A stretch of 63,680 nt of DNA, filler included, from Reticulomyxa filosa (Eukaryota; Protista; Foraminifera), in assembly GCA_000512085.1 (NCBI GenBank). It is 22 parts of 22 records of this genome, joined end to end, with 100 filler letters (N's around TTAATTAATTAA, not from the genome) between each part and the next. Parts side by side here need not be neighbours in the genome. Positions count along the whole stretch, not along the records: positions 1 to 8,194 come from ASPP01000746.1; 21 more parts are not named here. One strand, given 5' to 3'. The number at the start of each line of letters is the position of its first letter. The stretch's first letter is position 1. Of the stretch, positions 1 through 63,680 are shown piece by piece. The position numbers were made by a program, and so were the translations under genes. A model generated the notes under the pieces. It had not been told where the DNA came from. It saw nothing but the letters and a program-made list of their open reading frames with translations, and searched no databases.

Positions 1-909
1 TCGACATATTTGATGATGACACTAGATAACAACAACAAAAAAAACTCTACAAACAAACCTTTGAAAATTTTCTTTATAAAAAAAACTATCAATGATCTGA
101 AAAAGAATTATGATAATATATAATTGTTATCTTTAAATGATGGAGTATTTTGTTTGTTCTTTTCATTTTTATGTGTTTGCACAATAATAATGAAAATCAA
201 AATCAATCCAAATGTAACATTAACTCAACAAGCAGGAGGGATACATTTGTCTTCATTTTAATGATGTTAATTAAGCGAGATTGATATGAAGATTGTCAAT
301 CAAGAAACAGCATCAAATAAAAGTAATTATTTACACAACTGAGCATCTTTCATTCTCAAATAAATGTCATAAAATGATATTACACAAATAAAATTAGTTG
401 CACATATAATATTTTGAATTTTTGTTATTATGCATGAATATAAATAAAAATTGAAATTAAACATTTATATCTTCAAGAAATTTATCTTCTTTTAGTTTTC
501 TCTTTTAAGATTTTTGCTTAATATTCTCTTCAAACACATTTTCATACTTGACTCTATTCTTATTCTTATAATCTCCTTCATCATTTTCACTTCTCATTTT
601 TACTGTCAAATGTAGTCCAGTCCAAATTTTCATTTTTATCAATTTCGGATTTAAGTAGATTTGATACGAAGATAATTGTTTGTCTCAACAACTTTGGTCG
701 GCCATTGTGATTATATATGGCTCTTGCTTCTAATCTTTGCAATGAGCCACATTTCTATACTTAATATCTAATAATTCTTATTACTTTGCATTGGACACGT
801 ACTATCTACAACTAAGTTTAATTGCTTTGTGGTGTCAAAATAAAAGACTATTGGTTAGTAGGAACCAACAGTAAGAAAAGAGAAAATTTTTTACAGAAAA
901 GCAATAGCA

Positions 910-1736
910 ATGAGTCAATTGGATAATCCTCTCGATAGCCGTAGACGTCTAAACAAACTGATATCGCATTTGTTCCCTCGTCAAAGCGATATTTCCGTTA
1001 ATCCGACCAATTACGTCTCATTGTCACAAATGTTGAGCACTCTGCCAGAAACTTTTCTACTATCTCACCAAAAAACTGATAAATAAACAAAAATATATAC
1101 CTAAAGCGAAACTGAATGGAAAAGTCACATTGGCAAAGAGCTCTCTCCAAGTGCATGGATTCAATTGGACCAAGGGAAAATTGACCAATTTTCAAAGTTG
1201 AGAGAAATTGTACTGCATAGAACAGAATTTGGGAAGAACAAGGATAAAAAGAGAGGGGAAGGAGAGTTTAAAATTAATAAATTAAAAAAAACTTTTTATG
1301 TCCACTCTATTAAAAACTGAAAAAAAAAAGCTTGACAGGTGATCACAATTGGATACATAAATATGACGCGAAAGAACGTGGGAGCCCATTTGACGATACT
1401 GTTGCACATGGATTGCTGTCACTGTCGTTTACGCCGACAATGTTGTACGAAGTAATGATGAGTGATTTCCATGTATTGCCTTTGAAAAATATGAAGTCGA
1501 ATGTAAACTATGGATATGACAAAATTCGCTTTATTAGTCCGGTTTTAGCTAACAATAGCATTCGAGGGAAATTTCAAATCAAATCAGTTTCTAAGAATGA
1601 ACATCAAAATGCTGTTCGTGTTGTGTGGATTATTTCGATTGAAACCAAACACAGAGATACCAATCAGATTAAACAAGCTGTACTCGTCGAATATGTCACT
1701 TTATTTATTTATAACTCATTCAAGTCTTCCAAATAA
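910..1736 (+). CDS. MaoC/NodN-like hot-dog fold (R)-enoyl-CoA hydratase, 3 exons (introns ~1032-1106 and 1197-1330), N-terminal PTS2-like signal
   Basis: Spliced translation ...HIGKELSPSAWIQLDQGKIDQFSNLTGDHNWIH...VAHGLLSLS...NYGYDKIRFISPV matches the hydratase-2 motif (D-x-N/Q-W-I-H) and the NodN-type NYG.D++RF..PV motif. GT-AG introns restore the frame. Confidence 0.85.
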
Positions 1737-2113
1737 ATTCTTTTTTTTGCCTCCTCTTTGGAGACTTTTCTGATTTTAATTACTTAAAATTCTTTGATCT
1801 TTTATTGTGGTGCTATTTTTATATTATTTTGTTTTGAGTTCACTTTCGTTTGCTTTGAAGCTTTATTTTTTTCCACTTGCCTCTTCAAATTTCTATTATT
1901 CATATTCTCTTGCACTTGCACATTTTCAGACTTTTAAGACTGAGTCTATGCAATGTTTGTTTTTATTTTGCTTATTATTTATTTTTGATATTTATTCGAA
2001 ACTGAGCAATAAATTTTTATTGATTATTTTGTAATAGTTTTACTGGTTTTTGAACTTTTAAAACTTTGCAAACCGAGGAGAGGAAAGGGGACAACAAGAC
2101 ATTACATAATAAA

Positions 2114-2790
2114 ATGGACAAGCTCTATGAACTCCCTGCAGCAACAATCACCAGACTCATGAAAGAAGCAAATCCCAATGTGACCATTTCAAAAAAAGCA
2201 AAAGAAACCATTTCGAAAGCAGCAGGAATTTTTGCGCTGTACTTGGCATTCAAGTGCGCCAGAAAAAATATAACAATCTATCTCAGAGTTTTTGTCAATG
2301 TTTTTAAAAGAAATGTTGTTTCAAATAAAAAAATGACACAACAATCAACAACATTAAAAAGTGCGAATGAAACAGCCAGAGAACGCAAGCGACAAACTAT
2401 ACAAACAGAAGATGTTATAAACGCACTTCACGACTGTGATTTTGGGAACATGGTCCCCAATGTTGAAGCATTTCTAAATGGTTATGTTTTTGATCCGATT
2501 TCCATGTTATTTTAATTTTTTAAATAATTGATTCACCACGACGCAAATATCTTTTTGTTTTTTTTTATGGACCATAAAAAGACTACTCGAACCAGCAAAA
2601 GGACAAAAAACAAAAGAAGCAAAACACAAACAATGAAAAGAATGGAGACAATGAAAAAGATTTAGAAAAGGAAGAAGAAAAAGGAGAAGTTGAAGAGGCA
2701 GAAAAAGTAGAAGAAGAGGCTGAAGAAGAACAGAAGCAAGACGACAATGACAATGAATTAGCTACACAAGATAACAGCCAAACACTTTGA
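2114..2790 (+). CDS. H2B-like histone-fold protein, CBF/NF-YB family (DNA polymerase epsilon subunit 3 / CHRAC17 / Dpb4-like), 3 exons, acidic tail
   Basis: ELPAATITRLMKEANPNVTISKKAKETISKAAGIFALYL..ANETARERKRQTIQTEDVINAL. Introns 2254-2361 and 2481-2581; Glu-rich C-terminus ends at TGA 2788-2790. Confidence 0.85.
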
Positions 2791-3502
2791 TGTTTTTCAA
2801 TTTTTTTTAAATTTATTTAATTGAGTGAAAAAGGGTACATTACTCCTCACCCTCGCATATTCTTGCAAAGAGTCCATAGCACCTTTGTTATGATTGTATT
2901 GGTCCGGGTATTGTTAGTGAAATCAACGATGTAATTGACAAATGCACACAGAGAATCGATGTTTCTCTTAATGTTAATATAGTCTTGAATTCTCAGTAAT
3001 CTCATTTTACTTATGTCTTGCGTGCGTATTTACCCAGATCCACGCTCTTTTCTAAGCGTCTCTCATCACTATCTTGAAATTGCTTTAATAATCCACATCT
3101 ATATTAAATCCATATTTTCCGTTGTTAGACCCAAGCTTCAAATTTAAGACTTACAAAAACATTTAATTAGATTACTTTTCGGGTAGTGCACTTTTCATGA
3201 AAACGACAGCACAAATCCTGCCGGCACTTCAACCGACATGGCCATGCTTTTGTACTCCAGATTGGAGCGTTTTCTTAGAATTATCCAAAAATAGTGGACG
3301 GAGTGGTTAGGAAGTGTTCTCGTACTAATATTCAACAAGATAGAGTGAATTTTGCAACAACGAAAATTGGCTAAATATCCATTTGAGACGTAAGGTTTGA
3401 TAGATATAGAATGTTGACCGTTTTAAAAAAAAAAACACCACAAAAGAAGAAAAAAGAGCCGTTGTTTGGCTTAATCAAAGTCTCCACAAATAAAATAATT
3501 TT

Positions 3503-6109
3503 TTACTCAGATAATCCCAAGATGGCAGTAGGAATAACAGTACTGAAAAGTTTGTGTCGAAGACCTAGACTGTCTTCTGCCCACAAGTCTATCCGATCAC
3601 CTTTTTTAATTTTGATACCTTTCCATACTAAATCTAAAGCGTCTTTTTTCTTGTCTGTCAAGCACACGCGAAAGATTTCTCCTATTTCCCCGAGTTCCAT
3701 CATAGGACATGTATAGCAAAACACAATTGGATGTTATATGCTCGCAATTTAATAGCCTTCAAAAAAAAAGTCAACCTGAAGTTAATAATTTTTCTGGCAA
3801 AGGCAGTTTTGGTAAATGATCATTGATGAAGAAAGACCACCCTTTTAAGATAATCGAGTCATTCCATTGATTTTGTAGCTCAAATCCGACCCAATCCCCT
3901 TCAAATTGTTGAGTTACACATTCCAACGGAAACACCGTGCGGGAGGTGATTATTGGTCCTTGTACTGACTTGAGTATCTTTGATTCCTACTCAAACCAAA
4001 TCAAAATTTCCATTTGCAACGAGTAAAACTTAAAAAAATGTAGACATGCGCGTATTTCGGGATAGGACCCACTTTTTACTTCGCTAGAACAAGGAAGAGA
4101 AAGGAAAAGAACAAACCAATAAAGTTGAATCTGTTCGACGACGTTTCGATGGACGAACTGGACTTTTGATTTTGTGTTGTTCTTCAAACGTGTCCAATTT
4201 TTGTTTCAGCGACTTTGTGACAGTTATTATTGTAATATACATAAATCGTAGTTAACATGCCGAAGATTACAATGCGTGTACACAAAAGAGCATAAAAATG
4301 GTATTAGCATTTTTTTGTTTTTTAAAGCAAACCTCAATTTCAGCACGCAAATCTAAATTGGTTTTTTGCAAAGTGAAATGATCGTCGCGCAGTTGTCGAT
4401 AATTTTTTTGTGCATCGTCAGCACTATCTTTCACGCGTTTGATCTCCTCTTTTGCTTGTTCTTTTTGTTTTTTCAGTTCATTTTCCAGTGCTTCGCGTAA
4501 AGGTATCTATTCAATGATTATCCGATTGATTGTTGATTATATGCAATTGCGATATGTTAATATATACATATATGTATATATACATCAAGTATATTGAATG
4601 TTTCCTCGACAAAACTTGATAGTCCAATTCCTTTTTAATTCTGTCTCTGTCTTGTGAAGTCTTCAACAAATCTCCTTGTAGTTCAGCTAACTCTTTCTTT
4701 TGTGCCTCTACTGTGCTATTCAAATCTTCCAATTGTTTTTCATAGCTGTTTTGAATATCTTTCATTTGCTGGCGAAACACTTCGTCCGTTTCATTTTTCA
4801 ATTTATTGTACTGGTCATCTCTTTCTTGCAATTTCTTATTTTTTTTTTTTTTTTTTTCCAAAAAAAGAAATGCATTGAACAAAGCGGTAAAACAAGACAA
4901 GCAAAACAATACCTCCGCAAGCTTTGCAGCCAATTCTTGTTCTTTTTTGGTATTGACTTCGTTCGTGTTTGATTGAAGATGTTTGTTTTCATCGGTCAAT
5001 TTTTGGTTTTGCCCCTCCAGTGCTTTAAGTTGCAATTCATAGGCATCTTTAATATTTTGGTTATCTGCCAACGCCTTTTCATTTGATTATTTGTATTGTT
5101 TATTTTCAAAATAATTAATGTAATGGTGTTTTTTTGTTTGTATGAAAAAAACTTTGTCTTTTTCTCGCAAGGCTTGTTCCCTTTCATTTCTCAATTTGGA
5201 ATTGTCTTTTTTTAAATTGTCATTTTTGGCCTGCAATTCTTTCGTTTCTGTGTCCAGTTCTGCCGCTTTGCTAGTATCCAATAAAAAATTTTTCAAACCA
5301 ATTTCAAATTTTTTTTCAACAAAAAAAAAAACAAAACAAAAAAAACAAACTCTTGCAAAAGGCGAATATCCGCTTTCGCATTGGCCAATTCTTGATTTTT
5401 TATCTCTTCTTTGGCCAAAAATGTTTGGGCCAACTCTTTGAGCGCCTTATTTCCTTGTTCACGTAAATCATTGGTGACGTCGGGTTTCACATGTTCCCCC
5501 TTGTCTCCTGTGTGATTCAACTTCGAACCAAACACCGAAAAGATATTTTCCACACGTAAGTTGATCTCATGCAATTGTTCCTTTTCCCATAATAAGTCTT
5601 CCATCCCCTCAATTCGTTTTACATCTTCTGTTACTCCTTGTTCTTGCTCTTCACGTATTGGTGTTCGCTCTTGAGGTAACAAAGGAGCCCGTCCTTCATT
5701 TTCTGTTCTTTTTTCTGTTTGTTCCGTTGCTATCAATTTTTTCCCCCCCCCCCCCTTCCTATTTATTTGTTTTTGCAACCCCTTTTTTTTCTCTCTCACA
5801 TACACTCGGACTTTACTTTGGCTTAGTAAGCATTTTGTGTTGCTATCTAAACTTTTGGCGGGAGAAATGACATTAGGGTCGGGCAGGCTCTCGACGGGTT
5901 TATTTTCCACAGGAGTGCTTGCTTTTTGATGCTTAATTCTTTTGGTTGAGTGGCCTCGGCGCCTATCAAATTCACACGCATCAAAATAAAAAAGTTCCGA
6001 TTTTTTTTTTTGCATCGCATTTATTTTTTTTTTTACCAAGAATAATATATAATAAACAAAATTTTCAATTTAGAAAGAAAAATAAAAAAAGAAACTGTTA
6101 CATTTGCAT
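3503..6109 (-). CDS. Lamin-like intermediate filament protein (head, coiled-coil rod, NLS, lamin tail domain), about 10 exons
   Basis: Coil-1A motif EKEQLHEINLR (~5554-5586); coil-2 segment KLAEKLQERDDQY; rod end LDLRAEIESLKQKLDTFEE; NLS PSKRRRTD; LTD-like FELQNQWNDSIILKGW...LLTSGEIFRV...DLVWK. The start ATG at 6109 is inferred through a short first exon. Confidence 0.75.
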
Positions 6110-7855
6110 GATTTTTGTTTTTGTTTGTTTTGTTTTTTGGGAGTGTTTCTTTTCACAACTTGCAAAGAATTACAATATTTAATTATTTATTTACTTTGCC
6201 TTCTTTTACAAACACTCTAGAGTTCAGTAATAACACATAGAAAATTGACTATCTAAACTCCAATTTCCCAGACAGGAGAAAAAGCTCTTTCTGTGTTGTC
6301 CCCCAAGTACCTAAGGCAAATTAAGATAAAAATGACAAAGGGTTTTGATATTTCTTTTTTGTCAAGTAAAAATAAAATTTTTAAGTGTTAGTAGAGATAT
6401 TTTAATTTTAAATTTATGCTGGTAGTGTAGTATAAATCATCAGTAGAATCATAATTGACTCTGAAGTTGCATCAACTTTTTTTGGTAACATTGCGATTAT
6501 TTTCTATTTTAGCTTTTTGGTTTTCCTAGAATAGAGTACTTTCTGCAGTAGAGAGGCCGACGATGCAAAATTGCAAGTGGCTCTATGTAATTACTATCAA
6601 TCACATATATAAGCTTCTAAGCAAAACGTTGCAAATTACATCAGAGGTTTTGAGAAACAGCAACACAACAGGACAACCAAGTGGTGTAATAAATCTGCTG
6701 ATACTTTGACAAAAAAAGAATTAACAGTTTTTCCACAGTAATATGTATCAATATAATACGAACAATATTCCTTTTTTTAAATTAAAAAATAAATATTTTA
6801 ATTCTGCAAGACATACCATGACAATATTTTTGATAAAAAAAGAAAAGCTGTTGTGTGGGCGCAGACAGTTGTAATTTCTTTGGCTTTGTGGTACTGTGTG
6901 CTGTTAGTTTTGTGCCAATTTTGTTAGTCATGTCAACTCGGTCGTGGCAATGTATGTGACGGAATTAGGAGCTTATCTGCAGGAGCAAGTGAGCCTGGAA
7001 CATCTAGCAATAAACCTGAAACCAACTTTCCATTAAATCGCATTACCACATTGGCCGGAGTTGTTGCAGACGAGAAAGTTAAGTCGTTCAGTGTTTTATT
7101 AAGAATCATTTTTCACATTTTTTTGGTTGCGGCAATATTCATTATTATTAATTTTTTAATAACTTTATTACCACATCTGCCTCACTCAAATTGCTTTTCT
7201 TGACAGTATTATAATCTAAAAATTGGTTCAGTTTTTGAAAAACTATCCTCTTGTGTCAGTTCGTCGAGCAACAATAAACCACTCAAGATACTCATTGCAA
7301 ATAAAAAGAAATCATATATTGAAGAATAAAATGAGGAGTCACTCATAAAAAAGACATTGAGATGTTTTTGCGCACATTAAAAAAAAAGAAAAAGCAGAAA
7401 TAAATTGTTATGATTTGCTTTCCACATTCAATCAGAGCATAATATGAAATATTACAAATATTAATATCTAATAAAAAATCAAATGCTTGTAATTCTATTT
7501 CATGGGAGATAAATATCTTTGTTTATTTGAAAAACAAAAAAACGCAGAGACAATCAGATAACAAATAAAAAAAGCGATGTATTTCTCAGGACGCAAGACA
7601 CAACCCCATAGTCATTGAAATAGCTATTGAGACCAAACCTCAACTCATACAATAGAGTACGTCACAAAACTGAACGCAAATAATTTGAATGAGATTAGAG
7701 ATGCAGTTTTCTTGGCTGTGTTTCTTTTGACCACGTTTTTGTTTTTTTAAAAAAATTTTGTGATTCCCCAATCTTTTTTTTGTAACTTTTGGAGATAAAA
7801 CTTGAGGTAATTTTGAATCTCTCCCAATCTCATTTTCTTGGGATCATATTGAGAG

Positions 7856-8194
7856 ATGTCAGGTTCAGATATTGTAGTTCAATCGGCCTCGATACCAAAG
7901 GAGACCAGTCCACAACCTCAAGCAGAATTGCAAATTCAGAACAACAAGGCAACAAGTGAGATTGAAATGAAAGAAAATCCCTCGAACACAAACCAAGAGA
8001 AGCCAAAAAAGACTATAGCGGACACACAAATGGTGTCAGTCCGCGCTGTTCCAGTGACAGCCTCGAAAGACAAACAAATCAAAACAAAAACAAACATAAA
8101 GCCTCCTGATCACCTTCAGTTTTGTCCAAAGACTTGGTACATTAAAGAGACGAGCGTATCCAAGAAAAAAAAAAACTGGAGAGAAATTTGATGT
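7856..8194 (+). CDS. Hypothetical protein, 5' part (truncated at contig end)
   Basis: ATG-initiated 111-aa ORF with coding-like composition running to the contig end. Confidence 0.45.
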
Positions 8195-8294
8195 NNNNNN
8201 NNNNNNNNNNNNNNNNNNNNNNNNNNNNNNNNNNNNNNTTAATTAATTAANNNNNNNNNNNNNNNNNNNNNNNNNNNNNNNNNNNNNNNNNNNN
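8195..8294. other. Artificial contig-joining spacer N44-TTAATTAATTAA-N44 (first of 21)
   Basis: Identical 100-nt spacers start at 8195, 16299, 18367, 20288, 21388, 23122, 26830, 29790, 32616, 34225, 36072, 37721, 40720, 44897, 47173, 49969, 53798, 55159, 59778, 60878 and 62244. Confidence 0.99.
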
Positions 8295-10797
8295 CCCCTC
8301 TTCCTTAGTTTAAAAAAAAAAAAACAAACCAAAGGAGCAAAATCGGTAAACTCTCTTTCTGCTTGTGCTTCTTTTTCTTCTTGATTGGATGCCAATCCGT
8401 CACCATGCGTGGTGGACGCGAATGCAAAATTACCTTGCTCTCGGCTTCGTGATTGCACCGAGCCGGTTATTTTGACAGGTTTGGCCACCGTGTTAAATAG
8501 TAGCTCTTGGTTATACCGTATTCGCAACCCGAATCTTTGAAGTAAACAAATGAAAAGATTTGACTTCATTTACTATCTCTCACACACACACACACACGTA
8601 CATATATGTGTATATGTTACATAAAAGATTACCGAGAAATGGTCAAATCCGAAACATCGTAAATATTTTCGGGATACACGATTTTGCTGGGAACTGTTTT
8701 CGGAGAAATGCCTGTTTTATGTGCCAATATTTTGGCTCGTTCGATCGATTGTGCAATTCCGTCAGTCGTAAACGCCAGCACTTCGCGTCTCAGTGCTTTG
8801 TTAATGGTATGTGCATCGTCTTGCACTTGGCGCAAAGACACTCTTTTCAATTTTTTTTTTATTATTAAGTTTGTATACATAATACACATAAAATGCTACT
8901 TCTTTTCTATATCTCTCTCTCTCTCTCTCTCTTTCTTCTTTTCGTTCTTTCCTCACCAATGTTTGTAACTGCTGCTCTGATTTTTTTCCTGAGTGAGTAG
9001 AATGCAATTGTCCCGGCTTGGGTGGGTGCCTTGTTAAAGCCTTGTCGTCCAAATTCAACCTCCCTTTTGTCTTTTTCCCACTCATTATGTCCACTGTCTC
9101 ACTGCTGTCTGGTACTGGACTAGGACTCTTGCGCATGGCTCTTATTTCAGAGCCCTATATATATATATGTCCCATCATTGTCACATACATATATATGCAC
9201 ACATTCCCTCCTTCTCCTCTCTCTCTCTCTCTCTCTAAAAAAAAAAAAAAAAGGGGTGCCATTACACCCGTTGTGACAATAATGTGTTGAGTCCATGGGA
9301 AACACGACCCTCTCTCTCTCTCTGCTCTTTGATAAAGCAAAAAGGTATGTATGTATGATCCTCTTCCTCCTTCTCCTTCTAACATCGAGGGCTTCCATCT
9401 CCCCATCCTCATCGTCTCCTTGACGACCATAAGCACAAGCAAACAGAATGGAGCATTTGTGTTCCGTAGGCAAGTCGTTGTACCACTTCCGTAAAAACCA
9501 CAACAAGAAGTCGACGACCCCCAAACCGCCGAGAGTCACTGCAAAAAACACCAAGAAATTATACACGCGTTTCGGTGGGATTTGTCTCTCTTCAAAGGTG
9601 TCCCCATTGGGCCGAGTGCCTTCCGCAAGCCAAACCAAGAAATACCAAAGCCAAAGTACCACAAAATATGCCGTAAAGCTGGCAGTGTAAAACAATCCAT
9701 CGGTTAAAGCTTTCCTATATTTACAAAAAATTTATAATATACACATCGCACATCATATAATATTACATTATTATTTTTTTTTTTATAAAAAAAAAAAAGG
9801 GGGTAAGGGCTTATACAGTTATTGCTAAACATTCGAACAGCAAATGTGTCAGGCAGTCCTTTTCGCAATCTTGTTCGAGCGGAAATGGACACATAAACGG
9901 CGCACAAGGAAACCAGTGCAATAGGCATGTAACCAAACACGATAGCGACCCAGTTATAGCCGTGTTCGTTCTCTTGTTTAATCCAACAAATTTGCAAGTC
10001 GTCCCGCCAGCCCAGTTTATTCGACGATGCCAATATGGTGGTGGTCACCAATGCATACGACAACACAATGCGATGATACATTACAATGCTCGACGCCGGT
10101 CTCGTAAATGGATTATTCATCGATGTATATAAATCAAACACACTACACCCAAAATAACCCAATGATGCCGATAGCGCAAACATTAACCAAAACGCCATTG
10201 CTTCACATTTTTGCGTTTCACACTTTTTACTTGTATTTGATTTTTTTTTTTTTGAGAGGCTACACAATCGTAACTGCCAGGAGTGTTGGGTGTTGATTCT
10301 CCACGAAATACAGCACAAAAAAAATTAATGCAAACAAGAAATCACAAACAGATCGCGAAAAAATCAACACTGACGGATGTCTGCGCAAAAGCTTTTGTTT
10401 AAGTATTACATTTTTTTTATTTGTTTATTTGTTTTGTGTTCAAATCTTTTTGCGCGATTCAAAAGAGCGGTACATCAATAACAACCTCTTTCCTCTCTCC
10501 CTCTTGCGCTCTGCCTTGTCACAAAAACCACAAATTCTACTACAGCACAAAACTGGATTCCTCAGATATGTTATCATCACAAACAAAGATCCTGCAATGG
10601 ACACCACGGATCCTGCCATGTAATATGGATGAAGCTCTACATATTTATTTCGTGTTGTTGTTCTGTAGCATTGTAACGACTAACTTCGAGAAATTCAACA
10701 GATATGTGAAATCAACATAAAAAAGCATCAAACTTGTGCAGTCATTTGGTGCTTTGGAGCAGTATTCACAAGAATTAGTGGGGATATCTCCAGTCAT
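8295..10797 (-). CDS. GPCR-PIPK: 7TM receptor fused to a phosphatidylinositol phosphate kinase (kinase domain truncated at contig end)
   Basis: Hydrophobic helices with cAMP-receptor/secretin-like motifs (HPSVLIFSRSVCD, QICWIK, RLRKGLPDTF). Linker LRREVLAFTTDGI fits LR(x)9GI (8755-8793), followed by the PIPK-domain start REFTDFAPLV. Confidence 0.8.
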
Positions 10798-11192
10798 GGT
10801 GAAAGAGGAACAATGATGGATTCAACAAGTTTGAAGAAACACACTTTTTCAACTATCCCCTCAGTTATTTTCTATAACTGTGGTTATTGAAATAAAATGG
10901 TTGTGTTTAAATTTTCCGTTTCTCAATAAAAACTCTTCGAAATGAATTCTTGTCCAAGGTGTGTACTTTTTTTAGCGAAGGATAGATTTGTTTAAAGCAC
11001 ATCATTTAAATGGACCCGAATTAAATTCACAAATTTGATTGCAAAAGCCAGTGAACAAACAACACCAAAAGATTTGGAAATTGAAGCGCTTTTCTCCGAT
11101 TTTTTTCTCTCCTTCCTTACGCCGTCATGATAACTCAAGTATGAAAATTTTTCAACAAATGGTTTAAAAGAGAAAAAGGATATCTCAGTAAC

Positions 11193-12462
11193 TTAGTTCT
11201 CTTTCCACAAATCCAAGAATTCTTGCCAAGACTTTGGTTTCTATAAGTGAATAAAGTAGCAAACGAAAAAGATGGTAATATTGTATTGGCAAACAATTAA
11301 AAGCACTATAACTTTGATCCATAAGAAAAGGATAAAGCAATACGTCAATGTGCAAACCATGAAAATCAGATCAAAGGCAAACGGTTTGACCAATTGGACA
11401 GCCATCGTGACAGATCCAGTTTGGTAAAACTTTTCAAAAGCGTTATCTGGTCGATATTTCATAAACTTGACTTCACCTGAAAACCTTGCCATATCCTATG
11501 TGACCACACATAGTTAATCAAAAAGCAAACAAACAAACAAGAACAAAAAAGCACACAAAGAAAAAAAAAAAAAAGGCAAAACACAAAACAAAACAAAAAA
11601 CAAAAACAAAACAACGCACAAGTGTTATCTAATCATTCAATGAATAAATGGATTGTTTTATGGACAAAATGACAATTTAAGTAACCTCATGCAATTTTCG
11701 AAGATAAGGTGAGCGGAAGTGATACGGACTAAATCTCGGGATATGGCCCAAGAAATTGATATAATTGTTCATGTAGGTTTTGTCGATCGGATAAACCGGT
11801 TCGTTGCTAAGCAATTGGAGCTTGCGAGCACCATTTTCATCTGCCGGCAAGTCATAAATCATCATTACCAACACATCACGTAAAAACTCTATATTGCGTG
11901 CCAGTGTGCCAGGAGATAATCGATCACTTTGTTGTCAGCACCAAACATCAACATCATCAAACACATCGATTCGAAATGAATAAATAATAAGCACAAAAGG
12001 ACACAAACGAACAAGTGACACATGCACACATGCACACATGCACACACACGCACATGTACAAGACATTTTTTTTTTTTTTCTTTTTGTGTACAATGTTACA
12101 ATCAACAAAATAATAAAAGAACAAACCCACACATACGCTCGATCTAAAATGCTGGAACCTTTGAATAAAGGGGTCTCTTCCAACTTTGCGGACAATGTCA
12201 TTGCGACTGGACAAATTGAACAAACAACATCAACAAAATATAAACACAAGCGTATATGACAGTACGTTCGTCAAGCAAGCAAAGAAAAACAAATTGTAAC
12301 CTAATCCACTTTTGACAAAGGCCTGATGATGCCAGACGTTGATTTTAGAATCACGAGGAAGAGGCTTCGCCACGTTTTTGTATCGAACGCCCATGCGATT
12401 GGCGACAAACTCCATTGTTTTAAACAATCGTGGATCTCTTGTTTAATTTGGGGAGTGTGTGA

Positions 12463-12497
<35 letters not shown>

Positions 12498-14210
12498 CGA
12501 TAAAAATAAATAAATAAAAAAGACCCTCGAATGTGATCTGCCTTTTCGTCTCCCGCAGCAGCAGCAGCGGCGGTTTTATCTTTTTGCGATTGCTTGAGTG
12601 ATTGACAATCGGGATCATCATCTTCACACGCATCTGAAACATCCAATTCATCATCATTGTCATTATCATCATCGTGGCCATGATCGCCATCATCATCTTT
12701 CTTTTTCTTTTCGTGGTTGTTGTCATCGTCGTCATTATTCTTGTCAGTGTCTTCATTGTGATGCTTATTTGAGCTTTTTCTAAATTTGGATGATGACTGG
12801 TGATGCTTATGTTTCGTCTTCTTGTCGTCCTCATTGAAATGAGTGCTATGCAAGTACAAATCATCTCCAATTCCCAAAGCATCCAAACAAATAACAAACG
12901 CCACATTCTTCAAAAAGATTTTGCCGCCTTCGGTTTGTTCCAACCACTGTCGCGTCCCTTCGAAATTGGAATATCCACCCGCGGTCAACAAGAACAGCAA
13001 ATGATATTCCTCCGATAATGGCGATTCTTGTGTCGCGGTCGGATTCAGCTCTCTGCTCAAATATTGATTCTTTTCATTCGGAGTGCTCCAGTGTTTGTTC
13101 AATGTTGCGAACCATTTCAACAATAACAACAACGCAGTCACGCCACTACCATTTTCATTGGCACCGACTGCCAATGACGGCACCACACCAAATGCATCGT
13201 GATTGCTGCAAATTACTATGTACTTCTTTGAGTCAATATTTATCGGCTTATCTATTGATTTATTACATAAAATTAAGTCAAGGTAACACCACCACATTCA
13301 TTATATTTCTATTAATCTTATTTACATATAATAATTATTATATATGTATAATCCTGGATATATCCGTTAACTGAAGATAAATTGATTTGCGGGTTTAATT
13401 ATTCCAAACAAATTCGTGTATTGAATATTCGAAATTATCTCTGTTGGCTCATCTCCAGTGACCAGCCATTGATCGTCCAAATGAAACACTCGATCGTAAC
13501 TTTGATGTGCCAATGACAAGTCCACGTTTTTTAACAGTCGTTCGACCACTTCATTGTCATTCAATGTAAAATACACCGCCACGTCCAACGCATGAGTCAA
13601 GAAATATTCTTCTATTGCTTTAAAATGCGTTGCAAATTCGGTTGATATATTTTTTGTATCAAAATGTGCTGGCAATACCACGAGCAATCCTTGTGCACGT
13701 CGTTTCTGTAGTCGAGTGCAAAAGGGAAAGGAGAGGGGGGGGGGAAGGGGGGGGGGGGAGGAGGGGAGGCAAAAGAAAAGGAAAACTTTTTTTGTTTGTT
13801 TTTAATGAACGCAAATAATAATATCATAAAAAGATGACGTTTTTTTTTTTAGTGCCATGATTGATTTTGGAAATTCATCGCATTTTCGCGATGGTTGAGA
13901 CTATTGGACTTTTTTTTTTTTTTTTTGACGCAACGTGAAGAGAATACAACGACTCAATGGCCAAATCTTGCATTCGAACAACTGCAATGTTTCTTCCGAG
14001 ATCATGATGGCCGATCAGAGGGGACATCAAATGCTCCACCTTTGTTTTTCGAGACCCGAATGGTTCTCTGTTGTTGTCAAATTGTATCAGTCGAAACGCT
14101 TCGAAGGACTGGGACTCCGCATCACTTCCAGAGCATAGGCGAATAAAATCACAACCGCTCAAAAGCAACAGACAGAATACCAGCACTTCTGTCACGCTTT
14201 GAAGATACAT
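11193..14210 (-). CDS. NCLN: Nicalin (inactive M28 peptidase-like ER membrane protein of the BOS complex), multi-exon
   Basis: Signal peptide; FRLIQFD...FGSR; IVICSNHDAFGVVPSLAVGANENGSGVTALL; LLFLLTAGGYSNFEGTRQWLE; VICLDALG; PVAMTLS; SSILD; VKPFAFDL followed by a C-terminal TM. Confidence 0.88.
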
Positions 14211-14630
14211 CTCTTTCGAATGTCCAAAGCAAAACAAAAAAATTTAGTGAACCTGCATGTTGGCACCAAACACTTCTCTTCAAGGCTTGTTTACTTTCAA
14301 AATTGAGCCTCAAGCAATATGAGGAAATAGTTCATTTTAAAAGTGGATATAACGATGAAACAAAAAATCTTTTTTAAGAAAAGGACAACGAAAATAAGTT
14401 ATCACAAAGCCCGGCGTGATTGATATGCTTCAACAAGAAATGAACATTTTTCTGATCATTTTTAATTGCAACAAATGTCAACACAAGAAAATACAGGGCT
14501 AACATTCAAATGTGAATGTATGTGTGACATATGAACATCACCAAAAAAAAAATAGCATTTTCTTTCAAATAAAAAACACAGCTTCAAAAAGTGCAAATTT
14601 TTTGTTTATTTTGGTCCCTCTTCCAGACCT

Positions 14631-14951
14631 TTAGTGTTTCTCTTCAAAGTTTTTCAAACCATGATGTCCAGGATAGTGAATTTGTCTTAAGATGACATAA
14701 AGACTTCCACAACAACCAAGTCCAACCAATGTCAAAACAGGTATTTCCAAGGCCCCTGAAACATGGAATGTTGGAACAAATTTCAAAAACCATTCTCCGT
14801 CACCAGCGTGTCTTCCATCGAGTGTACCTTTTTCCGTAAATTTATTTCCATGCGATGAAAATCGTCGCATCAGTAATTGTTTGTAATTGGCATTTATTAC
14901 TAATCTTCCGTTGTTCAGTGCTCGATTTGCAGCAATCAGTCTTTGAAACAT
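14631..14951 (-). CDS. Small (106 aa) probable mitochondrial single-pass membrane protein
   Basis: Arg-rich, acid-free presequence MFQRLIAANRAL...MRRFSS; one hydrophobic segment; intronless complete ORF. Confidence 0.6.
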   Translation of the reverse strand: MFQRLIAANRALNNGRLVINANYKQLLMRRFSSHGNKFTEKGTLDGRHAGDGEWFLKFVPTFHVSGALEIPVLTLVGLGCCGSLYVILRQIHYPGHHGLKNFEEKH

Positions 14952-16399
14952 TTTGCCTTTATTTTTGTCTTCTTGAATGTTTTTTCTTCAGATTAAACAA
15001 CAAAACAACTAAACTGTGGACGTGGAACAAATTGAATTAAGGACAAATAGATTATGGATATTACAAAAAGGAAAAGCGGCTTTTGATTAAAAATTCAACG
15101 GGACTGAAACACATTATATTGGTCTGCAGATCTTTTTTACTTGTGTGAAGCAATTTGAAATTTTTTTCTCCAAAACTGAGAGTAATTTATCCGTAATCGG
15201 TTCTTCCAAAGTATGTAAAACAGCACAATTTCTGATTCAATTTTAAAAGCTTTTTCACAAAATCGAACGCTATTCATCGACTTGTTTACGTTATTGTAGC
15301 AGAAATAAGTACAACTTAGCTAAAATATTGAAAAATTAAAGAAAATGCATACGTACGAGATCATATCCTGTGAAAAGTAATCATGATATACCTAGTCAAA
15401 CTTATCTTCAAGTAACGTCTTTCTTTTTTCTTCGCGGAGTAAAAGGAATTTCAATTGTTTGCTTTACTGTTTGCTCACTTAATTTGCTGCCCTTCATATA
15501 TCTTCTCGAACATATTTCTTAACTAAATGAGAAAATAACTTAAAATCCAAACACAATTGTTTTATGTATAAATTGAAAAAAATTGAGTTTCGAAATTGTG
15601 TGATACTTTGGTACATTGAAAAAAGTGTTATCAGCCAAGTGGTCCTGCGCTGATAAGTGTGAGATCGCAAAAATTGTGAAATACTTGTTGGCAAAAATAT
15701 ACCAACAATTTTTTGTAAAGGTTATTAGAAAAAGATTCCGTTTATTCTATATCGATTCAACATTATTTTTAAGAGGCATCCACTATTTATTTAATGGCAA
15801 CAGTTCCGTTTCTTTTTTCCTTGTGAAGAAGACGCAAAAAAGAAAAAATAAACAAACAAAAAAAGGAAAGCGAACCCGGCGCCGAACCAGCTTCGGATGA
15901 AAATACAGACCAGCCTACAAGTTTTCACAAAATAATTGATGAACGGTTTCTAATGTTAAAAAATGAATGGGGTGGTGGCGGGGGAGGGGGGCAAAATTCT
16001 ATATAGAGACTGAAGACACATCAACTAATGCTCCAAGCAGTTCAACAGAAAGTACGACTTCGACGAATGACGCGACAACAGTTAAAATCTGTAAAGAAAC
16101 CAGATTTTTTATACGTATTTTAAGAAATGGGGGGGGGGGGGGGAAGAGTTTGCATGCATTGGCAAAAGTGGTCATACAAACAGTAGGGAACACCTACAAG
16201 CACAACATCAATAAAATAAGACAAAATGAAGATAGTACATAGATTTTTTTTAAAAAAAAATTTTTTTTTTTTTTTTCCTCTCTCTCACAACAAAAGTTNN
16301 NNNNNNNNNNNNNNNNNNNNNNNNNNNNNNNNNNNNNNNNNNTTAATTAATTAANNNNNNNNNNNNNNNNNNNNNNNNNNNNNNNNNNNNNNNNNNNNG

Positions 16400-17017
16400 A
16401 TTGGCAGAGAGGAGATAAGAGTTCGGAACGAGGAATCGCCCTCGCGCCTCAATGTATCGGAGCGAGTCGCGCTCTTGGAGAAATTGGTTCCAGCGAACGA
16501 GGAAGCGGGACAGGAAGTGTTGATTGGAAGGTCATCCGGCGGACGCGTGGCGACTTTGTTTGCCATGCGGCGGCCGGTCAGAGCGGTCGTTTGTTTTGCT
16601 TACCCGTTCCGACATCCGAGTAGTGTGCTGGAGCCGCTTCGCTTCAGCCACCTGGCTCATATCACGGTGCCTACGCTGATCTTCCAGGGGACGCGGGATA
16701 CTTACGGAGCAATCGACATCACGGAGAACTACGCTCTTTCGCCGGCTGTAACCGTGAGATTTGTCGACACCGACCACGATTTTGATCTGTCACCGTCCGA
16801 GTGGGACGTGGTTGGCGAGAAGGTGATAAAATTCCTGGACAGCGTTCAGCAACAATTGCCGGTTAAGGGGGCGCGTTTCGACGAGGCCTTCTACCTGAGG
16901 ACTCATCCTGATGTGGCCGCGGCGATTGCCGCTGGGGAGTACACCTCTGGTGAACATCATTTCAAAATAAAGGGACGCAGGAAGGGTCGACGCTTCCGGC
17001 TTCTGGCCGACACTTGA
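16400..17017 (+). CDS. Alpha/beta hydrolase (KANL3/Tex30-like family) with C-terminal FDxxFYL..PDV repeat module; 5' truncated
   Basis: Nucleophile elbow GRSSGG, CFAYPFRHP, PTLIFQGTRD, His in DTDHDF; tail FDEAFYLRTHPDVAAAIAAGEYTSGEHHF. The frame is open back to the contig start. Confidence 0.8.
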   Translation: MGREEIRVRNEESPSRLNVSERVALLEKLVPANEEAGQEVLIGRSSGGRVATLFAMRRPVRAVVCFAYPFRHPSSVLEPLRFSHLAHITVPTLIFQGTRDTYGAIDITENYALSPAVTVRFVDTDHDFDLSPSEWDVVGEKVIKFLDSVQQQLPVKGARFDEAFYLRTHPDVAAAIAAGEYTSGEHHFKIKGRRKGRRFRLLADT

Positions 17018-17214
17018 GATTCTGGAGCTTGGGTGCGGCTGGCCGATTGGGGTCGCGGCCCAACCGGAGATCACCATGGCCGGCCGAAGCGGGGGTGGAA
17101 CAGCCACCAGCTCCGCCTGAGAGACTGCCCTGCTTCGCCCCCGGTGGAAACCGGGAAAGAGGCCAACCGCTACACGAAGCGCTGCAAAGCTCCCACCGAT
17201 CAGGGACCTCCCCG

Positions 17215-17261
17215 CTCCCACCAACCGATTGTGTAGTGTTTTCAATCGGTTGGTGAGGGAG
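17215..17261. terminator. Hairpin immediately 3' of the tRNA (probable terminator or processing stem between convergent transcripts)
   Basis: Perfect 13-bp inverted repeat CACCAACCGATTG (17219-17231) / CAATCGGTTGGTG (17243-17255) with an 11-nt loop; no clear U-tract. Confidence 0.55.
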
Positions 17262-17262
17262 T

Positions 17263-17339
17263 TGGTAGCTGGGGGCGGACTTGAACCGCCGACCCCGGCA
17301 TTATGAGTGCCGTGCTCTAACCAGCTGAGCTACCCAGCC
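17263..17339 (-). tRNA. tRNA-Met (CAT), elongator type
   Basis: GGCTGGGTAGCTCAGCTGGTTAGAGCACGGCACTCATAATGCCGGGGTCGGCGGTTCAAGTCCGCCCCCAGCTACCA forms a cloverleaf with CAT anticodon and CCA end. It lacks the initiator GGG/CCC anticodon stem and the Ile2-type C4/C5 acceptor pairs. Confidence 0.93.
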
Positions 17340-17350
17340 ATGGGTGGGCG

Positions 17351-17380
17351 CTTTTATGCGGCCGGGCCTCGATCTGTCAA
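17351..17380 (-). promoter_or_regulatory. Sigma70-type tRNA promoter
   Basis: TTGACA (17380-17375), 16-18 nt spacer, CATAAA/TAAAAG -10 element, then a GC-rich discriminator just upstream of the tRNA. Confidence 0.7.
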
Positions 17381-17391
17381 GAAAAGTGCAG

Positions 17392-17949
17392 CTAGGGCCT
17401 GGCGCTCCGGCTGCCTGCACTGATCGCGAACGCAGGTGGGACCGGAATACGTTCGAATCGGGTCAACCGGCCATTTTCGAACGTCGCTCGATAGCCGGTT
17501 CCCAAGGCGTATTGCTCCTCCGTTACCGGCGGAGCACCCCACAGCCGTCGCACCTGCTGAGATGATGCGCCAATGTCCACTTTATCAGACGGCACGGAAT
17601 GCGAGGTCGATGTGTCAGTCGCGAAGGTGGCGTCAATGAGAGCGCGATCCGTCCCGGGTACATGCTCCGTCCTCGCGACCACGGTGACCTGACCGTCACG
17701 AAAGCAAACCTTCTGCCTCACGTTGCCGGCCGGGTATATCCAGCATGTCTCCACACTCGGCCCCATAATGGCGTCGACCTGCTGGCGAGACATTCCAATC
17801 ACCACACTTTCGGCGTTTCGGTCGCCCTTGGGCTCCTCCGACAAGGGGACGAAGACGACCTCGGAATTTGGATCCACGGGCCGGACGCGGGGTGAACAGG
17901 CGGCCAGCGAGATGCCGATAACGGCAAGGATGTAGTGCTGCGGCCGCAT
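17392..17949 (-). CDS. Lipoprotein with two SmpA/OmlA(BamE)-like repeats
   Basis: Lipobox SLAAC; repeats VVIGMSRQQVDAIMGP and VDIGASSQQVRRLWGAP, each followed by a late 'F.+G.+' strand. Confidence 0.7.
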   Translation of the reverse strand: MRPQHYILAVIGISLAACSPRVRPVDPNSEVVFVPLSEEPKGDRNAESVVIGMSRQQVDAIMGPSVETCWIYPAGNVRQKVCFRDGQVTVVARTEHVPGTDRALIDATFATDTSTSHSVPSDKVDIGASSQQVRRLWGAPPVTEEQYALGTGYRATFENGRLTRFERIPVPPAFAISAGSRSARP

Positions 17950-17964
17950 CAGTTCTCGATGCTC

Positions 17965-18366
17965 CTACCTGAATTCCATCTGCTCGATTGCCGTAACAAG
18001 CTTCTGAATGTCCGCCGCGTAGAGGCCGGCCGAGCCCAGATTGTTCACCTCGATCACGTGCAGTTCCCGGTCCGGTCCCACACTGACGTCCAAAGCGTAG
18101 GCGCGTTGTGGCTGCCAGGGATGAGCGGCAAGCATCTTCGCAAACGCGACGACCTCCGGATCGCTGTGGCCCTCGTAAGTGACCCGCTCTCCGCGCTTGT
18201 AGAGCGAGTTGGTGACGACCTGACCGTCGACGATCCAGAAGCGGTGCTCCTCGGCGATCTCCCTCAACGGACCGATGACGATGTCTGTATCGGGCTGGAT
18301 CGAGGGTTCGACCTCCGGATCGTCCCACAGCGACCTCACCTGGCTGTGCCATTCCAGGAATTCATC
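17965..18366 (-). CDS. ATP-grasp domain protein (DUF4343/R2K-like), 5' truncated
   Basis: EHRFWIVDGQVVT...AYALDV...VIEVNNLGSAGLYAAD (E-x-N metal-binding motif). Confidence 0.75.
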   Translation of the reverse strand, partial: DEFLEWHSQVRSLWDDPEVEPSIQPDTDIVIGPLREIAEEHRFWIVDGQVVTNSLYKRGERVTYEGHSDPEVVAFAKMLAAHPWQPQRAYALDVSVGPDRELHVIEVNNLGSAGLYAADIQKLVTAIEQMEFR

Positions 18367-18616
18367 NNNNNNNNNNNNNNNNNNNNNNNNNNNNNNNNNN
18401 NNNNNNNNNNTTAATTAATTAANNNNNNNNNNNNNNNNNNNNNNNNNNNNNNNNNNNNNNNNNNNNACAAGCGAGTGTGTAGTTATCTGAAAGAGGTTGG
18501 ATTATTGGGATACTGTGTGGTGACACGCGATACGAAAGAGTCGTACGCGTTGTTGTTATCGTTTGGAGACGACTGTCACACACATTGTTAATGCAATACA
18601 AGAGCGTGTTGATACC

Positions 18617-18656
18617 AATGACATGAATGATATGAATGATATGAATGATATGAATG
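18617..18656 (+). repeat. 9-bp tandem repeat (GATATGAAT)n
   Basis: aatgacatgaatgatatgaatgatatgaatgatatgaatg. Confidence 0.8.
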
Positions 18657-19314
18657 GAAAGTGGATAAAAGAGAATAGCAAGTATCGGGGTACATTAAGA
18701 GGTAAAGACAAGGATTTGTTTGTGGTGCAATATCCGGCACGATCGATGTGATCCGCGTGAACACACGTGATTGTACATTGAAATGCGTATGCCACTTTTC
18801 TCTGCAGACGGCGGTAACAGCAGTCGCGAGAACAGCACGCATAACAATAGCGACAATGAAAAGAGCCAAGGCAACTGATGCGACGAAAGCAGGTTTTTGT
18901 ATATCGATAAAAAAAAGCACACTTTGGTACAGTACAATGAAGTGGCGATGCCATAGCAACTACTCGTACTTGGTCCTATGTCTTTGGAGACTATGGCACA
19001 CAACATGTGGAATGCATGCTCCAAGCGCTTGACTACCTTTTCATCAACTAATCGTGTTGCGGTTGTTCATGTCATTGGAGGACTCGATACCAAATGCACC
19101 CAACAATTGACGCGTTATCAAGTATCCATTCATCACTTGCTCCAAGACATCTCCATTGCATTGTCTTCTTCCTCCTCCTCTTTGCGACACTCACGTGACA
19201 ATGACGATGAACAAAAGCCTTTACAGTATCTCAAACAGCTATTTGAAAAAAACATCTGTTCGGAAGCATCGACGAAGAACACAAAAACTACATGGCTGCC
19301 AAAATCATCCGTCT

Positions 19315-20060
19315 CATGAAGAGCGTTCATCTCGACAAGGACAAAATACTCATGCACCAGTAGGACTTCATTCAACACGGCAATTTTGACATCTTTGTCG
19401 ACACCGGGCAGGGGACACCGTTGGCGAATACGCAATGCTCTATCACACTCCTCGCACCGCCACGCTCGTCGCTGTTGAGCCCTCGGTCGTATGGAGGCTC
19501 GAAGCGCACGGCCTCAATCACATTCGAGAGCAAATGGTACAATACAATGTCTCCAGATTCATCCAACGCACCAAATTTTTACAAAAAATACCACTCTTTG
19601 GTTACATATATATATGTATATGCATTATATATAAAAGGGATCGGTGGTGGCGGAAATCCAACGAAGAAACAATCGAGACTAAGCCTGACGATAGAACTGC
19701 ATAAATACAAAACAGACAAGTCGTGCGAGTCGATGGATGAGAGACTGATAATAAGCGCCCGTGCAAAGAAGAACAAGACGAAAGTGCTGCGGATCACGTA
19801 CGACGATTTCTGATTTTTGATGGCGTTGCAAGGATCTTTCGTCAACGGCATCGATGACGTGTCGGAAGCGCGCTTGCCATCGATGTTCGAAAACAAGGTC
19901 TCTTTTTCTTTGGACGACTTGTTTGTCATCCGCGTCGTCGGACGGGGGTCCTTTGAAAGGTGTCGCTCATCCAATACCCGCAAACCAAACAATACTTTTC
20001 TTTGAAACAAATATCCAAGCGCCAGATCCTTAGCACGCAACAAACCGAACACATTGTCAA
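19315..20060 (+). pseudogene. Degenerate cGMP-dependent protein kinase-like gene (cNMP-binding domain plus kinase start)
   Basis: GEYAMLYHTPRTATL phosphate-binding cassette, FLQKIPLF, kinase subdomain I LDDLFVIRVVGRGSFE. In-frame TAG (~19360), TGA (19811) and a frameshift near 19405. Confidence 0.7.
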
Positions 20061-20907
20061 TAAAAAGCGTGTCATAGTCTACTGGACCCTTTTTTGCGTG
20101 CAATTGTTTCGTTTCTATCTTTTATATTTATTTATTTATATATACATATACATATACATATATATATTTTTTTAGATTAAAAAAGATATGCGGTGCGTTT
20201 TCCACCTTGTTAAGACAGCGTAGTAGCTTTGATGAATCACAGTCACGCTTTTATGCTGCGTTGTGTCGGCCCTTCAATACATTCATTNNNNNNNNNNNNN
20301 NNNNNNNNNNNNNNNNNNNNNNNNNNNNNNNTTAATTAATTAANNNNNNNNNNNNNNNNNNNNNNNNNNNNNNNNNNNNNNNNNNNNTTCATCATTTTTT
20401 CTATTACAAAATAAAAAAGGATAAATACTGAACAAAGGTAGTCATGGGTTGCCCAAACACTAAATTTAGTGATGGCAGTGCTTTGACCGGAAGGTCCTAA
20501 AGGTCCCGTAGATGTTCCAGAGGTTGAACCATAGGCTGAAGTTAAATGAACAACCACCATTTTTCAGTATGTAGGCAAATAACACTACTCAAAGACAACA
20601 AGAAAGGCAAAAACAACACCAACAAACAACGCAAGTTTTTTGTTTTGTGCACGCCCTGGTTTTTTTTGTTTTGTGCTTTCTGGATGAAAGACGATAGCTG
20701 TTTGAGTGCAATTTATTTATTGATATTTTTTATGTAACTATTTTTTAAATAAGCATTTGTTGCAATGTTTTGGAGTGTGATTACGGTTGCTTAAGATGAT
20801 TGTCACAATTAGGTTGTAATTTATAGATAAGGAAAATGATATTATTAGCAATAATTTTTGCTTTATACAGACATTTGAAAGGAAAAGTTGAAGAAGAAAA
20901 GAAAGGA

Positions 20908-21387
20908 TCAATCAGTAAATCGTTTATTACCAAGCCATGACTTGGCTTTATGATAAGTGATGAAACCGGACACAGCCATGATGAAACAAACACAAAAGAT
21001 GCCTAAAAAGGTATAGCCTTCAGGTATGATATCCGTTTGAGTAATTTGAAAAGGGATCCAACAATTCATTCCCCATAAAGTTCCACAAAACATTAGAGGG
21101 ACAAAGACAGTGGTGAGAGTGCCTAATTTTTGAGCGATGACATTGAGATGACTACCATGTTTGGACATGTCTAAAGACACTTGAGCGACAAAGACACTTT
21201 GTAATTGTTCCAAGTTGCGCAAGCTGACTTCCAGAATGGATATCATTCGAAGTAGATGATCGTTGATATCCCTCCAATAAGGAGAAGGTACATCTTGTAA
21301 GAAAGTGCGCCATTTCAAATTGTTCAAATGATTTAACACCATGGATTTGGGCCATAATCGATGTCGATAAATGCCAAGCCAAGATCT
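20908..21387 (-). CDS. CorA/Mrs2/Alr1-family Mg2+ transporter, C-terminal part
   Basis: KLGTLTTVFVPLMFCGTLWGMN signature followed by a second TM helix; frame open to the contig edge. Confidence 0.88.
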   Translation of the reverse strand, partial: RSWLGIYRHRLWPKSMVLNHLNNLKWRTFLQDVPSPYWRDINDHLLRMISILEVSLRNLEQLQSVFVAQVSLDMSKHGSHLNVIAQKLGTLTTVFVPLMFCGTLWGMNCWIPFQITQTDIIPEGYTFLGIFCVCFIMAVSGFITYHKAKSWLGNKRFTD

Positions 21388-23221
21388 NNNNNNNNNNNNN
21401 NNNNNNNNNNNNNNNNNNNNNNNNNNNNNNNTTAATTAATTAANNNNNNNNNNNNNNNNNNNNNNNNNNNNNNNNNNNNNNNNNNNNTTTTTGTTTTAAT
21501 TTTATTCTATTTTTTCTTCTGAATTGGATTTTGTTAGAAAAGGAAAAAAAATTAAAGTAGAAAACAGAGCTATCCCATAATTGAATTGTTTTATCATGAA
21601 AAATGAATGTAATATAATAACTCCAATATTTTTGTCATGTGAATATGAAATAACTTTAGAGCCATATGATGAAAGTTGTGTCTTTTTCCAAAATGTGTAA
21701 TATTTTTTTTTGTTCATAACACAACAAAATGAACACAAATGTTCAATATAGACGTTTATTTGAAATCTCTTGTCATATAATTTAACAAATTTATGATGTT
21801 CATTTTTTAAAAAGAAAATAAATGATTTTTTGTAACAAAGATTTAATAGTTTTTCTGTAATGGTATTTTGTATTAACAACAAAAGATTCTTCAAAAAAAA
21901 TATAAAAAGTTACATGAGTATGTTGTATATGATAGAATTACTTTTCTTAAGTAATGTTTTGTTATTAATTAAACAATATTTATATCCATTGATTTATCTT
22001 GTTTGAATTCTACCATTGATCAATGGTTCTTTAAACCGTCTGATGATAACTGCATTCCATAGAATCTTTCAAAATTGTTCTTCAAATAATTGCAATTATT
22101 TTTATCATTTTCACAGGAGGAAATCTTGATTGTATTTTCTTTCTTCATATGTAGACATAATCAATTGTTATTCTTTTTTCATAAAAAAAAGTGTTACACT
22201 GATTATGATTGTTCTTCACAAATACATTGGATTGAATATTTCATCCTACATCATGAAGATATTCTTGTGTTTCAATGGCTTTTTGTCAAAGTCTTTGAAA
22301 TAGTTATTTTGAATACTTTACATTACTTGTGATTTTGCTTTATCATTTAAATTAACTTGACATGTTCTCATAACAAATATATTTAAAAATTAAAATACTT
22401 TGTTATTTTTAAATCTAGTTTGTTTGTTTTATTAACTGAATAAAAATATATCACGTTTATTGTATTGAATAATTTTTAAAAACAAATTCACATTCTTTGA
22501 ATTGTATATCTCTACTTATTTTTTTAAAGAATTATTGGATGGACAACATTAATTTGGATATCTTCAAAAAGTGTCATTCATGAAGAAAAATATAAAAATA
22601 AGAATTCATGTAATTGAATTTCATAGCATAACATAAAATATTTAAACTCTTTTTGATGTTATCATTTGCACATGAGATAATCTTGAATATGTATTTCTAA
22701 AAAATCACTCAGTTCTTTTTTTTCCTTTTCAGTTCTTAAATGGTGGAACAACCTCGTTTCATTATTAAGAACAGGAAATTACTCATCAAGTTTTTTTACT
22801 TTTAATCCTTTTTTTGCAATTGAAGTTTGAATTAAAAGTCCTAAAATTTTCCCCTTTTTGTAGGGAACAGTCAAGTAAGAAAACAAAATTATTTGAATAA
22901 TGAAAAATACGTTGTATTTATTTTTTACATGAAATTTACAATAAAATCTGTTTTTACTTTCATCTTTAACAATAAATGTTTTATCACTTCTTGTATATAA
23001 TTTCAGCATTTAGAATATACGATCTTTTTAATTTTTAAAAGTGAAAACAACTTTATAAAATATTTTTTTTTCAAATAATGTGATTTTTATTTCAAAAAAT
23101 TAGAGTTGGCCACAACAAAACNNNNNNNNNNNNNNNNNNNNNNNNNNNNNNNNNNNNNNNNNNNNTTAATTAATTAANNNNNNNNNNNNNNNNNNNNNNN
23201 NNNNNNNNNNNNNNNNNNNNN

Positions 23222-24065
23222 TTATTATTATTATTACTTCAACCACCTGCCTTCCTCCCCTCTCTCCCCTCCTCCTCCTCTTCCCTTCCAAACTTGCTGA
23301 TCTTGAAGAAGCTGTCGAAATTTGTTTTCGTCGCTGCCTGCACTACTTTCGTCGCCATCGCTATGGTCCGGAGGTGCAGAGGGACCTCCATCATTGTCGC
23401 CGTGGAATTGAACGGTTGCGGAGTGGTAGTGTTCTTTCGAGGCACTGTTTGCTTCCACTTCCTTCTTTGATTCTGATTTTACTCCAAGCTTTTTGCTTTG
23501 TGACCCCTTTTCCTTTTCTTTTTTTTCCAGTTCTGCAAATATACGAGCTTCGATCTCATCTTCGGCTATTCGAGTGATCATTTTCATTATTGTTATTATT
23601 GTTATTATCATTGCTGATTGTTTTTATCATTCATTCAATACATCATACCTTCATCCTCATCATCGTCATCGCTGATCAAAGCACTAACCGCTTTGGGCTT
23701 CCCGTTGTTGTTATTGTTGTTGCTAGTGTTATCTGTCTTTTGTTTGTGATCACTGTCTTTTTGTGCTGGCTTTATTAAGTCTGCAGATTGGCCCACTGAC
23801 ATTTTTCCCGCAGCTCGGGCCTGACGCAATGCCTCTTGTTTTTCGATTGTTCGTATTCTTGTTTTGCTTTCTTAAACTCATCTGATATTAACCTTTTTTT
23901 TTTTTTTTGTTCTGATTTTTCCTTAAACCTTTGCTTTTCTTTCTAAAAAAAAGACCCACCACACCATTCAATTGCAAAATCTTTATTCCCTCCAGTCAAT
24001 TCCAAGGCTTGCTCCACCCAAAATTTTTCAAACCCTAAACTGGAGAGCTCTTCCATGAGAGACAT
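23222..24065 (-). CDS. UBA-domain protein with acidic low-complexity region (3' truncated)
   Basis: MSLMEELSSLGFEKFWVEQALELTGGNKDFAIEW is UBA-like; downstream exons are in frame after GT-AG introns. Confidence 0.65.
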
Positions 24066-24675
24066 GGTTAAATAGGGGATCGGGTTATTGAGCTTGTTTC
24101 GCCCGGCCCACAATTGGCTGCCCCTTTCGTCCGTAGTGCTTTCGAGATGGGCTCAACAATTGTTGACAATTTTTTTTTAAACTGCAAATGAAATTATATA
24201 CGATGCTTTCACGAATTTTTAGGGCTAAACAGCAGCTGATATTTAGATTGAAAAGTAAAAAGTTTGATGTTTTACAAAGAAGATATTTTGTAGTCCTTTG
24301 TGTTCATGTGGTGTCTTCACTTATATGTACACCAAAAGATTGAGCACTCAATTTTTTTTTGCTGAAAAAGATGAGGGAGTAGTTTGTTTGGTAACTCCGA
24401 ACTTTTTTTTTTTTTTTTTTTGTATTAAAAAAAAACTTTGATCAAATTTTGTAAATATCACGATACGTTTAAATTTTATTTGGATGTAAAAAAAAGGAGA
24501 GGACATTATAACTTAAGATGATATCCAAAAAACAAGGTAAAGAAATTAGAAATCTAAAAGGAGAAGGTTGTGTCTTTGTTCAATCGAAAACAATAAGAAA
24601 TTGGGACTTTTGTAGGAGAAATCCAAAAAAAAAAAAAAAAAAACGGGGCTTCGAAATTGGACAGCAATGTTAAAT

Positions 24676-25817
24676 TTAAACATCCCACAGTCGAAGTGAC
24701 AACCCAGTGATGTATTCGACAATGAGTTGAACACATTCTTGATTCAAGGCATCTTTGTGAACGGACTCAAAGATTTGCGTTTTCAAAACAATGGCGCCTT
24801 CGACCATTGCCTCGACTAATTGAGTGTCACTGCAAGTCTGTCGATCTTTGAGGGCAATGACATACGGCGAGGGATTGATTTGTTTGCGAACGACAATGCG
24901 TTTCTCCAATTCATCCAAGCGCCGTCGTTCCGAAGTCGACTGCACCTGAATGAGGTCCGCACGTTCTTGATACGTCTGAATATTTTTGATTAGTTCCAAC
25001 TGCTCGCGTTGGTCGATGTGTGCAGGCGGAAGACTGCCAGGATGGCGTCGTATTTCGTCTTGGATATAGTCCTGTCGCGACTGCATCATCACGAGGTCGT
25101 TGCGCAGCTTCGCCAGTGCCTTGTTGATCGACGCCAGGCGCGCCTTCACTTGATTCGCTTCCATCACGTCCATCGGGTTCGGGTCGCTCACCCAAAACGA
25201 CGCACTATGAATATTGGCACCGTACGATACCAAGCTCGACACTATTTTCAGGTACTTGCCTTGCTTTGACCCGACATATTCTGCGCAGGCAATCTATTGT
25301 CCCATTCATTTTGCTTAGTAAATACAAGTAAATACAAATAAATACAAATAAATAAATAAATACATATATCTATATATACATATATATACTATGTATATAT
25401 ATGTATATGTAGATATATGTATTTATTTATTTATTTGTTTATTTGTTTATTTGTTCATTTGTTTATCTAATCCAACACCTGCAAAGGGGTTATGTTGGTC
25501 CCATTCGGCGTTTCTTTTGCATAGCCTTGGTCCACATTGTGTCCATTGCTGAGAAGGGAGGTTACTGTGTCCTTCATTCCACGCACGCATGCGTTGGCTA
25601 ATGGCGAAAATGCTTTTGGATATGCATATAACACTGGTCTTGCTGATGCTTTTTCATTCACTTCTTGTGGAGGTTCCACGAAAATTACTGCTCCAAACGA
25701 AGGGGAATATCCACTTGTCTCTTCTGTCACATTTTTTTTTTTTGTTGTTGTTTGCAAAAAAAGCTCTGAATTTTTTGGTAGTGTTCAGTTTTTTTTTAAA
25801 CCTGCTTGTCTCAACAT
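24676..25817 (-). CDS. Ankyrin-repeat protein with coiled coil
   Basis: SPLANACVRGMKDTVTSLLSNGHNVD and ITPLQ|IACAEY...IVSSLVSYGANIH ankyrin repeats, followed by a heptad segment. Confidence 0.7.
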
Positions 25818-26352
25818 TTTATCAACAATTGTACACCAAATATGGGCCTAGCTTTTCAATTTTAATGATTTTATTCTTCAATGATATATTGCTTATTTTT
25901 TTTATTTTATCCCCTATCTTTTCACGGGGTATGTGTTCAAGTGAACTTTTTGTTACTCGGAAACAAAAAATTGAGTTATATCTCAGTCTAGTAACGCATA
26001 TTTCTTGTGCTTTGCAACACTATTTCATTTCTTTTTCGAACAATGGGTTGTTTTTTTTACTTTTAAACTTATTTAAATTGTATTTACTTTTGTAACAGTT
26101 ACTTCCTCGACTTCTAAACAAAAAAAATCAATAGATTGCATAAACAACAATCAAGAAATTGTTATAGAGCATTTTGCAAAACGACACAAGAAAATGAATT
26201 AGGCAACGTTCAAAATGACGTGGAAGCAGCGGGACCTTTTTTGTTTTTAGATTGAAAAAAGTCTGGATTATCTCTCTTGCAGGGGATATTCATTTCGAAC
26301 ATTGAAAAAAAGGAGATTTTGAATCCCGATTTCGTCGTGAGTGAAGCTAATC

Positions 26353-26829
26353 ATGCCAGAAATAAACTCGAAAAGAGTGCAAAATAAAGACAGACAAAAG
26401 AAAGCGAAGCAAGAGCGAACGAAAGAGGCGAAAAAAAACCCGGACCGCAAGTCCTCGCATGTGAACATAACATGGGAAGGGGACTCAAAGCCAGAAGTGA
26501 AAGAAGAGCAATCGTCCTCGACCTCATTGTATCTGATATTGGGCGGATTGTTTTTGTTATTTTTGTTTGTGTTATGGGCGTTTGTGGAGGATACGCCGGC
26601 GTTACTGGCAAAGGAAAAAGCGCGTGAAAAAGCCCAAGCGCGTCGCAACGCCACAAAAGGCGAGGGAGTTGCACCAAAGAGCTTTGCGTATGAAAGCAGC
26701 GTGGTGTTCAACAGTTCGCAATTGACGCACGTTTTGAGGCAGTTGTCCGACCCACAAGAGGACTTTGAGCGCATTGTCATGGTTACTTTCGATGATTCAG
26801 TTTGTTTTTTTTTTTTTTTACACATTTCT
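26353..26829 (+). CDS. Type II membrane protein, N-terminal part (possibly a glycosyltransferase stem)
   Basis: Basic cytosolic N-terminus, single TM LYLILGGLFLLFLFVLWAFV; truncated at the contig end. Confidence 0.5.
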
Positions 26830-26929
26830 NNNNNNNNNNNNNNNNNNNNNNNNNNNNNNNNNNNNNNNNNNNNTTAATTAATTAANNNNNNNNNNNNNNN
26901 NNNNNNNNNNNNNNNNNNNNNNNNNNNNN

Positions 26930-28336
26930 TTTTTTTAAAATTTAAAATTTAAAATACATTTGTAATTCACACAATATAAAGATACCTCAGGATGGTACTC
27001 ATTGTCAATCGATTGGAATTTCATATCTTCCGCTTGCTTCATATAGAACGTGCATTCGTCGGTTGACAATATATTTGTCACTCGGAATATACGACATTCA
27101 TCATTGTTCCACAACTCTATGTCGCTTCGCTCTTGTTTTGTCCTCAGTGACAAAGTCGTTTTTTCGCTACATTTTTTTTAAATCAAAAAAAAAAAAAAAA
27201 AGTAGGAAGAAATAATTGGAGTGAATACATCAACAAATAAACAAAAAAAAAGGCAACTGTTGGTCATGCAATGAAAAAGCGAGTAAATTTTTAAAATAAG
27301 GAATAGTGCTCTTTTCTTGATTTTTAGCATTGTCTTGGGTTTGGGGAGTGGAATCAGATTCGAGAACTGATTTTTTTTCTTCTTCCTTGTTATCATTGTT
27401 ATTATTATTGTTATTGTTATTATTATCGTCAATATTGTTATTATTATTATTGTCGATATTGTTATTATCGTTGACATTGTTATTATTATTGTCGACATTG
27501 TTGTTATTATTGTTGACATTGTTATCGTTATTGCTGACATTATTATTGTTATTGTCAATGTCATTGTTGTTATTATTGTCGACATTGTTATTGTTAATAT
27601 TATTACTGTTATTGTCAATGTCGTTATTGTCGACATTGATATTGCTATCGTTATTGTTATTATCATTGCCGACATTGATATTGTTTGTTGAATGTTCTGT
27701 GTCAGAAGGGGCATCGAGAGGGAGTGGGGGGGGAGTAGGCCAGTCGAATCGATTATACGCGGTCCAATTGTCATAAACAATAGGATTGCGAGAATCGGTG
27801 ATCGACTGGCTTTGATTGGCAATGTATCGATAGAAAAAGGGTCTGTATTTGACCTTTTCCTGTGAGGTATCTCCATATGTTGGAATTTTGGGTAGTTGCA
27901 ATGTCGCTTCAAACGTTGCAATGCCATTTTCTGTGAGCGACTCTTTATCTTTCACCAACAACAACATTCCTGGATACCTGAAATTGTCCCAATCGCCAAT
28001 CAAATATATCACACTACTTGCCGGACGATGTTGCACTTGGAACTTCACTTCTTCATATTTTATGTCTTCATACATTGCGTAGGGAGCCATAAACTCTTTT
28101 CTTAATTTCTTTAGTCTCTGTTGCTTGTTCTCATGATTAATCACCTGCTTTCGCCTTCTATCTTCTAACCTAATTTCCAACCTCTTTCTTCTTTCTTCTT
28201 CCTGTTTTCGTCGTCTCTGCTCCTCTTCTTTCTTCTCCTCTTCTTTCTTCTCCTTTTTCAGCTGTGCCTGTGTTTTCTGAACTCGTTGTGCAACATTAGC
28301 ATTACTTATTGTTATTCTACTCTTATCATCGGTCAT
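26930..28336 (-). CDS. Coiled coil + CBM48/AMPK-beta-like glycogen-binding domain + Asn-rich tract + start of a 2OG-Fe(II) oxygenase-like domain (3' truncated)
   Basis: VKFQVQH..SVIYLIGDWDNF...FEATLQLP...YRYIAN; next exon IFRVTNILSTDECTFYMKQAEDMKF resembles the prolyl-4-hydroxylase N-terminal motif. Confidence 0.6.
27385..27680 (-). repeat. Coding trinucleotide-based repeat (poly-Asn with V/I-D spacers)
   Basis: (AAT/AAC)n with recurring GTCGAC/ATTGAC, encoding NNNNVDNNNN. Confidence 0.9.
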
Positions 28337-29889
28337 CTTGACCACCTTTTTCGACTATTTACTTCACACAAATAATGCACTCAAAAGGAAAGATTCTTTA
28401 TTTCTCCAAAGAAAATAAGGCAAACGTTAGACCTGAAAACAACTTTTTCTATAAAAAATGTAGCACCTGGTAAGTGTCACGTAAATCTTCATAAAGTGTT
28501 CAGTTTTTTCTGCAACCTACTGTATTATTTAAAATGTGCTTATGTTATAGTTATTTCTTTGTATATGCATCATGAACAATAAATTTTTCAATTTTCTTGT
28601 TTAACCTTGTTTTACCAATTATCTTATTTTTTATTTGTGTTTTTTGTTTTTTTATAATAATTGTTATGTCACTCTTTTTTTTTGTGTAGCGATGGTATTA
28701 TACAATACATTTGTTATGTTTTATCGATTTATATAATATTTTAGTTTCATTTACTTTCACAAAAAAACATATTTTTAATCATTTAAACACGTTCGTTGCA
28801 AAGTATATCATACATAAAGGCATACAAACTGCAATGCACGAATATTTAAAGAAAATTTGGATTTGGAAGTATAAATATGACACTATTCTTTAATCAGTAA
28901 AAACATGTCGACATCAATTAATGCCAAAGTTAAACATTGATAAAAAAAAGATAAAGACAGCAGTTACATCTGAAAAATGACATATAAACAAATACACCGT
29001 ACAACATTATTTATACCGAGTCGATAAGATGTTGTACTTTTTTTCAATGCATTCACGCTTCAAAGACCAAGATTCAGTATTCAAGTATTAATAAGTATTA
29101 CTATTTTGTTTGGTCCAAAAAAGAAAGTCCAAATTTGTTTAGTACTGTGCTTGTAATGAAAAAAATTTTTGTAAATCACTTTCACGAAAGAGTTTAATTA
29201 CAGCACGTAAAAAAAAAAAAAAAAGCGTGTCAGTTTTTAGAGTTGGCACTCTACTCCACTTTAAACGGATACAATCAATGTTATCACGTTTCCAAAACCT
29301 GCCATTGTTGAAAACGTCCACAGAGGTATTGTATCTTGGTAATTGTTATTAGTGTTAATGGAGAGCATTTGTCAGTCAGTTTTTTGTTTTGTTTTCTTCC
29401 AATAACAATCAAAACTGGTAGGACTACCTTTCGATAAACCTCCCATCAGCGGTACTGACACCGTATATTGTTATTATTGTTATGAACCACCTGTTTTATT
29501 CTTTTTGTTTATTTTCAATACTTTCTCGAGTTCCAAAGACGCCAGGATTGAAGAACTCCTTGTACCCTTTTCCAAAGCAGAATGATCAACCATTGAACAA
29601 ATGTTGTAATGCTATTGACGAGCTCTCAAGTAGTTGTTGGAAGCAACTTCATACCTTTCGCGAGCGCTTTTGGGTACACTTTCCCACAATCGAACGCCTA
29701 TTAACATTTTCACTATACCCTTCAGAAATGTGGGACACTGACGACCCCCTCCTAGTTACGTATCCTTTTTTTTTTTTTTTTTTTTTTTGNNNNNNNNNNN
29801 NNNNNNNNNNNNNNNNNNNNNNNNNNNNNNNNNTTAATTAATTAANNNNNNNNNNNNNNNNNNNNNNNNNNNNNNNNNNNNNNNNNNNN

Positions 29890-30590
29890 TTTTTATTTAT
29901 TTAAAAAAAAAAAAAATCAAGTTTTTGAGTATGTCGAAACGCAATGATCTCAGGGATTGAAATGGACGAATTAGTGTTGGAATATCCAACGCCACTTTGC
30001 GGTTTTGGGTTCGAGTAATAGCTATTCGTATTTGTCGAGGAAAGGGAAGAGAGAGACGAAGAGGCTAACGCCGATTGTGATCCAGTTTTCCCAACTTCGT
30101 CAAAACGACCTGTTTTATTTTCATTTGCATTGGCCGACTTTGTATTCCCTCCTTCTTTTTTTTTAAATGTCTTTTGTGTTGAGTCTTTGTCATCATTTCC
30201 ATTTCCATTTGCATTTGCATTGTTATTGTGCTGATATGAATTGTTCAATTTTTTTTTTTTTTTTTTTTTTGGATCACTATGCTTGCATATACATGTATAC
30301 ACATATATATATATATATTTTGCATTTCAAACTTTGTCCACAAATTGTGAAAACGAATGAATCCGTTTGCTTTTTCGAGTCCCGTATGCCGCTAAAAATG
30401 GACTTTCGGTTATTGATCCGTGTCGACGTTTTTGAAATTCATTTGGAGCAGACTTTGTTTTTTGTTTGCCCGTTTGTTGTTTTGCGTTGCTGTTGTTGGA
30501 AAACTAATGTCTTACCACGCTCAACCGAAATTCCAACGATTGTAACTCTTCCTTGATTTTTTTTTCATCATCTTCATGACTACTAGTCAT
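29890..30590 (-). CDS. Hypothetical low-complexity (Asn/Ser-rich) protein fragment
   Basis: ATG exon MTSSHEDDEKKIKEELQSLEF and a downstream N/S-rich exon; no family motif. Confidence 0.35.
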
Positions 30591-31057
30591 TGGAGCGAAA
30601 AAATAAGATTAGTTCCGAAAAACCAATTATCAACCTATTGAAATTGATTGTTATAAATACTTAAGGGGTCTTTTTCATAAGGTCGTGCTCTACTGTTTAC
30701 ATCTAAAATTGTTCCTATTTCTGGCGTCAGATTTTTTTAAAAGCAGTTTACTTTTGGACACTTGTATTATGTGTAATATGTATTATCTTACAATGTAAAG
30801 TACGGCAAATGCGTTTTTCAACGCAAATTGTAAACACAGTAATGTTACCATCTTGCAAAAGAAGTTTGATTAGATTGCTCGAGCATGAAAAAATAGTTTT
30901 TTAGGACAGCAATGAAAGATAAAGAAATAAGTTAACAAAAGAAGAGAAAGCCAAAAACAAAGAAACAACGCAGTGAGCACATTTATACCCTTTAACTTTT
31001 CCCCGAACAGAGGGTAAGGAACAAGTCATTGATCATGTTAATAGGACTCTTGAAAAA

Positions 31058-32615
31058 ATGAAACTGTTGGAAGGTCAAGGATCTCCTTCACGCGCCCGAA
31101 ATTGCCAGAAAATACAAGGTTGGTGTCGGTGGCAATGGGTAAACAGAGCGAGGACATGCGGTAAGCTACCGAATGTGCAAGTGCGAAGGTATCATCAAAA
31201 AAGTCAAAGCGAGAAGTTCGATGGAAAGGGAGCACAAGTGGACGCAAGATCAGAAGCAGAAGCAATGGAGTCAAAAGCAAAAGAAGTGGAAGAGGAGAAG
31301 CGGACAGAAATGCATGGATGGACAAAAGTGTATTGCACACATAATCAAAATGGATGCATCGTATTGTCAATATTTAAGCCATGTTTTTTGAAAGCGTTTG
31401 GAAATTGGGAATGGTTAAAAGCAAGTAAGAGTAATGCTTTGAAAAAAGAAAAGACAAAAGAAAAAACGAAGGTTCATTTTGTAATCGATTATCGCCCAAT
31501 AATTTCAAAAGAAGCAATTGAACGGATTGGAGGTAGAAAAGCAATAGGATGGATTGATCGTAGCCAATTGCCAGTTGACAATAGCAATAATGACAGCAAT
31601 AATGACAACAATAATAACAATAATAACAATAATAAGAATATACAATTATCGGACATTTGGAAGCACAATCATCCATATTATATTCCAATAATGATAACAT
31701 CGACATCCACAGAGACAACAGAGACAACTTGCAAAGCATTGGAGACATGGATAATGGACCAAACACCATTGTCCGATGTGGAAAAGTGTGTGTGCATTGC
31801 AAATGACTTTCCGCAGGGTATCCCCTTGCAAATGTTCAAGACCTATTATCGGACTTTGTTCGACGAGAATTTGGACCACAAAGTGTTTACGTCGTTGCAC
31901 CCCGACCAGCCGTCCCTTGATCATACCTCCGTTCCCTCGCTGCATGACTACTTCCAATTCTTTGTCACCTCCTTTTCGGACCATCTGTTGTGCAAAAAGG
32001 TTTCCCACAAGTTGGGAGATACTTTTGATGATCTACTCCTCATTCCAAATGTCTATCAGGTTGGTTTGTACTTTGCATTACGAACCATAAGAATGGAGGG
32101 GTATACAATAATATATGTATACATATATATATGTATACCCCTCCACTTGATTCTTTTTTTATCAGATCTTTATTTATTAATTAAAAAAAAAAAATAATAA
32201 TAATAATAATAATGTGTGATACATTTTTTTTGGAGAGCATTACTGTGGACTCCAGCCCATGGATTCAAAGTATCATTGCAAACAGCGACAAGAACGGGTC
32301 GTGGTTTGGACAGATGCTGGCAAGGGCAATAGATGTGCCATCGGAAAAGGCCGAGTCCATCGAACCATTGATCGAATACAAGATCATGCCCCCGAAAGTG
32401 GTGTTGCTGAGTGGCAAGTTGAGTCACTTGGACTTGGCCATTGGGTATATCGAGTGGTTGGATCAAGTGGAGCAATGTCAGACCAGTGGTCGTTTTGAAT
32501 CGACGGAAGTCACCTTGTCTTCGCTGAAGCCAGAGGAATTGGAGTGGAATATATTTCTCAAAAAAACGACTGGCAATGCACACTACCACGACAACAACAA
32601 CAACAACAACAACAA
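31058..32615 (+). CDS. Hypothetical protein, possible OST-HTH/LOTUS domain (3' truncated)
   Basis: 379-aa ORF plus a second exon; FPQGIPLQMFKTYYRTLFDENLD resembles the LOTUS helix pattern. Confidence 0.5.
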
Positions 32616-33429
32616 NNNNNNNNNNNNNNNNNNNNNNNNNNNNNNNNNNNNNNNNNNNNTTAATTAATTAANNNNNNNNNNNNNNNNNNNNNNNNNNNNN
32701 NNNNNNNNNNNNNNNAAGTCACATATGCCTTTTTCCATCCTTTTTTCTTTCCTTTGATGCAAAGGTTATCCGATTTTACAACTGAAGGATCAATGTTTAC
32801 CGTATTATTGGTTTGCTGAAACTCATTGGCACTCGAAATGTCAGTGTATTTGGTGCAAGACTTTTCATTAAGAATATCTTTCATCAATTGTGTCACATTC
32901 TTGAACCATTGCATAAGCTGATTTTTGTGACAAAAAAGTTGATAAAAAAATTGGATGAACATCATGCTTTGAATGAAATTTGTTTGAAATAATTGGAATA
33001 AAAAAAAAGAACAGGGAAGGGATCTACCCCAGCACCATCTGCACCCAAAACACGCATATGACCCTTGCCGGAGACTGTAGGGGGCCAAAACAGCCGGCAC
33101 TGAGTAACAGACATTCAGAACGCATACTGAGAGGTGACCTTATTATAACTTTCACTTGGGTAGTACCAGTACGATTTCACGTACCAGATTAAGCATTGTT
33201 AAATGGATTTTTTTTTATAATAGACAACAGAGTCAATTGTATTGCTACATTGATTGTTTACAGTTAAAAAATTTGTAATGACTGTAAACACAATAAAATT
33301 TGATCTTTTATTTTAAAAAAATTACAAATAAAACAAATTTTAGTTATTAATAATTAAGTAAATTGTTTAAATGGTATAATTCAAGTCATCAAATATATCA
33401 AATAATTATTCAAAATGACAAACAAAAAA

Positions 33430-34135
33430 AAGCATTATCTTTCTGTTGTCTTATAAGCACCAAATTTGAATTGTACGACCAGCAGAACATGTTGTAATTC
33501 GATCCCCATTTTTAGATATATCCACACCAATATACCATTGTAATGACCTTCTAATTTTTTTATTTACTTTACTAATTTTATGTCATAAATTCGAATTGCA
33601 TCATTACGTGAATATGATGCAAGTGTTAAACTATCTGGAAAATATTTTAAAGCGTTTGCATAATTTAGACTTCCTTTCAATATTTTAGATCTTTTTCATG
33701 TTATATTTTTTGTTATAATTTTTAAATCCGCTGAACTATATGCAATATGTTGTCTATCTAGAGAAAATATTACATAGTTGTGCAAACATAGAATCTGAAT
33801 TGTTTCAATATTTTACCAAAATTTTAAATTATATTTACCTAAGTTTATTTTAGTATTCATTATATTAATTCCTGTAGAAATATACAATAATTGAATCATT
33901 CTATCGATTGAACATGAAACAACATTATTTCCATATGGTGAAGATTTTGCGATAAATACATTATTGTTATGCTATCTGAAAATCATAATTTCTTTTCCCA
34001 AAGAAATGTACCATATTCGAACAGTATTATCGTTTGATGACGAAACAATTTTTTTGCCATCACCAGAAAGCATTACACTATTTAATATGTCGTCATGGCC
34101 GAGTAAAATTTTTAATAATCGAAAGCCGATTATCT
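33430..34135 (-). pseudogene. WD40-repeat pseudogene
   Basis: GHDDILNSVMLSGDGKKIVSSSNDNTVRIW.., SSPYGNNVVSCSIDRMI.., ASYSRNDAIRIYD; many stops and frameshifts. Confidence 0.8.
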
Positions 34136-34324
34136 ATTCATAAATCAATTATAATTTTCATTTATAAAATATATAGGTACATAAATAATATTACTTAACA
34201 TATCTTGAAATCATTTTATTAAAANNNNNNNNNNNNNNNNNNNNNNNNNNNNNNNNNNNNNNNNNNNNTTAATTAATTAANNNNNNNNNNNNNNNNNNNN
34301 NNNNNNNNNNNNNNNNNNNNNNNN

Positions 34325-34361
<37 letters not shown>

Positions 34362-34363
<2 letters not shown>

Positions 34364-34691
34364 GTTCAGTGGCTCTGATATTAGTGGTATTGTCCAAGAC
34401 GCTTTAATGGAGCCAGTTAGGATGATGCAAGACGCCACACATTTTAAAGACATCCCAGACCCTGACAATCCGAACAAAATTGCCCTTGTGCCGTGCTCGC
34501 CAGCAGACCCCGATGGAAAGGAAATGACATTGATGGACATCCCTCTTGAAAAGCAAGACTTGGTCAAGGCGCCTCCATTAAGAATTGAACATTTTGTGAG
34601 AATACTTATCAACGCAAAACCTTCTGTTGGGCTTGATGACATTCAAAGACATGTCCAATGGACCAACGAATTTGGCCAAGAAGGGGTTTGA
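34362..34691 (+). CDS. VPS4: VPS4 AAA ATPase, last exon (Vps4_C)
   Basis: GFSGSDISGIVQDALMEPVR..ATHFK..PCSPADP..KPSV..WTNEFGQEG*. Confidence 0.93.
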
Positions 34692-35325
34692 TTTGATTGC
34701 CTTTTTGTTTTTTTTTCTCGCTCTCACTTTGCCTATTCTTCATTTTTTTAAAAAAAAAACAACATTCCTTTTCGTTCCACATTGTTTTCTCTTTTGTTTT
34801 GTTTTCGTGCTGTTTGGTTTCATATTTTTAAGTAAATTACGACAAATCCTTGGAAAGGTCGTTCATTAGTCATCAATTTGCCTTTTTGTTTTGTAACTTT
34901 TTCTCTGCTTTTCTCACACTTTAAAAAAATTATCCCTCTGTTGCAAATCATTTGTTGTAGGGCCTCGCTCAAATGGAAAGTTAGCTTTTTTTGTCTTCCC
35001 CTTTCTTCTTATCAATGATATAAACTATCATAATAATACAAAAATAACCAATCAAGTGTTCAATTTTCTTTGGCAACTGTGCTATTGTTTATTATTTTGT
35101 TATTCGTTCTAAAAAAAAGAACGAATAACTATAAAACAATCACTTGTTGATTTCACTCAGAAAATTGAAACTTCATTTTTAGTTTTTTTTATTAGAGATA
35201 TCCACTCTGATCAAAAAATATTTGTATCAGCCAAAATAATAATAAAAAAAGAATAGTCTATAAAATAATTTCTTTGTTCAATGTGAAAAGATTTGATTGT
35301 TATGATCGCTTTGCTTCAATTGAAA

Positions 35326-35940
35326 TTACTTTGTAGAAAAAGACTCATGAACGAGGTCAAACAAAGCCATTTTGCGTGAGTCGATAGAGTTGGCAGAGGC
35401 AATGTGAAGAAGCTCCTCTTTCAACAAGTTAGGATTGGTATTAGTGCAAAAGTTGACCAAAGGGTCAGCATTTGCAGTCTTTTTCCAGCTCATTTGTTTT
35501 TCTACATATTCTCCAAACTTTTGATTGTTTGCCAAATTCAAAAACGGTTCCCAAGTGTCTTCCTCCGAGTCGCAGTCTTTCCAATTCACGCGGAAGTGCA
35601 TGTCATCGCCAGCAATATTCCATGCTTTTATTTTATTCACCACATATTCCTCATTCGACTCATCATCTTCATCGTCATCTTTTTCACTCGTCTATAAGAA
35701 AATTCAATCGAAGGGAAAAAAAAAAAGGGGGCAAGGGAGTATTTAACAAAAAAAAAAAGGGGGTTCATAAACTTCTTGTTTTGCCTTTGATTGTTTTTTC
35801 GCCTTTTTTTTCTAGCACCAGTGGCAGTGGTTTCCTCGGGTGGAGGATTGCGTGAAGTGTCAATTGGAGTATCTTTATGAATATTTGTCACGGTGTCCCC
35901 AGGAGTACCTTCACAAAGTCCGCAGGCAGGTTTATTGTTG
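35326..35940 (-). CDS. Chromodomain protein (partial)
   Basis: EYVVNKIKAW...FRVNWKDCDSEEDTWEPFLNL; basic NLS-like RKKRRK in the upstream exon. Confidence 0.75.
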
Positions 35941-36171
35941 TATAAATATAAAAAGCCATTTTAATGAAACTTGGAATACATATTTGTCAAGGGTCATACT
36001 TTTTATTAGAGTTTTTTGTTTTGTTTTGTTTGAATATCATAACTCAACTGGCAACAGATTCTTTCTAATGGNNNNNNNNNNNNNNNNNNNNNNNNNNNNN
36101 NNNNNNNNNNNNNNNTTAATTAATTAANNNNNNNNNNNNNNNNNNNNNNNNNNNNNNNNNNNNNNNNNNNN

Positions 36172-37720
36172 CAAAGGAGTTTGAATACAAAGGAGTTTGG
36201 ATTGAAATCAGATTCAATTAAAACAAACAAACCTAAAAGGGACGACAACAACGTTGATTTTCCACTCCCAACACTGCCAATAACTCCGACTAATTCTCCT
36301 TTTTTAATTTGTAAATACACTTGTTTCAGCATGTTTTGTTTGGAAAAGGGCGAATGTTGAAATGAGGCATTGTTCATGTCGATTACGATATCATTATCAT
36401 TATCATCATTGTTGTCATTGCCATGCTGTTTTGACAAATCATCTGCATCTCCATTTATCTCGTTGCTACCATTATCAGATTGTTCTTCCCATTGTACCAA
36501 GCATACGTGATCAGGCCGATCCATGTATTGTTGGATTCTCCCCAATGCCACCCATCCCTTTTTTTATGTGGTGTATTTCATCCTACAAAAGAGACAACAC
36601 ACATACACAGTGAGACAAAGACAAAACTTCCAAGACCACGCTCATGGAGATGGGGATCAAATTCAAAGAAAACCGAATTGCCAAAATAAATTGATAAGTG
36701 ACATACAAACGCCTAACGGTTAACGGATGACCCGCAAGAACATTAACAAGCAAAGTGACGACAATGGTAAGCAGATACGCTGTTGAAACGGTGCCCATGA
36801 TCACTGCTCGAAACCCGAACATCGATTTGAAAAAGGAAAGTTCTTGTGAACGCAATTGATTAAGTACTTGTGCCAATGGTTTTTCCCAAGCTGACATTTT
36901 CAGTACACGCACACCATTTAACATCTCCGTCAAAAACTTTACACGCGCGTCCGCCTTTGCAAATGCTTTGTGACTATTTTGCTGCAATTTCCTTCCCTTT
37001 TTTTTTATTTTATTTGTTTTAGTTGTCTTGTCATTTGCTTTCAACTAAAACAAAAACCAAACTGCTAACACTTGAAACGGAATGAGAAGAAATAACAGGG
37101 CCAAGCCAGCCAAACTGGCCCAACCAACTGTAAATACCATAAACACGACTCCAATTAAAATTGCAATTGGCGATACTGTAAATGTTATCAAATATTTACA
37201 GGCATTTGTCACACGCTCTGTATCTGCTGACATTACATTGACAATTTCACCCGTTGACAGCGACTGACGGACATGGTTGGGAATTTCTGAAAAGACACAC
37301 GTATATATTTGTGCAATACAGAAACAAATAAATATGTGGTGATGTACGTCTCAAATAACTTAGTGCTTTTCGAAAAATCAAAGCCATTAGCAAGGATCGA
37401 ACTTGAACTCCAAGCTTTTCCGAAATAACAAACATCCTCGCTAGGCAAATGAAGCGAATGAAATAACAAAAGGGGATACAAAATGCGAGCAGTAATTCGA
37501 TCCAAATATTTCTTGTCGAGCCATGTGTTGCATAAAAATAGCCGACCAGTCCCGAAAATGCAAACACACTCCCTATCGTCGAAAATGTCTGAAAGATGTA
37601 AAATGCTGCTCCACGAAGCAATGATCCTCGGAACATTTTCCATAATGTTCTAAGAACGTCCATTGTTTTTGTGTTATCTTGTTCGTTGTTCTTATCCGCA
37701 CTATTTTTTTTATTTTTTTT
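36172..37720 (-). CDS. ABCC/MRP-type ABC transporter fragment (TMD1 + NBD1 Walker A)
   Basis: LSTGEIVNVMSAD, DARVKFLTEMLNGVRVLKMSAWE, KKGELVGVIGSVGSGKSTLLSSLLG. Confidence 0.92.
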
Positions 37721-37897
37721 NNNNNNNNNNNNNNNNNNNNNNNNNNNNNNNNNNNNNNNNNNNNTTAATTAATTAANNNNNNNNNNNNNNNNNNNNNNNN
37801 NNNNNNNNNNNNNNNNNNNNTTTTTTTTTTTTTTTTTTTTTTTTGAAGTAGTTGGAAAGGGGTTTTTTTTTTTTTTTTTTTGGGGGTCATTTGATAG

Positions 37898-38170
37898 GAT
37901 AAAATGTTGAATGAATTTTTGGAGAAACATTACACGGATGAGTTGACAATTGACGCGGCGGTGAAGTTGGCGGTTCGAGCACTGTTGGAAGTGGTTGAAC
38001 ACGGTGCCAAAAACATTGATGTCGGCATTTTGGAAAGGAAAAAAACTCTGTCCAAGTTGCAAGAGACGGATATCGAAAAAATTGTTGAAGAAATCAAAAA
38101 AGAAGAAGAGTTGGAAGATGGAAATAAAGATAAAGAAAAAGAAAAAGGCAAAGAAAAAGACAAGGATTGA
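37898..38170 (+). CDS. PSMA7: 20S proteasome alpha subunit (alpha-4/PSMA7/Pre6 type), last exon
   Basis: EFLEKHY...VKLAVRALLEVVEHGAKNIDVGIL..IEKIVEEIKKEEE. Confidence 0.85.
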   Translation, partial: DKMLNEFLEKHYTDELTIDAAVKLAVRALLEVVEHGAKNIDVGILERKKTLSKLQETDIEKIVEEIKKEEELEDGNKDKEKEKGKEKDKD

Positions 38171-38610
38171 TCATTGCTGCATTTTTTTTTTTTTACACGT
38201 CCAAACATAAAAAAAATCTTTGCAATATTCCCAATCCCTTTTCAATTTCAACCATGCTTCAATTGGATTTTTTTAACCTTTGCAAAAAATTAAACTTGCA
38301 ATCATACAAAACGAAAAAAAAAGTATCTTTTTGAACAAGAACATTGATCGGTGCATAAATTTTGTTGATCGATTCTTTTGAGCATTGCAAAGAAATTATT
38401 TTTTTTTATCAAGAAACGATGGGAATTGTACGGGACACAAGTATTTTTTAACATAAAATTATCGAAATTACAACTATCAAAAAAACAAACAAACAAAAAA
38501 AAAATAAAGAGCATTATGAGTGCCTTACTATTGGTCATTTCGGACTTATTAATTTTTTTGATACGTTTTTCAAATGCCTTTTAAGCAGAATATACAGGCT
38601 ATGATAAAAG

Positions 38611-39595
38611 TTATTGGTCCCATCGCTGTTGTTGTTGTTGTGAAGCAGTTTCTCCCTCTTGCCTTGCATGAATACCGGTTGATTGAACATTGACAACAAG
38701 TGGAGAGTGGCTGTGCACACTGTCTTCGCCATTGACGAACATATTATGATAGGCGGGATTAACATAGACAGAAATAATGGCACTCAACGAACTATGCCCA
38801 GCTCCAGACGAAAGGGGAGTGCCATGCAGATCGCGATTGATCGGGTATTGGACTTGAAACATAAAATGGCCAAACTCTTCGGTTTGCAATTGCACCAACA
38901 AAGCGCTTATATGCGCGATTACTTTTGGGGAATAGCGCTCTCGGATACCTCGCAGATGACAGCTCACTGCTATTCGACCGATAGTCCAAAAACATGCAAA
39001 AGCAAATATTATCACCGAACGAAACGTTGCTATCATTATTACTGTGTTGGTTCACGACAACCAAGGCAAACAAAGATTTTTTTTTTTTTTTTTTTTAATT
39101 TTAAAATTTTTTTTTTTTTTTTTTTTGATATTCGTTACCTCCGACAATTAACAACAGAAAGAAAATGGGGCAAATGCTCGAACATATCCATTCAATAACC
39201 AGTGCATGTTTGAAAAATTCTTTGCATCTCGCTCCACCACTTCTGCCACTGCCATTTTTACACGCTTGGCTTCGTGGTCTGAAACACCCTTTCTGTTTGA
39301 ATGCAACCATACATTCTCGGTGATGGAATTCATCCCACACATACCTTCTGGTGGGAACAGATAAATTGCAAACCAAAAAATTGCCAACTTATCATCATAT
39401 AAAAAAAGATCTGATGAACCAACTCCCATTCCTGTTGTTAGGTTTTTCTAGGAACACAAAAAAACTTTTAGACCAAAACTCTGTAAATTGTGATGTGGAA
39501 ACACTCTGAAAATGGGTGTATGTGACCAATGAGAGGAATACGTTGTTGTTATTGAGAAAGATTTCCTCAAAGTTTTGATTCAACTTTGTTCGCAT
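38611..39595 (-). CDS. Hypothetical multi-exon protein
   Basis: GC-richer exon blocks separated by poly-A/T introns; no recognised motif. Confidence 0.35.
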
Positions 39596-39791
39596 GGCTT
39601 GTCATTTTGTAATTAAGGTAATAAAGAAAAAAAATATTTTCTCACCTCCTTACGACAGCTGTTTCTACATGTAAATTTGAAGTACTACTGTGGAAAAACT
39701 TAAAAAAAAAAGAAAAAAAAAAAGCAAGCGAAACAAAAAGAACTTTTGTTGAAGTAAGGGCCGAAAAATTTTGCGTCAGTATTAATTGAGA

Positions 39792-40719
39792 ATGTCCTCC
39801 TCCATAGGAAATGAAGCTCCATCAGAAGCAACATTGGCTGCTCTTGTGACATTTGTAGTCGGTCCGACAGAGCAAAGGTTGTCCTTTTCGACAGGGGCGT
39901 TATGGATAACGACGCACCAGCTGCGAGCACTAATAGCAGGAGCACAAAAGAGCAGCAGCGGGCAATATGAAATCCGAGTGGCACAATATCCGGAGGAGGC
40001 ATTTGACTTGGTGATGAGTCAAATAAAAGCAGGTTTCGACATAAAGCAGTTAAGCAAGCAGTTGTCGGCCTCGAACATAGTGTACTGTTACCACATCAGC
40101 AGTGATTTGGGTTTGGAGGAGTTGTCAGCATTTATTTTGAAAAAGATTTCGCGAATGCTTCGCGCAGAATGTTGCATCGACATTATCAAGTATGCTCAAG
40201 TGTATCAACTTGATGTTAATATAACAAAACAGAGCATATATATATATATGTATATGCACATGTATACGTATATGTATATACATATGCATATATTATATAT
40301 GCATATGCATATGCATATGTATATATGTATATACATATGCATATATTATATATGCATATGCATATGCATATGTATATACATATGCACATATTATATATGC
40401 ATATGCATATGTATGTATATGTATATACATGTATATATATATATATGTACATATGCATATGTATACATATATAAGTCATTGTTGGAAATAACATGCAACG
40501 CGTTAACTCGAAAATTCAAAAAACCATCGCGAGCGATCCTCCAAGGATTGTGTGAGTTGCTAAGCAAAGAGGCGATGATAAAGCTGCTGACGAAGGACGA
40601 GTTCAATGTGAAAGAGGAATTGATTTTCGAAATGGTGGTGTATTGGGTGCAGCTGCACGCGCGCAGATCCTCGGGCCAAGCGGACGTCGACGAAAAAGGA
40701 GCGTCGGAAGAGAAGACGG
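39792..40719 (+). CDS. BTB/POZ + BACK domain protein (3' truncated; intron 40215-40475)
   Basis: [37 protein letters not shown]..; [31 protein letters not shown]. Confidence 0.8.
40234..40473. repeat. Intronic alternating purine-pyrimidine microsatellite (AT/ATGCAT)
   Basis: About 240 nt of (AT)n mixed with palindromic ATGCAT/CATATG units and near-identical ~40-nt sub-repeats. Confidence 0.9.
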
Positions 40720-41595
40720 NNNNNNNNNNNNNNNNNNNNNNNNNNNNNNNNNNNNNNNNNNNNTTAATTAATTAANNNNNNNNNNNNNNNNNNNNNNNNN
40801 NNNNNNNNNNNNNNNNNNNTTATCATCATAAGATATGTTTATGCGTTCAGTTTTCTTTGCAACATACTGTTAATACGAAGGTTTTCGCTCTTTTGAGCAA
40901 TTTAATTAAATAAAAGAAACGACGATTGACTCTTTTCTTGAGAGCAATCTCCAATAAAACAAAAGAATACTTAACAACAAAAGAGTTTTGAAGGGTTTAA
41001 CCCACTGGGGACTCCTCAAATCCTTTAAAGCTCGGCTATCTACAACAGGAACTTATTTGTCTAATTCCAAACAAAAAAATGTTTGATGTTTGTTGAATAT
41101 TTTAAAATCGTCATTCACTTGCATAATTTATGTTATATTTTTGTTTTTTCATCAATTTTTCTTTTCTATTCTCTCGGAGAAATGTTTTTCAAAAGATGAA
41201 AAGGTGTTACTTTTATTTAATAGCAATGTCGTTATTTCATCATCATCGCAAATAATACCGATGTGATGATTGGAAAATTTTTTTATTGCAAACTTCCAGT
41301 AATACGATTGGTAAACATTTTTTCAAACGCGGTTGTTCTTTGTAAGAGCTCTTTTGTCACAACAAGAAAAGTGAATCAATATCACTTATAGTGTTGCATA
41401 AAACAAATTAGTCAAGGTGTTTGGAGCAACAATGAAGTATTGCAAACAAGTTGTTTTGGTAATGTAAAATTTTTGAAAATGGTTTTATAACAGTACTACA
41501 CCATTATTCATTTAAATACATTTATTGAAGAGGATAAATTGGAACTGAAACATCGGTCTTCTGCAAAAAAAACTGTTCAAATTTTTTCTCCTTCC

Positions 41596-42093
41596 ATGAC
41601 TTCAGCATCATTGGCTAAACAATCAAAGACGACAATTTATGTCGGTGGTTTATCAGAAGAAGTAACGAGTGAAATTTTGCATGCAGCATTTTTACCATTC
41701 GGTGAGGTAGTTCATGTGCACTTGCCAATTGACGCCAGTGTGGATGCTCACAGAGGGTTCGGATTTGTTGAGTTTGAAGATGAAGATGACTGTGCCCAGG
41801 CAATAGATAACATGGATGGAAGTGAGTTGTTTGGAAGAGTGTTAAAAGTGAATTATAGTCGTAACATTGACACAACAGCTGCAACTAATGGTGGTTTTAG
41901 TAATTATAATAAACCAATCTGGCATATAAGCAGTGATGAATACATGAAATCATTGCAAGAAGAAAACTTGAAAAAAAAGATGATGGATGAAACTGAGGCT
42001 AAAAAGATATACCAAAAAGCAAAAGAAATCACTCAAAGGCCTGCTGGACCTTCTCTTCCATCTAAAACAAAGCAGGACAAATCAAAAACATAA
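41596..42093 (+). CDS. PPIE/Cyp33-type RRM protein without cyclophilin domain
   Basis: TIYVGGLSEEVTSEILHAAFLPFGE..HRGFGFVEFE..AIDNMDGSELFGRVLKVN plus KPIW motif; ends at TAA. Confidence 0.85.
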   Translation: MTSASLAKQSKTTIYVGGLSEEVTSEILHAAFLPFGEVVHVHLPIDASVDAHRGFGFVEFEDEDDCAQAIDNMDGSELFGRVLKVNYSRNIDTTAATNGGFSNYNKPIWHISSDEYMKSLQEENLKKKMMDETEAKKIYQKAKEITQRPAGPSLPSKTKQDKSKT

Positions 42094-43523
42094 CCTATTT
42101 GATTCAAACATATGGTTTACTTTTAAAATTTTTTAAAAATCTTTCAATGATTGGTGCTTGTCTTCAGCTTCCCAAATATTGACAAAATAATTATTTGCAA
42201 TGTTTTTCAACAAGTTTCTTCTTTTCAATTTGTCAAACTTCATAAAAAATATCACAGCTTGAAAAAAAGTTATTGGATAATTTTTTCATTTAGTGTTCCA
42301 ACGTTCAAATTTCAAATTTTCTCTTCAATTTTTTAATGATTTTACATTATTCTTTATGTTGGATCTCTTGCACAATCGACAAATAATATTGAATAAATTT
42401 TACACTAAAACTAAAAGTTGATTTTATATATTTTCATCTTTCATTTGGACTTTTAGTAATGTGTAATTGCAAAAAACATTATACTGACTGCAAGATACTT
42501 GTTAAAAAATATAGAAATTTGGGTAATTTCCAAACTTATGTGATTGACAAAAACAAATCCAAATGCAAAGAGGGAAAAAAAAGAAGGGCCAGATAAAAGG
42601 TAAAGGTAGTACGAAAGAGTAAAACTAAGTTCCATCATTTTTTCCCCTTCGTGACATATTTAATCAAACTATTATTATTTTGTTTTTATCGGCAGGTACT
42701 TGGAAGCAACGTTCCAAGGAGCCTTGCGATCCTTGTTACCAAAAACTTTATACTTTTTTCCTTTGATTATTCTCGTGTTTGTCTTTTGTTAATTTAACCT
42801 TTGTTTCTGTTACATTTATTTAAAAAAGTACAGCTTTTTGTGCTTATCTGTTACACATTTTTTCGTATTTTTCAACTTTAGTCAAAAAAATTCTTTGTAA
42901 TTCTAGAGAAATTTTTCTGTAATCAATTCACATAATTTTTGAAGAACAGCTGTAAAATTATGTCTAGCACTCATCACAACTTTTAATATGTCTTTTAAAA
43001 TTATGGACCCTAGGTAATGGATGAGAAAATCATTTTCGTCGAAACTATCAAAATGTTCAATTAAAATAACAAGTAAAAACAAACAAGAAAGAGAAAGATA
43101 GAATAAGAAGGAAAAAAGAAAAGATGGAATCATTGCTACATAAATATGAACATTTCCTTCATTCAAAACAAGCACCAACAGTATTGATGACATTTAAGCT
43201 ACGACAATGCACAGCAATTGGCAAACACCCCACAAACACTACCTCTCTTCAAAAAACTTTCTTTATTTTATGTAACCTCTTTTTTGGTTTTTTTCCTCAT
43301 CAAAATGAAGAAAAAGAACTGCTACAGTGAAGAGAGGAGAAATCAGGGAGAAAAAGAAGAACCAAACTCAGTTATGATTCCCAACAATCACACAAACACT
43401 AAGTAAAGAATGCATTACAAGTTCGATGCACAATAAAAACAAAACAACAACACAAAAAAAAAAAAAAATAAAAGCAAAACTTATTCGTTAAGTTTATGTA
43501 AATGATGAAGGCTAACATTATTA

Positions 43524-44856
43524 TCATTCCAAGTTAAGAGGATGAGTGAAATGATGTGGATCTTGAAATTTCAAAACTGGACTTCGGGCCAACATCCCAT
43601 GCAAACTAACAGGTCTGAGCAGAGGCGAATCTCTTGGAACAGTCGTTTGTTGCCACATCGGCTCAGCTGCGCTATCATTTCGACCAGAAGACAACACTCC
43701 CAGTGGGGACAAAAATATTACCACTACTCTTTCTTGATTGTCTGCGTTTATTTGGCCCAAAATCCATCTCTGTGAATCGATATGGTAGAGCTCTACGTAG
43801 CTACCTTTCGTCCATGACGCGCGAATTTGCTTTTTTTTTCCCCCACAAAATTAAATAATTAAATATTTGTAGAAAGTAAATTGTGTTATTTATGCAATTA
43901 AAAAAAAAAAAAAAAAAAGAATGACAAAAAACAAATAAAACAAAGACGGAACTGATTCACTAATGACAGTTGGTACGAGCGACTGGCTTTGCCAAAGCTT
44001 GTCGCTCGTATTGTTGTGTGTGATTAATTGCTTCGGTGGATACGTATTTACTGATGACTTGGTTCTTAAATCTTGTGCATATTTTTTTGTAATGTGAGCA
44101 AATGGACAAATAATCGAAATGAAGAAAATACACAAAAAAAAAAAAAAAATTCAAAGAAAGCAGACATACCCAGGATCTAAAAGAATCGCTTATTTTTGAG
44201 AAAGAGACAGTGATTGAAATCATAAATGGTATATTTAGTGGAAGAAAACGTGAAGACAGGAGAATGTGACCGAGATGGTACTTTTCGACCGCGTGTTTTT
44301 TGTCCGACGCAAGTGAAATAGCCGTGGTTCAATAACAGCTCGCAGTTGACAAAGCAGCAATGCTTGTCTTTGTGAATACAATGACCATTGTTATAGCCAG
44401 CCGTTTTCGGATTCAATTTCAAGAATTTTAGTGTGCCACTGCTATTCTTCGAAGGAGGCAAACTTTCCACGGATGGCAGTGACATTAAATTCTGCACTAG
44501 ACAACAGTCCATTTTCATGTGCTGCATATGTTCAAAGATATCCTTTCCAAAATATCCGTTATATCCTTGGACCAGACGCAGCTTTTGTCGTGCTTGAGTC
44601 TCCAGTATTGACAGTCTGCTGTGAAATGTCCGCGCCAATTCGTACGCTAATCTGCATTCCTATTGCCATTCCCGTGTTTCAAGCCCCTTTTTTTTTTTTT
44701 TTTTTTCATACGTTACATAATTTGCATGTTCACACTAGTGTTAACTTTAGGATCGCTCTCCCACATCCGAGGCGTGCTTTTTTCTTGAAGCAAAGATGTG
44801 TGTTCAGTGTCAACATCTCCCCACTCAGGTGCACGTCCATTCACTGTTTTCATTTC

Positions 44857-44860
<4 letters not shown>
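43524..44860 (-). CDS. Probable DEP-like + Tudor/Agenet-like domain protein (partial)
   Basis: YNGYFGKDIFEHM...CELLLNHGYFTCV...YTIYDF (DEP-like); SWTKGSYVELYHIDSQRWILGQI..VVVIF (Tudor-like). Confidence 0.45.
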
Positions 44861-44896
<36 letters not shown>

Positions 44897-45248
44897 NNNN
44901 NNNNNNNNNNNNNNNNNNNNNNNNNNNNNNNNNNNNNNNNTTAATTAATTAANNNNNNNNNNNNNNNNNNNNNNNNNNNNNNNNNNNNNNNNNNNNTTTC
45001 CTGTCAAAAAAAGTAATTATTCAAGCATGGTACTGAAGCGAACTTTGAGGATGCTTGTTACAAACTTTGAGTTGAGTGCAAAGAAATGAGAAAAAAAAAG
45101 AAGAAATGAATGAAAGACACATCATCCCCATTTAAAAAAAATAAATTATTTGAGGTTGCAAAAAGGTCAACTTGCACAAAAAATGAATACCTCTCTAGGA
45201 TTTTTTTTTTACTATGTAAAACAAAAAAAAATAAATCAACAGAGGTCG

Positions 45249-45512
45249 ATTTTAAATTTAAGAATGTATTAACAAATCCAAAGCTTTTGGAATTCAATCA
45301 AAAATACAAGTTTGGCTCTTTTTTTTTTAGGGTTGAGACGTATAACGTTTTGTGTGTGCGAAATTTGTGATTGAAAAAGTGGTTTACCAAGGTTTCCGCT
45401 ATTATACGTCGGTGGAAAGCTGATTAGCGGACACGATGTTGTGCATGAAATGTTCAAAAATGAGGAACTGGATGAAATCATTCAGATTGCAATAAAGGCA
45501 AAACTAGTCTGA
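45249..45512 (+). CDS. Monothiol-glutaredoxin-like domain, C-terminal exons (no CGFS motif seen)
   Basis: Spliced over an intron at ~45310-45379: VDFKFKNVLTNPKLLEFNQKYNGLPRFPLLYVGGKLISGHDVVHEMFKNEEL. Confidence 0.65.
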
Positions 45513-45959
45513 TCTTTTACAAACTGATACAATTTTTTTTTTGAAAAGAGATTCGAGCCCACAAACGGTGAATCAATGAGAAGAATTCAACGTGGCCGAG
45601 TTGCTGTCCCTCTTGATGTGGGTACATACCAAAAAACTCCTTTTTAAATTTCTTTCAAAGTATGTCTCTTACACAATTAAAAATGCTTACCATGATAATT
45701 TAGTGGTTATATTCTGGCATATTTGTACTTGAAGTTTATTTGCTATACAAAAGTTGAAGAATTGATGACAGGTAACTTTAAAAATGCAATTTAATGTCAT
45801 TAAAATATAAAGATTATTTTATCACAAAAAAAGAAAAAATAAGTTTTTTAAATTAAATTTCTGTTAGGAATCATTCACAATGTTGTTAGTTATAAAAACT
45901 TATTTAAAATCAACCAAAAAACTCGTTACATATTAATATTTATTAACAATATAACAGCC

Positions 45960-46545
45960 TTATTGATTTCCGTTGTTATTGATGTAGTATGGATTTGTTG
46001 GTTGTCCATAATAAGAAGCATATCCATAAGGCTGAGTATTTGGTTGATGTGGATAGCCATATGAAATTGTCCATATTGCGGATGAGGTTGTCCTCCATAA
46101 ACTGGGGGGGGGGCCTATTTGTAAAATCAATATTCAAAAAGATCATTTACTTTAATGTGTTGGGGTTGTTTTAGGAGACCATAACATACACAAAAGAAAA
46201 AGACATTGACCTGAATAGTACTGTGGAAGTTGCTGGCATTGTTGTTGGTCACTCTATTGCCGAGGGAGGGCATAGCTTGGTTAAATCGTGGTGCAGTCAT
46301 TGTAGGAAAGTGCACTTGGGCTGACTGAAGATTGTGATTGAAGTTGAGATAATTGAGATTGCTGTGATTGTTGTTGCGATTGGGGCTAATATTTGGATTG
46401 TGGTTGCAGCTCAGAAGAAGAAGAATTGGAAGAGGCCAAATTACCATATGCGTCAATTCCTAGCTTGGCCATATTTGTATTCAATTCTGCTAAATTGATA
46501 TCTCTTTCACTTTCACGAGCCAGACTTAATCATTTACTGTCTGTA
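45960..46545 (-). pseudogene. Q/P/Y-rich protein pseudogene
   Basis: SKY*PQSQQQSQ..TTI*PSY..PRQ*SDQQQ; the last exon GPPPVYGGQP..YGQPTNPYY is frameshifted. Confidence 0.55.
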
Positions 46546-47293
46546 TAGCATTGCCATTCATATACATACATAATGCATATGTACATATATATATATTTAT
46601 TTATTTATACAAACACCCAAAAATACAAAACAAAGAAATAACCTCATTTAAGCACCCAAATTGTACAAAATGGATACTTTATTTAATTGTTTTTGCACAA
46701 TTTTGCTGAAAAGATCGCCGATCGTGAAGAAAAGTATTTTTTGATTTATATAGTAGTAGTGAAATTATTACAGTAAGTTCAAAATATAGCTAAGCTGGCC
46801 CCGGAGAAGATTCGTTCGTGTTTGTCCAATGTGCTTAAGTATCTCTTTTTCACATTATTGGCAGAAATTGTGAATACGTAAATCGTTTTCGTGTTTCTGC
46901 CACATTATTTTTTTTAAAGTACTTGATCAGACAAAAACTTAATAAAAAAATTTTTTTTTTAGACATACTTTGCAAAATTATTTTGCAAATCGTTTTCTAT
47001 CATCAACAAAAAATATTTTTTAAGACAGTTTTTATTTTACACTAGTCCAAAAATTTAAAGCTTTTTTTTGAAGTCCGAAAAGTGCTTCTGTTGAAGAAGT
47101 ATCGTCATGGTAGCACTTTTTTTTTGAAAATTTGATCAAAAGGAAAAGATGTTGTATACGTACATCTAATCGNNNNNNNNNNNNNNNNNNNNNNNNNNNN
47201 NNNNNNNNNNNNNNNNTTAATTAATTAANNNNNNNNNNNNNNNNNNNNNNNNNNNNNNNNNNNNNNNNNNNNAATTATTGAATTGATTGTTGA

Positions 47294-47360
47294 GGGAAAT
47301 AGGGAAAAAGGGAAAATGGGAAAAAGGGAAAAAGGGAAAATGGGAAAATGAAAAAAGGGG
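47294..47360 (+). repeat. 8-bp tandem repeat GGGAAAA(A/T), about 7 copies
   Basis: gggaaatagggaaaaagggaaaatgggaaaaagggaaaaagggaaaatgggaaaatg. Confidence 0.9.
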
Positions 47361-48034
47361 CAATAATCAATTTTTTGATTTTTTTAAGTAGTCCAATCCA
47401 ATGAATGCGGAGTTTTTCGACTGAGCAGATTGCGAAGCCATTTCAGCCAAGACATACTTTTATTGACATGGAATCTCAAGCTGTATTAATGTTTGTGCCA
47501 TCTATGGCGATATCAACCCCTTACATTTTGACTAATCGTTGTCAACATACATGTTTACATCGGCATCAACATTGACATCAGCATTCAATTCAATATTCAA
47601 ATCACAACCATTATCACTATCTTTATTATAATCAACACTATCATCACAAGATTACAAATGTCGGATTACGACAAGACCATTAGCCGATAACAGTTATTAC
47701 AAGATATAATGGGATTTTATTGTAGTAAAGGTATTTGAATATTTATGTTTGTTTATTTGTAATAATTATATTTGTTTGATTTGTTCGTTTATTTGTTAAA
47801 TTTGTGCTAAAAAAAAATACAGCCGATCAATAAAATATCCAGCTTGAAAAAAACTTTTGTCTTGATGCATTTGTTGTGTGAACGAATGAAAAAAACTCGC
47901 ATATCGAAAGTCACGGGGTCCGCCCACTGAACTTTTTTGCATATTCTGATTCTACAAAAAAAGTTGTATAACTGTATTCAATAGCACACGTTTTGGAAGA
48001 ACCATTCGTGGTGCACTCAACGATTAGCAGATAA

Positions 48035-49968
48035 ATGAACATCATTCAATCGCAACAAAAACAAAAACAACTCTTGAACGAGTCGGTTGAACCCGAGATA
48101 GAAAGAAGTGCTGAAAGCTGTCTGGCTGAAAATGCAGTTACAACGCCTGCTCCAATTGGGTTTATTTTTCGTAATGATTATATAAATTTAACCAATGGGT
48201 CGTCCCCAGTTGCGGATTGTCCCCAAAAAATTTGGATTCAATTTTTCGCAAAACCTTATGCGATTCAACAAAGAGCATTCCAAAAAAAGTAACACAACCA
48301 TTCGATAGCGATAAGGTACTGAAAGAAAGGTGCCAAAACTCGAACAACGTATTATCAAATAGGGTAATGGGTCTAGCCCAAAAAGGAAGTAACGAAAAAG
48401 TTGATATCAACGTTGGAAAAATTCCCAACGACGTGAACAAAGAAAACATTCTTTCAACTGTTTTATCATCAAAAACTCTTCCTGCTTATCCGGACGAAAC
48501 CTTTTGCGTTAGGCCACAGTTAGAACATGCAAAAGAGCGAAATGCAAGCATACCCACATCACCACCAAATATAATGGTTGATAAGGTCGAAGTGGGAAGA
48601 GGCAAAAAGACCCCTGGAACAGATTGTGCACAGAAAGAGTTGGAAACCATTGACGATATTCAGATTATCGCACCGGGAAATCGCGCGCAAGCATCGGTAA
48701 CATCCACAGGAATATCCCTGCAACAGCAGCCTGTCAACAAATGGCTAGCAAGATCCCCAATCGAATTTCCACCAAAGAAAAGACCCAAATCACGTGGAAG
48801 AAGGCCTCCAAGCAAGAAAAACTCCAGTAAAATAATCGACCTGGACCATGACGATGCCTCCCAACCAGTTTCAACGTTGACAACTCTCCCCAAAGGCACC
48901 TGCGTATTATATACATGCCACAGAGAAGGAGGCCATTCAATTGTTGTCATCCCCGACGAGAAACCGAGACACGTGCCAAGAAAACTTGGAAAATCGTCGG
49001 TCTTTCCGACGTTGCATAAAATACCACTATGCAATCAACAACATCAACATAAACATACGTGCATAGCATCAACTAAACAGTGCAAAAGCGACTTGAAATC
49101 AGCTGTGGTCTCGGAACTTACGGTGGATGGTATCAATATAAATGCCCCGCAACAAATGCGATCCTTTTGCAGGTTGTCTTCGACACAAAGAATACATACG
49201 TCAAAATCGTCGACGACAATACAATATCAACGAACATCATACATTCAATCAACGGAGATTAATCATAAATGTGGAATTTTTTGAGCAGGCAATTAGCTCA
49301 AATATTAAAGCGCTGATGCAAGGGCATTCGTCGACAATATATTCATATGGAGCACAATTAATTGCTGGAGACGCATCGGAAGAAAGTATTCAAAGTTCCC
49401 TCCTGTTTCAGGCAATAGATTCGATTTCAAATAATTGCCAAGCGACTTCCTTCACAGTGTCCGTCTCGGCTGTTGAATTTTATGGCACAAACGCAGCAAA
49501 AACCAAAGCTTTTGACTTATTGAATCGCGAGAATGCACTCGCATCAACAATTGATGAAAAGAGATGCGTAATATCGATGAAATTAAAGATCGAGCCTCAA
49601 CAATAACGTTGATAAGGAAGATTACCAAAGCATCCCATAACCATCCTTTCGTCATCCAGAGGACACATTATATTTGACATCCAATTGTCGCAGACCTTCA
49701 TCCTAAACAACACAAGTGTTTCGCAGATGAAAAGTGAGCTAATCGTTGTCGACATGGCGGGACATCAAATAGATAGAATCAAAGAAGTCAAACATCCAAT
49801 TGGAAATGAAAATGTTGAACTTCATGTATTGTCGCTAACTTAGTCATCTTCCGTGACCTCCTCAAAAGTACAATCAACCAAATAACTTTCAAAAATATTT
49901 CAAAAAATGAATGGCAAAAGCACATCACTTCGTCCATTAGTAAAGCTTCTTCCATCGAGTGACGAGTC
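48035..49968 (+). pseudogene. Kinesin-like pseudogene (long N-terminal extension, degenerate motor domain)
   Basis: MRSFCRL (beta1), ALMQGHSSTIYSYG with the P-loop lost, FTVSVSAVEFY, SSRGHIIF (switch I), LIVVDMAG (switch II); several frameshifts and stops. Confidence 0.72.
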
Positions 49969-50191
49969 NNNNNNNNNNNNNNNNNNNNNNNNNNNNNNNN
50001 NNNNNNNNNNNNTTAATTAATTAANNNNNNNNNNNNNNNNNNNNNNNNNNNNNNNNNNNNNNNNNNNNAAATAATAAGTACATTAAGACAATCAAAAACA
50101 CTAAGCCCTCTCGTGTATACAGCTGAGAGTAGAGCCCCAAAAAAAAAAAAAAAAAAGAACAAAGAATAGTGACAATAGAAAGAAAAGCAAA

Positions 50192-51827
50192 TCAGGGCTG
50201 GAATTGGAACAGTGCTTTGTTTTGTTGCAAAGAAGCGTCAAAGGCATTGGAGAGCCCTTCGACTTGGTTGTAGTCAACACCTGGTTCAATGTGGTGTTTT
50301 TCTCCGAAAAAGTAATGAAGAAACGACACGACAATGCGACAAGCCTATTCGGATAAATGTTCATTGGATTGCAGTTCCTCCAATACCGTCAATCCATCGC
50401 ATTGTTCAAGTTTGTTACAATAGACTGTAGGATTCGTTTCTTCTCCAGTTCCGCAAATATGGATCAGTGCTTCAAGTATCACCACTACTATGTGGTCCAC
50501 TAACAGTGTGCTGTTCATATTGAATTCTTTCAAATAGTTTATCAATGTCTCGATTACACCTTTGACAGAAACACGTATACGTATACGTATTTTTATTTAC
50601 TTAGTTATTCATTCATAATGTTGGTAAAAGCAAAAAAAAAAAAAAAATACCAGCGTCGACCAAGAGCTGTACGTTGGAGACAGAAGCATCACATGAGGCA
50701 TTGGCCAACGCAATAATGGCTTCCTTTCGCACCAATTGGATGTCCTGTTTTGATATTGTGATCAACGTGGACAGCAAGTTGTCTCTTTGCAACGCCATGG
50801 TTTTGTGTTCGTTGTTGCCTGCCAACACGTTGACAACACCCAGCATCCTTGTCTCCGATATTCGTCCGTCGGATTGTGCAATAGAAACATCAGACAATCA
50901 AACAGCTCGTTGCGTAACAATTCGTCACATTGTTGATTGGTTCCTTTTTTTTTGCGTTTTTTATAATCATTGCAACGTATACACATAAACAATTAAAGAA
51001 AAGAAATACGTATACGTATATACAAAAAAAAAAATATATATATATGTATATATTTATATAAATTGCTGTTGTTATATTGTTGTAATGAAACAAAACCAGC
51101 GGAAATTTGTCCAAACAAGCGAACGCTGGCGGATAAAAGAGCAGTCGGACAATGTTCGGCTTTGGCCAAATGCTGGAACATGGAAGACAAAAGATTGGTG
51201 TCGATGATCAATTGGACGACGTCTTCGTCATTGCAGCAACAGCCCACGACGTCGTTCTTTGTAATGGCAAACGATGCTGACGACAAGGATGAAGATGAAG
51301 AAGGAGAAGCGGAAGAGGAAGGAGAAGAAGAAGAGGATATCAACGACAATGACGACAATGAGGACGAAGAAGAAGAAGAAGAAGAAACGAAAGACGCTAA
51401 ATGATGTTCATGATCACTGATGAACCATAAGATATACGTAATCTCGACCAAAATGGAATAACAAATGTCTACGTCATTATCTTTGTTATTGTTATTGTTG
51501 TTTCCGTGGACAGAGGGACCAATTTCCGTGTCGATTACAGTTGCAGTTGCAGTTGCAGTTGCAGCTGCAGTGAGTTTGGTGGTAATGTCTTTGTACAGCT
51601 GTGCCAAAGGGTCAATCATAGCCAACAAGCGCTTCAAATGGCATTGCATCTGTCGTTCATCATTGTACCCGTGCAAGGCAATATGCACCGACCCGCGTGT
51701 CAAGTTGCCCAAGGCCCAAACAAAGCTATCTTGAACATTGATTGGAACTAATAATATATTTTCTAAAATGAACTCCAACACGTTAGTCTATTGTATATAT
51801 AAACATATACAATATATGTTTATATAT

Positions 51828-51865
<38 letters not shown>

Positions 51866-52556
51866 CGTAAAGTAACTTGCAAAATGTGATCCCGATATTG
51901 TGCACAGTCACTGGTGATATTAGCCAATCCCCAAACGACCATGTCGATAATGGAGTTGTCGGTCGAATGTGCGAGGACGTGGAGAAGTGCTTGGATGGCT
52001 CCAAGTTTGCACACTTGCGCGGTCCATGCACTCGGCCCACTTGCGATGTGAGCTACGCTCCAGACGCACTCGTATTGCAGCTTTGTCTTCGAACAGTCTT
52101 TCAGCAACACAAGGAGCCTCGGCACAATGGTCGAGTCCCAAATGCATTCCAACGATGATTCTTCTTCCTCTTCCGCTGTCGATAACAGCTGTCGAATTCC
52201 ATGGGCTCCTGTCCAATGCTCGCTTTCATCTTTTGACTGCAACTGCGTCTCACACTTTCGAATAACCATTTCTATCGCTTTTCTTTTTTCATCGCTTTGT
52301 GATCTCCCTCCGTCTTTCGTCTTCTTTTCCTCTTGTTTTCTTCCTCCCTCCGTTTTTGTCCGCTGTCCTTCATCGATCCTTTTTTCCCGTCGCTACCTCC
52401 TGGCTCTACTCTTTTTCCTCGACGCCGTTTACGCCTATGCTCCGTACGCACTTGCTTTCGCAGGTCCCATCGCTCTTCCTGCCGCTTTCGGCGAAGTGTG
52501 TTATGTTCTAGTCCTTTTGAAAAATCCCGACGGGTGTCTTGCGTTTTTGGAAACAT
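50192..52556 (-). pseudogene. Divergent importin alpha (IBB + ARM repeats) with a frameshift and an in-frame TAG
   Basis: IBB RRKRQEERWDLRK; LQYECVWSVAHIASG; VVWGLANITSDCAQYRD; RKEAIIALANA; C-terminal FQF. 1-nt frameshift near 50833 and TAG at 50345-50347. Confidence 0.8.
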
Positions 52557-53077
52557 CTTGTTCTGTTTTAGCTCCTTCCTCAAGAGTGCAATCCTCAAGC
52601 AATTATCTCTTTTTTTTTTTTCAAAAATGCCAATATTGCTTTTTTTACAAGTCAAATGTCCCAAAGTTTGTTGCTAATAGTTTCTTTTTAAAAATATTCG
52701 CCCTTTTTTTTTTTGTTTTCTCGCGTTTTAGGGGAACTTGCCTTTTTCAAAATCAAAAAACTAAACGAGAGACCACAATAATTTTTACAATTGCATATAC
52801 TTTTTTTGTTTTTTGCAATATTTTGTATCAACAAATTTAAAAATAACACTCGAAGTTGTTTCGTGGATACACTGGTGTTAGTGGAGAACGGCCTTAAAAC
52901 AATAGCAGCCATTCTTAGTTTGAAGGTGCACAGTAGATTGTCATACTCACAAAACTAGTTTTTTTCTGCTGCCTTTACAAAAGAAATTTTCCTTCAGTTC
53001 AATATTAGTTCACCCCCCCAAAAGAACTTTGACATTACGATTATTTGAACACAAAAGCTTTATTATTAAAAAAAAAG

Positions 53078-53722
53078 ATGAACAAGTTAGAAATTAATAA
53101 CATGAAAGAAAATGAAGAAAAGTATAATTCAGAAGTAAAGGGGGTTGGTTTTGGACGTTCATGTTACAACAAGGACTGGATTTTGCGAACAAATAAATAT
53201 GAAAATATAAATGATTTGATTTGTGTAATTTGCAAAGGAGTGGCGAACAAGGCAATGGAAATAAATTGTCCAGAACATGGATCGTTGGACGAATCACTGA
53301 TAGCAGGAGAAAATTGTTTGAAAGAGTTTTTTAAAAAAAATGGGAATAATTGTCCAATTGGAATGCATAATGGTTGTTTGTATTCGCAAGGGATATTACC
53401 ACAGCGATATATTAATGAATTGAATGTAATGTGTCCATTGCAATTTGAACAAGATTTGATAATGTACAATGAAGATGGTGAAGAAGGAGAAATACCTGGG
53501 ATGTTAATTTGTGATTTTAAAGGAAGATTAGAACAAATACGGAGTCATTTAGAAAATGATTGTCCTTTGCAATTACTAGGCTGTTGGTTTAAGCCCTTTG
53601 GCTGTACTTATCAAAGTTTAAAATATCAAATACAAGATCACTTGATTTCAAATATGCAATTTCATTTTGATTTGATAATGCAGCGATTTGAAATGTTGAA
53701 CAAGACAATTCAAATGAATCAA
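53078..53722 (+). CDS. RING-like/TRAF-type zinc-finger protein, first exon (expanded family)
   Basis: CVICKGVA..CPEH..GENCL..CPI..CPL..CDFKG..HLENDCP..CWFKPFGC..HL..HFDL. Confidence 0.8.
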
Positions 53723-53762
53723 GTATATTAATATATAAATTATAAACATTAAACATTAATAT

Positions 53763-53797
<35 letters not shown>

Positions 53798-53897
53798 NNN
53801 NNNNNNNNNNNNNNNNNNNNNNNNNNNNNNNNNNNNNNNNNTTAATTAATTAANNNNNNNNNNNNNNNNNNNNNNNNNNNNNNNNNNNNNNNNNNNN

Positions 53898-53933
<36 letters not shown>

Positions 53934-55110
53934 GTTATGATTGTGATTATCATTATTATAATGCAGATAACAACAATTGCAATAGCAATAATCGAGATTG
54001 CAAAGTTCGGAATTGGCGAGACGCTTGAAACACAAACGAAATAGATTTTGCGTGAAACGGAACATAAGCCACACACAGAGACAATCCAACAGATTGTCCA
54101 AGGGCAACACCTGGCCAAACTCTTGGATAATACTACCGAGCAGCAGCACTACTGCGCCTGTGAGCAGACACATTGTAACTAGCAGCACTTGCTTGCGAAT
54201 CATCTCTCGCAGTTGCACGTAAAAATACTTTTCCGAATGCATCGCGCCTGTGTTCGTCGCACTCATCGATACCGAGTTCGATCTTCCCCAAAGTCTCATC
54301 GTCCTCGGCTTGGTAAAGCTGATCTCCTCGTGGCCGTGACGAGGAGTGGCTCCAAATCCCACACTGGCTCTAGCTCCAGTGCCAGGAACTCCAAAGCCCA
54401 TGCCAACGCCACCCGTCGGCGTGGTGTTCCAATACGAATAGCTTTTCATCATCTTGGTCGACGGCGTGATGTTAAACTGGTCGGCGGATGACTGGCGCTT
54501 GGTAACGATGACGACAGGACTATCTCTGCCGCTGTTGGGATTGTGCGACGAAGGATGATAATGATAAGAAGAAGCAAGAGGAGGAGGAGGAGGAGGAGGA
54601 GGAGGAGGAGGATAGGGAGGAAGATGAGGTCGTGGCAAGCCAAAGCTTTGTCGGCTTGGATTGGCCGTCGGGGAATTGGAAGGCACCATTCCATTCTGAT
54701 TCCAGTTCACTGAGGGAAATTGCATCAACTCACTCGTCCTCTTTCGGTCAATCACGACGTCCGGAAATGGGCTTTCGTTTTCCTCGTTTGTCTCATTCTC
54801 TATCGTCTTGTTGTGTTCCACATTGCTCTCCCCCTATTGAGTTATCACATTTTTTTAATTGGTTGGTTTGTATGTTTGTTTTAAAGACAAAAAAAAAAAA
54901 AAAAAAAGGGGATATGATCTATAGACGTTCAGTTCAATTATATACATATATGTATATGTATAAAAAAAAAAGGAACCAAGTTGGCATGTTGAGAGTGAGT
55001 CCTGATTGGGGTCAACTCCAAATTGCTCTGCTTCTGATGCAGACCAAGAGGAATCGGTCCATCGTTGCCATATGAAAAGAGATGTACACGAGGTGGGTCT
55101 TCACTTTCTT
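53898..55110 (-). CDS. 7TM GPCR-like protein, long intracellular loop + last two TM helices
   Basis: Pro/Ser-rich loop, then MIRKQVLLVTMCLLTGAVVLLLG and LPLDNLLDCLCVWLMF..LFRLCF (TM6, TM7, helix 8). Confidence 0.6.
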
Positions 55111-55117
55111 GCTGTTG

Positions 55118-55158
<41 letters not shown>

Positions 55159-55258
55159 NNNNNNNNNNNNNNNNNNNNNNNNNNNNNNNNNNNNNNNNNN
55201 NNTTAATTAATTAANNNNNNNNNNNNNNNNNNNNNNNNNNNNNNNNNNNNNNNNNNNN

Positions 55259-56010
55259 ACGTGAGCGTGTTAGAGTGAATCAATTCGTTTGGCGAACATT
55301 TACCATCTCCTTGTTGCGCAAATATCACCTCAACGTCTTTGATCCGTTCATCGAGGCCCAAGTGCAACATTACGCTTACTCGTCGATTCAAATGACAGTC
55401 CGATAAGCATATTCACAAGAGATTGGTTTGTGCAGGTATCTTTTTTGGAGAAGTTTCATATCTTATTGCTTTTCTGCAAGTCAAAAGGCGGCTAATCAAT
55501 TTTTTTGAGATGATCGCTTTTATCACCCAATCAAAAAAAAAAAACAAAGTGTAAAACGATTGCAACGTACACAAAACTCAACAATGTTAGGACGTGCAGC
55601 TGAGTGCAACAATGCAATTGACCCAATATCGAAAGTGACATTGAAAATAAACATGCAGTATTTTATGCGATATGGATATACCGCTTTTCAACCGTGGAAA
55701 TCTTCAATTGTATGAATGGGACAACTATATACAGATATTGGAATGATGGCGCAGATATTGTGATGTCTCCAAATTTGCAAACAAAAATTAATGTAAGAAA
55801 TTGTATGTTATTATAGATACTTTTGGCATTTAATGATATTAGTATATCGGGAAAAGTCAAAGATGGTTTTGTTATGTTTCGCCATTGTATTAGATGGCTA
55901 GGCAATGTGGCAGTCCCTATGATACATTATAAATTTGATTATATGATATGAAGGGATGGCCATTGAGTATTCTTGCACAGAACACTTGTTCTTACTTTTA
56001 TTGGGTTTAA
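55259..56010 (+). pseudogene. PC-esterase/TBL-like pseudogene, paralog of 60278-60877
   Basis: Clear nucleotide similarity to the reverse complement of 60300-60860 (e.g. ataaacatgca..ttttatgcga.atggat, tttcaaccgtgg.aat, tctccaaatttgcaaacaaaaa); frameshifted. Confidence 0.65.
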
Positions 56011-59000
56011 CTGGTTATACTTTTTTCACTTAACTTTTTTTTGTTTTTTTGATCGGATGTTATGTTTTTTTTAAATCAATTTAGTCTTTTTAGTAAAAAG
56101 AATTTTAAAAAAAGATCAACTTTTTCTACATTAAACTATGACGAGTATACAAAACATAGCAAATTGTACTTTCCAACTCGGCATTTCTATAAATCGTTTG
56201 CTACCTGTTTAAAATTTTACAAATATATTCGTTTGCCACAAACTTTTTTTATTTTTATGTTGCTCGTTTGACGTCCTTTCGTTTCAGTGTACTTGGTAGG
56301 GGGCAAACAAATGAGAAAATATTGAGTGGTTATTCTAGCAGCAGCAGGAAATCGTTGTTATTGTTGGTGGCAATGCATGCATTAAATGCATTTGTGGTGA
56401 GGTCAAACGCAAATAATATGAAAACAAGAAATTGCAGCGAGGCGAACAGACAAGTGCACCTCAATCAACAAATCAATATAAACATATTGATAATATCATG
56501 TGACGCTCTGCTAAACCGACAAGCCAACTACGTGTGGAAAAGTGAGCAACGTCTACAATTCTACAACGACATGGCATGCGCATCGGCAGTGCAAATTGTC
56601 AACAATGGGTCAGTGATATTAAATATCAAAATTATACGTATTCTCCAATGCACTCTTATTACAAATTCAAATTATACCAAGAAGGTTTTGCAAACCAAAA
56701 CACCGACTATGAATATATTCGTATCCACATCATATATATCATCGACACTCTACAAATTGACCCACAAATCTGTAACACGCAGGTAAATAACAGTGATAAA
56801 AAAATTAAATAGAAAAAAATGCTCTTGAAAAAAAAGATGTGTACGTATCGCAATAGATAATAAGGGGGGAGGATGTATTGTGCATATTGTGAATTTGATT
56901 TGAAACGATTTTTTAAAAAAACAAAATTAATAGCGTATTGACAAATGGCGAAGTAGAAGAAACGATAGGCACGCCATCATCAAATAGAGCTTGCAATGGT
57001 CAAGAGCAATTATGTTTGCGATCAATCGTTTCAACTGCAACGTCGCTGCGAACAGATACTTCAACCTCCAATACCATCTGCAGCCAATGCAGATTTATTT
57101 TCAAATGTCGCTCGCTGTCCAATTCAATCTCAAACTTTGCCAACTTTTTTGAAAGTATTGCCCAATGCTGCAATGTTATGTTCTTTTTTTTTTTTTTACT
57201 TCATTTTTTTGTTTGACAATAAACAAACAAAAAAAAATTGATAGTGCAACTACGCGGTGCCGTTATTGAATGGAAAATGGATGGACAACACAGACTTTAA
57301 CACGCTGTTCAACCAGCTGCAATTACTGGTACAATGTGACAGAGAGTCAGTCGTTGTCATTCCGTTGTCCAAAAAATCTGCCTTTAATGATAGGGGCGCT
57401 ATTAGCGCAAATGAGGAGACTGGGCGACAACGCATCCGACGAACAAGTCGGTCGTGGCGCCTATACTCTTTTATGCAAATCAGCGCTCAATCCTTAAAGG
57501 CGTGGTTTCTAATGGCACTTAGCCGTCAGCGTGATATATTGCACTCAATGGGCAAATCGACTCGCATTGCAAACAATTACATCTTCCACACACTGCTTCT
57601 AGTCACACACAAACATTTACATTCAATCGCGCAAATACTTCGCGGGTAACAATGGCTTGAACAATTCGTCACAATAGCTCAATCTAAAATGTCGATGATA
57701 TCATTAGATGTTGCCAAGTTATTTTCATTTTTGTTTTTTTATTGTTGTTGCAATAATAGAAATTATTCTTTTGTTTGTTACTTGTGTATAGGAAACACTT
57801 GTGGATCATGCATGGCAGACGATGTGAACAAACAATTGTTTGATTGGAAGAGCATCGAAGAATGAATGTGTATTACCATATACTACTGTGGTTGCAATGC
57901 GAGCGATGTATTGCAATATGGAGCGCCAAGATAAGGTAAAATCTTTTATTTTTCATGTATGTTCAACTTCTAACTATGTTTTGTGTTTATTTACAATAGA
58001 ACATCATCCAAAATGAAAAAAGAAGAACATGGGGTAGAAACCAACCCCCGTCTCCGAAAGGAGAAAAAGAAGGTTTGTTTTAGTGATCTTTTTTTCTAAC
58101 TATGTTCAAATGCTGTATGATTTATGATATAGGTTCCCCCTCCTGCGATAACGTACCACTTATGTCCCCACTATATACACACACACAAAATAACTGGGGT
58201 TGAAATCTACCCCGTATCCAAATAAAAAAAGAAAGGTTTGTATGTTTATATCTATTTATTTATATATTATTTTCTTACATAATTTAATTGCTTGTGATGA
58301 ATAGGAATTCCCCCTTCAAAGAAAAAATTGTGCATATGTATATATTTAATTTGTACTTGTACCCCTCCCTAAAAAAGACAAATGTTTTGAAGTGTTTTAC
58401 ACAGGAAAAAAGAAATTAAATTGTGATCCACTTATCATAGGTATAAATATTTTTTTTTAATTTGTTATTAAAAATTATAAAATGTAACTTTGTTTTTGTG
58501 TAAATAGATATCCGGGCATAAAAACGTATAGGTATGGACATTTTTTCTTAAAATGGTGTTTGGGAAAAAAAGGAATAAAATTGGGTAATAAATGGGGAAG
58601 GAAAAAAGTAATTAATAAGATTGGGAAAAAGAAAAAAACGTAGTATAAAAAAAAAAGATAGAATATTAAATTAAAAAAGTGATAAGAAAAAAGAAAAAAA
58701 AAAGGGCTAGAAAAAAAAAGAATGTTTTTAAAGGAAAAAATAATAAAGAAATAAGTGAAAAAGAAAAAAAAAGAAAATAACAAATGAAAGAGAGAAAAAA
58801 AGAATTGAAAAAAAATTCTATTTGAAATGGTAATTTTTTGTTTTTTTTTTAATTGAAAAAAAATTATTTCTATCCTGCGTGAGAGGATACAACATTAGTT
58901 AAGTGGTATCTTTTTTTTATGTGTGCTTGTTAAAAAAAATAAATCTGAACATACGTATAATATTATAGAAGTTGAACTGCGTATCGTACGCATATCAAGA

Positions 59001-60277
59001 CACAAAGGCAGTATCAAGTGCAAATGACTGCAACGAGAAAGAAGAAAAGAACAACTTCAATTTTGCGAGCGATTCGAACAAAAAGTGTTGGACTGGATAG
59101 TGCATATAAGCAAGATTGAAGGTGATAAAATGGAAAATCTGAAGAATCGAGCACAGTGGCTAATATTTTAATTTGGGATTCATTTTTTGTTATGCTGTTC
59201 GAGATAATAAAAATGTCCAAGTAAACTATTGGTAAGAAGTCGGCAATGCACGAGATTCAATGATTGCAATACAGCCAACAATGACACCGGTTTCATTATA
59301 TGGTTCAATCCAACTGCTGTTCCATTGTATCTAACTTTTGTGTCAATACCAACATCTGGAATTATCAATGCAAAGGAATACACGTGTTCGTTGTTTGCAT
59401 ACAACTCATATGGACATACAATTCAATCTGCTTTACTTCTATAATACAACAATGCGCTTCTGACAGTTTCTCGTGCTCTACTCAATAAAAGCTTTTCCCG
59501 GAAACCAACTCAATTCCATTAATCAAAAATTTACTTGTATTCGTTGTCAAACAAAGAATGCACAATGAGCAACTTACGCTTCCAAGTTATTTCTGCTTAC
59601 GAATTGAACATTACACTCAAAACAATACAAGGCCAAATCCTGTTTCCAAATATCGCCGTCAAAAGGGAAAAGATCAATCGGTTGAATTAAATTCGAAATA
59701 AGTAACTATCTTTATCTTTCTTCAATAATTTACAATTTGTGTTTTATTCATGTATATGTAAATTTAAAACAAAAACTNNNNNNNNNNNNNNNNNNNNNNN
59801 NNNNNNNNNNNNNNNNNNNNNTTAATTAATTAANNNNNNNNNNNNNNNNNNNNNNNNNNNNNNNNNNNNNNNNNNNNACGTGCAGTGCTACCAATACAAT
59901 TGCATACACCCACGATGATCTCATACTGCTTATGAAATATCCAATCATTTGTTAAAAGATTTTTCAATATTTTCTTTTCCGTTTGTCCCCCCCTACTGGC
60001 ACACCGAAAGGAAGAACGTCAAATGAGCCATAAAGCCACTTTACGATAAAAACAAATTTTGTGGCGAACGAGCACATTTATAAAGTGTTAAGTGGATGAT
60101 CTAATAGAAATATCGAGTGGATTGGAAAAATATAATTGTTGTATGTGCGTGTACCATAATTCAAAGCGGAAAAAAAATGGTTCTCATTGAAAACTCTTTT
60201 CAAGTTACTCATCGCTTGTTCACTTAAAAAGACTAAACGGATAAAAAAATATGATCTCCAACCAAAAAAAAAAAAAG

Positions 60278-60877
60278 TTAAATGGAAAAAGCAGGACCAG
60301 TGAGTGCTTCAATGATTTCCAACAAAAGCAAGAACAAGTGTTCGGAGCCGCCAGGCATGCAAAAATGTCCACTGGCCATTCCTCCATCTTTCATATGGTC
60401 AAGCCTCCAATGCATATCGCGGGGATCGCCCCACTGTCTGGTCATGTAAAGCAATGGCGAAATATTGACAAAAACGTCTTTGAATTCATTCGGTATACCA
60501 ATATCATTGAAATACCAAAAGTATCCATGATACACAACGTACAATTTCTTGCCTTTTTTTTTGTTTGCAAATTTGGAGAAATCGCAATACTTGTGTCTCC
60601 ATTCCAATATCTGTCTGTACTCATTCCAAAAGAATTTGTCCCATTCATAATATGGAGAATTCCCACGGTTGAAAACCAGCACATCCATGTCGCATAAAAA
60701 CGCTTGCATGTTTATGTTTAATGTACGATTTCCAGCATCCGGGTCAATTGCGTACGTTGCGTTCAGTCGAACGTCATCGAAGTCAGTTTCCAGCGCCAAC
60801 ACTTTCGAGCTTCGTGTGTGTTTTGTGTATTGTGTACACCGCAATCGTTTTACACTTTGTTCCATTTTTTTTTTTTT
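60278..60877 (-). CDS. SGNH-like PC-esterase / TBL-type O-acyltransferase-like C-terminal exon
   Basis: DVLVFNRG.. and C-terminal SGHFCMPGGSEHLFLLLL, resembling DxxHWCLPG..WNELL. Confidence 0.55.
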   Translation of the reverse strand, partial: KKKKMEQSVKRLRCTQYTKHTRSSKVLALETDFDDVRLNATYAIDPDAGNRTLNINMQAFLCDMDVLVFNRGNSPYYEWDKFFWNEYRQILEWRHKYCDFSKFANKKKGKKLYVVYHGYFWYFNDIGIPNEFKDVFVNISPLLYMTRQWGDPRDMHWRLDHMKDGGMASGHFCMPGGSEHLFLLLLEIIEALTGPAFSI

Positions 60878-60993
60878 NNNNNNNNNNNNNNNNNNNNNNN
60901 NNNNNNNNNNNNNNNNNNNNNTTAATTAATTAANNNNNNNNNNNNNNNNNNNNNNNNNNNNNNNNNNNNNNNNNNNNTTTTTTTGTGTGTTAG

Positions 60994-62243
60994 TTGAAAT
61001 TTGGAGCCAATTACTTATTGATTGAAAACATTGACTACATTTTTAAAAAGGACAAAATGAAGGAATTGGAATCTCAAAACAAAGCACAAAAAGAAATGCC
61101 AAAAATAGAAGAAGAAAAACATGAAAAAATAGAGGAATGTTTGAAATGGTGGAAAGAGCTGAATGACAAAGACAAACTCGAAATCATGGAAATATTTGAA
61201 AAACAATCAAAAGAACAATTTATGACATGGTTGAAATCAAAATACAAAACGGTTGTTCCATCAATGGTTTTATTTGGATTGGATTATACACATTCATTCC
61301 ATTTTTCTGTTTCCAATGTATGTCACTCTATTCTTTTTTTTTGAAAGTATTTTAAATCAAATGTTCATTGATTTGAAATACAGAGAGATGAAGATAAACA
61401 GGAAGACGAAGATAAAAAAGAAGATGACACTCGAGTTTTATATTCTTTGCACATTTCTGTTTTGTTTTTTTTTTTTGAAATGATACCATAATTATGTTTG
61501 AGTTTGTTTTGATGAGAAAGAAGAAAATGGCACACGTGCAATTGGATTCTACAGCCACAAAATGTATATATTTAAGTCAGCTGACACACTCTGAGTTGTG
61601 TGATAAAATTTGCAAAGTACTTGATCGCTCTACTTTAGAAATGATGGCAAAAATGCAATTTCTTATGCAAATTATTGGCACAGATCGTGCGAAATTGATT
61701 GAAACAGACGAAGATGTTATTCAAACTTTTAAAACATCAAAGCAGCCATTGTTTCAATTGAGTTGGAAACCTTCACTCTCTGCCAATTTAAACACTACTG
61801 TTCGTGTGGTTAGAAATGCTTTGGTGGTAATGATTGGGATTAGTGAGTATGCTGACAACAGTAGGTGGTCTAATCTTCCCAATATCGAAGAAAAAGATAT
61901 TGTGAATTTCAAAAATCTATTTGAAAAGGAATTGAATTACGACTTTGTTCATAATCAAGAAGCTCGTATGACAAAAGAAGGCGTCAAAGATTTTTTTTCT
62001 AATTTGATGCTTAGTCGCGAACTGCATAAAAACTCCATGAATTATGATGCTTTGATTGTCATTTTATGTGCACATGGAGATAAAGGAGATGTACTGATCT
62101 CAAGTGATGGAAAAGGAGTTTCCATTGATGAAATACGTCATTCTTTTGATTGTAATCGTCTTGAAGCATTCAAAGACTGTCCGAAAATATTCATTGTGGA
62201 CATAAATCGTGGAGATAATACCCCAAGGTCTTATGAAATGATT
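60994..62243 (+). CDS. Caspase-like (peptidase C14) protein, catalytic Cys replaced; truncated
   Basis: RNALVVMIGISEY, YDALIVILCAHG (His 62073-62075), PKIFIVDINRG where ACRG is expected. Confidence 0.85.
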
Positions 62244-62454
62244 NNNNNNNNNNNNNNNNNNNNNNNNNNNNNNNNNNNNNNNNNNNNTTAATTAATTAAN
62301 NNNNNNNNNNNNNNNNNNNNNNNNNNNNNNNNNNNNNNNNNNNTAAATATATATATATATATGTACATATATATATGTATATATATATATATATATGTAT
62401 ATATTTATATATGTATTATATGTCAACAATCTATCATCTACCTATGAGTGGGTG

Positions 62455-63560
62455 AAAAATATTGTTCCAAGTTCAATCCATGCTTCACCTCTTCGTTTTC
62501 GGCAATGGTCGAATTGACATTTGTCGTGTGCTGTGTTTCTTGCTATACACAGGACAGGATGTGATAAACCCATCCAAACCAAACAACAACAAATACACGT
62601 GTTTGGAAAAAGTCAACACACGAGAAAGAGCAAGGAATATTACGCGATCTTAACTTCAAACAGTTCGGAGTAATAGCCTTCCGATACCGACCTTTGGTGT
62701 CTCACACGCGGAGTGAGCGAAGACTGTGGGAACATTTCCAATTGGTGTTTGGACTGCACATTTTGGGATGACTTTTGGTTGTTTAGTTTCAGCAAGTACT
62801 CCACATCGCTGTCCACTCCCACGGGCTGTCCATACTTTAACTCAAAGTTGTAATTTTTGGGCCGCTCTTCTTGGGCGAAAGATATCTTGGTGGCTTCAAA
62901 CGCCGTGCTTTGATCCGCACTATTGGCATTTTTCTGCAAGCGTTCAAAGTCAATGTCCACGGATTGAGCCAGCTTGCTACTTTCAAACGTGCTGGTGAGA
63001 TTGGTAACTGCGGGTTTTGGGTGGGGTTGGGATTGTGGCTGCGAAGAAGTACTTTGATCGGTTGTAATGTCAAAGTCGACACCAATTACTTCATTTTTCA
63101 CACTGACAAAATGATAACTACTGTGCTCATCTTTATCATTGTCATTATCGTTGTCGTTGTTTGGTGATGTTTGGATATCGAAATCAACCCCAAACACATC
63201 GGATTTGACGGTTTCAAAAGGTTGGCTTTGGACTTGTCTCCACTTGGTTTCGTCCATTTCCACGGAATGAGACACAACACTGCTTTGGAAATCACTCGGC
63301 GTGCTTGTCGGTTTCAGATCAAAGTCCACACCGCTGGTGGACAGCTTGACATCCACAAAGTCGTACTTTGCCTCCGTCTCCGGACTTATCAACAAGTGCG
63401 GCATTTCCGTTGCGCGGTACTCGGTCACAAACAGTTTCAATTCCTCCCCATCGCTCGTCTTCACTTCGTTTTCTTTCGCTTCTTCCAAGCTGACCAAGTT
63501 CCTTGTTTTCAGCGCACTCAAGAGTTGAGCCATATCTTGTTCATTCAATCCCTGGTTATC
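62455..63560 (-). CDS. Hypothetical protein with internal F-x2-VK-x4-GVDFD repeats (partial)
   Basis: 302-aa open exon with FVDVKLSTSGVDFDL, FETVKSDVFGVDFDI and FVSVKNEVIGVDFDI. Confidence 0.6.
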
Positions 63561-63680
63561 TTTGCAAACTTTTTTTTTTTTTTTAGAAAAAAAAAAAAAG
63601 GGTAATTATTTATATGTAGGGAAAGCAACAACATAAATATATATGTATATAAAACATATATGAGTAAAAAAAAAAAAAAA

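What the first reader, a model, noticed from the sequence alone, without database searches (positions are those of the whole stretch)
3503..6109. Hidden nuclear lamin homolog in a (probably foraminiferan) protist
Seen: the ORF track splits this region into unrelated pieces, but GT-AG splicing joins them into one protein. It has a head with CDK consensus sites (SPAK, TPIR) and a rod of roughly 320 aa. The rod starts WEKEQLHEINLRVENIF, contains KLAEKLQERDDQY..IQNSYEKQL, and ends TNLDLRAEIESLKQKLDTFEE. A CDK site and NLS follow (KSPVRPSKRRR), then FELQNQWNDSIILKGW..LPEKLLTSGEIFRV..DLVWK..EDSLG. Known: lamin A has QEKEDLQELNDRLAVYI, RLADALQELRAQHE, KLALDMEIHAYRKLLEGEE, KKRK and an Ig-fold tail containing DLVWK, in the same order. 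Protist lamins exist (e.g. Dictyostelium NE81). Inference: this is a divergent true lamin, implying a CDK-regulated lamina in this lineage. I cannot tell whether this particular gene has been described.
Basis: partly seen in the sequence, partly recalled or inferred. Interest (0 to 1): 0.85.

Follow-up and report, generated by a model that had tools for sequence, protein, structure and literature searches.

The report
Divergent lamin-like gene in Reticulomyxa
This is a real nine-exon gene of the foraminiferan Reticulomyxa filosa, mislabelled in public databases, that encodes a lamin-like protein from a second, very divergent family next to the lamins already reported for this organism.

Summary
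On the minus strand, nine GT-AG exons (6015..3503) join into a 578-aa frame with no stops. Exons 2-9 map in order, end to end, onto intron-free environmental relatives and onto four paralogs in the same genome.

The organism is Reticulomyxa filosa. The gene is already deposited as ETO36362.1, misnamed "viral A-type inclusion protein", with introns read through and exon 9 missing.

The tail is a lamin-tail-domain (LTD) Ig-like fold. An exon-8 profile finds true LTD proteins (E down to 3e-14). An AlphaFold model of a relative's tail matches human lamin Ig-folds first (Z 6.1-7.8), and LTD clusters in the ESM Atlas.

The rod has IF-like segments in the relative's model: helices of 35, 111 and 156 residues. 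It shows no significant sequence match to Pfam Filament or to solved IF/lamin chains.

An invariant SP site and a KRRR-type nuclear signal follow the rod. Five relatives and two paralogs end in CFVM/CFLM (CaaX), in the paralogs on an unannotated mini-exon. This copy shows only a degenerate remnant with Ser for Cys.

Koreny & Field (2016) list five other R. filosa proteins as lamins. So this is a second lamin-like family, not the first evidence of a foraminiferal lamina. No RNA or localisation data were available.

The parts
5817..6015 (-). Exon 1 (ATG 6015-6013). Basic, Ser/Pro-rich start of the head; contains SPAK (5854-5865), a CDK-consensus S-P-x-K.
   Evidence: Same start as public model P0002. 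Exon 1 matched nothing in the paralog loci or in relatives P0005/P0034, so this part is the least certain.
5730..5816 (-). Putative intron 1 (GTAAAG..GATAG, 87 nt, in frame, holds a G13 run).
   Evidence: GC is 0.41, the same as the exons. The public model reads through it. Unverified either way.
5351..5729 (-). Exon 2: end of the head (TPIR at 5653-5664), rod start with the family-invariant WEKEQL..I.LR motif (5539-5589), a Gly/Pro-containing linker (5473-5529) and the start of the second helix.
   Evidence: Maps to P0005 residues 2-133. The AlphaFold model of P0005 gives a 35-residue first helix followed by a 9-residue break.
5153..5270 (-). Exon 3, coiled-coil (second helix).
   Evidence: 64% identical to P0005 135-173 and abuts exon 2 through the split codon.
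4913..5074 (-). Exon 4: end of the second helix and the variable linker region.
4616..4834 (-). Exon 5, coiled-coil (third helix).
   Evidence: maps to P0005 227-296.
4333..4506 (-). Exon 6: coiled-coil up to the end-of-rod stretch ...NLDLRAEIE.
   Evidence: Contiguous with exon 7 in paralog C19119 (L014 4797-5060), which confirms the junction.
4117..4212 (-). Exon 7: rod end (DTFEE, 4180-4194), SPVR CDK-consensus site (4153-4164) and KRRR basic NLS (4135-4146).
   Evidence: S-P and K-R-R are invariant in the four R. filosa copies aligned and kept in every relative that covers this region.
3776..3986 (-). Exon 8: first half of the LTD (Ig-like) tail, with the core motif GFELQNQWNDSIILKGW (3837-3887).
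   Evidence: Alignment. The exon-8 profile hits true LTD proteins. The language-model search returns only LTD clusters. hhalign against the tail of a listed R. filosa lamin gives 88% probability.
3503..3681 (-). Exon 9: second half of the LTD tail (DLVWK at 3620-3634, GDRIDLWAEDSLG at 3563-3601). TAA stop at 3505-3503, overlapped by a possible GA|GTAAAA donor.
   Evidence: Missing from the public model P0002. There are no differences from the 97% copy L008, against 3.7 per 100 nt downstream.
3436..3465 (-). Degenerate remnant of the terminal CaaX mini-exon. It reads ...TA LFS SFVV where paralogs read T[AP][DE][AS]CFVM-stop: Cys is replaced by Ser, and the stop is displaced by a T11 run.
   Evidence: The alignment is short and ambiguous, so this is a tentative reading.

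Best explanation
Window 6015..3503 (minus strand) is one nine-exon gene of Reticulomyxa filosa, the public ETO36362.1. It encodes a protein of about 578 aa from a small, divergent lamin-like family. That family has at least five loci in this genome plus a handful of environmental relatives.

Shown:
- A disordered basic head carrying S/T-P-x-K/R sites.
- A rod that is helical in three segments (35, 111 and 156 residues in the model of the 46-62% identical relative P0005), separated by two short linkers.
- Directly after the rod, an invariant Ser-Pro and a KRRR/KKRRR cluster.
- An LTD-type Ig-like beta-sandwich tail.

Inferred:
- The rod forms parallel coiled-coil dimers that assemble into filaments.
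- The basic cluster imports the protein into the nucleus.
- Phosphorylation of the Ser-Pro sites by mitotic CDK loosens assembly, as in lamins.
- Family members ending in CFVM/CFLM are farnesylated and sit on the inner nuclear membrane.

This particular copy ends ...GLSE and has only a Cys-to-Ser remnant of the CaaX mini-exon. It would therefore be a non-lipidated member, either nucleoplasmic or recruited by co-assembly with CaaX-bearing paralogs or with the lamins already reported for this species. The family most likely descends from an old duplication of a lamin gene rather than from an independent fusion.
For: Gene structure.

Identity and organism.

LTD tail:
- A profile of exon 8 from five paralogs, searched against 1.84 billion proteins, finds seven family members and then 16 non-family proteins at E 3e-14 to 7e-4. 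All eight of these that I tested are strong Pfam LTD proteins.
- Pfam LTD is the top hit, and for four of them the only hit, on five joined tails (E 3.9e-4 to 0.063), always mapping to profile positions 25-86/90.
- The ESM feature search on exon 8 returns only LTD clusters.
- The AlphaFold model of the P0005 tail has pLDDT 76.9 and pTM 0.71.
- In Foldseek against the PDB, 16 of the top 17 matches are lamin A/C, B1 or B2 Ig-folds.
- In VIA-align the top 12 are all lamins at Z 6.1-7.8, and the next match is at or below 5.9.
- All nine rows of the Atlas shape search are LTD-bearing clusters or CotH clusters, at TM 0.55-0.63.

Rod segmentation.

SP site plus NLS conserved.

CaaX in relatives and on paralog mini-exons. 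The tail of a listed R. filosa lamin, P0038, also ends in CaaX (CLFM) and aligns with this family's LTD core.
Against: - There is no significant sequence link between the rod and IF proteins or lamins. Pfam Filament gives E 0.87-0.97 at about 9.5 bits, against a cut-off of 40. PDB profile searches give keratin 5 at E 0.036-0.07, lamin A/C at 0.9 and vimentin at 1.2. The coil-1A motif profile finds only unrelated enzymes.
- Pfam LTD scores are 14-21 bits, below the 34.3-bit cut-off. The tail profile finds no lamin by sequence in the PDB.
- The second helix is 111 residues. From my own knowledge, untested here, lamin coil 1B is about 143.
- This copy has no CaaX.
- There are no RNA, localisation or assembly data. 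The structure models are of a relative, not of this protein, because the joined model could not be handed to the tools.
Confidence: 0.68

Rival explanations
1. Convergent look-alike. An LTD domain, common in bacteria and present in non-lamin eukaryotic proteins, was fused independently to an unrelated coiled-coil protein. The family would then share no ancestry with lamins.
For: The rod has no significant similarity to IF proteins or lamins. All non-family sequence hits of the exon-8 profile that were tested are LTD proteins with several LTD stretches (2 to 10 each), not lamins. R. filosa also has an LTD-like domain in a non-coiled-coil surface-type protein on C4645. Koreny & Field raise a prokaryotic origin for the LTD.
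Against: The full ordered set of lamin features recurs: head with S/T-P sites, a 35-residue first helix, linkers, a Ser-Pro site, an NLS, an LTD and a CaaX ending in Met. The already listed lamins of the same species have the same order and also end in CaaX-Met. Proteins with many LTD repeats out-score single-domain lamins for statistical reasons alone.
Confidence: 0.12
2. Of lamin ancestry but with a non-lamina job. The family, or at least this CaaX-less copy, works as a cytoplasmic or nucleoplasmic filament or scaffold. This would parallel the lamin-to-cytoplasmic-IF shift in animals and the second lamin copy of ichthyosporeans.
For: This copy has lost the CaaX cysteine. Two further paralogs show no CaaX mini-exon within the 450 nt searched downstream of exon 9. 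The total helical rod length (324 aa in P0005) and the end-to-end but non-significant alignment to the vimentin rod are closer to a short-1B IF than to a lamin. Koreny & Field describe such divergent duplicates in other protists.
Against: The basic KRRR cluster and the adjacent Ser-Pro are kept in this copy and in every family member that covers the region. That argues for nuclear import.
Confidence: 0.13
3. Decaying duplicate. This copy is a pseudogene, or is on its way to becoming one, and only the CaaX-bearing paralogs are functional.
For: The C-terminus diverges from the family consensus and the CaaX remnant is degenerate. No expression data were available.
Against: All nine exons are open and in frame, with intact GT-AG sites. 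All family-invariant residues of the LTD core, the NLS and the rod start are kept. Exon 9 has no difference from the 97% copy, while the downstream DNA differs at 3.7 per 100 nt.
Confidence: 0.06

Closest known systems
Metazoan nuclear lamins (type V intermediate filaments; lamin A/C, B1, B2)
   Same: The order of parts is the same: head with CDK-type S/T-P sites, segmented alpha-helical rod with a 35-residue first helix, Ser-Pro site, basic NLS, Ig-like LTD, and (in relatives and paralogs) a CaaX ending in Met. The modelled tail matches lamin Ig-folds best in the PDB.
   Different: The rod sequence is not detectably IF (Pfam Filament E about 0.9). The second helix is 111 residues rather than about 143 (the lamin figure is from my own knowledge). 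The Ser-Pro site and the NLS are only a few residues apart. The LTD is at 12-17% identity to lamin Ig-folds and below the Pfam cut-off. This copy has no CaaX.
Foraminiferal lamins already reported (Koreny & Field 2016: R. filosa ETO28743, ETO24379, ETO09514, ETO02958, ETO17410; Ammonia, Elphidium)
   Same: Same organism and same domain order. Their tail P0038 (which matches the listed ETO17410 sequence) has an LTD and ends in CLFM. The LTD core ..LELQN....P..LKG..L aligns with this family (hhalign 88% for the exon-8 profile, 51% for the whole tail).
   Different: Only about 33 columns align. The listed lamins keep the classic rod-end motif (..QLDNEIALYR..), have a long spacer between NLS and LTD, and score 29.5 bits on Pfam LTD. 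This family scores 14-21 bits, has its own invariant motifs, and is absent from that paper's table.
Dictyostelium NE81 and other protist lamin-like proteins
   Same: These are non-metazoan proteins accepted as lamins on the basis of rod, CDK site, NLS and CaaX, according to the papers found.
   Different: No sequence comparison was run here. The resemblance is at the level of architecture only.
Prokaryotic LTD (PF00932) proteins
   Same: The tail fold and the core sequence motif are shared. These are the only non-family sequence hits.
   Different: Pfam found only LTD, enzyme or secretion-type domains in the eight tested; none was checked for a coiled-coil rod, NLS or CaaX context. Several carry many LTD stretches.

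Membership tests
Nuclear lamin / type V intermediate filament | Central alpha-helical rod split into coil 1A, L1, 1B, L12 and coil 2 | tested here: met
   The AlphaFold model of relative P0005 has helices 46-80 (35 aa), 90-200 (111) and 214-369 (156), with breaks of 9 and 13 residues. The window's exons 2-7 map collinearly on it. The 1B length is not the lamin-type value of about 143 (that figure is my own knowledge).
Nuclear lamin / type V intermediate filament | Sequence match to the IF rod model (Pfam Filament PF00038) | tested here: not met
   No hit exon by exon. E 0.87 and 0.97, about 9.5 bits against a cut-off of 40, on the rods of P0005 and P0006.
Nuclear lamin / type V intermediate filament | IF consensus motifs at the start and end of the rod | tested here: inconclusive
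   By eye, EKEQLHEINLRVENIF resembles the lamin coil-1A start. A profile of this region (A9) found no IF or lamin chain at E<=10 in the PDB.
Nuclear lamin / type V intermediate filament | Basic NLS between rod and tail | tested here: met
   KRRR at 4135-4146. K-R-R is invariant among the R. filosa copies and kept in all relatives covering the region. Sequence level only; import was not tested.
Nuclear lamin / type V intermediate filament | CDK-type S/T-P sites flanking the rod | tested here: met
   SPAK and TPIR in the head, SPVR right after the rod. The post-rod S-P is kept in every member covering the region. Head sites are not positionally conserved. Phosphorylation was not tested.
Nuclear lamin / type V intermediate filament | C-terminal lamin tail domain with Ig-like fold | tested here: met
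   The model is of relative P0005, which is 62% identical over exon 8 and 56% over exon 9.
Nuclear lamin / type V intermediate filament | C-terminal CaaX box (B-type lamins) | tested here: not met
   This gene ends ...GLSE-stop, and downstream there is only a Ser-for-Cys remnant. CaaX is present in five relatives (CFVM/CFLM) and on mini-exons of paralogs C19119 and C21709.
Nuclear lamin / type V intermediate filament | Reverse search returns lamins as best hits (criterion of Koreny & Field 2016) | tested here: inconclusive
   By sequence, no. By structure, yes for the tail. A BLAST against metazoan proteomes could not be run.
Nuclear lamin / type V intermediate filament | Location at the inner face of the nuclear envelope and filament assembly | not testable with these tools
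   Needs microscopy and in vitro assembly.
Pfam LTD (PF00932) | Score at or above the gathering cut-off (34.3 bits) | tested here: not met
   14.1-21.2 bits on five joined tails and nothing on single exons. The tail of an accepted R. filosa lamin, P0038, also stays below the cut-off at 29.5 bits, so the cut-off is too strict for this lineage.

The most novel reading that the evidence does not exclude
Foraminifera carry a second, deeply diverged lamin lineage that has split into lipid-anchored (CaaX) and non-anchored copies such as this one. That would be a division of labour like B-type and A-type lamins, or an early step towards non-lamina filaments, arising independently of animals.
Probability: 0.2. 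Interest if true: 0.65.

Novelty: new variant of a known kind. Interest (0 to 1): 0.5.

Why it matters
Lamins outside animals were recognised only recently. In Rhizaria the reported duplicates were described as "fairly similar" to each other. A separate family that keeps every lamin hallmark yet escapes the Filament and LTD models would matter for two reasons.

- It would show that lamin genes diversified strongly in a protist lineage known for very large, numerous or dimorphic nuclei.
- It would show that surveys based on standard domain models under-count lamin relatives.

It also corrects four public annotations ("viral A-type inclusion protein" twice, "GTPase", and a "hypothetical protein"). 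And it reveals 3' mini-exons encoding CaaX that the gene models missed.

Tried and rejected
- Pfam on single exons gave only generic coiled-coil noise and no Filament or LTD. This test is under-powered: the split LTD of an accepted R. filosa lamin also fails it.
- PF00932 scanned over the whole genome did not hit the window.
- No RNA runs were listed, so splice junctions could not be read from reads and read laying was not used.
- PDB sequence searches with profiles of exon 8, exon 9, the whole tail, the whole protein and the coil-1A motif gave no significant lamin or IF hit.
- The ESM feature search on exon 9 found nothing usable.
- The protein search with P0005 brought back only family members, none annotated as a lamin.
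- A literature search for the accession numbers found nothing.
- A reading in which GA|GTAAAA at the stop codon splices to a downstream WCFFF-stop was rejected, because the frames do not fit.
- Complex prediction was not run. A coiled-coil dimer score would not separate a lamin from any other coiled-coil protein.
- The joined spliced protein was not sent to any search or folding tool. Only its length and frame were computed in a script. Exons were searched one by one, and stored public relatives stood in for the whole protein.
Full report
**1. What is in the sequence**

The feature lies on the minus strand. Nine exons joined by eight GT..AG introns of 78-130 nt give a 1737-nt frame with no internal stop, 578 aa. 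The exons are:

- Exon 1: 6015-5817
- Exon 2: 5729-5351
- Exon 3: 5270-5153
- Exon 4: 5074-4913
- Exon 5: 4834-4616
- Exon 6: 4506-4333
- Exon 7: 4212-4117
- Exon 8: 3986-3776
- Exon 9: 3681-3503

Introns 2-8 are AT-richer (GC 0.17-0.36) than the exons (0.34-0.41). Intron 1 is not (0.41). It is in frame and holds a G13 run, so it remains optional.

**2. Is it one gene?**

No RNA run was listed for this stretch, so the evidence is comparative.

- The window is contig C746 of a 101.9-Mb assembly in 50,809 contigs.
- Searching that genome with exons 8 and 9 found four paralogous loci (C21709, C19119, C20124, C5104) and a 97% identical 1-kb copy (C50528).
- tblastn of every exon shows exons 2-9 in the same order in C19119 and C5104. 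In C21709, exons 3, 4 and 6-9 appear in order before that short contig ends.
- In C19119, exons 6 and 7 are contiguous. This confirms that junction to the residue.
- A profile search and a protein search then recovered intron-free relatives from metagenome or metatranscriptome-type contigs: P0005 523 aa, P0034 560 aa, P0035 499 aa, and others.
- P0005 sits on a 1924-nt contig as a single ORF, with untranslated sequence on both sides.
- Exon-by-exon blastp places the exons on P0005 at 2-133, 135-173, 175 onward, 227-296, 301-356, 357-388, 389-456 and 460-516. The split codons fill the one-residue gaps.

The rod and the tail therefore belong to one gene. Exon 1 had no match in the paralog loci or in P0005/P0034.

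**3. Identity**

The exact look-up names the organism and the gene. P0002 is ETO36362.1 / X6PFC5_RETFI of Reticulomyxa filosa, called "viral A-type inclusion protein", on a contig of 8194 nt. That model reads through several introns and stops at ...LLTSG, so it lacks exon 9. The paralogs are named "viral A-type inclusion protein, partial", "GTPase" and "hypothetical protein". The gene is annotated, but wrongly.

**4. The tail is a lamin tail domain**

Single exons give no Pfam hit. However, the split LTD of an accepted R. filosa lamin fails the same test, so that negative carries little weight. The positive evidence is:

- **Profile search.** A profile of exon 8 from the five R. filosa loci, run against 1.84 billion proteins, found seven family members and then 16 other proteins at E 3e-14 to 7e-4. 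All eight of these that I scanned are strong PF00932 proteins (E 4e-35 to 3e-183 for seven of them, 7.7e-25 for P0021).
- **Pfam on joined tails.** On five tails already joined by other people's models or transcripts, LTD is the top hit, and for four of them the only hit. E is 3.9e-4 to 0.063, at 14-21 bits, always on profile positions 25-86/90.
- **Language-model search.** The feature search on exon 8 alone lists only LTD clusters, at score 0.83. This is a lead, not proof.
- **Structure model.** AlphaFold on the P0005 tail, using a family-only alignment of six sequences, gives a beta-sandwich with pLDDT 76.9 and pTM 0.71.
- **Foldseek against the PDB.** Human and mouse lamin A/C, B1 and B2 Ig-folds take 16 of the first 17 places, with E from 2.9e-4 and target-normalised TM about 0.5-0.6.
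- **VIA-align.** The first 12 matches are all lamins at Z 6.1-7.8, with about 100 residues aligned at about 3 Å. The next unrelated fold is at Z 5.9 or below.
- **ESM Atlas shape search.** All nine rows are LTD-bearing or CotH clusters, at TM 0.55-0.63.

The scores stay under Pfam's 34.3-bit cut-off. So does the tail of a listed R. filosa lamin, P0038, at 29.5 bits.

**5. The rod**

Exons 3-6 are rich in charged residues, nearly free of Pro and Gly, and show heptad-like periodicity. The full-length model of P0005 shows:

- a disordered head, residues 1-45
- helices 46-80 (35 residues), 90-200 (111) and 214-369 (156)
- a disordered stretch, 370-399, carrying the Ser-Pro site and the basic cluster
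- then the beta-sandwich tail

A 35-residue first helix followed by a short linker is the IF pattern. The 111-residue second helix is neither the lamin nor the vertebrate cytoplasmic value (those reference figures are from my own knowledge).

By sequence the rod is not demonstrably IF:

- Pfam Filament gives E 0.87-0.97.
- PDB profile searches give keratin 5 at E 0.036-0.07, lamin A/C at 0.9, and vimentin at 1.2. The vimentin match is collinear with its rod but not significant.
- The coil-1A motif profile finds only unrelated enzymes.

Koreny & Field note that rods alone often fail to identify lamins.

**6. Signals**

- Directly after the rod, the four R. filosa copies aligned share ..KI.SP...KRR... 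The relatives that cover the region keep it. In this gene it reads SPVR plus KRRR (4164-4135).
- The head of this gene has SPAK and TPIR, but head sites are not positionally conserved.
- Five relatives end in CFVM or CFLM.
- In paralogs C19119 and C21709 I found a 24-nt terminal mini-exon behind an ..ATAG acceptor. It encodes TADACFVM-stop and TPESCFVM-stop, and the public models miss it.
- In this gene, exon 9 ends GLSE-stop. The homologous downstream stretch (3465-3436) reads Ser where the paralogs have Cys, and it runs into a T11 tract. The 97% copy has the same Ser. I read this as loss of CaaX in this copy, tentatively, because the alignment is short.
- Exon 9 has no difference from the 97% copy, while the downstream DNA differs at 3.7 per 100 nt. 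That speaks weakly for constraint.

**7. Relation to what is known**

- Kollmar 2015 found a single rhizarian lamin, from Corallomyxa.
- Koreny & Field 2016 found lamins in Rhizaria. Their supplementary table lists R. filosa ETO28743, ETO24379, ETO09514, ETO02958 and ETO17410.
- Six motifs of the present gene are absent from that file, and so are accession numbers beginning ETO36 and ETO31.
- No paper in the library cites the four protein accessions (two of them also as UniProt ids) that I searched for.
- P0038, which matches the listed ETO17410 sequence, carries an NLS, an LTD and a CLFM end. It aligns with the new family only over the 33-column LTD core: hhalign probability 88% with the exon-8 profile and 51% with the whole tail.

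R. filosa therefore has its already reported lamins and, beside them, this divergent family with the same layout.

**8. Verdict**

It is a lamin-like protein with a proven LTD tail and lamin-type signals. Rod homology, nuclear location and filament formation are all inferred.
- It is not the first sign of a lamina in this lineage.
- This copy lacks the lipid anchor of its relatives.
- The joined spliced protein was not searched or folded. Exons were searched singly, and stored relatives stood in for the whole.

Noticed in passing
L014 (C19119) about 5640-5670 (+); L004 (C21709) about 730-760 (-): Terminal mini-exons of 24 nt plus stop, behind ..ATAG acceptors, encode TADACFVM and TPESCFVM (CaaX). 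The one public model seen for these two paralogs, ETO12114.1 (C21709), misses its mini-exon and ends ...PGFVS; no public model for the C19119 paralog was identified.
   Followed up: partly
L008 (C50528:1-1000) vs window 2712-3721: A 1-kb contig is 97.1% identical to the 3' end of the gene and its downstream DNA. It is either an allele or a very recent duplicate. All 29 differences lie downstream of exon 9.
   Followed up: partly
window 1332-1736 (+): A 134-aa ORF has a MaoC-like dehydratase domain (PF01575, E 2.7e-13). It is probably one exon of a neighbouring gene.
   Followed up: no
window 2066-2515 (+): An ORF has a histone-fold CBFD_NFYB_HMF match (PF00808, E 6e-12, two stretches), like NF-YB or Dr1. 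The middle of the ORF looks like a read-through intron.
   Followed up: no
L017 (C4645) 3226-3807 and 3900-6344 (+): A weak LTD-like match (23 bits) lies in a non-coiled-coil ORF, next to an 814-aa Pro/Thr-repeat ORF with a C-terminal hydrophobic stretch. This is an LTD-only, surface-type protein and not a lamin.
   Followed up: no
L001 (C16680) / P0038: The tail of a listed R. filosa lamin (its sequence matches the ETO17410 entry of Koreny & Field) ends in CLFM (CaaX). It scores only 29.5 bits on Pfam LTD, below the gathering cut-off.
   Followed up: yes
window 5745-5757 (+ strand C13) and 3423-3433 (minus-strand T11): Long homopolymer runs lie inside putative intron 1 and beside the CaaX remnant. 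The T run differs in length between the two near-identical copies, so reading frames near them should be treated with care.
   Followed up: partly
P0006 = ETO31167.1 (C5104): This family member is named "GTPase" in the public record. No GTPase domain was found by Pfam: the full-length protein gave no family at E<=0.01, and its rod and tail parts gave none at E<=10.
   Followed up: partly
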